A DNA stretch of 62,812 nt, counting the filler, from Rhabdomonas costata (Eukaryota), in assembly GCA_019059605.1 (NCBI GenBank). It is 41 parts of 41 records of this genome, joined end to end, with 100 filler letters (N's around TTAATTAATTAA, not from the genome) between each part and the next. Parts side by side here need not be neighbours in the genome. Positions count along the whole stretch, not along the records: positions 35,305 to 36,738 come from JAHMHO010016054.1; positions 36,839 to 38,272 come from JAHMHO010016055.1; positions 38,373 to 39,806 come from JAHMHO010016056.1; 38 more parts are not named here. One strand, written 5' to 3'. The translations under genes and the position numbers were made by a program. This document shows positions 1 to 62,812 of the stretch, one piece after another; position 1 is the stretch's first letter; each line of letters opens with the position of its first letter. The notes under the pieces are model-generated. The model did no database searches. It was given only the letters and a program-made list of their open reading frames with translations, and was not told the origin of the DNA.

Positions 1-1116
1 GGTGGTGGTGACCCGGGGATGTCAGAGCATGTATCGCTATGTCCTGGCTGTTATTCTGCTGCCACCATCCCTCGACCTACCCTGGGCATGTATCGCTATG
101 TTGGTGGCAGAGGATGTCGAGAGGGATGACAGCCAAGGTGATGATGATAGATGATGCTAGGGGGGATGGGGCCCCTTCTTTGCTGGTCGTATACTCCGCT
201 CCGCTACGTATACTCCCTAGATGCTGAAGATACTACTCCGTGATGGCCACCTCCACTTCGTTGCGGTGCCCATCCCTTCGTGAATACCGAATATCGAATA
301 CGCTAATCCGCTCGCTGCACTCGCTTCAAGAACACCAGAATATCCAAATACCCAGACGACAAATTCAACCCCAGATGTCACAAATCTCAACTCCAAAATC
401 CAACCCGAACCCCAAAGGACATGGAGAAGCAACCCCACAGAAAGACCGGAAAGCGTACCAATGTTGCTTCTCAATGAACAGCATCCGCGCCACAAGCCGC
501 ATGACCTTCTCGGCACTGGGCAGGTGGGCCTGAAACGATCTTCTTGCCAGAAAGCATAGGGGTTACCTGAGAAAACCCGCCACATGACGTCCATTTTGCA
601 TCCGCTCGTCACCAGGCTCCCTTGCGCATGAGTGCAGCTGACACCACTTTTTTAATATGCACACATCTGGGACATCTAGGGGCTTCCGTAACGGGCCCCT
701 ATGGGAATCGAGCCTGGGAGGGAACCCCCACCACACACACGCCCACCCATTGCCAATTGTGCAGGTCCGGACTGCTGCATCCGCCATATGCCCACACACT
801 GTGCTCATAGGCAGACTATGGGCCTCAGGCGTGTACAGCAACCATATAGGGGTCCCGCAATTCGCCCTATCAAGCCTGGCAGCCACAGCCCCACACGCGC
901 TCCATTGCGGTACCTTCGTATACTTTGGGACAGCCGGCCTAGAGGCTGGCCTATGGGCCTGTGGGCGGGTACCCCCAGTACACCCCATTTAGCCCCTCGA
1001 TTCCAGCCCGGGATTATGAGATTATGGCACACAGCGACCCCACATGTGTGGGGGGGTCCCCTCCACCTTCTGGCCATGGGATGAAGTCAGTATACTGCGA
1101 AAGTGATGGACACGTT

Positions 1117-1166
1117 TGCTTGCTTTGTTTTGTTGGTTTTGTTTTGTTTTGTTTTGTTTTGTTTTG
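1117..1166. repeat. (TTTTG)n microsatellite
   Basis: Directly visible tandem ttttg units. Confidence 0.9.
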
Positions 1167-1436
1167 CTTCTGCTTTGCTTGCTTCACGCGAGAATGAGCC
1201 TTCCCCCTCCGAGGCTCGAACACACACGACATCGTAGCTCAGGCTGCTGGAATACTGTCCCTAGTCAAGTATCAAGTTCAAGTGCATTTATCCCTGCCCA
1301 AACGCTTTGTTATACACAGACGAACATGCCCGTGAACAACTAATACTGCTTTGGGTAAAGCCAGGATCCATTGTGATGACAGACGGCTGCCCCGTGCAAA
1401 TGCAAATCTCTGGGGGTCCACAGGGGGTCCAAAAAA

Positions 1437-1536
1437 NNNNNNNNNNNNNNNNNNNNNNNNNNNNNNNNNNNNNNNNNNNNTTAATTAATTAANNNNNNNN
1501 NNNNNNNNNNNNNNNNNNNNNNNNNNNNNNNNNNNN
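1437..1536. other. Artificial contig-joining spacer N44-TTAATTAATTAA-N44 (first of 40 identical spacers)
   Basis: The same 100-bp spacer recurs about every 1535 bp, starting at 1437, 2972, 4507, 6042, 7577, 9112, 10647, 12182, 13717, 15251, 16784, 18319, 19854, 21390, 22925, 24460, 25995, 27530, 29065, 30600, 32135, 33670, 35205, 36739, 38273, 39807, 41341, 42876, 44410, 45944, 47478, 49012, 50546, 52078, 53612, 55146, 56680, 58212, 59746 and 61280. TTAATTAATTAA places stop codons in all six frames. Confidence 0.99.
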
Positions 1537-1980
1537 GCACCCTTTTTCTCCAGCGCGCGCTTTATCGTGATGGGGAAGAAATGTGGTGGTGTCCGGCAGG
1601 GGCAGCGGAGACACCATTTTCCACCCTAAAATGAAAGCACTGCAAAAAAAAAAAACTCTGGCCATCCCTTAAAACGGAACGCTAGCAGTTCTCCTGCTTT
1701 CATTTCTGGAACACGCGAAGGCAAAAGCAGGGTCATGCGGTGACAGTGCACAGTTTCAAGAAAGTATAACGTGACGTGACGTAACACAACGTGAACCCTC
1801 ATTTTCATTCTCGGCCGTGGCATGAGGTGGTGGCAATTTTGTCACGCCTCTCCTTGAAGTCTGGCGCCAACCTCGACTTCGGGTGGTATTATCGCAATAC
1901 TAAGCTGAACTTGCTTCACACCGAGCTGGTCTGGGTCCGTGGGTGTGAGTGGCCGGCGGGTGGTGGATCCACACAATGAC

Positions 1981-2261
1981 CTGCAGGACGAAGAACTCCC
2001 TTTCGTGGTGACTGCAGCAATGGCGAAGGAGGGGATCACGGCCTCCGTCTGAGTGGCACTCTCACGAAGAAGCGCACCCGCAAAGCGAGAGGCCTTAGCT
2101 TGCCGTCCAGCTGCCGCTGCGGGGGTCACAGAGGTCAGCGCCTCACAGAGAAGCTCCAGCATGTGGACGAGCGCCCTCACGGCTTGCTCGGTGTCCCAAG
2201 GGGTGCATACAGCGAGCATCTCCACAGGGCCACAACGGCTCAACCGCCACTCATCGAGGAG
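1981..2261 (-). CDS. Probable coding exon, hypothetical protein (LLDEWRLSRCGPVEMLAV...)
   Basis: GC-rich open frame after an (AC)n-ctcag acceptor, with a candidate donor ag|gtcatt. No family recognised. Confidence 0.4.
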
Positions 2262-3625
2262 CTGAGTGTGTGTGGTGTGATTATGTGTGTGTCTGTGGGC
2301 AAACTGTTGGTGTGAAGCTGTTATACACTGTCCCAGTTACCCAAACCATAGACCCTTTCAAGACATTTTCAAAGCAAAAGACAGCACAGCAACAAGATAC
2401 AATGCAGACAACGCCAGAGAGGTTTTACGTGCCACACCCTTTCCATTTCACATTTCTTCGGATGTGGGGAAGACAAAAACATGCACAGCAATAGATTCAC
2501 AGCTAATGCACTCTGCAGCGTGCAGCTGTTGCAGGCACCACATGACAATTTACCCACAGGACATTACGGGAACCCGCGAACTTCGAGATGTAACATAGAA
2601 GACCCTCAGGTTCGGGGTGTTGTTAGGCTTGTTACGTTTCTTCGGGGGGGGGGCAAATACCACAGGTTTCCGCATCTCCCTAAACTGAAATACATACTGC
2701 AACGGTCTGAAGGACCGGCCTTCGCAGCGTTTTGGGAGGCCAACAGTATATACAAAAGACCCCAGGCCTGCTTCGGGTTCGCCCTCATAACATTGAAGGC
2801 AACGTTTTCATAATTAATCTGAACACCCCCCCCCTCTCATACGTCAAATGTTCATTTTTGGTGTCTTCATGGGAGGCCGACCACTGTGGCTACGTCCTGC
2901 GCCTGGCCTATTCCCATTAGCGCTCTGACTTCCAGCATCATGGAGCGGCTACTCTGCAGTTAACAAAAAAANNNNNNNNNNNNNNNNNNNNNNNNNNNNN
3001 NNNNNNNNNNNNNNNTTAATTAATTAANNNNNNNNNNNNNNNNNNNNNNNNNNNNNNNNNNNNNNNNNNNNGGTGGGGGGTCCCCATAATGCACTTGATA
3101 CGAGGGGGGTCCCCATAATTCCACTACGCCAGAAGTGAATGAAAGAAGGGTTGTGCACGGATAGAAAACAGTGATTTCTGACGTGAGTAACTGCTACAGT
3201 GGTTTTCAGTTATCCTACTCCTGTCACTCTTGTAGCAATCATAATGGGGCGCAGTACCCCGTTCCCTGGCTGTTCAGCCTGTCCTGATGCGCATGAGGGA
3301 TTGGGCCCGGAGTACCGTTTTCGAGCCACCCGAAAAATTTCAAAAAGAATTAAAACGTTGCCACACCCAAACATCAATCCGGCTTCACCGAAATTTCAGG
3401 GTACATGACTGCGGGTTTTTTTTTGAAAATTCAGGAAACGGTTGCGATTTTTTGAAAATTGAGGAAACGGTTGTGAAACGCATTCTTTGCAGACAGAATC
3501 CATACTGTCCTCTGACTTGCATGACATTTTGAGACGCGTTTCCTGGAGGCGTGTGCCACCTGCACACGTTTCTTCCCTGCAAGGGCCCGTTGCGGTGTCT
3601 TCACTTTGGTGTACCGTTGGCGCAG

Positions 3626-4506
3626 GGCGTGGTGCCCCAGATGTTTCTTGTGCTTAACCCGGCGATCCAGTTTGCGGTCTATGAGAGCCTCAAGGCGCTG
3701 GGGCACAGCTCATACAAGATTCATCTGGACAACATCTTGCCTGGATGGTGCGGCGTTTTCAGCCTCTTCTCCGGGCTAATGCAATGAGCGCACAGCTTTC
3801 TTTTTCTGTGCCACTTGAGCGGATTGTGCGAGTGGGCATCGATTGCTGAAGCTTGCATTCGTGAAAGTCAGTCCGGAAAAGTGGATTGCAGGGTAACCCG
3901 TGTGGCTCTGCGGTACTGTTCTGGTCCCCCTCGATGTTATAGCCACGAACTGTCCCTGAAGAGCGGACAGGTTGTCTTCTCAAAGTAGCTGTATTTGGGT
4001 ATTTTGAAACTTACGACTGGGGCTTTTTGTCGCTTGCCACGTTCTGCTGCAGTTGGATTTTTACGGAGTGGGTTCTCATCTTTTACTTGCTTCTGCAAGT
4101 TGGTTGTTTTGCGCTGTGAACAAATGCCGTGCTAAACAAGTGCTGTGGCCCAATTTATCTTACCTGGAGCTGACGACCGGACTGCTCACAGACACCAAAG
4201 TCTTTATTCACACTCATCCTCTTCCTTCCCGCAAATATTTAGCATGCCGGTGTCCACACAACACACACACACACACAATCACAGGCTGCTTCTGCCCTCC
4301 GTGGTGGTTTCAAAAACCATTGCGACGGCGGTCACTACCCCGTTCAACGTGATCAAGGTGCGGATGCAGGACCCCCAGAACAGGATCGTGGACAAGTCCC
4401 AGCGGTATCGATCCATGATGCAGTCGATTCGGATCATCTCCCGCCGGGAGGGCCTGCGGGGCTTCTTCCGTGGCTTGGTCCCCACTATTCTGAGGACCCA
4501 CAACGC
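3626..4506 (+). CDS. Mitochondrial carrier family (SLC25) protein, folate/FAD or peroxisomal nucleotide carrier-like, partial
   Basis: Exons 3626-3747 and 4285-4506, joined by a phase-compatible GT-AG intron 3748-4284. Peptide GVVPQMFLVLNPAIQFAVYESLK...SKTIATAVTTPFNVIKVRMQD...REGLRGFFRGLVPTILR carries a Px[N]xxKxR variant of the carrier signature and the EG-x-x-G-F-F-R-G motif. Confidence 0.93.
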
Positions 4507-5155
4507 NNNNNNNNNNNNNNNNNNNNNNNNNNNNNNNNNNNNNNNNNNNNTTAATTAATTAANNNNNNNNNNNNNNNNNNNNNNNNNNNNNNNNNNNNNN
4601 NNNNNNGTTGGGGTGGAAACGGAAACATCAAAGCGGTCAAGAGCGGGGGGAAAATGAGCGGTTGCGCGGAGAGGATCTTTGAGGATCCTCTAGAATGAGA
4701 GAGAGAGTGTGTGTGTGCGTGTGTGAGCAAAAATTTGTCTCTTCAGCATTGTAATGAAACACAAAGACAATGAAAAGGGGGGGGCTCTTCCCGAAAGCAG
4801 GGAAAAGTTCAGATGGGATCTTTGTCGTGAAAAAAGCGGTGGAAGCGTAAGCAATGCTCACATGCAAGGTTTTGTCTCCCTGTTGCGAGTGGCAGTTTAC
4901 CATGATCACCAGCAGCTACATCTCAAATGGTCAAAATGGTCAAATGTGGTCAATCACAGTCCCGCAGGGATAATAATGAATGGACGATACTCACAAAGCA
5001 TCCAACAACAACCTTTTCAATCCCACACAAAAGGGAGGCCCGTCAGGGACATACTAGGATTTCGAAGAATCCTAAAGAGCACGAATACGACAACGAGCGC
5101 AATTCCGTATTCCCGGGGTTGCGTGGACGGAATACGTTGGGGGGTGAAATGCGAC

Positions 5156-5742
5156 CTTGCGCATCTCCCGGATCGGGGGGTAGATCCGGCCCTGGGAGAC
5201 CCAGTTCGCCACGGTGTAGTCCGACAGCGCCGTGGAGGCCTCCATGATCATGTTATCGGTGACCTTCTTAACTCCCGCCAGGATGGCGCCGGCGCCCAGC
5301 CCAGGGAAGATGAACGCGTTGTTGCCTACGCCGCGACAACGTGAGGAAAACAAGAGCTAAGAGCACTCAAAATAATTTGCCGAGAGCAGGCGGGAAAGTT
5401 AGGTCGTCAATTGAGCAGCTGCGTGGGATGATGTGTGTGAGTGAAATTAGGAGTGAAAATGTCACCACGGAAAATAAAGTCAGTTCCTTTGGGAGGTAGT
5501 ACTGGAGGAGCTAATAGTGTCTGCACCTTTTGCAGCTCACGGCTAACGGAAAAAAGAGACTGCGGCAAGCGCAAACAGAAATGGGTTCGCAGAGGGACTC
5601 ATAGAGAGGAGAGGAGAAGAGATCCAGATCCCATACTGGAGCAGAACCAACATCACCAAAAAACGCACACACCCTGGCCGATGGGGTGCTCCTTGCCCTC
5701 CCAAGGCACGGGCGGGAAGGGGCTGCCGGAAGCCACGAGGGC
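5156..5742 (-). CDS. NAD(P)-dependent malic enzyme, C-terminal exons
   Basis: Exons 5742-5673 and 5325-5156, with GT-AG intron 5672-5326. They splice to [39 protein letters not shown]...GRIYPPIREMRK, containing the classic ASGSPF and GQGNNxxIFPG motifs. Confidence 0.96.
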
Positions 5743-6597
5743 CTGACAACAAAAGGGCTCCCACAATGTGCACCGGCCTGCCCCTGACACGACTGTCATA
5801 TGAACGATGTTGCAAGCGTAAGTTTGTACGACAACGAAATTGTGTGGCAGCGAAATCGGCACAAGGGTGCACTAGAGATCGGAAAAAGGAGGTATACAAA
5901 CTAAACTACAAATTAGACTCCCTTCCAATCTAATTCCAATCAATCTCCTTCGACTCCAATAAAATCCAACATTTGATTCCTTCACCTTCATCCTCTGGAC
6001 ACCGTTGTATTTAACCCAAGTGAGGCCATTTGAACTGAAAANNNNNNNNNNNNNNNNNNNNNNNNNNNNNNNNNNNNNNNNNNNNTTAATTAATTAANNN
6101 NNNNNNNNNNNNNNNNNNNNNNNNNNNNNNNNNNNNNNNNNTTTGTGACGTTCGGATTTCCTGCACAAAGAGAAAACGCCAACGTCACGTGAACAACCTG
6201 CAAGCTTCAAAGGAGTGCTCTACCATTGAAAATTTACATGAATTCTGCTTCGAGATCCTTCAGACGCAAAGTATCAAACGCGTCCACCACAGGAACAAAC
6301 AAAGGTATATAGCCTACGAACAAGGAACGAAGTCAAAAAAGATTATTCAGCAAAGCAGTGCACGAAAGTCCATGAATTTCTCATGCTATTCTGGGGATCC
6401 TCGGAGGGGTACCACGGCCTCTTTAGCCGGCATCGCTGTCAAGGACCATGGGGGTGTACCAGCAAATAAAATGCGCGCGCTCTCCGAAGTCCAGGAGGAC
6501 ACAAAAGGTCGGCTGTTTCTCTGCCACAGCCTCACCATCCGTGTGAGGATGCCGTGACGAGATATCAGAGAGCTGCACGGGTGATTGAAGCAAACAC

Positions 6598-6806
6598 CGA
6601 TGCAAAGCCAGCCCCAGCAGGACCACATTGAACAAATGGAACGCCATCAGGCCGCGCAAAAGAGGCTCAGACCAATCGACCGCAGCAATAAACGAGCGCA
6701 ACGCGGGCCACACGGCAAGGCTGGGATCCTGCCAGGCCTGGGTCAGGTTCTGCCCAAAATCGACCAGTCGGGACAGCAGGTCACGGGCCTGGTCGATTCC
6801 ATCCAT
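6598..6806 (-). CDS. TMEM18: Transmembrane protein 18-like, first coding exon
   Basis: MDGIDQ...FIAAVDWSEPLLRGLMAFHLFNVVLLGL matches the TMEM18 N-terminal DWxEPxLxxLxxFH motif. Donor cg|gtgttt at 6597. Confidence 0.8.
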
Positions 6807-7008
6807 CCTCAAGTTACTGCACTCAACACCAAGACACTGGCGAGTGAAAAAGTATCGTAAAGGTGACATAAGATGGGTGGAAAAAAGGGTTGAGAACACA
6901 TTTACCTGCGGGGTAGCGACGATAGTGTCTCCTGCGATTCCGAGGGGTTAGGTGGCGAAGCACGTGTGTATCCCGGTAGTTTTTCCAGGATTGATGGTGT
7001 CCCATGCA

Positions 7009-7576
7009 CATGGGTGTCCCATATAAAATGTCCCAATTTGATTTCTGAACAAAAAGTTATTCAAAGCTTGGTACCCGAGTGGCAATTTTATACCGCTTGG
7101 AGGGTCTTTGCGACCCTCCAAGGGCTCCGTTTTGTTCGCAGCGTTTCTCTAATTTTCCCGACACAGCCTCAAGAGAGCCTTGAGAGTGCTGCGAGGGGAG
7201 AGACGTGCCCCCTTGCCAGACGCTGCTGAGGTGGCCCCCACAGGAAGAAGTCCAGGGGCGAGAGAGATCCGGTGATTGAGGTGGCCAGAGGACCGAGCCC
7301 GAGTGGGGACTCTCCTCCCCCCATGGCCAGCAGTTGTGCTTGCTGACTTGCCCTTTTAAGGTTTAGGTAAAAATGGGCCTCGTCCGTAAATAGTAGAGAC
7401 CGCCGGAAGGAGGGACTTCCCCTCTTGTCCAAGAGCCACCGACAAAATTGCAGCTGTTTGGCTCTGTTCCCAACTGCATGCTGTAGGGGAAGAGCCGCAG
7501 CTGCTGTCACAAAATGCTGTGGACCCCGGACTGGCTCACTCCAGACTTCAAGCTCAAGCCGCACCCAGAGACCCAC
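7009..7576 (-). mobile_element. Degenerate, internally deleted Tc1/mariner DNA transposon remnant
   Basis: Frameshifted transposase motifs: LQFCRWLL, LLFTDEAHFYLN, G-x-VSKHNCWPW-x-EESP, WPPQSPDL and PLDFFLWG. The segment between the first catalytic Asp and the WP-x-x-SPDL block is missing. A TIR-like catgggtgtcccatataaaatgtccc lies at ~7009-7035. Confidence 0.85.
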
Positions 7577-9249
7577 NNNNNNNNNNNNNNNNNNNNNNNN
7601 NNNNNNNNNNNNNNNNNNNNTTAATTAATTAANNNNNNNNNNNNNNNNNNNNNNNNNNNNNNNNNNNNNNNNNNNNTTTTTGTTGTCAGTCAGAGTGCCG
7701 GGAAAAAGATCGCGCGGCGGTATGTGTGGACATCAATTCCTCTTTTTGTGGTTATACGGGAGGATTCCGGAAACACCCATCTGGCCTCGTCTTTCGGCCA
7801 CCCGATTTGCACCATTCATTAGGAGTCACCCTGGGAAAATGGGGAGAGGGCAGTACGACCACGTACTACGGCTCATACTGTCACGTGAATCAGGACTTGA
7901 GGAATTGAGGACAGCTTTGAACTCAACTCAGCCCTCGGAGGTCCCACTTGGTGGGATAACAAAAATATGAACAAAATTAAATGGCATAACTACAGAATCC
8001 CGACCCCATAGAGGAAAGAGAACATCACTGAAAACTACCGTCCTTGATGCAATCCAGCAAAGCCAAAAAAGGATCAGATTGTGCAGGCAAGTTCCGCCGC
8101 CACTGGAATTCCTAATAGAAGTTGGGTATACTCATAGCTTCTCAGCCTCTGACTTGTTTTGGCCTAACGGAGCGGGCCGGACCGGAACGGAAGATTATTG
8201 CTGCATTTTATGTCCATTACGGACCTATTGAGGCGGTTTGGGTCTTGCTGGCGTAGCAAAAAGAGGAATCGATGTTGGTTCGCAGTTCCGTGCTGGCTGT
8301 GCCTCAACTGTGCCAACACGGAATATGTTTCGCGCGTGTACTTGGGTGGGATGTGCTCAGAAACCAGAGAGGACGCTTTCTCTATGCACAGACAGAAACA
8401 ACACAAAAGCGGCTGTGACCAGAACCGGTGTGCAACCCATCTCAACCCATGTGATGCTACAAGGTGGACTGCAGAAGGATTGAGCGCCGCCAAATGCAAA
8501 CGAAAAACCTGAGAAAGTCACAACGCATTTCGCGATGTCACATGCCGCGCTCCAAAGAGATTAAAAAAGGTCGAAATCCCTTGGGCAACGCAGCGCTGCT
8601 CTCGATCTGCCTCAGGGCCAGGCAAAAAAATGAAGGGAGACCCCGGCTCCAATGAGGGGGTATTCGGGAATGAAATAACATTACTTTTGCACTCATTCCA
8701 CAAGTTGTAAGTAACCTTTGCGGTTCGACTCCTCGTTCAAAAATATGCCATGTATGCATATGCAATAAGCTGTCGAGGCGGCACGGTTTCGTGTCTTCAC
8801 GGGCGTTTTGAAAACATTGAAAAACCAGTTGCCGAACAACAAAGCATTGCAATCCCACGTGCAGCCGATGCGCCGGTAAAGTTCTTCAGAACAAACTCAG
8901 CTTGCATGGACGGAGTTCACTTGAAAAAATGAGATGGTAGAAAAAGAACCACCAAGAGGCACCAAGAGGAGCCTCCTTCAGACAGTCTCAAACAGAAGCG
9001 AGGACGTAGGTCCGCTCTTCTGGTCAACTCTGTTGCATTCCAGCACGGACACAAAGAATAAAGCGTCGCAGAAGAGTGGTCCTGCGCAAACAGCATCCCC
9101 ACCCCAACCACNNNNNNNNNNNNNNNNNNNNNNNNNNNNNNNNNNNNNNNNNNNNTTAATTAATTAANNNNNNNNNNNNNNNNNNNNNNNNNNNNNNNNN
9201 NNNNNNNNNNNGGTGTGGGGGGGGGAGCCCCATACTGTCTGAGGGGAAC

Positions 9250-9457
9250 CTCTTTCCTCGGCCTGCTGCAGCAGAAGGATCTGCCGCACCTCGTCGTCCG
9301 GAAAGCTGTAGTCGCAGCCCTCCGTGGGGCAACGGCATGCCTCCTTGGCCCGCTCCGCGACCTCAACGGCACGCACGGCGCACTCCAGGCACAGTCGGTG
9401 CGAGGAGGGACAGTTCAAGGTGTACAACGCCGTGACCGGGAAGTCGTACTGACAGAT
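9250..9457 (-). CDS. RING1 domain exon of an RBR-type E3 ubiquitin ligase
   Basis: Acceptor ggtcag|atc and donor g|gttccc. Peptide ICQYDFPVTALYTLNCPSSHRLCLECAVRAVEVAERAKEACRCPTEGCDYSFPDDEVRQIL shows C3HC4 spacing with the RBR-typical CPxxxC end. Confidence 0.8.
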
Positions 9458-10435
9458 CTGACCAATGTGATTTAAATAGCACTATACGGCGCTCTCTTTC
9501 CGGTTTTTCAAAACCATGGCCACTGTGCCATAAAGAAACCGGTGAATTGGAAATGTGGTCAGTGAGACCCAGTGAGCCAGTACGGTGCACGCCAGAAAAC
9601 ACCCACAATGAAGACATTTTGGTCGAGTGGCCTGCCCAATAAGCGAGGACGAAACCGAATGCCCCCGGTAACATCGCAGTTTTCATTGCAAAGGCTACCA
9701 TGATCCCCACGTAAACGGCCTTTTCGTGGAATGGAGCATTGTAAAATGGAACACCAGCAAGGGGGTTGTCGGGAAACACAGTGGAATGGTTTTCTGGAGA
9801 AGCAAGTACCAGTTCCCACGCTCCGGCGGCAACAAAAGTGGACCGGAAACCAGACTCCCGTCGGACAGCAGCCACCTACAACTCCCTCAACACCGGCTTT
9901 TGGCGAGAGTCTCATCAGAGTGCAAATACTAATACTACCCCTACAACCTTACTACCACCACAAATGCCGTACACACACAGAAAGGTGCATGATGAGACAG
10001 CGCTGGGTCATGACGTTCGGTTACCCCCAACAGCCCGAGACATATTTACACATACAATTGCACATGTTTCCTGTTTCCTGACCGCTTCTCGGGGTGAGGG
10101 GTGCGGATCACCCCTCTGCTACTGGGCGCAGGTTCTGAAGAAACCTCAATTGCGCTTGCACACATCAAACACTGTACCGCATTTCAGTGATATTCAGAGT
10201 TCAAATACCACAGAACCTAGCCCTAGCCCTAACCCCAACCCCAAAACTGAAGTGAGTGGATGTGCGCAACGTGGAGGAGTGACGAGAAGGAGTGAAGAGG
10301 AGAAGTAAACCTGGGCTGGGACATACGTTCCCGAACCCGAACCATGAAACCTACAAACACAGTAGGCAGTGGTAGCAGCCGCAGCAGCGGCGGCGGCGGT
10401 AGTAACGGGGGAAGCCATTCGAAGTGTGCACACAC

Positions 10436-10624
10436 CATATCATTCTCGGAGTAAATGAAGAAGTCGAACTCCTCAATTTGCTCCGAGATCGCGGTGCGGG
10501 AGATCATCGACAAGGCATGCCCGATGCTCGCCTCGAAGCGCTGGTATACCACCTCCACAGAGCCGTTGATCCGCTTGCAGTGCAGCGCCCGCGCCACGGC
10601 CTTCTCAATGGGGCCCGGAGATTC
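10436..10624 (-). CDS. Coding exon, glycosyltransferase-like (FDFFIYSENDM)
   Basis: Acceptor ctcag|ga and donor atg|gtgtgt, with high GC3. A hydrophobic strand followed by E-N-D resembles the GT-A DxD/EDD region. Confidence 0.5.
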
Positions 10625-12409
10625 CTGAGTAGAACAAACAACACAANNNNNNNNNNNNNNNNNNNNNNNNNNNNNNNNNNNNNNNNNNNNTTAATTAATT
10701 AANNNNNNNNNNNNNNNNNNNNNNNNNNNNNNNNNNNNNNNNNNNNTTTGGGGTGGTGTGTACCATCAGCTGGCCCACCATCTTCAGGAGGTCGAGCATC
10801 GTGGGCCAAGCCAGGAGTGAGTCCACAACATGGTCACATCAATGATCGCACGAAATCTAATGTTACAATTCCCGCTCTGGCGGAGGGAGAGTGGGCCAGA
10901 AGGGTGAAAGGGCCGCCGACGTTCAAACGCGTTGCGGGGGATATGCCTTGACTTCTTCTTTGACTACTGCTTCCACTGCACCCGTCGAAAGAAGGCCTCT
11001 TCCCCTTAATGTGGGCCCTGCGACGCTGAAGCGGAGGACTCCGTCTCACGCCGCTCAGCAGCTGAGTGTGAACGGTAAAGGCACCACTGTTGAAGAGCTG
11101 CTGTTTTTACCTTGCTATCTGTAGTGGCCTATGATCACTGGCTCGTTGGAACTGAGTTTATGTTGGATTTCGGTGGACGAGTTGGCGAGGTTTTGTGGGC
11201 GGTTGCCTGAACCGCGGAGGGCTGAGCGGGCAGCTGACATTAACGCTTCAACTGTGTTTTTTATGATCTGTTGCAGCCGTGGTATCCGAAGCGATGCACA
11301 TATCTGGGTCAGGGTAACCCCAGCGTTGAACAGCGCTTATTATTTCTCCACCCCCCCCCCCAAAAAAAAATGCATCTCATCTGTTTATTCGCTGTGCCTA
11401 GACTTTTTCTTTGCATCGATAAGAAGGGGTTTGCTATCAAACAGCAGATCACACCAGAACTTCACATGGTTGACCATTGGCTGTAGTCTTACTCTCGTTT
11501 TGGTTTTCTTCAGCTGTGAGTTTTTATCGGGAGATTTCTGTGTGCGTTGCGCTTTCCTTGTGTGCTGCTGACCTTCCTTTGCTGTTGCTGCCCAGCCCAC
11601 CCTTTAATCACCGTTTTTGGCGCTGAGAGGCGCGCACGAAATGTGCGTAGTGCAAATTGGAAGACCGCGGGGCTATCCCCTTTGAGGTGAACCCACAAGT
11701 CAGTCCTTCGAAAAGGCCTTTCGGTGCGTGCTCCGTCCTTACGGCTCACCTTTACATCCCGTGACCTTAAAAGACTTTGAACCTCGATTATTGGATTGGT
11801 CGGAATAAACAGGGCATGATGATTGTCTGTGGCACCAGCCCTCAAAGTTTTAAGTGTCTTCCCGCCCTGTGCGAGTCGATGACCCTGTCGCAAATGACGT
11901 TTTACAAGTTCTACAACGGAAAGGTGGCCTACTCTTGGCTTCCCCCAGGACCTCACAACCTTTGTCGCACCTTTCCTTGAGATTTTTAAGGAGTATCGAA
12001 GCACATTTTGTGACATAGCACTGAAAAGTTCCCTGCTACAGAAAAAAATGTGAAGACGCTATGCTGCCATGTTTACTATTACCATTTTCTTTCTGTTAAA
12101 TTCAAGTCAATTTAACAGAAAGAAAATGGTAATTTTTCGGTTGCCACTGATGCCCCCCCCCCATCAAACACACTCAACACANNNNNNNNNNNNNNNNNNN
12201 NNNNNNNNNNNNNNNNNNNNNNNNNTTAATTAATTAANNNNNNNNNNNNNNNNNNNNNNNNNNNNNNNNNNNNNNNNNNNNAGTGGGTGATGAGAGGCTG
12301 GGAGCGCTACCACCACCAACGCTTTTCTTCTTCGTTTCTCCTTGCGCTTCACTTGCCGAGCGCTGGGATGTAAAAACAAAGCAGCGTGCACTGGAAAACA
12401 CTGACGCAC

Positions 12410-12612
12410 CACTCCGTGTAGCAGCTGAAGTGGCTGTCGAACCAGTTCACCTTCTCAATGGCGGAGGTCGACTTCAGCGCGTTCTTCACCACCCGCTCGA
12501 AGTCGGGGCCAGCGCCCTTGCCGACGAAGATGGAGGGCAGGGCCCATTCCCTCAGACTCCAACCACCCATCACGAACATCGCGATCTTGCTCCAGTCGAA
12601 CCTCTTCTGCAT
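12410..12612 (-). CDS. Coding exon, hypothetical protein (MQKRFDWSKIAMFVMGGWSLREWALPSIFVGKGAGPDFERVVKNALK...)
   Basis: Acceptor gttcag|atg and donor tg|gtgcgt, with strong GC3 bias against AT-richer flanks. Confidence 0.65.
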
Positions 12613-14706
12613 CTGAACATAGCTTGTCGGTGGGGCTGACATTTTTTCGCTTTTTTATGAAAGTGAAAACTCTGTCAATAAAACAAACCGCAAATCGCAA
12701 AAACAACTATGGACGTGAATTCGCAGTACGACCTTCTATTTATCTGACGAGTTAATGACTCTACTTATTTTTTTGTGCTTTTTTTTTTTTGCCAAAAATC
12801 CCCTCATTCGTTGCCAGTGTAAGTTATTGCCTATTGCCTGGACCATGAACAACCTGTGCGCTGGTGCCGTGACATTTTTCCTGAAAATACCCTCATTCCT
12901 CTCGGATGAAAAAGGGGGCGAACTCGGTTGTGGGTCCTCAGTAGCATTTGCTACCAAGGGGTCGCTAGCAAATGAGCGTCGTCTGAATTCATGTGTTGTC
13001 GAGAGGAAGGAGCAGGGTGGTCTGAAGGGGTGCGCGAAGAAAAAGCAGGCACACCAAACGTTTAACCCACAAAAACGGTAAAAAGTGTATTTTGTGGCAC
13101 AAGGAAAGTGAAGGCTTTAAGAATCCTTCCGACGAAGTTATCTGAAAATATATAAGGCAGTGAGCGCAATAACCTAAATGAGTGTTAAGCCACCCTTATC
13201 GTGCCCGCATTAAAATATACACCCCGTGGTGCGACCATGAAAAAGAAATGAGAGATTATATACATTATATATAGAGGGCTACACAACGCCATTCTACCCG
13301 CCCTACAACAGGTGACACTTTTGGCTGCTGTAAACCTGGGCAAAATACAGTTCACAGCATTAAACATCCTTTCTTTATGTAAGGGATCCCCCGACTCCGA
13401 ATCTTCCCGCGGGTCAAAGATCCGCATGTCCTGCGGGTCAAGATTCGCAGGTTTCATGACGTGAATTCAGCCGGCAGCACCAGGAGCCCCGGTTTGATTT
13501 TTATGCAGGCCAATGTAACAATGCCGTAAAAGTATTAACAATTGGGGGTTCCACTTGATCCTTTTTTTATTATCCATTATTAATTCACAAAGATCGGCCG
13601 CGTGGACCCTTTTTTTCAATGGCGAACCCGTCACAGGGGTGGCGTCTCCCTCCGTTGACCCATTATTTTTTTTTGCCCACGTCCCCTTTCCGGGACGGCG
13701 ACATAATGTCGGCGGGNNNNNNNNNNNNNNNNNNNNNNNNNNNNNNNNNNNNNNNNNNNNTTAATTAATTAANNNNNNNNNNNNNNNNNNNNNNNNNNNN
13801 NNNNNNNNNNNNNNNNTGTGTTGGTGCTGGAAACGGATTTTCCGTACTCCTTTTTATGACGCAGTGGACAGTTCGCGGATGCTTTCGGGGGGCCGAACCC
13901 CGGGAAGCCCAGGCAGCAACTCCCGCGGAGTGTCTGCTGGGGATGACTTTCACGGAGGATCCGGAGCCGACGCTGGCGCGGGATCCTTTGACGATTAGTG
14001 GCGCGTGGCATGCCTCATCCTTACATTTCTACCACATTTTGTCGCCCTCCTGCGGCAAAGTTTTGCGCACCCTGTACGAATGGCCTCTGGCAGACTCTCG
14101 CCTATTCACGTCACTTGTTTGTTGCCTGATGTTTAAGTGCATACGCCATGTCCCTTGTGACTTTTCCGCTTGTGCCCGTGGTCTTCTCGAGCATTCTGAC
14201 ATTTATGGAAGGGTTAGGTGAGCCGGTTAAACGCCATGCCCATCACACTTTAGTGTTCAGGAATGCATGACTTCCATTAGCTGACTCACGAGCATGCATT
14301 TGATGGATTCTTACTACTTTTTTTTATACCGTTTCTTAAACAGAACAGGGCAATCGGAACGGCGCACCCCGCGTTCGTGTTGGTAAATTACAAGGGTATG
14401 TGGAAGGTCTGCTTCCTCTCCGAAGTCGAACAACCTCCGAGACGAACCGACTGCTGGTTTTGTTATCTGTCCGTACATCAATCCGTAATTCTAATGTTTC
14501 AGTCGGCTTAAGGATAAATCATGTGGTGCAGCTTCAACGAACTCGCGAAAAGTTCGGCCAAATCTTGATGCGACATCGAGGTGTTGGACACCTGCATATG
14601 TTGACTATTCACGGTTGAACAGTGCTCTATTGATTTTTTTGTTGTGCATTTCGACGATTGGTGCCGTTTTTGCATTTCGCTTTCATTTTGACATGGTTGC
14701 TGTTAG

Positions 14707-15250
14707 CCCCCGCGTCGCTTACGTCCAACCGGAGGAAGGGGAGGACGACGACGACTCCGAGCTCAACCATTTTGGCATTCGCAGCCTCGGACTCTCCCGA
14801 TGGCTCCGGGATTTTACCCGTCGCTCATCCTCCCCAAAACCTCGCAGCCCGGCGTACCCAGCCGAGCCTGGCCGAGCTGCCGATCGTTCGGCGGGGTTTA
14901 CTGGGAACCCAAGCTTGCCAGGGCCGCCCTCAATCCAAGGAGGCGCTGATGACTCTTCATGCATTGAGCGGTCAACGCCTCCACTTGCAGCTTTCACCCA
15001 CGCACAATTTCCGGAAGGTTTTCAACACCACCGACCACCAGGACTCTCGCCACCGCCGCGGTGCCTTCCAGTATCTTCAGTAGTGCCGTCCAGCCCGTGC
15101 AATACAATTCCCCGGATCCCTGCCGGCTCCCCACGGCACGGTCGTCCATCCCCGATGATGGGGTCTGCACAAGCCGCAGCTCTGTCGCGGCTGCTGGGTG
15201 GCGTGTGGCAGCGCAAGCTGGATGTGCTACAGCAGCGCGAGACGGAGCAG
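14707..15250 (+). CDS. Long low-complexity (Pro/Ser-rich, acidic patch) exon, hypothetical protein, partial
   Basis: Acceptor tgttag|c, open to the contig end. Contains an EEGEDDDDS patch and a terminal helical segment. Confidence 0.6.
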
Positions 15251-15831
15251 NNNNNNNNNNNNNNNNNNNNNNNNNNNNNNNNNNNNNNNNNNNNTTAATT
15301 AATTAANNNNNNNNNNNNNNNNNNNNNNNNNNNNNNNNNNNNNNNNNNNNTGTTTTTGGGCCAAACGGGTCACGAATAAAGGACATGCCCGCACAAACGG
15401 GGTGCCGACGGTCGGCGACGGTGGGCTAGCATAGACCCGCATAGGACCCTCGGCTAGACCGCAGTTACTGTTCAGAATGAAAAGACCGGAGTTACTAAAG
15501 ACCGGGCACATGAAAACTACCTGGATCTGGGGCAGCTCCACTGCGCTTCACGACCCAAGGCATCCTGAAAATACTCCACGGTACGCGCGTTTCCTCTTGA
15601 ACCCCTGCAAAATCTTATTAGAATCCCAGGAGATCCTGTCCCGATGCGGCCTGAACAGCATATCAGGTCGTCAAGTTTCTCGTGCCAGAACAAAATTTCC
15701 GGTCATGCAATCCTGAATAGTATCCCGGTCGAGCGGGACCCTCAGGTGTTGAAGAACGAGCTATGAACCAAGAAAGCATAACGATAAAAGATAGGGTTGC
15801 CGCATGATGGAAAGGTCAAGCCCCTGATTAC

Positions 15832-16141
15832 CCGCTTCCCATTAGCCTTGACCGAGTTCGCCGGGGCTTCCATAGAAAACGCCTCCAAAGATAGCGCCGC
15901 GACGGCCAGCTCCACATCGTAGTCATTCAGGCGCAGGCAACGCCGCAGCGCCTCGTCGTCATCTGCCAGCTCCAGTAGGCGCGGGTTATCGGCACTGCTA
16001 CTGGCGCTGAGCGCTGAGCGCATCGCTTCCAGAAGATCCTCGGGGACGTCCTGGTCCCTCCAGCCCTCACGATCGGAGCGCACTTTGGTCTTGCCAGAAC
16101 CGCGACTGTCAGAAGCCTTTCCATTGGCATCGGAACCCACA
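15832..16141 (-). CDS. Exon with a UBA/CUE-like three-helix domain (resembles the HBS1-like N-terminus)
   Basis: Peptide EDLLEAMRSAL...DDEALRRCLRLNDYDVELAVAAL has the UBA-like LxxxxxDVExAVxxL pattern. Acceptor attag|t and donor cgg|gtaatc. Confidence 0.6.
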
Positions 16142-16989
16142 CTAATTTGTGCGCTTGAGCCACTGCTCCTTCAGTTGCTGCAGAAAGAGAGGAAATATAC
16201 GAACACAATAGCTAAGTACCCCCATTCACCGACGTTCGGGTTGCACGACAACAAACCGCGATTGCCTAAAAGTTTGTGCACCCCTCCCCTCCTTCCCACC
16301 AGCATGTATCAGCGCATATTTTTGCGGAGACGACATCAAATGTCCCAGTGCAAAAACGAGGAAGGCGCACTCACACAGACAAAAGCAACGGACACTTCAA
16401 GTTGCCATATCATTTGGATTCAAAAATCCAAAGAGCAAGAGGAGGGAAAGTGAGAAAGCGTTTAGCAAACGAAACACGTAAGCTAAGAGTGAAAACCGAC
16501 AAGAAAGCAATTTCGCGACGCGGCAGATGTGAGAGAGCAAGAAAAAGGGGAAGTCAGCAAGAGGGGGGATCCAAAAGTTCAGCCAATACCTTTTCCATTG
16601 TAGGGTCAATGGCCCTGACACTCGCATAGTGCTCACCCTGATGGTAGGACAGGTGGATGACTTTTGTGGATCCTGGATTGCGAACTTCCATCCTAAAAAA
16701 GGGGTTGGCGCGGAATCGGCAACCTTTGCATGTTTTTAATGTTGAGAGTAGCTTCTACACAGTTCTTTCAACAACCACAAAAANNNNNNNNNNNNNNNNN
16801 NNNNNNNNNNNNNNNNNNNNNNNNNNNTTAATTAATTAANNNNNNNNNNNNNNNNNNNNNNNNNNNNNNNNNNNNNNNNNNNNGTTGTTGTTTTGGTTGT
16901 CATACAGAAAAATGCACTCGTATGCAGCTAGACGGGGAACACAGGATAGCGAGCAGAAGCCGAAACTCTTGAATAATTTTGCCACATAC

Positions 16990-18310
16990 CCACTTTCTTC
17001 AGCCGCAGCTGCAACGGGAGTGCCTTGATGTTCACCTGACTATGGGCCGTCTTCATGAACATGGAGTAACCAGAAACCTTCTAAAAATAAAGCAAAAAAA
17101 ATAAAGCAGAAAGCAAACACCAATCGCCACCTTGACCAGTGCGAAGGCGTACGAAAACAAAAGGAAACTGTCCTCCATTCAGGACACGCATACAGCCAAA
17201 CAACTCTCCTTCCCATTGAGCAACCCTCTCCCCCGCATCCATACACGTTCACGATTAAGAAAAGCTATAAAAAAGGGACCACGTGAATAACATAGGATAA
17301 AGGTATGTAAGGCAAACCCCAACACGAATTACGCAACCCTCTGAAAGGCAGCTACGAGAGAAGCAAATGAAGAAAACCTATCTTCCCGAGGCGATCATGC
17401 CAGGGCAAGGCCTTCACCTCTGGTCAAGCGGACGCAGCTTTGACAAAGGTATTATAGCCCGTGATCTTCTAAATGAGAAAGATACCACTGGGACCCAAAT
17501 AAAAAACACCAAGAAAACTCCCATGAGGTACTGTGGGTCATATGCATATAAAGGCTGCTGGAGAATCCCGACAAGCAGCGGTTATTGTTTTGGTTGCCAT
17601 ACAGAAAAATGCACTCGTATGCAGCCAGACGGGGGAAGGAACATGAAAAAAGGTTCCATTCAGTTCCATTGGAAATCGACTGGCAATCTTACAGCGCCCT
17701 TCAACTTTCTTCTGTCAAAACGGGAAACTTGCGCTCTGTCGTCAAAGATAACCTTTGCAGGAACGGGCGGGGAAATCGCTGCGGCCTGGGTGCGAAAGTG
17801 GTTCTTCTCCGTCTCAGAAGCCGCTTTCCACATCTGAGCTGAGGTGAGCGCCGCGCGCACTCTTTAAAAGCTCATGTACAGCGCAACCCCATCTTCCTGC
17901 ACCCCTTTCACCTCATCCCCATTATTTCGCGTGCACAACGAAACCACGACACAGGTCTGAAGGGAACGGTGCCAGGCCTTTACACGTTGTTGGTCACGTT
18001 ACATCCATACAATGGCATTCACGCTCCGAAGTAACAGGACAAAGAAGGGAAGTCCAAAGCTAGCTAGCTATCCAGATTTCAGACCTTCATTCCATCCCAG
18101 TTTACGGGCAAAACATCCCACGAAATTATCATGGGCCAACCGCATTAGAGGCACCGCATTTTTGGTTCACCAGAACACAGTATAGCGAGCAGAAGCCGAA
18201 ACTCTTGAATAAGGTTTGCCACATACCGACTTTCTTCAGCCGCAGCTGCAACAGGAGGTGCCTTGATGTTCGCCTGACCATGGGCCGTCTTCATGAACAT
18301 GGAGTAACCA
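16990..18310 (-). CDS. Tandem HMG-box-like repeat protein (KAP3/KAP4-like), partial and possibly pseudogenic
   Basis: Exons ~18310-18227, 17838-17753 and 17080-16990, all with GT-AG boundaries and compatible phases. They give GYSMFMKTAHGQANIKA..LQLRLKKV|AQMWKAASETEKNHFRTQAAAISPPVPAK|KVSGYSMFMKTAHSQVNIKALPLQLRLKKV. The first exon copy has a +1 indel near 18255. Confidence 0.72.
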
Positions 18311-18649
18311 CAAACCCCNNNNNNNNNNNNNNNNNNNNNNNNNNNNNNNNNNNNNNNNNNNNTTAATTAATTAANNNNNNNNNNNNNNNNNNNNNNNNNN
18401 NNNNNNNNNNNNNNNNNNTTTTTGATCTGTCGCTGCAGTTTCACATTCTCACTTGGAGCGCTAATGCTAAACTTATAGCCATCTATGTCCTTCCATTTCA
18501 TACAGACACCGTTACTCCAGAAGTCATGAATCTCAGCGTTTAGCACAAGGCTTCATATCACGCTACACGGACCAACAAACAGATTTCGCAGATAAGTTTA
18601 GCATTAGCGCTCCAAGTGAGAATGTGAAACTGCAGCGACAGATCAAAGA

Positions 18650-19560
18650 CATGCCTGACCACCAATACATCAATGATGTCACTTATTTCTATGTATTGTG
18701 AATACTTTTTGTCCGAAAGCCAATTGGAAGCTGCGGATGATGGTTGAATACTTGCATATCAACAACCTAATCTTGTTTGACAAGTGCATGCACAGCATTG
18801 ACGAGATTCTTCATCAAGGTGGAGAAAGGTTTTTATCAAGTCTTGACTTGCACTTGGTATTTCAAGAAATCCTTGCTCATCAGGAACACGTAAAGCATAC
18901 GGTTTACTACGGTTTATTCGCCTATTATTAATGTGGTTTGTTCTCTGTAACTCAACAGCTAGCTTCCAAATAACTATAGCTATCTTCCAAATAACCGCAA
19001 ACTTCATTTACTATCACATGCGGAATGTCAGCGGCATTAGAAGACTATACACACGCGGAATTATCAAGTGCCCAAGGACGTTGTGGACATGCGGAGTATT
19101 CTTTGAATGTGAAATTTATAACAAAAAATTCGCCGCGTATCATGGGAGCCTTGGGCAACCGCCGACGGAACTCATCTGGTGACAAGAGCGGTCATGGTTA
19201 CCAGCGTAGCAATAGGCGTCTGTGTCACCTAAGTATAGTCTCTTGCAGGCTCGAGTAGTAATTTACCCTGACACAAAAAAGCCTTTTCTTTTGCACACTG
19301 ACACACTGTGGCAGTTAGGTTCCGACGGCTTGCCAAGGTTCGTTGCATGTCGCCATACTACTCTAAACAAGTCACAAAAGAATTTCATCTTGCACGAAAA
19401 TGAGATATTTGCACTGTTGGACGTGTTGAACCACTGTTTGCATTACCTGCTGTAATCGGATATGCACATCTCTACTGACAACTCAGAGCTGATGTAGGTA
19501 TCTCCAGAATTTAGCGTACCAGTTGGGGTTGTTTGAAAAGCTGCAGCTTGAAAACAGCTC
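18650..19560 (+). mobile_element. Degenerate Ty3/gypsy LTR-retrotransposon pol (RT-RNase H) remnant
   Basis: Motifs KLRMMVEYLHIN, IDEIL, FLSSLDLHLVFQEI, GLFAYY*MWFVLCNSTASFQ, IYPDTKKPFLLHTD, LNKSQKNFILHENEIFALL, HYLL and TDNSEL, interrupted by stops and frameshifts. Confidence 0.9.
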
Positions 19561-21300
19561 ACACTCCAGAAAATAATAACACAAACCCCGTTGGTGCTCG
19601 ACAGCTACAACACTTAGGTCGGATTTTTTTGTCAACTCAGCTGATTAGAGAACAGCTTGTAGTAGCCCTTTCAGAAGCGCTTGCACTGCGCTTGGTCGTT
19701 CAAAGGCCCATGTGACGTTGCCTACGTGTTCTCGTTCACGCACGGCTACCTTAACTGAATTTGCCTGTTGCTCCCTGGTTGCCTGTTACTCCTGTTTCAC
19801 AACAGTATACTTACAGCCTTGCATTTCATCCACACTGGCTGCAAAACAAACCCNNNNNNNNNNNNNNNNNNNNNNNNNNNNNNNNNNNNNNNNNNNNTTA
19901 ATTAATTAANNNNNNNNNNNNNNNNNNNNNNNNNNNNNNNNNNNNNNNNNNNNGGGTGTTGGTGCTTTGTGACGTTTGTGGGAGTGTTGCTATTGATTTG
20001 GACTGAGGCTGCGGATGTCATAAGCAGTGTGGTGCATATGCGTACTAACACACCATGAATACATCCAGATGCAGAATACGCATATGCACCACACTGCTTA
20101 TGACATCCGCAGCCTCAATCCAAATCAATAGCAACATTCTCGGAAACGTCACAAAGCATCAACGCTCCAATGGCACACCAGAAACACACACACACACACA
20201 CACACACACCACGCTACACCCACCAGACCACGGTAACAACGGCATAAATATCATCACCACCACTAAGCTCTGCCAACCGCGCATGAAATTCAACCCACCA
20301 TCCCAATATCAACCCCAGCACCAAAAACCAAGCACCTACACTACCAAATACCGCCTCAACCAACATCCAACCTAAACTCGAAATACACGCTACAAACCAG
20401 CAACCCAGTACCCATAGTACACAGCAACAAGATATCACGAAACGCCCGCCATACACTACGACACCAATACCCAACTGCACGACTTGTACACCACCCACGT
20501 CAAAGCACAACACCCATCCTCGGTACCAGAGACACCCGCTACGAACCACTAGCTACCAACAGTACCACACATCAAATTCACAACCACCAGCGCAACACCA
20601 TCCCACATACCCGGTACTAAATGCCCGCCTACCCGTACTAAACGTTCAAAGCCCCAACGATACCAAAGCACTACCTGCACCGCGACTAAAGAACAAGCAT
20701 CGGAACACGCGGCACGTCCCTGTAAACACCAACAAGATGCCACCAAAAACCAACAGCAAACGCCACACCTACAACCAAACACCCCGCGACACCAAAAACC
20801 GGCCCCAAGCACCAACACACAATAAACGCCAGTCCAAACAGCCACAACACGGACACCGACAAACAAGAGCGCCGGCGACCCACAACCCGCCCAATTCGAA
20901 GACCAGAAAAAATACAGCTGCAAAAAGCGAGTCTCTGAACCCAGCACGCAATCCTCCCCCCTCCCCCGCGAAATAGGGAGGGCGGTTGTCTTTGCACACG
21001 TGGAATAAGGAAAAAGAAAAAAAAAGGAAATGAGATCACAGGGGATCTCACGGATTTTTGGTTGACATAGTCCGCACCACAGCAATAAAACCCAATTCCT
21101 CAATCCTTTCACACAAAAGAAAACCGGGAAGGCAGTGAATGACCATTCCATAACCAAACTTAACTCAAGCCGAAGCTAAAATTTAAAAGCAACCCCTACC
21201 CAGCCAGCGTCTTATTCTCAAGAGGAACCTCACGCGCATTCCCAACAGCCCGCGAGCGAAGCAAAACGACAACCCGGAATATTGGCAATTCCCCGCATAC

Positions 21301-21389
21301 TTAATAATCTGCTGCTCCTCTGCCGAGTCCTTCGCCACATTCGCGAACAGCGCCTGGTTCTCCGCGATGAGGCTCTGCCACCCCCACAA
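21301..21389 (-). CDS. Partial coding exon, hypothetical (QSLIAENQALFANVAKDSAEEQQIIK)
   Basis: High GC3, donor aa|gtatgc. Truncated by the contig end. Confidence 0.45.
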
Positions 21390-21893
21390 NNNNNNNNNNN
21401 NNNNNNNNNNNNNNNNNNNNNNNNNNNNNNNNNTTAATTAATTAANNNNNNNNNNNNNNNNNNNNNNNNNNNNNNNNNNNNNNNNNNNNTGTGGTGGGTG
21501 TGGTTGGGTTGTTTGGTCGGTCGAACCTGCGCCTTGCCGCCCTCCGGTGTGGCGCGGTGGGTATTTTGGGCTTCGCTAGGTTTTCACTAGGTTTGGTATG
21601 GTTAAATTTAGTGTGTGTGTGGGGGGTGTCTACGTATGTGTGAGACCTTTTCTTCTCTGACTTAGGGACAGAATTTCAGGCAACTTGCTTTCCTAACCAG
21701 AGGCACCTGCTGACCCCTGAGTTCCAAACGTCTTAGGAGACCAGCGTGATATGGATTCGAGCCAATTTCGGTGCCTGACAGTATCCGTACCAGTGTTCAC
21801 CCATCCAAAAACACGAACAATGTAAACGATAGAGGAGAGACGCAGGAGAATAAAGGAGGACAGAGATTCAAAAGAATCCAGCACAGGAGCAAC

Positions 21894-22382
21894 CTAGGTC
21901 GATCCATTTGAACATATCTGCGCAGTTGAAGCTGACGGCGTCAAGCTTTGCCAGGTCGACGTAGCACGCAATCTGCCGCTCCCGCATTCTCCGCAGGGCT
22001 TCACTCTGAAGCGGCAAAGTCCCCTCCTCTCCCCTCCCCTTCACCTCTAGAGAACTTGAAGCCCACGAATCGATTTGGGAAAAGTGCACGCCTACAAACT
22101 GGGCTGAACCAAAGACCAGCCAGCAGATTCGCCCTGTCCGCATAAATTTAAATTCAGCAGTGAAACGCAACAGTGAGAAGATAGAGTACAAGAGAGTCCA
22201 TAAGTCAAGAAAGCGATCGTCTCCAGCGAAATCGGGAAGGTAAAGAACCTCGGCCTGGCCATAGCCCGGGTAGGTGGCAAGGATCTGCATTGACCTGGTG
22301 AGGTGGTCGATCGCCAGCTGGTTGTTATTCCGCCGGGTGTCATAAGTCACAAGGCTTCGTGCCGCGGCGCCACCCTCTACCT
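21894..22382 (-). CDS. Two exons of a hypothetical helical protein
   Basis: Exons 22382-22249 and 22005-21894, with phase-0 GT-AG intron 22248-22006. They splice to ...AIDHLTRSMQILATYPGYGQAE|SEALRRMRERQIACYVDLAKLDAVSFNCADMFKWIDL. Confidence 0.6.
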
Positions 22383-22891
22383 CTGAAATCAGGTGAGTGT
22401 GCGCATCGCCCCAACTCCGTGCGCAGGTTCCCAGCGCGTGAATGCTCCCAGTTCGCCAAGTGCGCGATTCCATTACGCACCCTACCCTTGATACAATAAT
22501 GCATACTCGCGTGTAGATACTGAGGAATGGCGTCGTGTCCTTGAAGACACCATTGGAAGTGCAGGGCCACGACAGGTGCAAAGGTTCCAGAATGCCAGAG
22601 AGCAGTCCTAATTTTAAGCTGAATGGCTGAATGGGACATCCACATGGGCGGACTCGCCCACCGAGGGAACCCAGGTGCGTGAAAGTGAAACCGTTCAAAC
22701 TATGTGAGGCTTCCTCAGATACGATCACCACCGTTTAACGACCGCAGGGGACTTCAACACAAATCATTCATACGAACCCTGTGAGGAAAGGTACAGTGCA
22801 ACCCCAAATCCAAACCAGTTCCCACAATTGACTGGGGTGATACGTTTCTTGAATACGGGCAACAATGGTGCCCGGCTTCAAACACTTTGTG

Positions 22892-22922
<31 letters not shown>

Positions 22923-23579
22923 TTNNNNNNNNNNNNNNNNNNNNNNNNNNNNNNNNNNNNNNNNNNNNTTAATTAATTAANNNNNNNNNNNNNNNNNNNN
23001 NNNNNNNNNNNNNNNNNNNNNNNNGTTTGGGCAACCGGGGCGAAGGGCATTTTTGTTTAACTCTGTCCGTTTGTTCGCATTGTATATGCTGGTGCGATGA
23101 AAAGCCGGAGAGGAAATGCACAGAGGGGAAGGAAAGTGTGTATGAAAAGAAAAAGCACTAACTCAAGACACGCGCAGCCTATGTGTGCTCGCAAAGAAGG
23201 CATTTTCGGACGTGGGTCGAACGCCGGCTTTCCAGACAACAGCTCAGGACCCTCTGCTTGCCCAATGTGCCCCAGGCTTATATGAAACAAAAACTTGCGA
23301 AAGGCTGTGACCTTCCCCCACGCATGCCATCAGTGCGGGAGGGGTTTCTCGGAAGCTCGGAAGCTCCCAGTAGTGCTCCACATCAAACCACCGTCAACCG
23401 AAGACTTGCTAAAATCTGCGTACCTTTGGGAATGTGTCTTGTCTTTTCTGAAAGGGCTGAACTTCCCTGCACCTCTCTCTTATTCCTACCGTACCGATTT
23501 TCTTTCTCTCTTTCCTTTGTCCCACGTACCCATTCTCCGGGTGAGTGGAATGGAGTGGGGGGGGGGGCTGGCGCTGCAG

Positions 23580-23779
23580 TTTTGCTCCACAACCGCTTCG
23601 TTGAGTGCTTGCTGCAGCGGATCCAGCGGGACGCCGCGGAGTTTCGGGAAGGCAGCGACCGGTATGACGTGTGCTTTTTTTCTGAGCTTCCCATTCATTT
23701 TTTCTGGTTCGTCTTCCGCGACTCTTCTTGTAGGCTGACTCCTGTGCTGCCCAACTACAGCAACAATGAACTTCGGGAG
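23580..23779 (+). CDS. Two short exons of a hypothetical protein
   Basis: Exons 23580-23661 and 23734-23779, with a 72-nt GT-AG intron. Peptide LLHNRFVECLLQRIQRDAAEFREGSDRLTPVLPNYSNNELRE. Confidence 0.55.
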
Positions 23780-26700
23780 GTGCTTACAGCGGCGTCTTCC
23801 TCCTCTTTGCCGTCCAGCTCGAAACTTCCGTAGTGATTTGGGGAACCGCTGTGACCACCGCAGCACGGAAGCAGCGGCCTGTCCACTTGCTTCCTCTGTG
23901 ATAATTTTGAGGATGGTTGCCCCGGGTGTTGACAGCGGTCACTTCCTGGAGGGCTATCGACATGACGGACGTACTGTGTTTGGAGGCGCAGGGCAGGGGG
24001 AAAGCAATTCCAGACTGGACAAGCGTGATCACATGCGGAGTTGACTCTCGATTCCTCTGTGAATAAGGAACAAAGTGAAGAACAGGTGCAGAAAGCCTGT
24101 ACCTGGAATTGTATTTTGGCAACTTGATGCACGCTCAGTCCTTTTTCCTTTTTCGGGGGGTCGGCGAAGTGTTGCCGGAGTTGGCATGATGCTTGAACCG
24201 GGGAATTCTCAAAAAGGTTTGAAAAACGAATTCCATTGCCTTATTCCTCGCCGTTTTCCCTAAATGTTCCACGGCATTAGTGTCTGGGATCTCACCATAG
24301 TGATGGCTTTCGCTGTGTTTGCGTGCGTTTGTGTATGGGAGGTGCAGTTTGATTGATTCATGGCGACCTTAAACCTCTTGCGGAAAGTCATCCAGATAAA
24401 CAGAGATCGCCGTTTATCTGGATGACTTTCCGCAAGAGGTTTAAGGTCGCCACAACACCNNNNNNNNNNNNNNNNNNNNNNNNNNNNNNNNNNNNNNNNN
24501 NNNTTAATTAATTAANNNNNNNNNNNNNNNNNNNNNNNNNNNNNNNNNNNNNNNNNNNNTGTGTTGTGGTGGAGGTGTTTTGCCTCTGTTGGCCTTTTTC
24601 TTTGTGGTTCTACCCCTACCTCTAACTATGGAGATGACAGGTCCATATTATATGCTCTGAGTCTTCGGCGGTGATCAGCGGCTCAAAAGTGCCTCTCAAC
24701 GCAGACGCTCGCACTCCGTCACGGACTTATGCATCCCGATCGATCGATGATTCAGGCTCCCTCTATGACGACCCAGCTCTGTGCCTTTGGCTTCTGTCTT
24801 CAACCACGACCAACACAATCATTCATATGTATGGCCGAGCGGACCCCCGCTCAGCCGCTCGTTCCCTTTCATTCAAAAGGCAATAGCACAGATAAATGGT
24901 TTGTTGATCTGACGGAAATTTTGGGTAGAGCCCGTCGCTTGTTATAGTCTTTTCGCTGAGGGGGATTTTTGTCCTCTTCCAGTTTGGTAAAGTATTCATT
25001 CCCTCCCTTCGCGATCTGCACACCAAAGGGGATGCACCCCTCTGACCTTCACATCGCGGTGCACACGACTGCTGGGGTGGGAGCCGGGCTTTTCCCAAGC
25101 CCCGCCCCGCCACCAGGCTCCTCCTCGTTCAGGCCGACCTACCCCAGCCCAACTTCTGTGGGTACTCTTACCACGGCACAGGCCAAGACGCTTCAGGTAC
25201 CAAAGATTCTTGCCCCATAGATGACTTCACCACAGACCCCCCCTTCGATCTCTAGAATAATTGATCTTGGGTGGGGGTGGAGGGCGGTTGGCAGTTGTAA
25301 CAGTATTTTCCTCTAGTTCAGAGCCCACCCCCCGCCGCTGCGCGGTGCGGTTTGATTTGTTGTTGTTTTGATCGCTAGCTTTTCAGTTTTCTCAGAATAC
25401 AGGTGGAGACTCCAGGCTTCCAGTTTGGTCTCCGCCAAAGACGCCTTTCTTTCTATTTCTCTCTTCTGGCTACGGGCTCAAACCTGGTGATAAACATAAG
25501 ACCCGAAAGGGAGTCATTTCCTCGATAACGGGCCCAGATTCCGAAATCACGCAATTGTATCGGTATGGTCATGGATGTGTTTTTTCACCCACCCAGGAAA
25601 TCAGGGCTCAAGAGATATGGCTTGCCCTTCGGTTTCCAAATATCACTCATGGGGTACGAATTGGCTTGTAGAAGAAGTACTCTACTTCACAAATAGGTGT
25701 TCACTTCCCGTCCCTTCTTTTCATCGCACACGCATACACAAACGCAAACAAACAAACGAACAAACACCACAGTCCGTATGTAAAATTAGAACTTGCTTCA
25801 CCAAAATCCTTGACCCCGAAGCAAAACCCTCCCTCCGCAGGTTCCCTTGCCACTAGTAGATTCCCAGGGGTTCCCTACCACCACCGGTCGCCCTGAGCGC
25901 GATGCATCCTACCCCACCCAAGCCCTGCGCCCTGCCCTGCTCCCCACTGCGCAAAACCCTCCCTCTCTGTCTGCCCCCTTTACCACATCATACANNNNNN
26001 NNNNNNNNNNNNNNNNNNNNNNNNNNNNNNNNNNNNNNTTAATTAATTAANNNNNNNNNNNNNNNNNNNNNNNNNNNNNNNNNNNNNNNNNNNNGGGTTT
26101 GGGGGTGTGAGCAGCAATGGAGAAGAAGGTTGGCAGGGGCGTGGAGACGCGTTTGCGTTTGTGCGGGTTGTGTGTGCGTGTCGAGCATATTGCGCGCTAG
26201 CTGGCGCAAGGCCAAAACAGAGAACTAGGCGTGGAGTGATCCAGAATTGCTCACGAGCTGCCTCAGAAGCCAGTTTCACTGCCTCACGCTGGGTTGCAGC
26301 CGTGCCAGAGTATGCGCCACTGAGATGTCCACGTGCCGGTGAACAGGGTCGCTCGGGTGCAAGACGAGCAGGTCAGAGCAAGAGTCACTTTTGACCGGTT
26401 GCCGATACGGGTTGCAATGCCAGCCTGGTTGGATTCCGCCACCAAAGCCTCCCGCAGCAGGTCGTGCAGGAGAGCCGAAGACGTCCTGGGACGAACCAAA
26501 ACCTCCACAGACTCAGCCCATAGAGAAGGGAAGCCCGACGCGCCCGAGCGCTTGCTATTCTTCGGCACTAAAGGTCGGACAGCTGTCATATTGCAGCGGC
26601 AGATTCGTCACCCACAAGCCCCGCTGTGCACCCCAGAACAAAGGTTGAGGAGGCGGTCGCAGGCTTCGTGATCGGATCGCATGGCAAGGACAGCATGCAC

Positions 26701-28158
26701 TCCCTCCGTTCAACACTGCTGTTCCATCCACGATTCAGCGTCCGAGTCGGGCGGGATGTCATTGAGGTTGCCTGCCGTCCGCCATTCGCGCAAAGGGGTT
26801 CTGTTATTATACGCGACCGCCTGGGGATGCAGCACCACTGGATCAGACGCCCCAAACCCTGGGGCTGGAGCCGAGTTTGCCTCAGGAATCTGAACTCCGA
26901 GAACAGTGCTCCAGGACTAAACGAGTAAGCCACGGACACCCAAACACAGCAAACTAACCTAGCGGCGTCCAAGCAACTGCGTAGGATATGACAGGCGGCT
27001 TGAGCATGCCAGCTTCTCTAGCGCGCCCTACAGCTCAAAAAAGAGAACCTGATTGAGCTCTGCTTTGGGGCACCCCATAATCTTGACCCCAGAGGTCCAC
27101 GTAACCCAGTAGACTGAAATATTTTGGGTGCGAAGGCCAGCCGCCGCGGCGGTTGCAGCGACGATAGTGGGGTTAGAGTAGGGGCGTGAGCGGGGAGGTG
27201 GGGCGTTTCTTTCGCGGATCATGCTGAAACTAGGAAATGAGACGGCCTTCGGCGGGCCGTTGGTTTGGGGTTTCGGTAAACCCTTGCCAGTTCCCCTTGC
27301 TCACGTTCTCTTAGAAACAAGGGTTTCGTGCCACGCGCGCACTAATGGCCAGTGTTTGCTGGTCCAGGATGTAAGATCCTAGGTGGGTGGGTGTCATTCC
27401 AAGGCAAATTTTGTCCTTCCAGTTCGTCTTGTACAAAAGACCCCAGACCTGCGTCGGCTTCACCCTGTTCCACGTTGACAGTTTTCAGTCTTTTCCTTTT
27501 GCTACTTTTCACTAGTTGCTGGTTTTGCANNNNNNNNNNNNNNNNNNNNNNNNNNNNNNNNNNNNNNNNNNNNTTAATTAATTAANNNNNNNNNNNNNNN
27601 NNNNNNNNNNNNNNNNNNNNNNNNNNNNNAAGTGCCGATATTGTGGATGTGGCCGTGGCTGTGGCTGCGGATGGCTTCCCTTCGAATTAGCGACAGAGGT
27701 AAGGAGAGGAAAGGGACGGGTTCGAAAATGGAGTACGTTAAAGTTGCTTTTCAGCTCAGTATAAGCTTGTCTTTGCTTTCAGTAAGCGATGCACGATCAG
27801 TTTGGACACCAAGTTCATTCACTCCAACGAAAAACCACTTGCACCAGTCCACGAAATAGTTTGAGAAGCTGCGCTTGGAAGCAAGCATATGTAGTGATGA
27901 CTTAGGCCCGTCTACGTAAACTTCTCCTTGATCCGAGAACACTCAACAAAAGTTCTTGCAGTAGCAGGTGTCAGCACCAAAACAAGAAGAAACGCAAGAA
28001 AAACCAGCAGTGATTTAAAGGAAAGAAAAGCAAGAAAAGTCTCCTTGATCTCCTTGATCCGAGTCCGGACCACCCTCTTTGCACCAACTTAAGAACCGAG
28101 CACCTGCAGGCCCTCCACGTCTCTTCACGCATCTTGGAGGGAGGGGGTCAGGAAACAC

Positions 28159-28333
28159 CTGAAGCTCGCCCGTGGCCAGGCTCATCCACAGCGGAATCTC
28201 AGAAGTTTTGCCCCCGCCGAGCAGGGAGCCCACCCAGGACGTCAGAATGGGCAGCTCAGGGCACAGCCTTGGGGCCGAGTCTCGCAGCGCGGAGTGCCGA
28301 GCCAGTGCCAGTGGAGCGTTTTCGGCGAAGAAT
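28159..28333 (-). CDS. Probable coding exon, hypothetical (FFAENAPLALARHSALRDSAPRLCPELPILTSWVG...)
   Basis: Polypyrimidine acceptor ctcag|a and donor cag|gtgttt. Confidence 0.45.
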
Positions 28334-30719
28334 CTGAGACGCAGGAGAAGAGATGGGGGGAAGGGGGAAAGGCGAATATTAACCAAGACGTGCTGCCAGG
28401 TCGGAAGAACAATTACAGAGACAGAAACTACCTCACATAAAGCCACTCTTCCCTTACCTTGTCAACAACTGGGATATACATGATTAGTGACGCGCAGTGC
28501 AGTGCTGTGGGATGATGTCAGCCAATGTCCTTCGATACAAGTGCAGGCAACACAAGAGAAACGCGCTGCAGCACAGCGCAGACCTGCTGCATCCTACACG
28601 CTTCCCCCAATCACCTTCACGTCCCCTCCCTACTACCCCCGAGCGAGCAACCGAAAAAGAAGCATTTCCACACAGCAGGTGCATATCACAGAATGGGGAG
28701 CCGGAGCCCAAGCCGGGGCCGAACCTCGCGTCCTCTTCTTTCGGCAGTGCCACGGCCCAAGAGGGCACCATCCCAGGGCGGCGGAGGGTTTCCACCGCCA
28801 CAGGGGTGTCTCCAGGGGTGCCGCTGGGCTGGGCCTCGACCATGCCACTTCCGGCGTGAGCCGCGGCTTCCCTGGCGGCTATGAAGAAGGGCCCAAGCTG
28901 CTGCGCCCAAGGCGCGAAGGCGGATCCTTTGGTTTTGTTGTTTCAGTTCCATGCGCGCGCGCGCGTGTGTGTGTACGTTTGTGCGTGGGCGAGATGTCCT
29001 TCCATCGGTGCTTCTGCCAGCTTCCAATCCGTGGTCATGGGGAAAACCACAATAGAGGGAAAGANNNNNNNNNNNNNNNNNNNNNNNNNNNNNNNNNNNN
29101 NNNNNNNNTTAATTAATTAANNNNNNNNNNNNNNNNNNNNNNNNNNNNNNNNNNNNNNNNNNNNTTTGTGTAGTATTGGCGCTAGAACATACGACCAGAA
29201 AATCGGAATGTCACGTACTAATCTCTCAGTTTCAGTGTGCAGTTAACATCACATTCGTGCATTGGATGACTTTAGATGACATGCAGCCAGCATTGTTCAA
29301 TCCGTCACTGCATACGCATGACATCTGTTTTGATGAATGCATAGTTATAAAAACAACGTGAGTCTAAAAGCCAGAAATACACTGCGTGTGTGGGCTTGGT
29401 GATATTCGATTTTCTGGTCGTATGTTCTAGCGCCAATACTTCACAAATTTTTAAAACACCTACTGCGCTATTAATCTCCTTCTGATCTCTAAAGTCCAAA
29501 TACCATGCATAAACCCAGTAGTAGCATGATGCAAAGATGATGAAGAATAGGCAGTGATGATACTAGATAGATACTACATCCTGTTGTTGAATTATAAACT
29601 GATGAATGCAAACCTCCTAAATTTTCAAGAAAAGATGCTGATACCTCCTGTTGTTAAAGACACGTTTTTTAAGCAAAGGTAAGCAGAATAAATCAAGAAA
29701 TCAAGAAGCTCATTACTTCAATCGAAATACCTCATAGCAACCTCACAGCACAACATATAGCATCATTAATGCCACCAAAAGCACCGCACAACAAAGCACA
29801 TAAAACCAAGCTACCAACACAAGTGTGTTAAAAAAAACAAATTACATACTTTGTTACCTCATCTTCAATGCTTCTGTTTACCGCATCGAACGCCTTTGTT
29901 ATGCGCATTTTTTTGAACGCATAGATTTCAGTTTTTGTGGATTAAATTAACTCACCTTTGCCTCAGCAATGGTCTTTGTGCTTAAATTTTGTTTTCCGAC
30001 TTCCCTGTCGTCTAGTTGTGCGTTTGTAGTGATCGCGCCTTGTATCGTGCCTGAAGATGCAGAGCTCCAGCTACATTGCAAACATTTAACAAATACAACA
30101 GAAAGACAAAGTGGTGACACGACAAGTGTCTAAACCACAGAGTTCTATTACAAATAAAGCAAAATAAAGAGTTTTGTGCACTAAAATTCACCATGCCGTG
30201 TGCTTACCATACCGCTCCATCCACAGACCAACCGGAACAACTTTGCGACGTTTTTGTGGTACTGCATTTTAAGTAAAGCCACATGGATGATTTAAATAAG
30301 TCAGTGTCTACAATTTTGTAGTGGCATCGTGCTCTGGTACCAAAAGCAAATTAACAAACCCGACGGCGCTTTAGATTTAAAATGTGGCATGCCTTCCTCA
30401 TTCTAGAATAACATAAGGAAGCACGTTAATTTAGGTATTCTTGATACAGCGCTCTCAGTCCAGAATCCGCATCAAAAAACGCAGTAGCAACTTGGCAGCA
30501 GAATCAGCAGAAGCCCAATCCAACAGCTAGCAAGATAGCAGCCGCATTACATTCAGATCAACAACACAAACGTAAAAGACAAGTAATAACCACCAAACCN
30601 NNNNNNNNNNNNNNNNNNNNNNNNNNNNNNNNNNNNNNNNNNNTTAATTAATTAANNNNNNNNNNNNNNNNNNNNNNNNNNNNNNNNNNNNNNNNNNNNT
30701 GTGTGTGGGATGGTGTACC

Positions 30720-31146
30720 GTGGAGATCGGCCTTCACCCCGCGGTACACCATCCCGCGGTACAGGGGCAGCTTGAGCAGCGCAAGCATCAGCAGCTTCAG
30801 GTACGGGAATAGCGGCTTCAGCAGCTCGCGGTCGCTGTTCCGCAGGCGGCGGTTGAGCTCGGCATAGAACGGGCTCTCCTGGGCGTACAGGTTGATGGCG
30901 GCGATGTCGTCCGCCGAGCGCAGCACTGGGTCCGAGAGCAGAATCTCCTTCGCAAAGTGCAGCGCCAATAGCACATTGCCTTCCAGCTCCATCTCCCCGA
31001 ACACGGGGTCGCACGCCTCGACGTACGCAATGCAATCGTGAAGGGAGAGGTCGGCGGCGTCGTTCAGGCCGCGGATGGGGCCCGTCCCGGGGGTCTCCTC
31101 GGCGATGTCCGTCAGCCGAACCGCAAAAGGGAGGGTGCGTGCGGCC
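30720..31146 (-). CDS. NAD(P)+--arginine ADP-ribosyltransferase (ARTC/VIP2-like ART family), partial
   Basis: RLTDIAEE...PIRGL...DDIAAINLYAQESPFYAELNRRLRNSDRELLKPLFPYLKLLMLALLKLPLYRGMVYRGVKADL: the helical ART N-lobe plus the VYRG strand carrying the catalytic Arg of the R-S-E class. Acceptor cccag|g at 31147. Confidence 0.92.
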
Positions 31147-32234
31147 CTGGGTGATGGCACCACAGCAAAAGAAAGTACTTCGGTTTAAGAATAGAAAGAA
31201 AGCAGCGCGATTGGCGGGTGCGAGGAAGGCGTACTACGGTTCTAACGGTGAACCTCATGCAAGCTTAAAGCCCTACTGAAAATCACATCCCTCACTTCAA
31301 TCCCAACCTTGGGATGGTTGGGAACATTGTGTCCACACATTTTTAAGGACGGGTAGCGGTCGTTTCTGCGCATGCAGCACACCAAACCCTTTAGCTCTCT
31401 GAGGGCGTTGTGCGTAAAAACTACTGCATTAAATTTAAACCGCCATTTATGTCTGCGATGGTCTTTATAACAGGAACACGCATACGTGTCGCCCGTCGGG
31501 CTGTGTTTATTTTCGTTGTCTCTCTTGACACTGGGCACCGTGCATGGGGAAGGTGGACTTGAGCATGCACCTCCACATCACAAGGAGCAGACGTCATTGT
31601 AGATAATCCAATCCATCGCTATTCACTGTGGGCTGTGCATCCATATTTGGGCTTCTCTGCCGATTCCCATCTGTTACACCCAAGAACAGTGCTACACGCC
31701 ATAACGAGTTTATGAGGTATCATGTCGTCTTTCGGTATAGCAACGCTATACAATGTATGGACGTCGCACGGTACAACGGGACAGTCAGAAACTGTCTGAA
31801 TGAAATTTTTTTTTGGAGATTGCGTCTACACTGGTCCTTCCTAAACATGCATCGAGTTTGCCGTGAGTCATCACCCAAGACCCGAATCTTCACCCCAAGC
31901 CAATTCTCAGCCTTTAGCCACCCGCTTCGGCAGCGCCGCGGACTCCCCTATGAATGTTAGTAAGGCGCGTCGACCAACACATCCGTAAGCTATCCACCAA
32001 AAGTCATCCACCATAATCTAAAACAGTCTCGGACAGGTCAGCCGATTAAACCTGCACGTGCATGAAGAGCAGATGAAGAGCAGTGTTCCCACGGTAAAAA
32101 TACAGAGGAAGATGAGAGGAAAGTAAACCCCCACNNNNNNNNNNNNNNNNNNNNNNNNNNNNNNNNNNNNNNNNNNNNTTAATTAATTAANNNNNNNNNN
32201 NNNNNNNNNNNNNNNNNNNNNNNNNNNNNNNNNN

Positions 32235-33150
32235 GTCTCTCTTTCTCTATGCTTCGGCCTCCTTTGTCCCACTTTTCTCTCTCCTGATATATGCTCTTGC
32301 TCTCTGCTTCTGGCTTTTCTGTCCTTTTTGGCTCGGGCTGCTCTTCTCTTTTCTCTTTGCCATGCCTTCATTTCCTCTGCGCTGACCTCGGCTTCGGGCT
32401 GCCTCTCCTCTCGCGGGTTGTTCTTCTTCAGCTTCTCGTCCCGCTCTGCTTCTTCTCGTTGGCTTGCCCTCCAGCACCGGGGTCCCACTGCGCTTTTCCA
32501 AGGCCTTCTCCTCAACTGGCGCTGCTGGCCGGGGCCTTGCTGCCTCAACCCGCCGCCTGATGCACTTTGCCGCCACCTTCATGTCCTCCATGGGCTGCTT
32601 TCTACGGCCTTATCGCTCAACTTCCACAAACCTGCGCGGCAAACCCGTCGTGTGCTCAGCTCTGCGGCCTTGTCCTCCTCAATGTCGTCCTCCGGAACGG
32701 CTCTCCTCAGCACCGTCCTCCTGCGCCTTCTCCTTCTTTTCCGCCGCCTTCGCTGCCAGCACTCTGCTCAAAGCTTCAGCTTGACCGCCTCTGCTCCTAA
32801 AACTCTCTTTCTGAACCTCTCCTTTGAGAAACCTGCTTTCCACACTCGCTTCTCCACTGGCCTTTGCTCTGCACCACTGCCTTCTCCCAAAAGCTGTTCT
32901 TACAAACTGCCTGCTTCTAACTCGCTTTTCTACTGCTCTCGCACTGATTTACGAATTTCTTGAGCACCTTCAAAGCCTCAACTGATCTCTGTTCTTTAAA
33001 ACGATTTCCTCTGATCTCCTTACCAACTTCTGCGACTAACCAAGCTTCCAAGCTACTACGCAAATCTTGTCTGGATCACGAAGCTGTCTCCTTTTTCTTC
33101 TACTACAAAACGTTCTTCCTACGTATGCTGAGCCGTTACACCCTCCACTG
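32235..33150 (-). pseudogene. Degenerate K/E/R-rich coiled-coil coding sequence
   Basis: Purine-rich reading frames, e.g. EIRKSVREQ*KSELEAGSL*EQLLGE, broken by stops and frameshifts. Confidence 0.45.
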
Positions 33151-34507
33151 CTAGGACGGATGATGCTCTTCTGCCTCCGACGTCCGATCACTCCAACGGC
33201 TCAGATGTTCTAGCTGAACGATTCTTACCCCAAGAAAGCTTAACTTTATATGCGATACGAACTTCCCATTCTCTTTACGAAAAGCATTCACACCATGCAA
33301 AACAACACAGCACTCCACCTCCACAACAACACTGCCAACCGCTCAAAGTCCCGCTGCGATCACACCAACGACAAAAAACGTAGCTCATTAGCGAAAGTTC
33401 TCTGATGCTGCTCCACATGAAAGGTAACAACACGCAGCAACAAAGACAACTCAACTCAGCTCTTCGTCCAACACTACGAAATCTTCTGCTATCTAAAACG
33501 GAGCTCTACGAAGTTCCTTCTTCACCAACCACAATCACCAACCACCATCACAAACCACATACGAAAACAACGTAGTCCACTGAGGCCTCGGCTTAGCCGA
33601 CCATCGTCCGTGAGGTATAACCTCCCCTTCCATTCCACACTTCGAACAGTCATTGCCTTCAACAACACANNNNNNNNNNNNNNNNNNNNNNNNNNNNNNN
33701 NNNNNNNNNNNNNTTAATTAATTAANNNNNNNNNNNNNNNNNNNNNNNNNNNNNNNNNNNNNNNNNNNNCTCCATTTAGGCAGCGTGTCGATAGTTATAT
33801 TTAGAACTTGTGATAAAGACACGGCACCGCATGGATGAGTGTAACCAATATCAAACCACACGACGTGGCGATTGCGGTTACCAATAAACACTTTCCTTAC
33901 CCTGCGAGTGATCCCTCCAAGGCCGCCAAAAGTTGTGCGGAGGAGGCGGAGAAGTCAACTTGCTTATAAGCTCTGAAACAAGGGCCCATCCGGTTTCCGA
34001 ATGTAGTCTGCTGCGCCGCGGCACGTAATTCTAATTATAATCTATAAAAAAGACAACTTCTTTCGGAATGGCACTGGCCGTTACACCACATCACTGCACG
34101 CAGACTTTCTGTTGGTCATGGTGGTCCACTTCCATACATCGACAAAGACAAACCAGACCGATAACTCCAGGATTCACCTCATGCCACGACAGCATTAGCC
34201 CCGATGAAAAAACGCACAGGAATAAAAAATATTGCCCGCGCCACCATCACTAACGAAAAGAACACAAGGAAAAAGATAGATTTTACAAAAGCCCTCGTCC
34301 CTGAGGGGAAAAGCACTAAGCGAACATTCAACAGATCCTTCACCCTGTTGTTTGCAGTGCTGAGTGTTGCCAACCCATCCTGATGGGAAACCTTTCCTTG
34401 TCAGCTACTTCCCAACTTGACCAGACCTGAGTCCCATATTTTCATGGGAAACTAATTCATCTCCACAGGCCATTGACCACAACGAGCTGCACAGGGGCCT
34501 AACACAC

Positions 34508-34687
34508 CGGAGCATCCCGAGACCACAAATGTCCCGGAAGAAGAGCCACAGCTCACACTCACACTGCCAGTGTAGCCCGAGGCGCAGGACAGTCCCCTGC
34601 AGCTCGCGGCTGCAACGTGCCCACTGCAGCCACTGCCGCTGTAGGTGTACCCCGAGGGCAGCGAGGTGGGCAGAGTGCATGTCAGGG
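34508..34687 (-). CDS. Single cysteine-rich extracellular repeat module (6 Cys) encoded by one exon
   Basis: 180-nt exon with acceptor gcgcag|cc and donor g|gtgtgt. Peptide LTCTLPTSLPSGYTYSGSGCSGHVAAASCRGLSCASGYTGSVSVSCGSSSGTFVVSGCS. Confidence 0.8.
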
Positions 34688-35362
34688 CTGCGCATAGCAG
34701 GCCAAAACCAAAACTCGCATGAGAATGTTGTGGTTGCCTGCATTTCACAATGGATCGGTACGTTCGTGACTAGGGAGGTTTTTTTTGATTTTCACGTCTT
34801 CCAGTATTCAACTGCACCCATGTCTAAGCAATACACATAGCCTTGCTTTGCAGGAAACAAACTGTGCACGGTTCGCAGGGCCAAAGCGATGATGTTTTTG
34901 TGGCACTCAGCATTTATTTAGCATATTCAGCGGGCAGAGCTAACCCCCCACACTTATAATTTAGCGTATAGTATAGTTACACCCTATAGCGGGGCCGGAC
35001 CAGGGAAGTTAGGGGGGGGGTCACTGGCCTGTCAGTGCTCCATAGATGATGATTATTGCTTAGCAGCTGAAAAGTAGTGCCAAAGATTCACCAATGGCTG
35101 GGATATGGCGGATGAATAGGACAACATCTGCTTGGCTAGGGCAGGGTCGTGACCTGGGCGGCGTGTAGCGAATACGCTCCATATAAAAAACGTTACCCCG
35201 TTAANNNNNNNNNNNNNNNNNNNNNNNNNNNNNNNNNNNNNNNNNNNNTTAATTAATTAANNNNNNNNNNNNNNNNNNNNNNNNNNNNNNNNNNNNNNNN
35301 NNNNGTTGGTGGGGGATCTTCTCTTCGCCCTTTTCTCAGGCCCGGCTCGCGCGCACACTCAC

Positions 35363-36457
35363 CCGCAGAGCTTCCTGCGCAGGTCACACTTCCGGCCAGT
35401 GTACAGCCTGGGCCCCACAGAGTCGTTGGCAGGGCCTCCTTCCCCATAAAGAATCTCCGGGAAGATGTGGGTGAAGGGGTACCTCGCGGAGTCCCGCATG
35501 GGCACAATCATGTCGAAGTCCGTGTACTTCACCACCCCATCTGCACCCACCATGAACTGCAGCAGGTTGCTGTCGCACAGGAGGTACGGCGAGCCGGGCC
35601 TGAGAAAAGGGCGAAGAGAAGATCCCCTCCCTCCCCCTTGAACTTCACATGCAACTAAAAACTGCCACTGGGCCAGTACTATTTCAAACGGTACAAACGG
35701 AAATGTTTTCCCCATCGTTGCCCAGCAGGGAGATTTTCCTGCGTCTAGCGATAGCAAGAGCACTATGATCGGCCGGCGACGCTACTGCGAACAAACGAAC
35801 AATAACCCTCCAGTGACATCATCTTTGGCCTCGAAGACCTTCCGTTCATGTTTGCGATTGGGATGCTTCGTCACCTCGCGGTCCGCGGAGCTGTGAGTCG
35901 GTGCATCTACCATATCTGACTTTCGTACTCCCGGATAGACCAAAGAGAGGCCACCCTTTCCTGGCGCCTCTCATAACCTTTTTTCTCAAAATGGAACGGT
36001 CGCGGACTCAGTTCTTAGTTCTTCGGAGGTGCGCACAGCGTTTGCAATCATTTTGAAACCGCTTGCAATTCACCTGAGCAGTGGAAAACTTGCCCTCACA
36101 GAAAACCACATGCCGGTGCAAAAACGCCAACAAAAATACCACCGACCACCCACACCATGCAACATGGTGTATCATCGTCCAGTTCCGACCTTTGAGACTC
36201 ACACGAAGGTCGTGAAAGCAAAAAAAAACAGCTGCCGTGTGAGGAGGTCAACCTCTCCGGGCTATGCTGAGACAAGAAAGCCACCAGGTCGGCCACCCCA
36301 AGTACCATCCGCAGCCGCTGAGACAGCGGGAGCCGGGAATAGTGCTCGGCGACAGGGTCCTCCGTGCCCTTTCGCCGGGCAGGGGCGTGAATGTCCGTGA
36401 TCAGGAGTCGTCCAGAGAGCCATTCCGTGACGAGGACGCGGTCTTCATCTCGTGGAC
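35363..36457 (-). CDS. Atypical protein-kinase-like enzyme, PKDCC(VLK)/POMK-like, partial
   Basis: Exons 36457-36253 and 35599-35363, with phase-2 GT-AG intron 36252-35600. They give VLVTEWL...LPLSQRLRMVLGVADLVAFLSQHSPERPGSPYLLCDSNLLQFMVGADGVVKYTDFD. CDSN..QF replaces HRDxKxxN, and DFD replaces DFG. Confidence 0.8.
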
Positions 36458-36883
36458 CTGGGGCCAGTCAGTCACCAAAAATGGAAAAAAACCCAAGCCC
36501 TCTATTTCACACTCTCTGACGGTGCACAGAATACCTGCAATCACACGCTGCAGCGCTTCCTATTTTCCTTCCTCTGCAAGTGGACCAATGTCCAAGAAGA
36601 GATAGCCATTTCGCACCAAATTCTCATTTGCTAAAAGAGGCCGAATCCGGTCCAGGTTACTGGGCTTCCTTTCGCGATGGTGGACATTTTCCCCTGAACG
36701 GCGCGTGTTCGTGGCCATTACCATCAATCCCAAACAAANNNNNNNNNNNNNNNNNNNNNNNNNNNNNNNNNNNNNNNNNNNNTTAATTAATTAANNNNNN
36801 NNNNNNNNNNNNNNNNNNNNNNNNNNNNNNNNNNNNNNTGTTGTTGGTGAAAATTATTCAGGGAAAACATCATTATTTGATAT

Positions 36884-38142
36884 AATATTATATCAAATAA
36901 TGATGTTTTCCCTGAATAATTTTCACCTACTATACCTATCACTGACCCTATTTCAATATCATCACAATACATATTTACATATTTATTTAAATCAAATATA
37001 TATTCTTTGTTTTGTCCATATGATAACATATTCACGAATTTGACTTTCTTTATTGTCCATTTACTTATTGATGTATTTGTATGTCTCTTTTTCTTTTTAT
37101 ATTCTACATCATTATTGAGTTCTTCCATTATTTCATTTGTTATTTTTTTAAATTTATCTATCATATGTGTGATATTTGTTTTCTCACAATACATTTCAAT
37201 TGTTTTCTCTATGTTGTCATATTTGTTTTCTTTTTTTTCAATTATTTTATTTATTATTCCTTTCCCTTTAATATATGATGTTATTTGTATATTATCTTTA
37301 TTATTCTCTTCATATTTCTTTATTTGTTCTTCTTGTTTTTTTTCCGTTATTAACCATCTAATTCTTGGATATTTTATGTCATATTTGGGATATATTTCCC
37401 CGTCTTTTATTGATAACGTTACATATCCATAATCATTTTTTATCTCAATAAATTTACTCTTTTTTGTTTTTATATTCCATTTTACAAATCCATGTTCTGT
37501 TATACTTTCACCGTGATTTTGTTGTATTAAACTGCCACTGTAACATATCGTTTTCTCTTCATTTAAATATTGATGTTTATGAACATCTCCTAGTAATACT
37601 AAATCATAATCTTTAAAATCTCCCACCGTTTTCGTCCCTGTTAATCTATTATTTGATTCTGTTTTTGATCCATCTACTATTCCATGATATAAACCTACAT
37701 TATATTTGTCTTGTATCGGTTTTGTTATCTTATCTGATGTCATTTTTGTTAAACAAAAATTTATATTCTTATATTCATAATATTCTTCGTTTATCAACAC
37801 CACATTATATGATTTATCTGTTAATATTGCTGTAATTGAATCTTCCTGATTATTCATGTTCATATCATGATTTCCTAATATCACAAATACTTTCATTATT
37901 TCTGATATTTGTTTTAAAAAATTACTTGTCATTTTTATTATTTGTGGATTTAATCTATTTTTATTATTTAATAAATCACCACATATTACCATTATATGTT
38001 CTTTCTTCTTATATTTTTGTATTTCCTCTTTTAAACTTGTATATAATCTTTCAAATACTGTTAAGTACTCTGTTTTTCGTTCATTATGTTCATCCAATCG
38101 GATATGTATATCCGCTATTTGATATATGAATCCAACTTCCAT
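36884..38142 (-). CDS. Mre11/SbcD nuclease-Rad50/SbcC ATPase fusion protein (giant-virus type), 3'-truncated
   Basis: Intronless ORF, about 20% GC by hand count of sample lines. Phosphoesterase motifs ADIHI, CGDLL, LGNHD, YHG, LGDVHK and YSGSLIQQNHGE, then the SMC/Rad50 head start WTIKKVKFVNMLSYG and Walker A GENYSGKTS. Confidence 0.95.
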
Positions 38143-38198
38143 TTGTAAATAATTTAGTGTTTTCTGTATTTATTTTTATTATATATATCTTTACAATT

Positions 38199-38206
38199 TC
38201 AATTTT
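38199..38206 (-). promoter_or_regulatory. AAAATTGA Mimiviridae-type early promoter motif
   Basis: Plus-strand tcaatttt is AAAATTGA on the coding strand, ~57 nt upstream of the ATG at 38142, followed by a TATATA-rich stretch. Confidence 0.75.
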
Positions 38207-39906
38207 TTTTATATCCTAATTTCATTAAGATCAAATATTTTATCTTAATGAAATTAGGATATAAAAAAAACANNNNNNNNNNNNNNNNNNNNNNNNNNNN
38301 NNNNNNNNNNNNNNNNTTAATTAATTAANNNNNNNNNNNNNNNNNNNNNNNNNNNNNNNNNNNNNNNNNNNNTGTGGTGGGTGGCTGGCACACCCCTACA
38401 CCCAGTCCGAGGCTTTCCACTGGCTCGCTGCCTTTGGCACCGCCACGGTTTTTGACTGCGTGGTGCTGCAAACTCTGAAGGTGTGCTTGTGTGGGGTTGT
38501 CCTTACCTACCTCTTGAACAGGAAGGATGCCAGATCTTTCTTTAGATGGGGTCCCGCGTGATTTTATGCAAGTAGGGTCAAGCCCGGACGTGCACCGTAG
38601 AACTCTTGATTTGAGCTCCTGCTGGGAGTAATTACCTTCAACAGAGGTCATTGCATGGCAACAAAGGTCATTGCATGGAACATACGCGGTCATGGTATTT
38701 GGTTGTGCAGCAGTGATGCTCGGCTAGCAGTGTTGTGTGCTGTACATGCGCTCTTCAGGTCCTGCTTCTGTTTGCCACCACCAGTGGCGTATAGATTTCG
38801 CTGGGTAGTCGCTAAATATGGATGTAGCACCTTTTTTCGCTCGCATATTGTACAGCCGTTCTCTTTCCCCAGTTTTGTTGTCTTTCGTGTTCTGTTTTGT
38901 GCGGCCCAGAAAAGGGGAAAGAGTTCGGATCAGGCCCGCTGAGAATCGGCCAACTTCTGCTTTCATGTCCGCTTGTGCTCTTGTTGTGTCCTTCATGTGT
39001 AATCATTAATGTGACGAAGTTTCACTCCTTTGGATTATCGTTCTTCCCTCTGTGTGCATCCATGCATGTCTCAGCTGTTTGTTTGTTTTGGCTGTTAGAA
39101 ATGGTTGCTACTCGGTGTGCCGGGGGCTTGGGTTCCCCACCCCCTGCCGTTTCCGAAGATTGATTTTTAGCCTTGGTTTGGGTTGGTGGATATCCGTGAA
39201 ATGGCTTCGGTACATTGGTCAGGACGGGGCGTTCTCTGTTTGGGACTCATTCGGCATTCAACTCTAGCTGGTGCAAAGAGAGTGCTTTTTATGTGGAAGC
39301 AGCAGGAGCGGGTATCAGGATATGAACGTGCGGTTTGAAAAAGTTTTCTGTGTTAACGGGTGCTTGGGCCTCTCGCTTCGGGGCCTTGGGCCTTCCCTTT
39401 AGGGACCGATCACGATCAATCTATGGTGGAGTGTGCCGCGGCCACGGGCTGGTGGAATCCCTCCGGAAAGCCAGTGTTTTTTGGGGTGCGCGGTTTTGCT
39501 TGGGTCAGGTGAATGGGCAGTTACATCCGCAGCGATGGAGGGATTGGAGGGACCTAGGCGCCCAAGAGCGCGGGGGCAAGAGCTTCACGCGGCGGGGCCC
39601 CGCCCGTAGGACCCGACTTCCCACTTCATCCCCTCTTTCTTTGTTCCCCTCACTCTCGTTTGGTTTCTGTTTGGCCAGAGGTATTTTTGGACTACTGGAA
39701 CATTGTTTTTTCCCTAAGCACCGTTTTTCCTCTCTCTCTCTCTCTCTCGCATTTTCTTCCCTGAACCATCTTGTGGGCCAAACCATGGCTGGACAACCCA
39801 CAAACCNNNNNNNNNNNNNNNNNNNNNNNNNNNNNNNNNNNNNNNNNNNNTTAATTAATTAANNNNNNNNNNNNNNNNNNNNNNNNNNNNNNNNNNNNNN
39901 NNNNNN

Positions 39907-41340
39907 TTTGTTTGGTCCACATATCATTGACGTAGTAGTGCCACCGTGCAACAGGTGTCATGCTGAACTCCACCAGGAAGCACGGCAGGACCAGCGTGGC
40001 GTCGAACAGCACAACGAACCCTCCCAAGTCCTTGGTTGTGGTGGTGAACTTGGGTCCCACCAGGGTCGCGCAGACGAAGAACCACTGTCCGCTGGCACAA
40101 AAGTTCAGCTGCGGGGTTCGGGCCACGTAGATGCCCACTCCATACGCACTGCCATTCTCCACTCGCACACCTGATTGATAGGTAGGATGGGTACAGTGGG
40201 AGTGAACTCGTTGAAAAGCATTCACTATCATTGTATCCCATGAAATGCAATCAGGATTCACAGCTTGGCGGGGGCCCACCGCAACAGTGAGGGTGCATCG
40301 TGCCGTGCATGAACGCTCGTCCCCCAATGAAGTCCTCGTCCTGTCGAAGCAGACGATGCCACCACATTGAAGTGTGCACCTCCGCGGATCATTGCCAATG
40401 GCGATGACGTGCCAGCGGTGTCCAGAATCGTCGACAAGGTTGGCGAGGGGAACTAAGTGACATGCGCCATTCTCAGCGGGTGCCCAAGTGCCCAAGTCAC
40501 TTCTTAATTTGATGCCATTGAGTAGCAGTTGATGAGTGCAAGAACCCGGGATTAAATGTGGCTGTATCAGCATACAATGCATTCATAACGATTCCACTCG
40601 AAGACAAAGTCATCCCATTACGTGAGGGGAAGTTCGTCCATTGAGCATCTGCTGGCAACAGAACTCTTGTTTTCACCTGCGGCATCCACCTCAGCAGAGA
40701 AGGAAGAGCAGGGGAGCCTGTCGCCGAAAAACAAAACAAGCAGTCACATTTTTGAGAGGATTTGACAGACCGGCACTATCTAACTTACAAGTGGTTGTTG
40801 TTTAGGTGAACCTGTCAGTACCCTTCGAAAACGCGTATCACTCACCTGGAAGGGTTCCAGGGACTGCAAGCCCGTGTTGGATGATCCCAGGAATGTTCGA
40901 CGCCCGTGTGCAGTGGAAGGTCATCACCGGGACACCCGCCCCCTTGAGCATCCTGCACACAGGGGGAACAACGAGCAGGGCCACCAGTGGGGCTCGGCCC
41001 TATCGATAGAAACCATGGCACAGATATTTGATGCTCCGCGTATCACATCATGAGACGACTTTCTTCTTCATGGCAATGGAGAGTATTTTTCTCGCTAAGT
41101 GCACGCACCACTTGGTCGTGAACCGCCGGCACAGCCCCTCGCCCATAATGTTCTGCACCCTGGAGAGGTACAACCCCTGCACCGTTAGGGCGCTGGAAAT
41201 CCTGCGCTCGAAGTCGGGCCAGAATTCCTCGGGGTTGAAGAGCCCCGGCGGCACCACCGCTCCTCTGGGCCTCGGCGGGACGTCCGGGGAGCTCTCCTCC
41301 TCCCGGGGCCGTCCATGCCTCGCGAGGCGCTCGCGCAGGA
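39907..41340 (-). CDS. PARP-family (ARTD) catalytic-domain protein, probable mono-ADP-ribosyltransferase, partial
   Basis: Exons 41340-41109, 40952-40846 and 40170-39907, all GT-AG and phase-compatible. They splice to ...CRRFTTKWMLKGAGVPVMTFHCTRASNIPGIIQHGLAVPGTLPGVRVENGSAYGVGIYVARTPQLNFC...FFVCATLVG...GGFVVLFDATLVLPCFLVEF. Confidence 0.9.
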
Positions 41341-41572
41341 NNNNNNNNNNNNNNNNNNNNNNNNNNNNNNNNNNNNNNNNNNNNTTAATTAATTAANNNN
41401 NNNNNNNNNNNNNNNNNNNNNNNNNNNNNNNNNNNNNNNNGGGGGTTGGGGTGAATTTCTTACTCTCGCAGAAAATATTTTTGGCGGATACAGTTGTCCG
41501 TAAGTCAAATCACCATCGACTGTCAACGCCGAGAATGTTGAAAGAGAATCTTTTCCCCCTGCTACACCTTTC

Positions 41573-41597
41573 ATTGATTGATTGATTGATTGATTGA
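41573..41597. repeat. (ATTG)n microsatellite
   Basis: Directly visible tandem attg units. Confidence 0.9.
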
Positions 41598-42975
41598 ATG
41601 TTTGAACTGAAAATCCCCCCTGTGGGATCAAGAGGCCTCCCAGCAATTTGCCGGTGAGTTTCTTTTTGGGTCGTCGTACCCTGCTTTTTTTGCTTTTATT
41701 TTGACCATCGATCCTGATGCAGTGTTGCGGTGATTTTTGTGGGCTGCAGGCGGCCAGGAGCCAGTTGCCGAGCCCCTTTCGGCGTGGGTGGTTCGTTGTA
41801 AAGTTCGTTGTGGGTGCTGTCTAAAACCTCCGCTGCGTGGAGCAAGAAGCGGCACAAAAGGGATACCACAGTGCCGCCCAAGGGCACCACAACCGGCCGA
41901 GGGTGAACGGACAGAAAATTCTGACCCCAAGGACCGGCCACGCAGCGTTTCGGGAGGCCTGCTGTACATACAAAACACCCCAGCTTGCTTAGCCCTCTCT
42001 GTTTGTGTTTACAACCATCGATACTTTCTTTTTTATTTTGATTTTGGTAAAGAACAACAGCGTGTAAGTTGTATTGGCTGTTTTGGTTCTTTTCCTTACT
42101 GCTCTCTCTTCTTCTTTCCACTGCATGTCACGGGCTCTTCCTCTTCCTGTTATTGTGTGAGTTGCTGTTTCCTCATTTCTCCGCTTCCTGCTAAATTTAC
42201 ATTCATTCCCTTGATGTACCTCATGAATTCAATGACCGGTTAAAATACATGCAACAGCAAAAGTGCTGGAGGGACGCGACATACAAGTGTGAATCGTGTA
42301 TTGAACTGGCTTTAGTTTAACGCGGTGCTGTTTCGTTTTACCAAGGGTATGACGGTATGTTTATGTCGTTTTGTTTTACAGCCCCCAATTCGATCCTTTG
42401 AAGATTGCCGGTATGCTTGCTTGCCACCGAGATGCGTGAAAATTAGCCTGAATGCCTGGGCGTGCACCAGCCTCTCAAAGTATCGCCTCAGATATCACTG
42501 GCAGAAATTCCCGAATCCACTACTCCATCAGTCTCTATTAGAAATGGGTTGGTTTCCCAAAATTGGCGTCTCACCCACTGCAAATCAACATCTGAATTTC
42601 GAGGATCATGAGTGAAAAGCTGAAGTTTAAATTCAGGAGAGAACCTTTCAGGATTTGCGTGCTTCCCCCCTTTTGGCTTCCTTCTCTTTCTGAAGCTCGG
42701 AAAGAAGTACCTGAAGTACCTGCTTGGCCACGAATTGTTTGTTTCTTTGCATTGCATTTTGCGCATGCATATCGTTACTCAAAGGTATCCCGTCACTTTC
42801 GGCTTTGGCACTGGATCACAGATTTCCCGTGCAAATTGTAGAAGAGCTGACCCGGAAGGGCATTAACAACCCCACNNNNNNNNNNNNNNNNNNNNNNNNN
42901 NNNNNNNNNNNNNNNNNNNTTAATTAATTAANNNNNNNNNNNNNNNNNNNNNNNNNNNNNNNNNNNNNNNNNNNN

Positions 42976-44409
42976 GTGTTGGGTGTGTGTGGTTGTTGTG
43001 TTCGCAGCTCCGACAGTATGTGCTGCGCTGCTATTGATAAGCTCCATTTGAGAAACGGGGAGGGAGACCTCTGACCGAGTTGAAGCCCTCTGCTGGCTCG
43101 CTTGCTGGACATTTAGGAATGCATCACTGGCGTCAGCGGTCGATAAGGCTGAGGTTTGAGATGGAAAATAATCTTCGAGTGTAGAGGTGCCCAGCATATC
43201 CGATGCAGCGGAGATTGCAGAAAGGTGAGAAACCCTGGAAGGCTCAGCGGTTGCTTGAGTGGTGTCGAAGTTCAGGGACGATGGAACACCCCTCGATTCA
43301 GGCATCTCTTCTCCTGAGTCGTGTCCGCCCGATGAGCTGAAGCAGAAACGAACAGGTCCACGCTCACCAACAGGATGATCCCCGGAACTCCGCGACGAAG
43401 AGTGAGTGTGCGCTTGCGTTTGCACGACCAAGGAGGGAAGGTCGGGACGGAAGGCAGTGATGGGCTGCGCCGAAGAAGATTTCAGCGGGCGCTCCTCATC
43501 ATCAACCATAGCCAAGCTGGGATCCTGGGCATAGCCTTCAGTGGTGGAAAGCAGCTGAGTTCGAGAAGAAGCACCGTCTGATGGCCTGAACCCTTGCGCG
43601 GCGATGGCGTCGGCTATGCTGGAAGCAGTAAATACTGTTCCGGTAGAAGAAACGGGTGCCTCCACTTGAGGGGGAGAGCATGCGGCAGATTTAACTGGAG
43701 CACCACTTCTCAAGCTAAAGTCTGGCGCAGCTCTGCGACCATTAGGGCTGGAACTTTCCGCTGGTCCCATCGATACGGCCATCGCCAGCTGACGATTTTC
43801 ACGTTCCAGAACTTCAATGTAAGCCTGGAGCTTCACATTCTCACATCTTAGTACAGCCGAGGACTCCGTTGCCTTACCTTTGGAATCCTCCAGAGCAGCA
43901 ATCTGACTCTTCAGGCTCTGGGTCACGGTTTGCAGGGCGATGCGTGCCTTTTCAGACTCCTCCGTGCGGAGGCGACGCTCCTCTTTCAACTTCTGGTGCG
44001 CGTACTGGTACTCACGGGAAAACTTTTGCGCCCGCTTCCGCTCCGCCTCAAGTTCAATCTCCAGCTCTCGGTTCGCTGCCCGTGCTGCGTTAAGTTTCTG
44101 CAGCTCTTCAGCAAGCACTCGACGAGCTTCCCCAAGATCACTCTCAGCCTTTTTCTTTCCCTTCTGCAGGGCATGGGTGAGCTTGTACTCCTCTTCGAGA
44201 AGGCGCCGCAGCTCAGTACACTCCAGCTCGAGCTTTTTCTTCGATTCCGGCAGCTCTGTTTTTCGAGCCAACGCACGACGCTTCGCAGCATCCGTCGAAA
44301 GCCCCTCACCTGCAGTGGTGGTGTTGACAGACATATTGAGGGGAGCCGTTTCAACCACAGAGTCGCGAGAAGGGCGCACAACACCGTCAGGTCGACGTCC
44401 CCCAAAACC
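42976..44409 (-). CDS. Long exon encoding a coiled-coil plus Ser-rich disordered protein, partial
   Basis: ORF of more than 460 codons spanning essentially the whole contig, with a heptad E/K/R/L-rich N-terminal half. Confidence 0.85.
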
Positions 44410-44771
44410 NNNNNNNNNNNNNNNNNNNNNNNNNNNNNNNNNNNNNNNNNNNNTTAATTAATTAANNNNNNNNNNNNNNNNNNNNNNNNNNNNNNNNNNN
44501 NNNNNNNNNTGTGTCTTTGTCGGGGTGTGCCCCTTCAACCGTGGCAAAGTTGTTCCACCTGCTCAGAGCTTGTGCAAAGAAGTGCTGTGAAAGTGGTGAG
44601 CAGCGATGCGGAGCCCTTCCCATACGGTCAGTTTCATTTCACCTGTGAGCTTTTCACGATACCTCGCGGTTTGGTCATGGTCCCTTTGAATTTGCGAGTC
44701 GGGCTCTTTCTTTGACGTGGATCCAGCTGCTGGACGGTTCTCAGGTGTTTCGGTGCTTCTGTCTGTCACAG

Positions 44772-45908
44772 CTTGGGGGCTTCTATGTGGCCCTGCAGGA
44801 CCAGGTGCTCGATGTTCACCGCGGCCTCTTCACCGCACTTGAGCAGCTCTGGAAGAGCCAGATTCGCTGGGACGAAAAGTACTGTCAGATGGGGGGGGGG
44901 GTGTTTTTCTCTTGGATACCGTTTTAAGCCCGTCCACGAGCTGACTGAAGCCGTTCGGGCCAGAGCGAAGTTTTTCCTGGTCTTTTGAGGGTAAAAAGTC
45001 GCCCTCCGCGCGAGTCTCCGCAGCAAAACTTCATCCATCTTCAATGTCAAAATAGCAATGTTCAATCACGAGGAGGTGCTGCCAAGCAGACGGGTGAGCT
45101 CATGGAGTGTTTTCCTTTGAACGGTGACTTCAACGCGGCTTCATCACTTTTCCTTCGTTTTTTTTCGCGTTGGGACGTGACTGGGATGATGATTGAGGTG
45201 ATGTCAGGGGAAGCAGCATACCAAACACACACACACAACAAAAAAGGCTGGTGAACCCTGCACTGGCTGAGGACGACTCTCCTCACTTGAGGGTCTCCAA
45301 GTACACGGCCAACACCCGCCTGCAGGGAATCCTCACGAAGGATGCGGAGATCCTGTCTACTCTGGCTTCTTGGCTGAAGTCCGGCGGGGTGTGCGAGTGC
45401 TCTCTCACCCAAACCTGCACGCGCACTCGTCGCTGCCTGTCCTGACTTCGACGGGCGCGGTGTAGTGGGTTTGTTATCCTTCGTCTTGCGCGAAAATTCT
45501 GCTCCGTGCGGCGGGGGATGCGAAATCTCCAACTGGTCCACCGAGCACCGCCTTTCCGGCAGTGGCCCTGATGTGTCAATAATTGATATTCATTTCTATC
45601 TCAGGGGACTGCATGCACCGGCAATGGCTTCGCATGCGGTTTCTAAAACTGTGGGCCTTCATTTGTGTTCCCAGGGAAATATTAACCCTCTTTCCAAGCC
45701 AAGCCGAACGAACAGGCCCGCGTTGCCATGGGGCCTCGTATCCGTATTCGCAAAACCGCGTTTTCGCAATTTTGCACACCCACACGGCTGAACATCTGCA
45801 CAGGGAGCTCAGCTGCGGCAACGTGGACGCACGCGCAGCGGCACAGGGGGCAGGCCCCCACGGAACAGCCACAGCGAGCTTCTGGCGCTGCTGTCCACCC
45901 CGGTGGAG
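44772..45908 (+). CDS. Three exons of a hypothetical protein
   Basis: Exons 44772-44878, 45247-45388 and 45804-45908, with phase-compatible GT-AG introns. Peptide LGGFYVALQDQVLDVHRGLFTALEQLWKSQIRWDEKLVNPALAEDDSPHLRVSKYTANTRLQGILTKDAEILSTLASWLKSGG... Confidence 0.6.
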
Positions 45909-47044
45909 GTGCGCACTCACCATCCGCCAGAACCCCCCCAACCNNNNNNNNNNNNNNNNNNNNNNNNNNNNNNNNNNNNNNNNNNNNTTAATTAATTAAN
46001 NNNNNNNNNNNNNNNNNNNNNNNNNNNNNNNNNNNNNNNNNNNGTGGTGGTGGTGTGCCGCCCCCCTGTCGCAGCGCCGGCACTCCGCGGCATCGAACAT
46101 CCCTGTGCTAGCCACGCCCCGCGAGGGTCTGCATCTGTACCGTAAAAGCAGGGCTGGTTTAAAACTGCAACTTAACGTAAGTTACACCCGGAAACTCAGA
46201 AAATGGTATGTGATGGTTTTCCATTCGAAGTCTTTTTTTAGCCTGTATCAATGCCGCCTGCTGCCTGCCGCGTATCAATGCTGTCTGGGGACACGTTATG
46301 TGATGAACCCCGAAAGTTTTTGATGATAAACCCAAAAAGGCGGTTAGATATGGGATGCTCTGAAGAGACTACTGCGGGAGGTGATTCCCTGATTGTGTTG
46401 ACCTTTTGAAGCGAATTGGAATTGTGGATTTTGTAACCGGCTGTTTGTTGAGAAGTTAGGTGAAGGTAGGGTTTAAACCCAGCCATGTGGTATGGTGCAG
46501 TTCCGAGTTTTACGGCGTAACGTACTTTGCAAAAAAAAATTCTTTGCATTTCAGCCCTTCCGAAAATTTGACTTGAAGTGCAATTTTTGCGTATTTTTGC
46601 ACTTTTTTGCATTGCATTTTTGGTCTCGCCCATTTGTATTTTTTCCCATGCCTTTACGACAGTTAAAAACTATGCTGGTGGGCTCGGCCGCCAGGCACTC
46701 CCCTGTATCGTTTTTGGGGCGCATGACTTTGAAAAGTCCTTGTGTTGTGGACTTCCCCTCAACCTTCCCGCGTCAGCCGCCCGTTCCGACCGCACCGCAA
46801 GCTGAACTTCGCCTGTAAACTAACTCATCTCTAGGGAACCGTTCATCGTCCTTCCCGGGCAAAGTCCGAAGTCAGCCCTCTAACACATTAGAAAAGGTTC
46901 CCCAAAAATACAAAACTTCCGTCTAACATCGTCAACACGCGCACACCGTCCAAAAAAATTCATCGGGCCGGTGCCACATTAAACTTTGTGTTTTTATGCA
47001 ACTGCGACTTGAAGTCACCTTTGGTTTTGGGATCTGCCCTTCAG

Positions 47045-47163
47045 AGATCCCGCGGTTTACTCCAGACCAGGCCGAGAGGGTGCACAAGCTGACCTATGAC
47101 GCCCACACCCACGCCTGGGCTCAGGCCGAGGCCACGGTGTACATCGACCCCCAGCCTTTCCAG
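47045..47163 (+). CDS. Alpha-kinase (eEF2K/MHCK family) N-terminal catalytic-domain exon
   Basis: AERVHKLTYDAHTHAWAQAEATVYIDPQPFQ matches the alpha-kinase lead-in E-x-x-x-x-x-x-YD-x-x-T-x-x-W...V-x-I-x-x-x-PF that precedes GxxRxA. Acceptor ttcag|a. Similarity ends at cag|gcacaa. Confidence 0.75.
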
Positions 47164-48015
47164 GCACAATGCGCTCTCTCCCCCGCTACTCCATACCTTC
47201 TGTGTGCAACTGTTGTCTTGTCATCTCAGGTGGTAGCCGGTACAGCTCCCGCGTTCCCAACCGAGCCGACATTTCAGAAGAATTGCAGCAGGGTTGGGGA
47301 AATACCTGTAAAATTTGCATTTTAGACCCTTGAATTGCACTTTTTTGCCCCGCATGTTTTTGTTTTTACCCCAAGTAGCATTTTCTTCCTTTTGGAGCTG
47401 ATGTATGGGTCCCCACCGCTGATACCGCGAGCGTCTGCTGCTGAAGGAGAAAACCTTCTAAACGGTCACACACACACNNNNNNNNNNNNNNNNNNNNNNN
47501 NNNNNNNNNNNNNNNNNNNNNTTAATTAATTAANNNNNNNNNNNNNNNNNNNNNNNNNNNNNNNNNNNNNNNNNNNNAACGATTACACTCAGTAATGCCC
47601 AATAGAACAGGAAGGATAATAAAAATCAAGTAAACAAAAAAGGTGTGAAAGGTTATCTTCGTGGTGTTTAAATCCAAGAGTGTTCTATGCCACGCTTCGC
47701 CAGGAATGCAACTTTGGTATCAGGGGAACGGTGGCGTCCGTTAATCTGTTGCTCTGATATGTGTACGATTGCAACCAGGTACCCACCGAAAGCCCACTAT
47801 TGTTATAGTTCAGCAACTCAGCAAACATATGGAATTAAGGAGAAGTATACAACCCACAAACCGATAATTAAAAAAGGGCTATTTAATCTGACATCATCCT
47901 GTAAGTTGTCGCATGACCATGCAAAGGGTAGTAGACCCCATGCTACGATTACAGGTGGGGACCCATACCCTATAATATCGCAGTCGAAGCCAAACAAGGA
48001 AACAGCACGCCTAAC

Positions 48016-48102
48016 CTCACTGCTCGCCTCCGGGTGACGCAGAACTTCCGAGTAGCATTGAACAGCAGCGGCATATTGCTCTTCACGGAACAAGGAATTT
48101 CC
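48016..48102 (-). CDS. TPR repeat exon
   Basis: GNSLFREEQYAAAVQCYSEVLRHP fits the co-chaperone-type TPR consensus GNxxFxxxxYxxAxxxYSxAL. Phase-0 cag|...|gttagg boundaries. Confidence 0.8.
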
Positions 48103-49111
48103 CTGCGTGCACACAGAAGCCCATACAGCATACCCTCACTGGCTCATTTGGCTCCTGACCAGGCAAAATCGCAGAGTGCATCCAAACAAACGGGGATAAA
48201 AGAAAGAAAGACACAATGAGCTTGGCAAAAGAAAAGGGAGTGTTCCCGCGACTTCTCCAACTTGCCCCTTTAGCCCAGTCAAGCTCCCCTCACTCTTGTC
48301 TTGACAGCAGTTCCAAGAAAGGCACTGTCACTGAAGCAGGAGATCTCTCACACACCTGCCCTGCCACGGCTCATTCTCTCAGCCAAAAACCAGGATCATA
48401 ACCCTGACACAACCCCAAAAGCGCAGAAACAACCACAACTCGCAAACACCTTCTCACGCAAGGTCGCAGGGGGTTCTTGCCGCTCTTCCATTGAATTGAA
48501 AGCAGCGCAGAAATAAGGGAAAGCTTATCCTTGACAGAAAAAGTCAAACGACAGAGTCACAGGACGGAAAACTTGCCCCGCTCCAACCCGAAAGGAGAAT
48601 AGAATCTCCATCCTAGTGTTCGGGAAGAGACCCGAAATACAACCAACCACGGGCTGTTGCGTGAGCGAGCGCATAAGTGAAGTAATATCTGAAGCTATTG
48701 TTCCTGTAACCTCACCATTATGTACCAACACGGTAACTCACCATTATGAAACAGGGTTCTACTAAGTGTTTCGAAACATTGATCTGCAGACGTCGAAGTA
48801 AAAACGAAGCTGGTTAGATTCCAACCATCGCACTGCGATCACACCATGCAAAGGCTCCTCTACAGCAGCACGTTTTTCAAAAGAAGAACCCAATCCAAAC
48901 AACACGAAACAGTAAGCATGCACAATGTACAATGTCAATGTCCTATACAGTGTCCACAACAGTGACTCACGAGGGGCAGTCCTGCCCCCATCCCTTTCAC
49001 CTCCGCCTTGTNNNNNNNNNNNNNNNNNNNNNNNNNNNNNNNNNNNNNNNNNNNNTTAATTAATTAANNNNNNNNNNNNNNNNNNNNNNNNNNNNNNNNN
49101 NNNNNNNNNNN

Positions 49112-49206
49112 TTCTCGTTGAATGGGAGTGTGGGGTACTTCCCGTACATCCGAGGGTTTGTGGGGTGGAGGCACGTTGCGATGACGGTGGCGGACGGGGA
49201 CATCCG
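49112..49206 (+). CDS. Possible LamG/concanavalin-like domain exon fragment
   Basis: GFVGWRHVAMTVADGDIR resembles the LamG W-x-H-V-A-x-T motif. Short and truncated. Confidence 0.4.
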
Positions 49207-49735
49207 GTGGTGTGGCTTTTTTTCTGTGTGGTTTCTATGCCAGGGTTTTGTTGCGATGCATGGTGGTTGTTTTTGAAAACGATTGTTATTATTTAATTTG
49301 CGCATCAAGATTTGCAATTCCCAGGGTTACCAGTTGTGGAGGGTTTGGATCCCGTGAACGTTCACAAGCAGAAAGATATCGCACCTCTAGCAGCGTCTGC
49401 TGTGTCAGAACAGCGGAGCTGAACTGCAGCTGAGCATCCGTAGTTCTCCACCCTGCGCACACATCCACACATCAATCGTTTTTACTCCGAGGAGCACCCT
49501 CGAAATCGGCCCTCGAACACCTGTTGCGATGAACTTGGTCAAGAAAAAATCGGTGTAAAACAACTCCGAAGTATGCCCCCTTCCACGTTATTTACGTTCG
49601 TTGTTCAGCTAATTTTTAGGCCCGCACACACACGCACACACACATCTCCTCCGCTCAGTCTTGTTACATGCGGACTTGCTTAATTTATTTTGGGGGGGGG
49701 TCGGAAAAGTAACAGCACAAACCTCTCTGGGTCAC

Positions 49736-50323
49736 CCCAGTGGCCCCCAGAGCGCGCTCCAGTCCTGCGTTCTCCTTCGCCGCGGCGCAGGACCAGTAGG
49801 ACAGCAGCAGCCGAGCCAGCGTGGGGTGGCTGACGGACTGCGAGAAGAACGCAATCACCGCCAGGATGTCGCTATCCACCTGGCTGTAGAACGCCAGGGC
49901 GTCTGGCGCGGAAGCCTACCAGGAAAAAAGAAAAACTCGAAAACAGAGTGAAAGCACAAAGAGAAATGTAAAAAACGGGCACGCTTGAACTGCGAACAAA
50001 GGGAGCCGAGACCTCCCCAACAAGCAGAAAAGTTCTAAGAGAGAATTTCACGGAGACTTTCCGTCACGCTACGAAGGAAAACCAGGAATGCAGAACTGTG
50101 GGAAGTGATTCCATTGATGAGGTCATTTATCATACACATACACTGTGTTCGAGATAGGCCCTGTTTCGCATACCTGCAATCCACCGCGGGAAGGGTGGTA
50201 CAGTTGAACAAAAGTGAATATCTGGGGAAGCAGAGACACACGCAGAGCTTCCGCGTCCACACAGATCCGCCATATCGGCACCTGTCGGAATCGGAGACTG
50301 TCTTCAAGGGTGTCGATTAACAG
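49736..50323 (-). CDS. Two exons of a hypothetical helical protein
   Basis: Phase-0 exons 50323-50174 and 49915-49736 with GT-AG boundaries. Peptide LLIDTLEDSLRFRQVPIWRICV...GGLQ|ASAPDALAFYSQVDSDILAVIAFFSQ... Confidence 0.6.
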
Positions 50324-50645
50324 CTAAGAATTATCCAAAACTAAAACTAATGCAACACCGCTGCTTCACAGCGATGCCACTTAGAAGAGGTATCATAAAC
50401 ACACGTTGAACACCAGCTTAGACCACAACTTTAAGTATCAGAAGAAACGCAAGAAGCGAATTCCACACGAAGGTCAGCTCCGCAGCGCGAACCCAACCCC
50501 TTCGCAAGTGAGATATTGAGACATCTAACCAAAAAACAAAAACAANNNNNNNNNNNNNNNNNNNNNNNNNNNNNNNNNNNNNNNNNNNNTTAATTAATTA
50601 ANNNNNNNNNNNNNNNNNNNNNNNNNNNNNNNNNNNNNNNNNNNN

Positions 50646-50880
50646 GCGGCCCGTGTACCTGGGCAGGGCGGGAGGGGTGTATGCGCAGTGCCGGGCGATG
50701 CTGGCGCAGTGGTTGAGAGAGGTTGCGGTGAACGCACTGGGGGGCGTTGGGGTGGATATCGGGGAGTCCAAGGTGTTGTCCGGGTTGGCATGGCACGCCA
50801 TGGAGTTGATCGATCGTGCCTTCTGCAGTGCGGTGCTGAACCAGCCTTCGCGGCAGCAGGATTTTCAGCTCGTGGCGATG
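50646..50880 (+). CDS. Cyclin N-terminal box exon (divergent cyclin)
   Basis: YL...CRAMLAQWLREV...AWHAMELIDR...QDFQLVAM matches the cyclin box MRxxLxxWLxEV...AxxxxDR...LQLVG, with a short insertion. Donor atg|gtagtt. Confidence 0.85.
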
Positions 50881-52389
50881 GTAGTTGTTTTTTTCTCTTT
50901 CCTCCACTCCTTTTCTTTTGTGTCTTCAAGGGCAATGCCTCTTTTCCGGCTTTGCCTTTCAGGATCCACCATCTCAGAACGCACAGCTCATGGGCTAATC
51001 TTAAGTAACGAGTCCTTGCTGAAGTTCGGAATGTGCTCGCGCCTTGTGCAGGCCGACGACTTCCACTTTCCCAAACATAAGCGGCACATGAAGTAGCCGT
51101 GCCCCTGTGTGAAGTGTGTACAAATTCATGCACATATATATACAACGTGAGAAGGGCAGATGCAGCAGATGCACAAGTCGACAAGAACATCAGATCAGAG
51201 GTGGGGGGTTATTCACAACATTCAGACGCCCAGATGCATCAGATTTTCTATCCGGTCACTTCAGTGATAACGAACGCTTTTCCAGATTAAAACAGAACTC
51301 CTGTCACTTGCTTGTATAAATTATGTTGTGTTGTATTGTGTTGCAACCGGAACCTTGCTACTTTGTTTGGTGCCAGCAATTTAATCTTGCTGCACTGCAG
51401 TGTTTTTGCCTGCGTGACGATTGCGAATACATGCCGCAAACAAAGAAGAAACCGAGGCAGAACTGTGAAATCACACTAACGACGCAGAACTTGGTTTCAT
51501 CAAGGACTTCGCACGAGATTTGGGTGGGGTTTAAACATGTCAGTAGGGAGTGTGAAAACTTGTCACTCTGGAGTTGGTCGAAACAAGAGGATCACACAAA
51601 CGCTCCGACCAATTCAAATTACGCTCAACCAAGAAAGCTGGTGTCAAAGCCTGCACAACCCGCTTTCCCCGAAGCCGCTTCCAGAAGATATTGTGGTTGC
51701 ACGGCGGCGCTGTAGGGAGCTGGCCCGTACTCTCGAGCAACCCCAGGGGAGATCGAGATAGATGCTCTGATGGGGTGCTGCCTATCACAACGGCGACTGT
51801 CGTTTTCCCTGCGCCCTGAAGGGAATCCGGAAGTACAGGAATACCATGGCCTGAGGGTGGCTGGCCGGGCCGAGGAAGGGGAGTGAAAGCGTCTCGGACA
51901 GTCACCTTCACTGCTACACCTTCGCCGGGAACTGGTGGCATCAACTGCATGGACGGTGCAAAGGTTGGGCCGAGGATGCGCTGGGGATGATGGCCCAGCG
52001 CCACCGGAATGGCAGTGATGGGGTTCACGGGACTGAAAGCTTGATGGGAGACCAGTGGTATGGGTGTGCCACAACCCNNNNNNNNNNNNNNNNNNNNNNN
52101 NNNNNNNNNNNNNNNNNNNNNTTAATTAATTAANNNNNNNNNNNNNNNNNNNNNNNNNNNNNNNNNNNNNNNNNNNNGCTACCTTTGTCCTACCTTTTTT
52201 TTCTTCTGAGAGCGCGCATCGTGGAAAGCAGACATTAGGCATAGTTACGGCCGCACCTCTTATGCATAGGAAGAGCAATACAAGCTGCCGCCTTCGTATT
52301 TTCTTCACGGCGTACCCTTAGACAGTTGTGTTGTCTTTACTTGCAGTTCTCTCCAGGCGTTCCGGGATTCGTTTCTTGGCATCACACAG

Positions 52390-53400
52390 GTGAGAGGGGT
52401 GGCCTTCGCAGAAGGCGTGCCCTATGTCTTCACTCAGTCCGACGACCGCACTGTTCGGGTATGGCCAATGAGGGGCGGGTCTGCTGTGGCAGAGCTGCGA
52501 GGGCATAGCGACAACGTCAGCTGTGTGGACCTTGGTGGAGGGGAAGCCGCTTTGGTTGTGACAGGATCTTATGATCGCTCTGCGCGAGTTTGGGACTTCA
52601 CCACGGGCCAAGAGCTGCATGCTTTACCGCATAATGCATGGGTTTGTTCCGTGCAGCTCAGTCCGGACAGCACGAAGGTACATGTTGCTTGTGTACCTGT
52701 TATTGTTTTTCTTTCAATCTGTCTTGTTGCTGACCTTCGATGTGCTGTGATGTGAAGAAATGTCGAAGTTCATTTTTTTTGTTAGTTTATTTCCAAACAG
52801 GTGGAGTACACAGATAAAGGAGTGCCGTTTATTTTCACTGCGCTTTGAGCATTGGGCACCGTCGACGACTCCATGAGGGAAATGCTGGGAGCCACGCTTT
52901 GTAGACCTTTGCAGTGTCCAGATCCCTGTCAAAAGGCCAAAAGTGATGGTCAAAAACGTGGTTTTTATCACCAGAAAAAGACGGAAATGCTTGCGGGTTC
53001 GCCTCGTCTCGCATCTGTGGCAGGAGGCTTTGTCCTTTCCTGTTCCAGTTTTGTTGCGTGCAGTTGAGGTCTACATTGGTGTTTCGCTTCCGGTCAGGTT
53101 ATTTCGGGGAGCTATGACGGCACCGCCGCACTGTGGGATCTCCGCTCGGGGCAGCGCGAGGTGACGCTCCGCGGGCACACAGATTGGGTGACTCAGGCGG
53201 TGCTCGCGGACCCGTTAGGGCGGCGAGCGGTCACCGCGAGCTGGGACCACACCCTCAAGCTATGGGATTTGCGTCAGGGCACAGTGCTGACGACCTTTCG
53301 GGGCCACACCGATAGGGTAGCGTGCTGTGCAGTGAGCGGTGAGGTAGTGGCGAGCGGGGACTGTCACGGTTCCATTCAGACATGGCTTTTGCCACCGTGA
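52390..53400 (+). CDS. WD40 repeat protein, last two exons
   Basis: Exons 52390-52677 and 53098-53400 (stop TGA), with a phase-0 GT-AG intron. Repeated GH...S/T-x-S-x-D-x-T-x-x-x-WD motifs. Confidence 0.95.
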
Positions 53401-54145
53401 TGTGCTTAGGAGGCTGCGTGTGAAGAACTTCGGAAGAAAAGGGAGAAACTCGCGAAGGAACCGTTGGGCAGAGGTCTCCCGCAAGCCTCATCGTCAGTGA
53501 AGGCGGAGGATTCCAGCATGCCCTCTTCTTCCGCTGACGGCTGACGGATGCCACTCCCCCACCGTTCGATTAGTCTCAATTACTTCGATAGCTTCCAGCC
53601 CCCACCCTCCTNNNNNNNNNNNNNNNNNNNNNNNNNNNNNNNNNNNNNNNNNNNNTTAATTAATTAANNNNNNNNNNNNNNNNNNNNNNNNNNNNNNNNN
53701 NNNNNNNNNNNGTTTGTGGGGAGGGTTCCCCGAGCGCAGTATTTCGGAGTGGGGCCCGCGGTTTATGGCGGTGGTTGCCGGGCAAGTGCCTGATTGGGTC
53801 TCGCCAACTTTTGAACAAGCAGAATTTTATGGATTGGAGGCGGTATGATCAACAATCAAAAAAGGTCACCGCGTTTCGACGTTGGTATGGTCTCGATCTG
53901 AGTCCTATCTCCGCCCTTCCCGCACGAAGGTCAGGTCCCCTCCCCTCCCCGCGGAAATGGGGTTTCCGATGGGGTTATCTTTGGATCTGGCCAAAGATCA
54001 CCCTTTGCAACGAACACGTTGGGGCCCGGCGCTGCCGGCGACGCCGTCTACAACACAAATTATTTTCGGCCGAATACCCGATCTCAAGCAACAGCATCCG
54101 TTTCAAGAAAGGCCCCCAAGTTCCGCCAGCTCTGTCGCTGCTGTT

Positions 54146-54188
54146 TCTTCATCTTCTTCATCTTCTTCATCTTCTTCATCTTCTTCAT
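54146..54188. repeat. 9-bp tandem repeat (CTTCTTCAT)n
   Basis: About five visible copies, reading EEDEEDEED on the minus strand. Confidence 0.85.
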
Positions 54189-55245
54189 TCCGGCCAACGC
54201 GTTTTTCAATTTTTGGCCTACGCACAACTTGTCCCCACTGCCTGTTAGTAGGTCTGTACGGTTCATGGAAGCGGAATGTACCCCAACGGTTTACCACCAA
54301 GGAAACATCCCCCGCCGAACGTTCCGAAAAAATACAATCACAATCCCACAGTCTAAAAGATACGGTGTGGTCTCCATGATTCAAACGGCGACGGCGACGC
54401 AGCGAAACAGTAACGACCGAATCCATGAACGAGGAAACCGAAAATGCAGAAATTCGATCAATCAAATGTTACCGCGGGAAAACTTTTGGACTGTATGTTT
54501 GGTTTTGCGCTCAACCAGGTCTTGGTAACACGGAACGTCCCAAAGAAACTCGATCATTTGCATTGCACCTTGAGGCCCTAAGCGGGGCGGCAAATTTCAA
54601 GAGAAAGAGTCGCCAAACGGAGTCTACCATGCGCTGATTTTTAAAGTTGTAACTTCCAGTAGGGTTGGTCCATTATACCGTCTTAGCAAACAGCCAAAGG
54701 TCCGTGGTGTCACACTCCAACGATACTCCGGGAACACTTACGCGGCTCCTACCTCTGGATGTGGTGATGCCTATGGATCCTGCTCGCATTGAACTGTATC
54801 CCGACGTTGCTTGCACAAGGTGGGCGCTGCCTCGACTTACATAGGTGACTCGCACCTAGACCTTGGCTTCCCTTCTTCACTTCCCGGGGGTCGCCTTTCT
54901 TGTGTCGCCTTTCTGAAATGGGGGAGCGCTGACCACTTGCCTTCACCAAGCCGGTTTGGAATCTGCAAAACTTTTGGGGCTGCAAATGAAGGGCCCCCCC
55001 CAAAAAAAAACAGCAGCTCTACCCCTCTTAAAAAGACAGGTACACACAGCATTCGATTGACTCGATTGAGTAAAGGTCCATGATGCCCTTGCCTAACAAC
55101 ATTCACCATTACAGAGAACGCTTCGTTCTTCAACAACGCCGGTCANNNNNNNNNNNNNNNNNNNNNNNNNNNNNNNNNNNNNNNNNNNNTTAATTAATTA
55201 ANNNNNNNNNNNNNNNNNNNNNNNNNNNNNNNNNNNNNNNNNNNN

Positions 55246-55612
55246 ACAGAGGGTGACAACATTCCAGCCCGGGAAGAGACCGCCCGGCCTCTACGGGTTT
55301 CACAGTGACATCGGAGGGTTCCCACGCCGGAGCACAGTTCTCCTTACCCACAGCTCCCAGTGATGCACGGCCGATCAGGCCAGACAGCCTTCCAGGACGA
55401 GGGGAGCGGTTCTCGGTCAGCACCCGCTCTGCGGTGGGGCGTGGGCTTCCTACCGCCGAAGCAGAAGGGAGGCGCGGGGAGTACACCGTGAGCGAGGGTC
55501 GCGGAGAGAGCGAGGTGGAGCCATACGTGGCAGTCGGGACACAAATTGCAGTGCTTTCCCGGGCCAAGCTGAATAATGAGCCGACAAACTCAAAGCTCGG
55601 CTGAGACATTCT
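55246..55612 (-). CDS. Ser/Pro-rich exon with a KEN box (KENCAP), hypothetical cell-cycle-type protein
   Basis: Polypyrimidine acceptor ccgcag|aga atg, several SPR motifs and a KENxxP degron-like motif. Confidence 0.5.
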
Positions 55613-57283
55613 CTGCGGTTGAGAGAAGAAGCTTCGGAGGAGAATCAACACGCACTCGCGTTGCTCGCAAAGAGGCACTGAAACCTCACATTCTGCGCAA
55701 TTCACCATAATTAGTCTTGGGGCTGAGGCATGTTCCTTTTGGAGCATCAACCGACATGAAATGGAGAGTGGCATTTGAATGCGATTTCAAATGCATGAGT
55801 GTGCCATCTACAAAAAGCATTTCCACGAAATGGTGCGCACATATGCACACTGATCTCTTCCAAGAGTTTGGGCATCACGAATACGCATTGAAAACGCCCC
55901 AAAAGTTTTACATGCCGCAGTATCCTATCTATCCCCCGCATGCCGCTCCTGCACAGCGTCCGGAACGCGCACGATTTGGGGAACTTGAATTGAAGTCCAA
56001 CCACAAGGAAGATTGATGTGAAGTGCTTTACAACAGAAAGATTCGCCCGCGGAACGGGCGGGTGCCTATGAGAAGGCTCCACAGGTGCATGTCCCGACGC
56101 AAGTGCACATAAAGAAGGCGCCTCCGGAATCCGTCCCGCCCTTGGTGGCAGCGCTGTCCGAACCTACGCCGCTATCACTGGGTCCGAGTGCCTCCGACGA
56201 GCCAGACGAAGAAGCTGGAGGTGCTGGAGGTTCCCCACTTACCCCTGACTCATCCTGTGGAGAAACAGACGGACTACTGCTTACTTGATAAAAGCATGGG
56301 CATTCAAGAAGAACAGAATCAGAAAGAAAACCTTGGCAGTTTTTTTTTCTGGTGGAACCAAACGATGCCGATCTGCAACATACAAACTTCAGGTACCTAC
56401 GTAACACATGCAGAGGTCGACAAAAACCAAGTAAAACCAGGCTCGGACCTGCAAATCCTGCAGCTGGCGCTTCACGGCAGAAAGTCGAGCGGACACCTGA
56501 CTGATGAGGCTCCCCTAAAACGAACAAAGAAGAGAAAGGAGCTCAAAGATTCCCACAAATAACCCGCCAAAACACTCTGGAAGGTAATGTCAGGAGAGTG
56601 TCATGCATTTGTGTGCCTTCTGAAGGATGCAATTAGCGGTCACCCCGCCCAAGCGAGGCGGCCTGGTCCACCCCCCACCNNNNNNNNNNNNNNNNNNNNN
56701 NNNNNNNNNNNNNNNNNNNNNNNTTAATTAATTAANNNNNNNNNNNNNNNNNNNNNNNNNNNNNNNNNNNNNNNNNNNNGGTGGGTGTGATCCGGTATGG
56801 CCCATGGCTGCGGGCATATCTGCACCCCCACGCCCCACTTGAGCAGGGCGGGATTCCCCAAGACCAAGCAACGCTTCAGGCCAAAGCTGGACAATTCGTT
56901 CGCTAATTAGGCCGCAGATATGCCCGCAGCCATGGGCCATACCGGATTACACACAACAAACACAGTGCACGGCGAGCAGCTTCATGAGTTCAAATCAAGT
57001 CCGAGGTGTGGTGGCTCGCTGTGGGGGTGGTGCGACCAATCGATCATATCGCGGTTTACACCGAGGATTCTCGCGCCGCCCCAGAAAAGGAATACCGACT
57101 GCAAAAGGGGGAAGAGCTGCGATGGGAAGTTTATCAAAAGGAAGCGAGTACAGCCCCGAAGAGCTCAGAAGCCCACGGTCATGTCAGAGTGCCGAGTGAA
57201 ATATGTATGCGACCAAAGCAGCTCACCATGTACAGTGATGAAGAAGCTGAGAAGGTGCGAAAGCACCACGGCCTTTCGCGAAC

Positions 57284-57561
57284 CTGAGGCCCCCTGTGAC
57301 AAAGTAGGAGTACTGCCACACCGCCTCCGCAACCACCACGGGGGCCTCCCGAGGGATCCCATGGAAGACATCCAGCCCCATCCGCTGGGAGTCAATGAAG
57401 CCATGGCCCTTCTTCCGGTCCAAGGGATGGGCCCGAATCAGCTCCGCGCCCAGGGCCTGGAACACGGCCGTCAACTTGTCCTCCAGGCCACACTGCGCGG
57501 CCCAGCAGTTAACGTTGGCGGGCAGCCGGGAGTCCCCACTGGCAACCAAATAGCACTTCAT
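57284..57561 (-). CDS. Bacterial-type fucose-isomerase-like protein, first exon
   Basis: MKCYLVASGDSRLPANVNCWAAQ...LIRAHPLDRKKGHGFIDSQRMGLDVFHGIPREAPVVVAEAVWQYS matches the N-terminus of a bacterial family usually annotated as fucose isomerase (ASGDxRxxAN, RAHP, HGFIxSQ, VAEAVWQYS). Donor ag|gttcgc. Confidence 0.82.
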
Positions 57562-60550
57562 CGCTTCTTTGTCTTTTTCTTTTCTTTTCGGAACGCGCAA
57601 AGCTGTCCCTTCGCGATCGAAAACCTGAGAAATCTAGCGAATCGATAAAAAACGAAAACAATTTTTGCTGCAGCAGAAGGGGCAACAGAACGGACCGGCC
57701 TGAAAAGCGAGGGAGAGGTTGTTGGTGAAACATGGGTCACCTTATCGCATGGCACTGGACGGACAAATTATGACTTTCTAAAGGTCAATCGGGTGATGCG
57801 TCCCTCCGTGTAGATTTCAACTGATTTTGCCATTGTCGAGTGCACCCAAACAAACGCAAGCACAAATTCTCTCTGTCGTTGTAGTACGCGCCTTGTTCGC
57901 TCCTTTCAGCCGTGCGAAGGCTTGCGCATCCTGGACATGGGATCATCAGGGGGGACTCTTATCTTTGGATTGGATATCTTTTGCTGATCGCACCGGACAT
58001 TCTCCGCTTCAGCGCGCTTTTTCAGACGTTTTTAAAACTCACCAAGATTCTCCTTTCCAGCCCTCACGATCCACTTCTGGACAATAGCTCCCATCGCTGC
58101 AGCGGAGTTTGAGAGGTAGTGGTGAGACTTTTGGCTTGTGATGAGATGGCTCTAACTTGAACACCCTGGCAGCCAGTGACACCGCTATGTCCGTCCACAA
58201 ACCCCAAAACCNNNNNNNNNNNNNNNNNNNNNNNNNNNNNNNNNNNNNNNNNNNNTTAATTAATTAANNNNNNNNNNNNNNNNNNNNNNNNNNNNNNNNN
58301 NNNNNNNNNNNGGGTTTTGGGTCAAATTTGATTTGATTTGATGATTGAAATTTGATTTGGGGCCTCTTTGGGATTTCACAAGCGAGCAAGGGAAGGTGAT
58401 GGTGCAATAAGGAATTTCAGGGGGAGCGCTATGTCTCAGGGTCAAAAAGAGCCCTCGCGCAAGGAGTGCCAGAAAGTTTTGGAATTTATTCGTCATTTTG
58501 TTATGGAGAGGACCCTTCTTAAATTAAGCTCTTTCATAATAGTGACCGGGTTCGAGTTGTTTGTTGATCATAAAGGCGGACACAGAGCTAGCGTAATTTC
58601 TCGTGGTGCCTCGCGTGCGTGCCCGGAGTCTGCTGGCTGCTATGACCATACGCTTGCTGATTATTAGTATTGCGTTTGGTTAAACGTTACGTTGGGGGGG
58701 GGGCACTCGCACAGGATACCCCCCCCTTCAGCGAAATAACACCATTCAGTGGGAATCGATAATATACGTAACACCCTTGCACTAAAACAGCTTAACAAAA
58801 AGCAACAAGAAAATAGTTTCTTTAACAATGTTAAACGTCAATTTTTCCCCCAAAGTGGCGTACCCATCATTGGGGTCTCCCACCGGGTCGCTCTTTATTT
58901 TTGTTTTCGCCAGTGCTGAGCATGGGGCGAGAGTACCCCAGCCGAGCACGGCACCATTTACACAGGGAGAGTTAGGGGGTGCCAGAAGCAGGGTAACAGC
59001 CTGCAAAGCACTGGACTTCTTCCAGCCAGCTTTCGAGAAGGGGAGGAAACCCGTCCGAAGACGGTCTCTTTGTCCTGGTCCACGCAAAGTCAGGGGGCTG
59101 GAGGGAGTATCACTCCACGCCCACGTAAATTGTCAAAAGTCAAATTTAGCATGACCACGCTATGGCATGTCCCCGCCAGAATCCCGCGATACCGCGTGTG
59201 TGCGCGTGTGATAGGAGAGAGGGATTCCGCACCGCTCCGCAAGGTCCTTGAAGCACAGCGCAGGTGCGTTCCCCGAGAGAACGGGGGATTGCACGGTGGC
59301 CATCACCAACCTCTCTTTATATTTCCCACTTTCAAAGATGGCAGAAAATCGACTGCTGAAAATTGGTACACCCTTCAAACAAGACACCAGCCCGCGGTGC
59401 GCACAGAAAAAGAGTTCGCCATTCTCTGATTTTCTGGGCATCTCCAGTTCCTGAGAAGTTACCTTTGCCTCAATAACAAATTGCATACAAAATTATACTT
59501 AACATTTTTTGCGTTAAGCGCAAAAGCGCAAAATCACTTTTCCTGTAACTCTTCAGTTCTTCTCCGATACGCTAGGGGAACAATCCAACACAAAAACTTG
59601 GGAAGTAATCCAAAAATATTTCTCGCCGAATGGACTGTGGAAGGCGAGGTGATGCTTCCGTGGCGATGGAGCTCATTTTTTCCACATGTGTTGGTATGTA
59701 CCCGGGTGACGTGGAACGGCCGTTGGAAAAAATGAGCTCCACCACNNNNNNNNNNNNNNNNNNNNNNNNNNNNNNNNNNNNNNNNNNNNTTAATTAATTA
59801 ANNNNNNNNNNNNNNNNNNNNNNNNNNNNNNNNNNNNNNNNNNNNTTGTGGGTGTGTTTGGGGGGTGGGGTGTAGAGCCCGTGATACCCAAACACACTGG
59901 CTGAAGTTTTGGGCGTGAGTGTGAGAGGGAAGGTGTTTGTGTGAGTGAGGGTTTATCGTGGCACTAGGCCGAGACTTCTTTTTCGGGGTGGGGTGGGGGC
60001 GCTATTCAAGTCTTCAGTTGAGAATCCTGAACACGGAGTACTGAAAGCAAAGGCCCAAGACATGCACGAGCAAGGGTCGGCGAGACCGGATTAATCTGGA
60101 GCAGGTCATCGCCGCGGCCCAGAGACAAACGACTGAGCCTCTTGGGGGGTCCCCAGCAAGCCTCCTGCCTGGCGATGTATTTGTTTCCCTCTAATTTTGT
60201 GTTATTGCGAGGTTTTTTCCCGGTCCAAATTTCGCTAAGTAGCGTTCTTCGCTAATCAAGGGATTGGCTAGTCCAGGCGGTGATGCACACTGAGCCCCAT
60301 GAAAAAAAGCGGTGCCTGTCTGTCAACCGATGGGGTGAGCAGACAAGCTAAACGGGGAAATTCGCACGCCAAAAACTTCAGCCATACAACGCAAGGCTTC
60401 TTGCGGCCAGGGTGCGACAACCCACTTTCTTCCTCGGATTGTCAAGTCGAGTCCAGAAGGTCATCCCTACGGTTCACAGCTGGTAACTCCTTTGGGCAGA
60501 CGAAGGAACCCCCTCCACCATCCACCATATGTCGCCCCCCCCTCCGTCAC

Positions 60551-61149
60551 CTCGCACATGTCGGTGTGGCTGAGCTTGAACAGGTTTTTCGCGGTGGCGT
60601 ATTCCTCGACCAGGGGCTGCAGGGTGTGGTGGAAGTGCAGCGGCCCGTTGGTGCCCAGGGAGACCTATACAGGAGGGGGCGACGGGAGAGGATTTGATGC
60701 CCTTCATCAATACCTTGAATCAAAACCCAAAAGGTTTGATCGTGTTGGTGCTTTCTGTTCACGTCCTCTATCAGCCAACCACGGTGAGAGATAAAACGAA
60801 AGCAAAGAGGCGGAGCAAGCGAGGCACAACCTCAAAACCTCAGGCTATGATGGAACGCCATGAAACCTACCTTCGGGCTTCGCCCAACGTGAAGAGGAGG
60901 CCCCCCCCATTCCAGCCCTCCTCCGGATGAATCTAGTGTGCAGATGAATCTCGGTCGCTCTTGGGAACCATGTGCAAAGCAGAGAGGGGGAGAAGGTTAT
61001 AAATGCATGCCTTGAGCCCCAGCTTAAGAAACTTCTTGAAGGGGTGCTCGATGTACGGTCTCTCCATCCCGTTGTTGGAGAGTGGGGTCATGCAGATCCC
61101 GATCTGCGCCAGGTAGTACAGGTACTGGAGCGTCGGAAACTTCTCCATT
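60551..61149 (-). CDS. AMP deaminase-like protein with a degenerate active site, partial
   Basis: Exons 61149-61011 and 60664-60551. They give MEKFPTLQYLYYLAQIGICMTPLSNN...HPFKKFLKLGLK|VSLGTNGPLHFHHTLQPLVEEYATAKNLFKLSHTDMCE. Confidence 0.92.
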
Positions 61150-62812
61150 CTGTCCCCCCGAGCCAAGAGCAGAGGCGACGCGAAAAGGATGCCGCATATG
61201 TGTGTGCCTGCGGATGGGCGCACAGGTTTTCGGATTTTCCTGATACACACCACATCGCGCGTTAGCACACCCCACAACANNNNNNNNNNNNNNNNNNNNN
61301 NNNNNNNNNNNNNNNNNNNNNNNTTAATTAATTAANNNNNNNNNNNNNNNNNNNNNNNNNNNNNNNNNNNNNNNNNNNNGGGGGGGGTCAAAGAACATGA
61401 AAAACACAATTTAGTGCTTCGATTAGACCATCTTGACGCTTAAAGCGCCGATGTATTTTTTCACCGGATCCCACCTTCGACCCTTACATGCTACACAAAG
61501 GGGGGCTTAGAAAAGATCCTGGACTTGGCCAAAAAAAACATCGGCGCTTTAAGCGTCAAGATGGTCTAATCGAAGCACTAAATTGTGTTTTTCATGTTCT
61601 TTGACCCCCAAAAATGTGGGATAGGTTACCTGCGGGCTGGACTCAAAGTCTACGTTTTTTTTTTCGTCCGACAGTCTAGTCGAAAAAGGCAATTCTGTTA
61701 GATTCGATTAGCGTTTTTGAGAAAACAAATTCAATGTTCGCGGGGCCCCAAAATTGAAAACTTTCATGAATTCAGATGCCATACCAGAGCATCGGGCGAG
61801 AGGATTTACGCAACAACGTTTTCCAACCGGCGGCTGGTCAACGGGAAACACTGACCAATGCATAAATAAACAAGCGGCAATTTTAGGTTACGACAAACGT
61901 CAACGTATTGATCAACTTTTTATCCCGAGAATTCCCGCGCGAAACGCCGCAGCACACAGTGCCCTGTTTGTGGGTAGGTTTGGTTTGGTCCCAATAAAAG
62001 TTGTGCTTCTGCGTAGTAGTTCCGGTTGATGCTGGGTTCCATAGTTCAAAAATGTAATCGTTGATCTTTCTTTGGGTTGTCCCGTGGGGCGGGGTGCTCT
62101 GAGAAGGGGGCTTGGTTTTCGGCGCGACGTGCAGGAATGGAGGCTGCACCACATTTGCGACGCAAAAGATTTGGCGTCGGCGTTGTTTTCCCGGTTACCA
62201 GGCGAAAGCGGTTACAGCATCCATTTCGGTATACTATTACGAAGGCGGTTTGTGAAAGTTTGCAGGCGGCGGGCTGGCATGAAAGCAAAGCCTTCAAGTG
62301 TTGGTGCAAGGTGGTCGGGTTGCTTTTGGGTTTTTTCTGTGGGTCAAGGGCATAATAAAATGAAAATGAACGGCGCCATTTTAACATCTTCCACTTATAG
62401 TTGCAATATCTTTTTAGGGGTCATGTTGAGCAAAGGCACAAGAGCCAAGTTGTGCTGCTTAAAAGCGGAGGTCGCACACTGCGAAAGTTGCGCGGCAGAC
62501 GGACTCATCGTCTTTTGCGCGGGGGTTTGAATACCGTGGTGGACCAACCATGGCACCAAAAGGCAACAAAGCAGGGGGTGGCCTTACGCTTTTCCGAAGC
62601 AAAGTGGAGGTCAAGGAAGTCAGCGTGGATGTAACGTCAACAGGAGGTCATCTCAAAAAAACCCTCAAGAGTCAGCACGTATTTGACAAAAAACCACAAA
62701 AAAAGAATGTCACCTTTAATCCAGAAAAGGAAGGCAAAGGCTCCATGCAAAATGCACTGGCAGCCAATGGTGTGCTGAAGAAAAAAGCGACACACGCAAA
62801 CTAAAACCCACC

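Follow-up and report, generated by a model that had tools for sequence, protein, structure and literature searches.

Few environmental giant viruses have so far been assigned to a host. Does one short AT-rich contig in the genome assembly of the protist Rhabdomonas costata (GCA_019059605.1) come from such a virus? The window, that is, the whole stretch of DNA analyzed here (62,812 nucleotides), consists of 41 unrelated contigs of 1432 to 1436 bp each, separated by N runs and the spacer TTAATTAATTAA. A preliminary description had singled out the contig at positions 36839 to 38272 as the only AT-rich one and had assigned it to a mimivirus-like giant virus, on the basis of an intact open reading frame (ORF) fusing Mre11 to Rad50 and of an upstream promoter element.

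An AT-rich contig with artifactual ends

The composition of the contig was confirmed to be singular in the window, with a GC content of 0.229 (22.9%) compared to 0.392 to 0.569 for the other 40 contigs. The contigs next lowest in GC (0.392 and 0.435) were considered as additional viral pieces and rejected, their longest stop-to-stop frames being 85 and 111 aa, respectively. A mitochondrial or other organellar origin was considered on composition alone and, with no evidence in its favor, was tentatively set aside. The product of one ORF on a neighboring contig shared 99% identity with a EukProt entry, and given this sequence match it is plausible that the assembly includes a eukaryotic host. 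No Rfam family or tRNA was found across the window, and 13 long ORFs on the other contigs gave no Pfam family.

Both ends of the AT-rich contig are fold-backs. At the left end (36839 to 36886), 4 to 7 unmatched nt are followed by an inverted copy of 36887 to 36930, such that the two arms (36843 to 36886 and 36887 to 36930; 44 nt, 98% match) abut with 0 nt between them; at the right end, 38237 to 38272 is an inverted copy of 38203 to 38236 plus 2 nt, with arms at 38203 to 38236 and 38237 to 38270 (34 nt, 97% match) and again 0 nt between them. The same mirror test gave 43 matching nt at the left end of this contig and at most 8 in each of the other 40. The mirrored left part reads ILYQIMMFSLNNFHQQ, and the relatives of the encoded protein differ there, past the Walker A motif. 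Since the ends are inverted duplications, the ORF's final 16 codons and the leader's outermost 36 nt are artifactual, and the genuine sequence is the 1350 nt from 36887 to 38236, comprising 418 codons and a 94-nt leader, with 48 nt outside it at one end and 36 nt at the other. Most simply, the fold-backs arose as an amplification or assembly artifact on a short or rare template. The mirror at 38203 to 38270 was also considered as a genuine mimivirus-type terminator hairpin; this reading was rejected because both mirrors stop 2 to 7 nt from the contig ends, and the like mirror at the other end cuts Walker A codons. Because both ends fold back, the contig contains no junction with host DNA.

The fused Mre11-Rad50 gene

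The genuine part of the contig begins an Mre11/Rad50 (SbcD/SbcC) fusion gene, of which it carries the initial 418 codons (36889 to 38142, minus strand, open at its 3' side). Starting at the ATG at 38142, a single minus-strand frame stays free of stops as far as the contig end; by hand arithmetic, a stop would be expected by chance at about 1 codon in 11 for such a composition. The ORF had been called intact, and indeed all 418 codons are open, but the contig end truncates the gene and leaves only its 5' third, as the relatives are approximately 1000 to 1450 aa long. The joining of an Mre11/SbcD phosphoesterase to a Rad50 Walker A motif in one frame was confirmed. Residues 1 to 235 (37438 to 38142, minus strand) form the calcineurin-like phosphoesterase core with its DxH, GD, GNHD, H, GDxH, and H motifs, all of which are present (D11/H13, G55-D56, G90-N91-H92-D93, H153, G185-D186-V-H188, and H217). 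They are followed by a beta-rich capping domain (residues 236 to 295; 37258 to 37437, minus strand; model strands between 238 and 292), a helix-loop-helix (residues 305 to 352; 37087 to 37230, minus strand; model helices 308 to 321, 325 to 343, and 346 to 351), and, as judged from alignment columns, the start of the Rad50/SbcC ATPase N-lobe (residues 360 to 418; 36889 to 37065, minus strand). The Walker A motif, G406-ENYS-G411-K412-T413 (36904 to 36927, minus strand), lies at residues 406 to 413 in the same frame as the Mre11 part.

The query was colinear in alignment with 21 full-length fusions, and it keeps the metal-binding motif columns, which were invariant in all 21 and conserved in 327 to 335 of 336 relatives. 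The Mre11 part matched Pfam Metallophos (2.3e-08; 35.2 bits, cutoff 21.5) and the SbcD-like PHROG 100 (1.4e-24). Matches to Pfam ABC_tran, AAA_23, and SMC_N were weak and below the cutoffs; the Rad50 part shares W362, F369, N371, N408, G411, and K412 with the relatives, including the Walker A glycine and lysine that were kept in 322/336. Two near-invariant histidines are changed in the query, H8 to Q (also in 6/336 relatives) and H59 to N (also in 2/336). The second of these is the third residue of motif II, which is H in 319 of the 336 relatives, D in 12, and N in 2; the motif reads GDxxD in SbcD/Mre11 and GDxxH in the group of Mimivirus R555, and N59 is a variant, not necessarily an inactivating one. 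An AlphaFold2 model of the query had a mean pLDDT of 76.7, with mostly 85 to 97 in the phosphoesterase core and low values in the Rad50 part. When this model was searched with Foldseek, the top PDB matches were all Mre11/SbcD (E of 3e-12 and weaker, 320 to 409 columns aligned), led by the full-length Mre11 chains of the Mre11:Rad50 complexes 3qg5, 3av0, and 6s6v.

The upstream leader

The 94-nt leader (38143 to 38236, minus strand) is 13.8% GC and contains stops in all three sense frames; any codirectional upstream gene must therefore be separated from the ATG by at least 56 nt. The exact AAAATTGA described earlier was found at 38199 to 38206 (minus strand), at -64 to -57 relative to the ATG, which its final base precedes by 57 nt, and is a candidate early promoter element of the mimivirus type. 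According to the literature, 45% of mimivirus genes and 35% of CroV genes have this motif in the 150 nt upstream. Here it is a single match, with 0.04 to 0.07 expected by chance in a leader of this length (it was seen in 3,946 of 100,000 shuffles), and across the whole window there were 5 matches versus 4.17 expected. Moreover, a conserved promoter of the fusion gene was rejected, as AAAATTGA occurred within 150 nt upstream in only 4 of 92 homologous loci, was not enriched across them (176 seen versus 238 expected), and was absent upstream of the five long-form IMG/VR loci. The element may serve as a promoter here; a lone copy in so AT-rich a leader (14% GC) is weak evidence.

Relatives of the fusion gene and their neighborhoods

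Searches returned 1638 long relatives, with 903 representatives at E ≤ 1e-30. Among the best 120 of the 1638, the named ones were giant viruses or carried generic labels only (Cotonvirus japonicus, two APMV entries, Edafosvirus, a "viral metagenome" entry with a longest contig of 577 kb, and generic JGI SbcCD). The highest identity in the searched collections was 43% for full-length matches and 47% for partial ones. Of the matches listed, which comprised the best 120 long proteins and the 95 near-length proteins, none was a EukProt-sourced relative, none of 90 phage records covered at least 80% of the query by tblastn, and the plasmid collection gave no match. A survey of 185,579 prokaryote species genomes yielded no more than 11 loci, each on a draft or MAG contig 1.8 to 49.6 kb long. 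A single-sequence scan of IMG/VR gave no match, and the IMG/VR loci considered here came from an alignment-based scan. The family has two branches, one of approximately 1050-aa proteins in tailed phages and a longer form that includes APMV, Cotonvirus, Edafosvirus, and giant-virus contigs. The sequence matches support placing the query in the R555-type Mre11/Rad50 fusion family. That family is already known (Yoshida 2011, PMC3175470), and the contig adds one more member. The fusions listed in Yoshida 2011 (PMC3175470) come from bacteria, plasmids, one Bacillus phage, and several eukaryotes. The fusion had been taken as characteristic of mimiviruses; the query does belong to the R555-type family, but tailed phages, including Microcystis phage Mel-JY01, also encode such fusions. 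Thus, the Mre11-Rad50 fusion alone is no giant-virus marker, and the phage branch is instead recognizable by an abutting primase gene.

Three trees placed the query among the long-form sequences beside Edafosvirus. In a careful IQ-TREE analysis of 52 sequences, it fell inside a clade of 37 (UFBoot 100, SH-aLRT 100) that holds APMV, Cotonvirus, Edafosvirus, the GVMAG contigs L001 and L049, and the contig L065, and within it inside a clade of 6 (99/92) in which Edafosvirus is the sole named member. A quick maximum-likelihood tree of 55 sequences agreed on this placement (SH-aLRT 99). In a FastTree analysis of 331 sequences, the query was nested in a clade of 181 (97) containing every sequence labeled as giant virus, and there within a subclade of 82 that includes Edafosvirus (95). 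The giant-virus placement thus stood in all three trees, but an approximately unbiased (AU) test retained a position just outside: a tree that moves the query across the main split to the phage-type side was not rejected (lnL difference, 12.87; P = 0.189), the group for this test having been named after the tree was seen. The branch leading to the query was also long (1.14 versus a median of 0.49 in the 52-sequence tree), and the long-form clade includes sequences from prokaryote draft genomes. Pairwise identity barely separates the two sides, at 36 to 42% to giant-virus-type sequences versus 31 to 36% to phage-type ones.

The gene neighborhoods of the relatives were in keeping with the two branches. 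On L065 (23.5% GC), an NCLDV major capsid gene lies 3 kb from the fusion gene (Capsid_N, 9.6e-39; Capsid_NCLDV, 1.6e-33), and the 374-kb contig L002 carries a P9 minor capsid gene. The phage-type branch has tail fiber, endolysin, PhoH, and primase genes as neighbors: a tail fiber gene at L044, endolysin and PhoH genes at L081, and a primase gene upstream of the fusion gene at L044, L058, and L081. Two of the prokaryote-draft sequences in the long-form clade have neighbors of their own, a phage-type primase upstream at L086 and genes for Dam methylase and dNMP kinase at L091. An NCLDV capsid gene was found in one of five whole prokaryote assemblies carrying long-form-clade or unplaced genes. 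In the short-form, phage-type loci, the upstream ORF is codirectional in 60 of 62 and ends no more than 30 nt before the gene in 55 of 62 (median, -4 nt). The upstream gaps at the six long-form loci were 66 to 338 nt, and the query has a spacer of at least 56 nt of 14% GC.

Likely origin of the contig

Together, the low GC content, family, trees, context of the relatives, gene spacing, AAAATTGA, and predicted fold make it likely that the contig is of giant-virus origin. We propose that this short fragment derives from a giant virus of the order to which mimiviruses belong (Imitervirales), nearest the Edafosvirus or klosneuvirus-like part of the gene tree, and that it was sequenced along with a eukaryotic (protist) genome. 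This assignment is weakened by the AU result, the long branch, the poorly separating identities, the phage-type primase at L086, the prokaryote-draft sequences in the clade, the solitary AAAATTGA, and the changes at H8 and H59. The main competitor is a large tailed phage or other mobile element of an AT-rich bacterium present as prey, symbiont, or contaminant. A phage-borne branch exists, as in the Mel-JY01 fusion (1066 aa, 31% identity to query residues 2 to 417) and in the relatives with tail fiber, endolysin, PhoH, and upstream primase genes; moreover, the AU test tolerates the query outside the giant-virus-type clade, and four of the five prokaryote assemblies noted above lack an NCLDV capsid gene. 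Nevertheless, all three trees place the query beside Edafosvirus, its AT-rich leader leaves no room for the abutting upstream gene of most phage-type loci, its identity to the phage-type sequences is the lower of the two ranges, and no plasmid matched, and we regard a phage or mobile-element source as improbable.

The gene might instead be the protist's own, as either a host-encoded fusion or a recently integrated giant-virus element. Eukaryotic fusions have been reported in Micromonas, Phaeodactylum, Dictyostelium, and Physcomitrella, and Yoshida 2011 (PMC3175470) gives fused genes in six eukaryotes; the contig was assembled beside eukaryotic contigs, including the one with the EukProt match, and replacement of the two near-invariant histidines could reflect relaxed constraint. 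Set against this, the GC content is far below that of every other contig, fold-backs rather than host-like flanks bound the contig at both ends, all 418 codons are open with every metal-ligand motif kept, and no EukProt-sourced protein appeared among the matches listed. Moreover, according to Yoshida 2011 (PMC3175470), the fusions of eukaryotes form a group separate from that of R555. A gene of the protist itself is therefore quite unlikely. That the contig is an assembly or amplification chimera and no biological sequence would fit the zero-loop inverted duplications at both ends, seen in 1 of the 41 contigs. However, the 418 residues encoded by the inner 1350 nt can be aligned over their whole length with hundreds of natural proteins, the catalytic columns are conserved, the predicted fold is Mre11-like, and the artifact is limited to the outer 48 and 36 nt; such a chimera is hardly credible.

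With a giant virus as the favored source, the virus may have been infecting, ingested, integrated, or a contaminant, as the contig is compatible with each alike; the live or recent virus favored in the preliminary description, and the virus-host pair suggested there, go beyond this. A narrower proposal, that the source is a deep-branching, unsampled klosneuvirus-like mimivirid physically associated with the protist (infecting or recently integrated), is offered tentatively and is on balance doubtful; if true, it would represent a new giant-virus/host pair. By itself, a 1.35-kb piece with artifactual ends is a flag only, but if the assembly holds more contigs of like composition, these could connect a named protist with a mimivirus-like lineage that has so far gone unsampled.

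Proposed function and comparison with known systems

On this proposal, the AT-rich leader precedes the 5'-terminal third of a viral gene for a single-chain Mre11-Rad50 enzyme, in which a predicted Mn-dependent Mre11/SbcD phosphodiesterase core is followed by the capping domain, the helix-loop-helix, and the first Rad50 ATPase lobe. In two-subunit enzymes, the helix-loop-helix holds the coiled coil of Rad50 at its base; here, the ATPase lobe is fused directly on, and in the fusion the element is described as serving as the linker (Yoshida 2011, PMC3175470). Past the point where the contig ends, the full-length relatives continue through a coiled coil bearing the CxxC zinc hook into a second ATPase lobe (signature, Walker B, and H-loop), and their consensus includes CxxC, SGFE, IDEG, and ISH; in the query, these features, the Q-loop, and the D-loop would lie outside the contig. 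By analogy with Mre11-Rad50/SbcCD, ATP binding would cause the enzyme to close on DNA ends or hairpins like a clamp and cut them, and this may serve replication, recombination, and repair of a large linear viral genome.

Among known systems, the closest counterparts are Mimivirus R555, a "putative DNA repair protein," and its Cotonvirus and Edafosvirus orthologues (PMC3175470), which have the same domain order in one frame, cover the whole query (100%) in alignment at 35 to 39% identity with the same motif columns, and share its clade in the three trees. The query differs from them in comprising 418 residues only (relatives, approximately 1230 to 1360), in lacking the variable N-terminal extension of 10 to 80 residues, in having Q for H at 8, N for H at 59, and a Walker A ending in GKT rather than GKS, and by a 10- to 12-residue insert before the Walker A motif. 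Its distance to each named virus is as great as that between named viruses of different subfamilies (38% identity for APMV and Edafosvirus). The SbcDC-type fusions of tailed phages (the Mel-JY01 "AAA domain containing protein" and the approximately 1050-aa proteins of marine IMG/VR contigs) have the same architecture and are alignable over query residues 2 to 417 at 31 to 36% identity; unlike the query, they occupy a separate tree branch, have a primase gene abutting or overlapping the start, and are shorter proteins. The two-subunit Mre11-Rad50/SbcCD enzymes of T. maritima (3qg5), M. jannaschii (3av0), and E. coli (6s6v) share the phosphoesterase, capping, and helix-loop-helix fold (Foldseek E of 3e-12 to 1e-8 at 11 to 19% identity; PDB sequence matches to Mre11/SbcD at 2e-05), but in these enzymes, as in T4 gp47/gp46, the nuclease and the ATPase reside on separate polypeptides, unlike in the query.

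A compositionally distinct contig with mirror-image ends

The window of 62,812 bases consisted of 41 contigs of 1,432 to 1,436 bp each, joined by N runs around a TTAATTAATTAA spacer, and was thus not a single locus. Positions 36839 to 38272 corresponded to exactly one contig, and since its GC fraction was 0.229, compared to 0.392 to 0.569 for the remaining 40, the low-GC outlier noted in the preliminary description is real. The contigs next lowest in GC (0.392 and 0.435) had no stop-to-stop frame exceeding 85 and 111 amino acids, respectively, and 13 long frames of the other contigs matched no Pfam family. On the minus strand of the contig at 42976 to 44409, a frame was open over all 478 codons (1,434 bp) and was 99% identical to part of P0245, a 909-amino-acid EukProt protein with leucine-rich-repeat domains; apart from P0245, no relative was found at an E value of ≤1e-5. 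This frame looks like a lineage-specific host gene, intronless along that stretch, and the match fits a mainly eukaryotic assembly, as the preliminary description supposed. The proposed identification of the host from RNA genes found no material in the window, where neither an Rfam family nor a tRNA was detected.

Both ends of the AT-rich contig are artefacts. Positions 36843 to 36886 are the reverse complement of 36887 to 36930 (44 nt, 98%, no loop), and positions 38237 to 38270 are the reverse complement of 38203 to 38236 (34 nt, 97%, no loop). A fold-back scan of all 82 contig ends gave 43 and 33 matching nucleotides at this contig and at most 8 elsewhere; it was the only one of the 41 with zero-loop fold-back ends. 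About 7 unrelated nucleotides precede the left-hand mirror, and the right-hand mirror carries a single C/T mismatch, 5 nt from its center. The left mirror interrupts the Walker A codons of the gene described below, after which the frame reads the reverse complement (…ILYQIMMFSLNNFHQQ); relatives continue for 600 to 1,000 residues beyond the point where this mirror begins. Because both ends are mirror-image artefacts, the real sequence is 36887 to 38236 (1,350 nt), and neither the last 16 codons of the ORF as listed nor the outer 36 nt of its "upstream region" should be kept. Inverted junctions with no loop would be expected from snap-back priming in multiple-displacement amplification or from a de Bruijn assembler reversing on a rare template, and the fold-back at both ends hints at a short or rare template.

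A partial Mre11/Rad50 fusion gene

The real sequence contains the 5' part of a Mre11/Rad50 fusion gene (the query), with its ATG at 38142 on the minus strand and 418 codons open to the end of the real sequence. By hand arithmetic, approximately 1 in 11 random codons would be a stop in 23%-GC DNA, so this open frame is not due to chance. In Pfam, Metallophos scored above the cut-off (2.3e-08) and P-loop families were sub-threshold only; among PHROGs, family 100, "SbcD-like subunit of palindrome specific endonuclease," was matched at 1.4e-24. Comparison with 21 full-length relatives showed that all metal-ligand columns were kept (D11, H13, D56, N91, H92, D93, H153, D186, H188, and H217, counted from the ATG), as were the Rad50 columns past a colinear linker (W362, F369, N371, N408, G411, and K412); these columns are conserved in 317 to 335 of 336 relatives. 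At two near-invariant histidines the query has Q (position 8, common to 6 of the 336) and N (position 59, where the relatives have H in 319, D in 12, and N in 2). Its Walker A reads GKT rather than the GKS of relatives, an insert of 10 to 12 residues lies ahead of the P-loop, and there is no N-terminal extension. The AlphaFold2 model, built from a 22-row alignment, had a mean pLDDT of 76.7, with high values at residues 1 to 290 and 310 to 340 and low values from residue 349 onward. The best Foldseek matches of this model in the PDB were all Mre11/SbcD (E values from 3e-12) and included the Mre11 chains of Mre11:Rad50 complexes 3qg5, 3av0, and 6s6v; a PDB sequence search gave Mre11/SbcD at 2e-05. 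The description of a full Mre11/SbcD joined to a Rad50 Walker-A head is correct. The ORF was wrongly called intact, since the query is the first third of a gene.

Relatives of the query

A search of proteins of 733 to 2,090 amino acids, in which 7,122 candidates were scored, yielded 1,638 relatives at an E value of ≤0.001. The best 120 of these covered 59 to 100% of the query at 32 to 43% identity; named among them were Cotonvirus japonicus, two entries of Acanthamoeba polyphaga mimivirus (APMV), Edafosvirus, and generic JGI SbcCD labels, along with one "viral metagenome" entry whose longest contig was 577 kb. HMMER, run exhaustively against 1.84 billion cluster representatives, gave 903 matches at an E value of ≤1e-30, the best full-length matches being 40 to 43% identical and 47% being reached over a partial match only. 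Among proteins of 229 to 732 amino acids, the best identity was 43% and none of the matches came from EukProt. No close relative was present in the collections searched. In an alignment of 337 N-terminal regions, the row closest to the query shared 41.7% identity with it, and just 8 of the other 336 rows were equally isolated. The family was known already, and the query adds a new and divergent member to it. Three proteins of 274 to 487 amino acids (P0309, P0329, and P0265) have the Mre11-like part alone or up to the P-loop and are encoded on very long contigs (375 to 900 kb); split or truncated fusion forms may exist in large viral or cellular genomes.

Relatives were encoded in at least 564 of 596 IMG/VR pattern matches, and among the 80 listed matches are two GVMAG contigs as well as contigs 374 and 417 kb long. 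Plasmids gave no match. Ninety tailed-phage records matched the query, none of them covering 80% or more of it in tblastn. The best was Microcystis phage Mel-JY01. Its annotated 1,066-amino-acid "AAA domain containing protein" is also a fusion, encoded after a primase-like gene, and aligns to query residues 2 to 417 at 31% identity with the low-complexity filter off. Prokaryotes (one genome per species, 185,579 species) gave 11 loci; every one was on a short, low-GC contig (1.8 to 49.6 kb, 24 to 46% GC) of a draft genome or MAG. These GTDB genome contigs (L081 to L091), of which one, at 27% GC, is in a Nisaea MAG, look like virus sequences that were mis-binned. In one MAG, G005, a second small contig (L094) encodes an NCLDV major capsid protein.

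Gene neighborhoods and upstream region

The flanks of fetched loci were scanned with Pfam and PHROG. In the long-form, giant-virus-type clade, L065 (23.5% GC) carried, besides a DEAD helicase and zinc-finger genes, a major capsid gene of the NCLDV type (Capsid_N, 9.6e-39; Capsid_NCLDV, 1.6e-33); L002, a 374-kb contig adjoining APMV in the tree, had a P9 minor capsid gene; and L049 (GVMAG-S) had glycosyltransferases and a 2OG oxygenase. In the short-form branch of approximately 1,050 amino acids, L044 encoded a tail fibre (matching 16 PHROG tail families, best 4.4e-33) and L081 an endolysin and PhoH. Immediately before the fusion gene, L044, L058, L081, and L086 had a PHROG-47 primase, an arrangement like that of Mel-JY01. 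Because of these tail-fibre, endolysin, PhoH, and primase genes, the short-form branch belongs to tailed phages. Within this branch (L044, L058, L081, L086, L092, and approximately 60 further IMG/VR loci), the order primase then fusion, abutting or overlapping, was conserved.

Upstream spacing likewise separated the two branches. At 62 short-form loci, the nearest upstream ORF of at least 100 amino acids was co-directional in 60 and ended at a median of -4 nt from the gene (within 30 nt in 55). Upstream gaps at six long-form loci, three of them from the same virus, were 66 to 338 nt. The query leader comprises 94 real nucleotides (13.8% GC) in which each of the three sense frames is closed by a stop, so that an upstream gene could come no nearer than 56 nt; this spacing is the giant-virus pattern.

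The octamer AAAATTGA does occur upstream, at 38199 to 38206 on the minus strand (-64 to -57 from the ATG), within the real sequence, and is a candidate promoter element. It is reported to precede 45% of mimivirus genes and 35% of CroV genes at a distance of up to 150 nt and to open a promoter of iridovirus IIV-6 (PMC5294985); in tupanvirus it is reported as approximately 600% commoner in intergenic than in coding regions (PMC5829246). As a promoter sign it is less telling than had been claimed: the leader holds a single match against 0.04 to 0.07 expected, 3,946 of 100,000 leader shuffles contained it, and it lay within 150 nt of the inferred start in only 4 of 92 homologous loci, none of the four long-form. 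Across all fetched loci, 176 copies were observed versus 238 expected. The octamer thus adds a little weight to a giant-virus origin and is not diagnostic.

Tree position and origin of the contig

Trees were built on the query-homologous region. In a quick tree of 55 hand-chosen rows (the query, 4 named proteins, 27 unnamed top hits, 22 of 91 fetched loci, and a cyanophage outgroup), the query and all named giant viruses shared a clade of 39 rows (SH-aLRT 99). After L083 (a fragment) and L085 and L086 (branches of >1.8) were dropped, a careful tree of 52 rows placed it inside a 37-row clade (100/100) and, within that, in a 6-row clade (99/92) with Edafosvirus, P0006, P0130, P0132, and P0133; its branch was long (1.14 versus a median of 0.49). 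In a FastTree of 331 rows, from which 6 rows of <330 amino acids were left out, it was nested in a 181-row clade (97) containing every giant-virus-labelled row and, within it, in a subclade of 82 rows (95) that also held Edafosvirus and GVMAG-S, adjoining P0187.

Tree position, leader structure, and composition together make a giant-virus origin, as claimed in the preliminary description, the best explanation of the contig and a probable one. The main rival, a tailed-phage or bacterial source, is unlikely. It draws on an AU test in which forcing the query across the main split, a group named after the tree was seen, gave p = 0.189 with a log-likelihood 12.87 lower, so that a position just outside the giant-virus-type crown is not rejected. 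The long-form clade is also not clean: some of its rows come from draft assemblies of prokaryotes, just one of the five assemblies searched had an NCLDV capsid gene, L086 has a phage-type primase upstream, and at L091 a Dam methylase and a dNMP kinase adjoin the fusion gene. Against this source, all three trees group the query with giant-virus-labelled rows, Edafosvirus being in its subclade, and its start codon is not abutted by an upstream gene. Under a giant-virus origin, the 1,350 nt with artefactual ends may derive from an infecting, eaten, integrated, or contaminant virus.

Comparison with known Mre11/Rad50 systems

Mimivirus R555 is a Mre11/Rad50 fusion (Yoshida, Claverie and Ogata 2011, PMC3175470). 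The same paper reports twelve further fusions, including those of Firmicutes, Deferribacter, plasmids, and Bacillus phage 0305phi8-36 and, among eukaryotes, Physcomitrella, Dictyostelium, Polysphondylium, Phaeodactylum, and two Micromonas, so the fusion can be called characteristic of mimiviruses only with qualification. R555 homologues are described there as abundant in aquatic metagenomes; since the marine branch of approximately 1,050 amino acids is a tailed-phage branch, these may be largely phage rather than giant-virus genes. By analogy with Mre11-Rad50/SbcCD, the query product would use ATP to clamp DNA ends and hairpins and would cut in a Mn-dependent manner.
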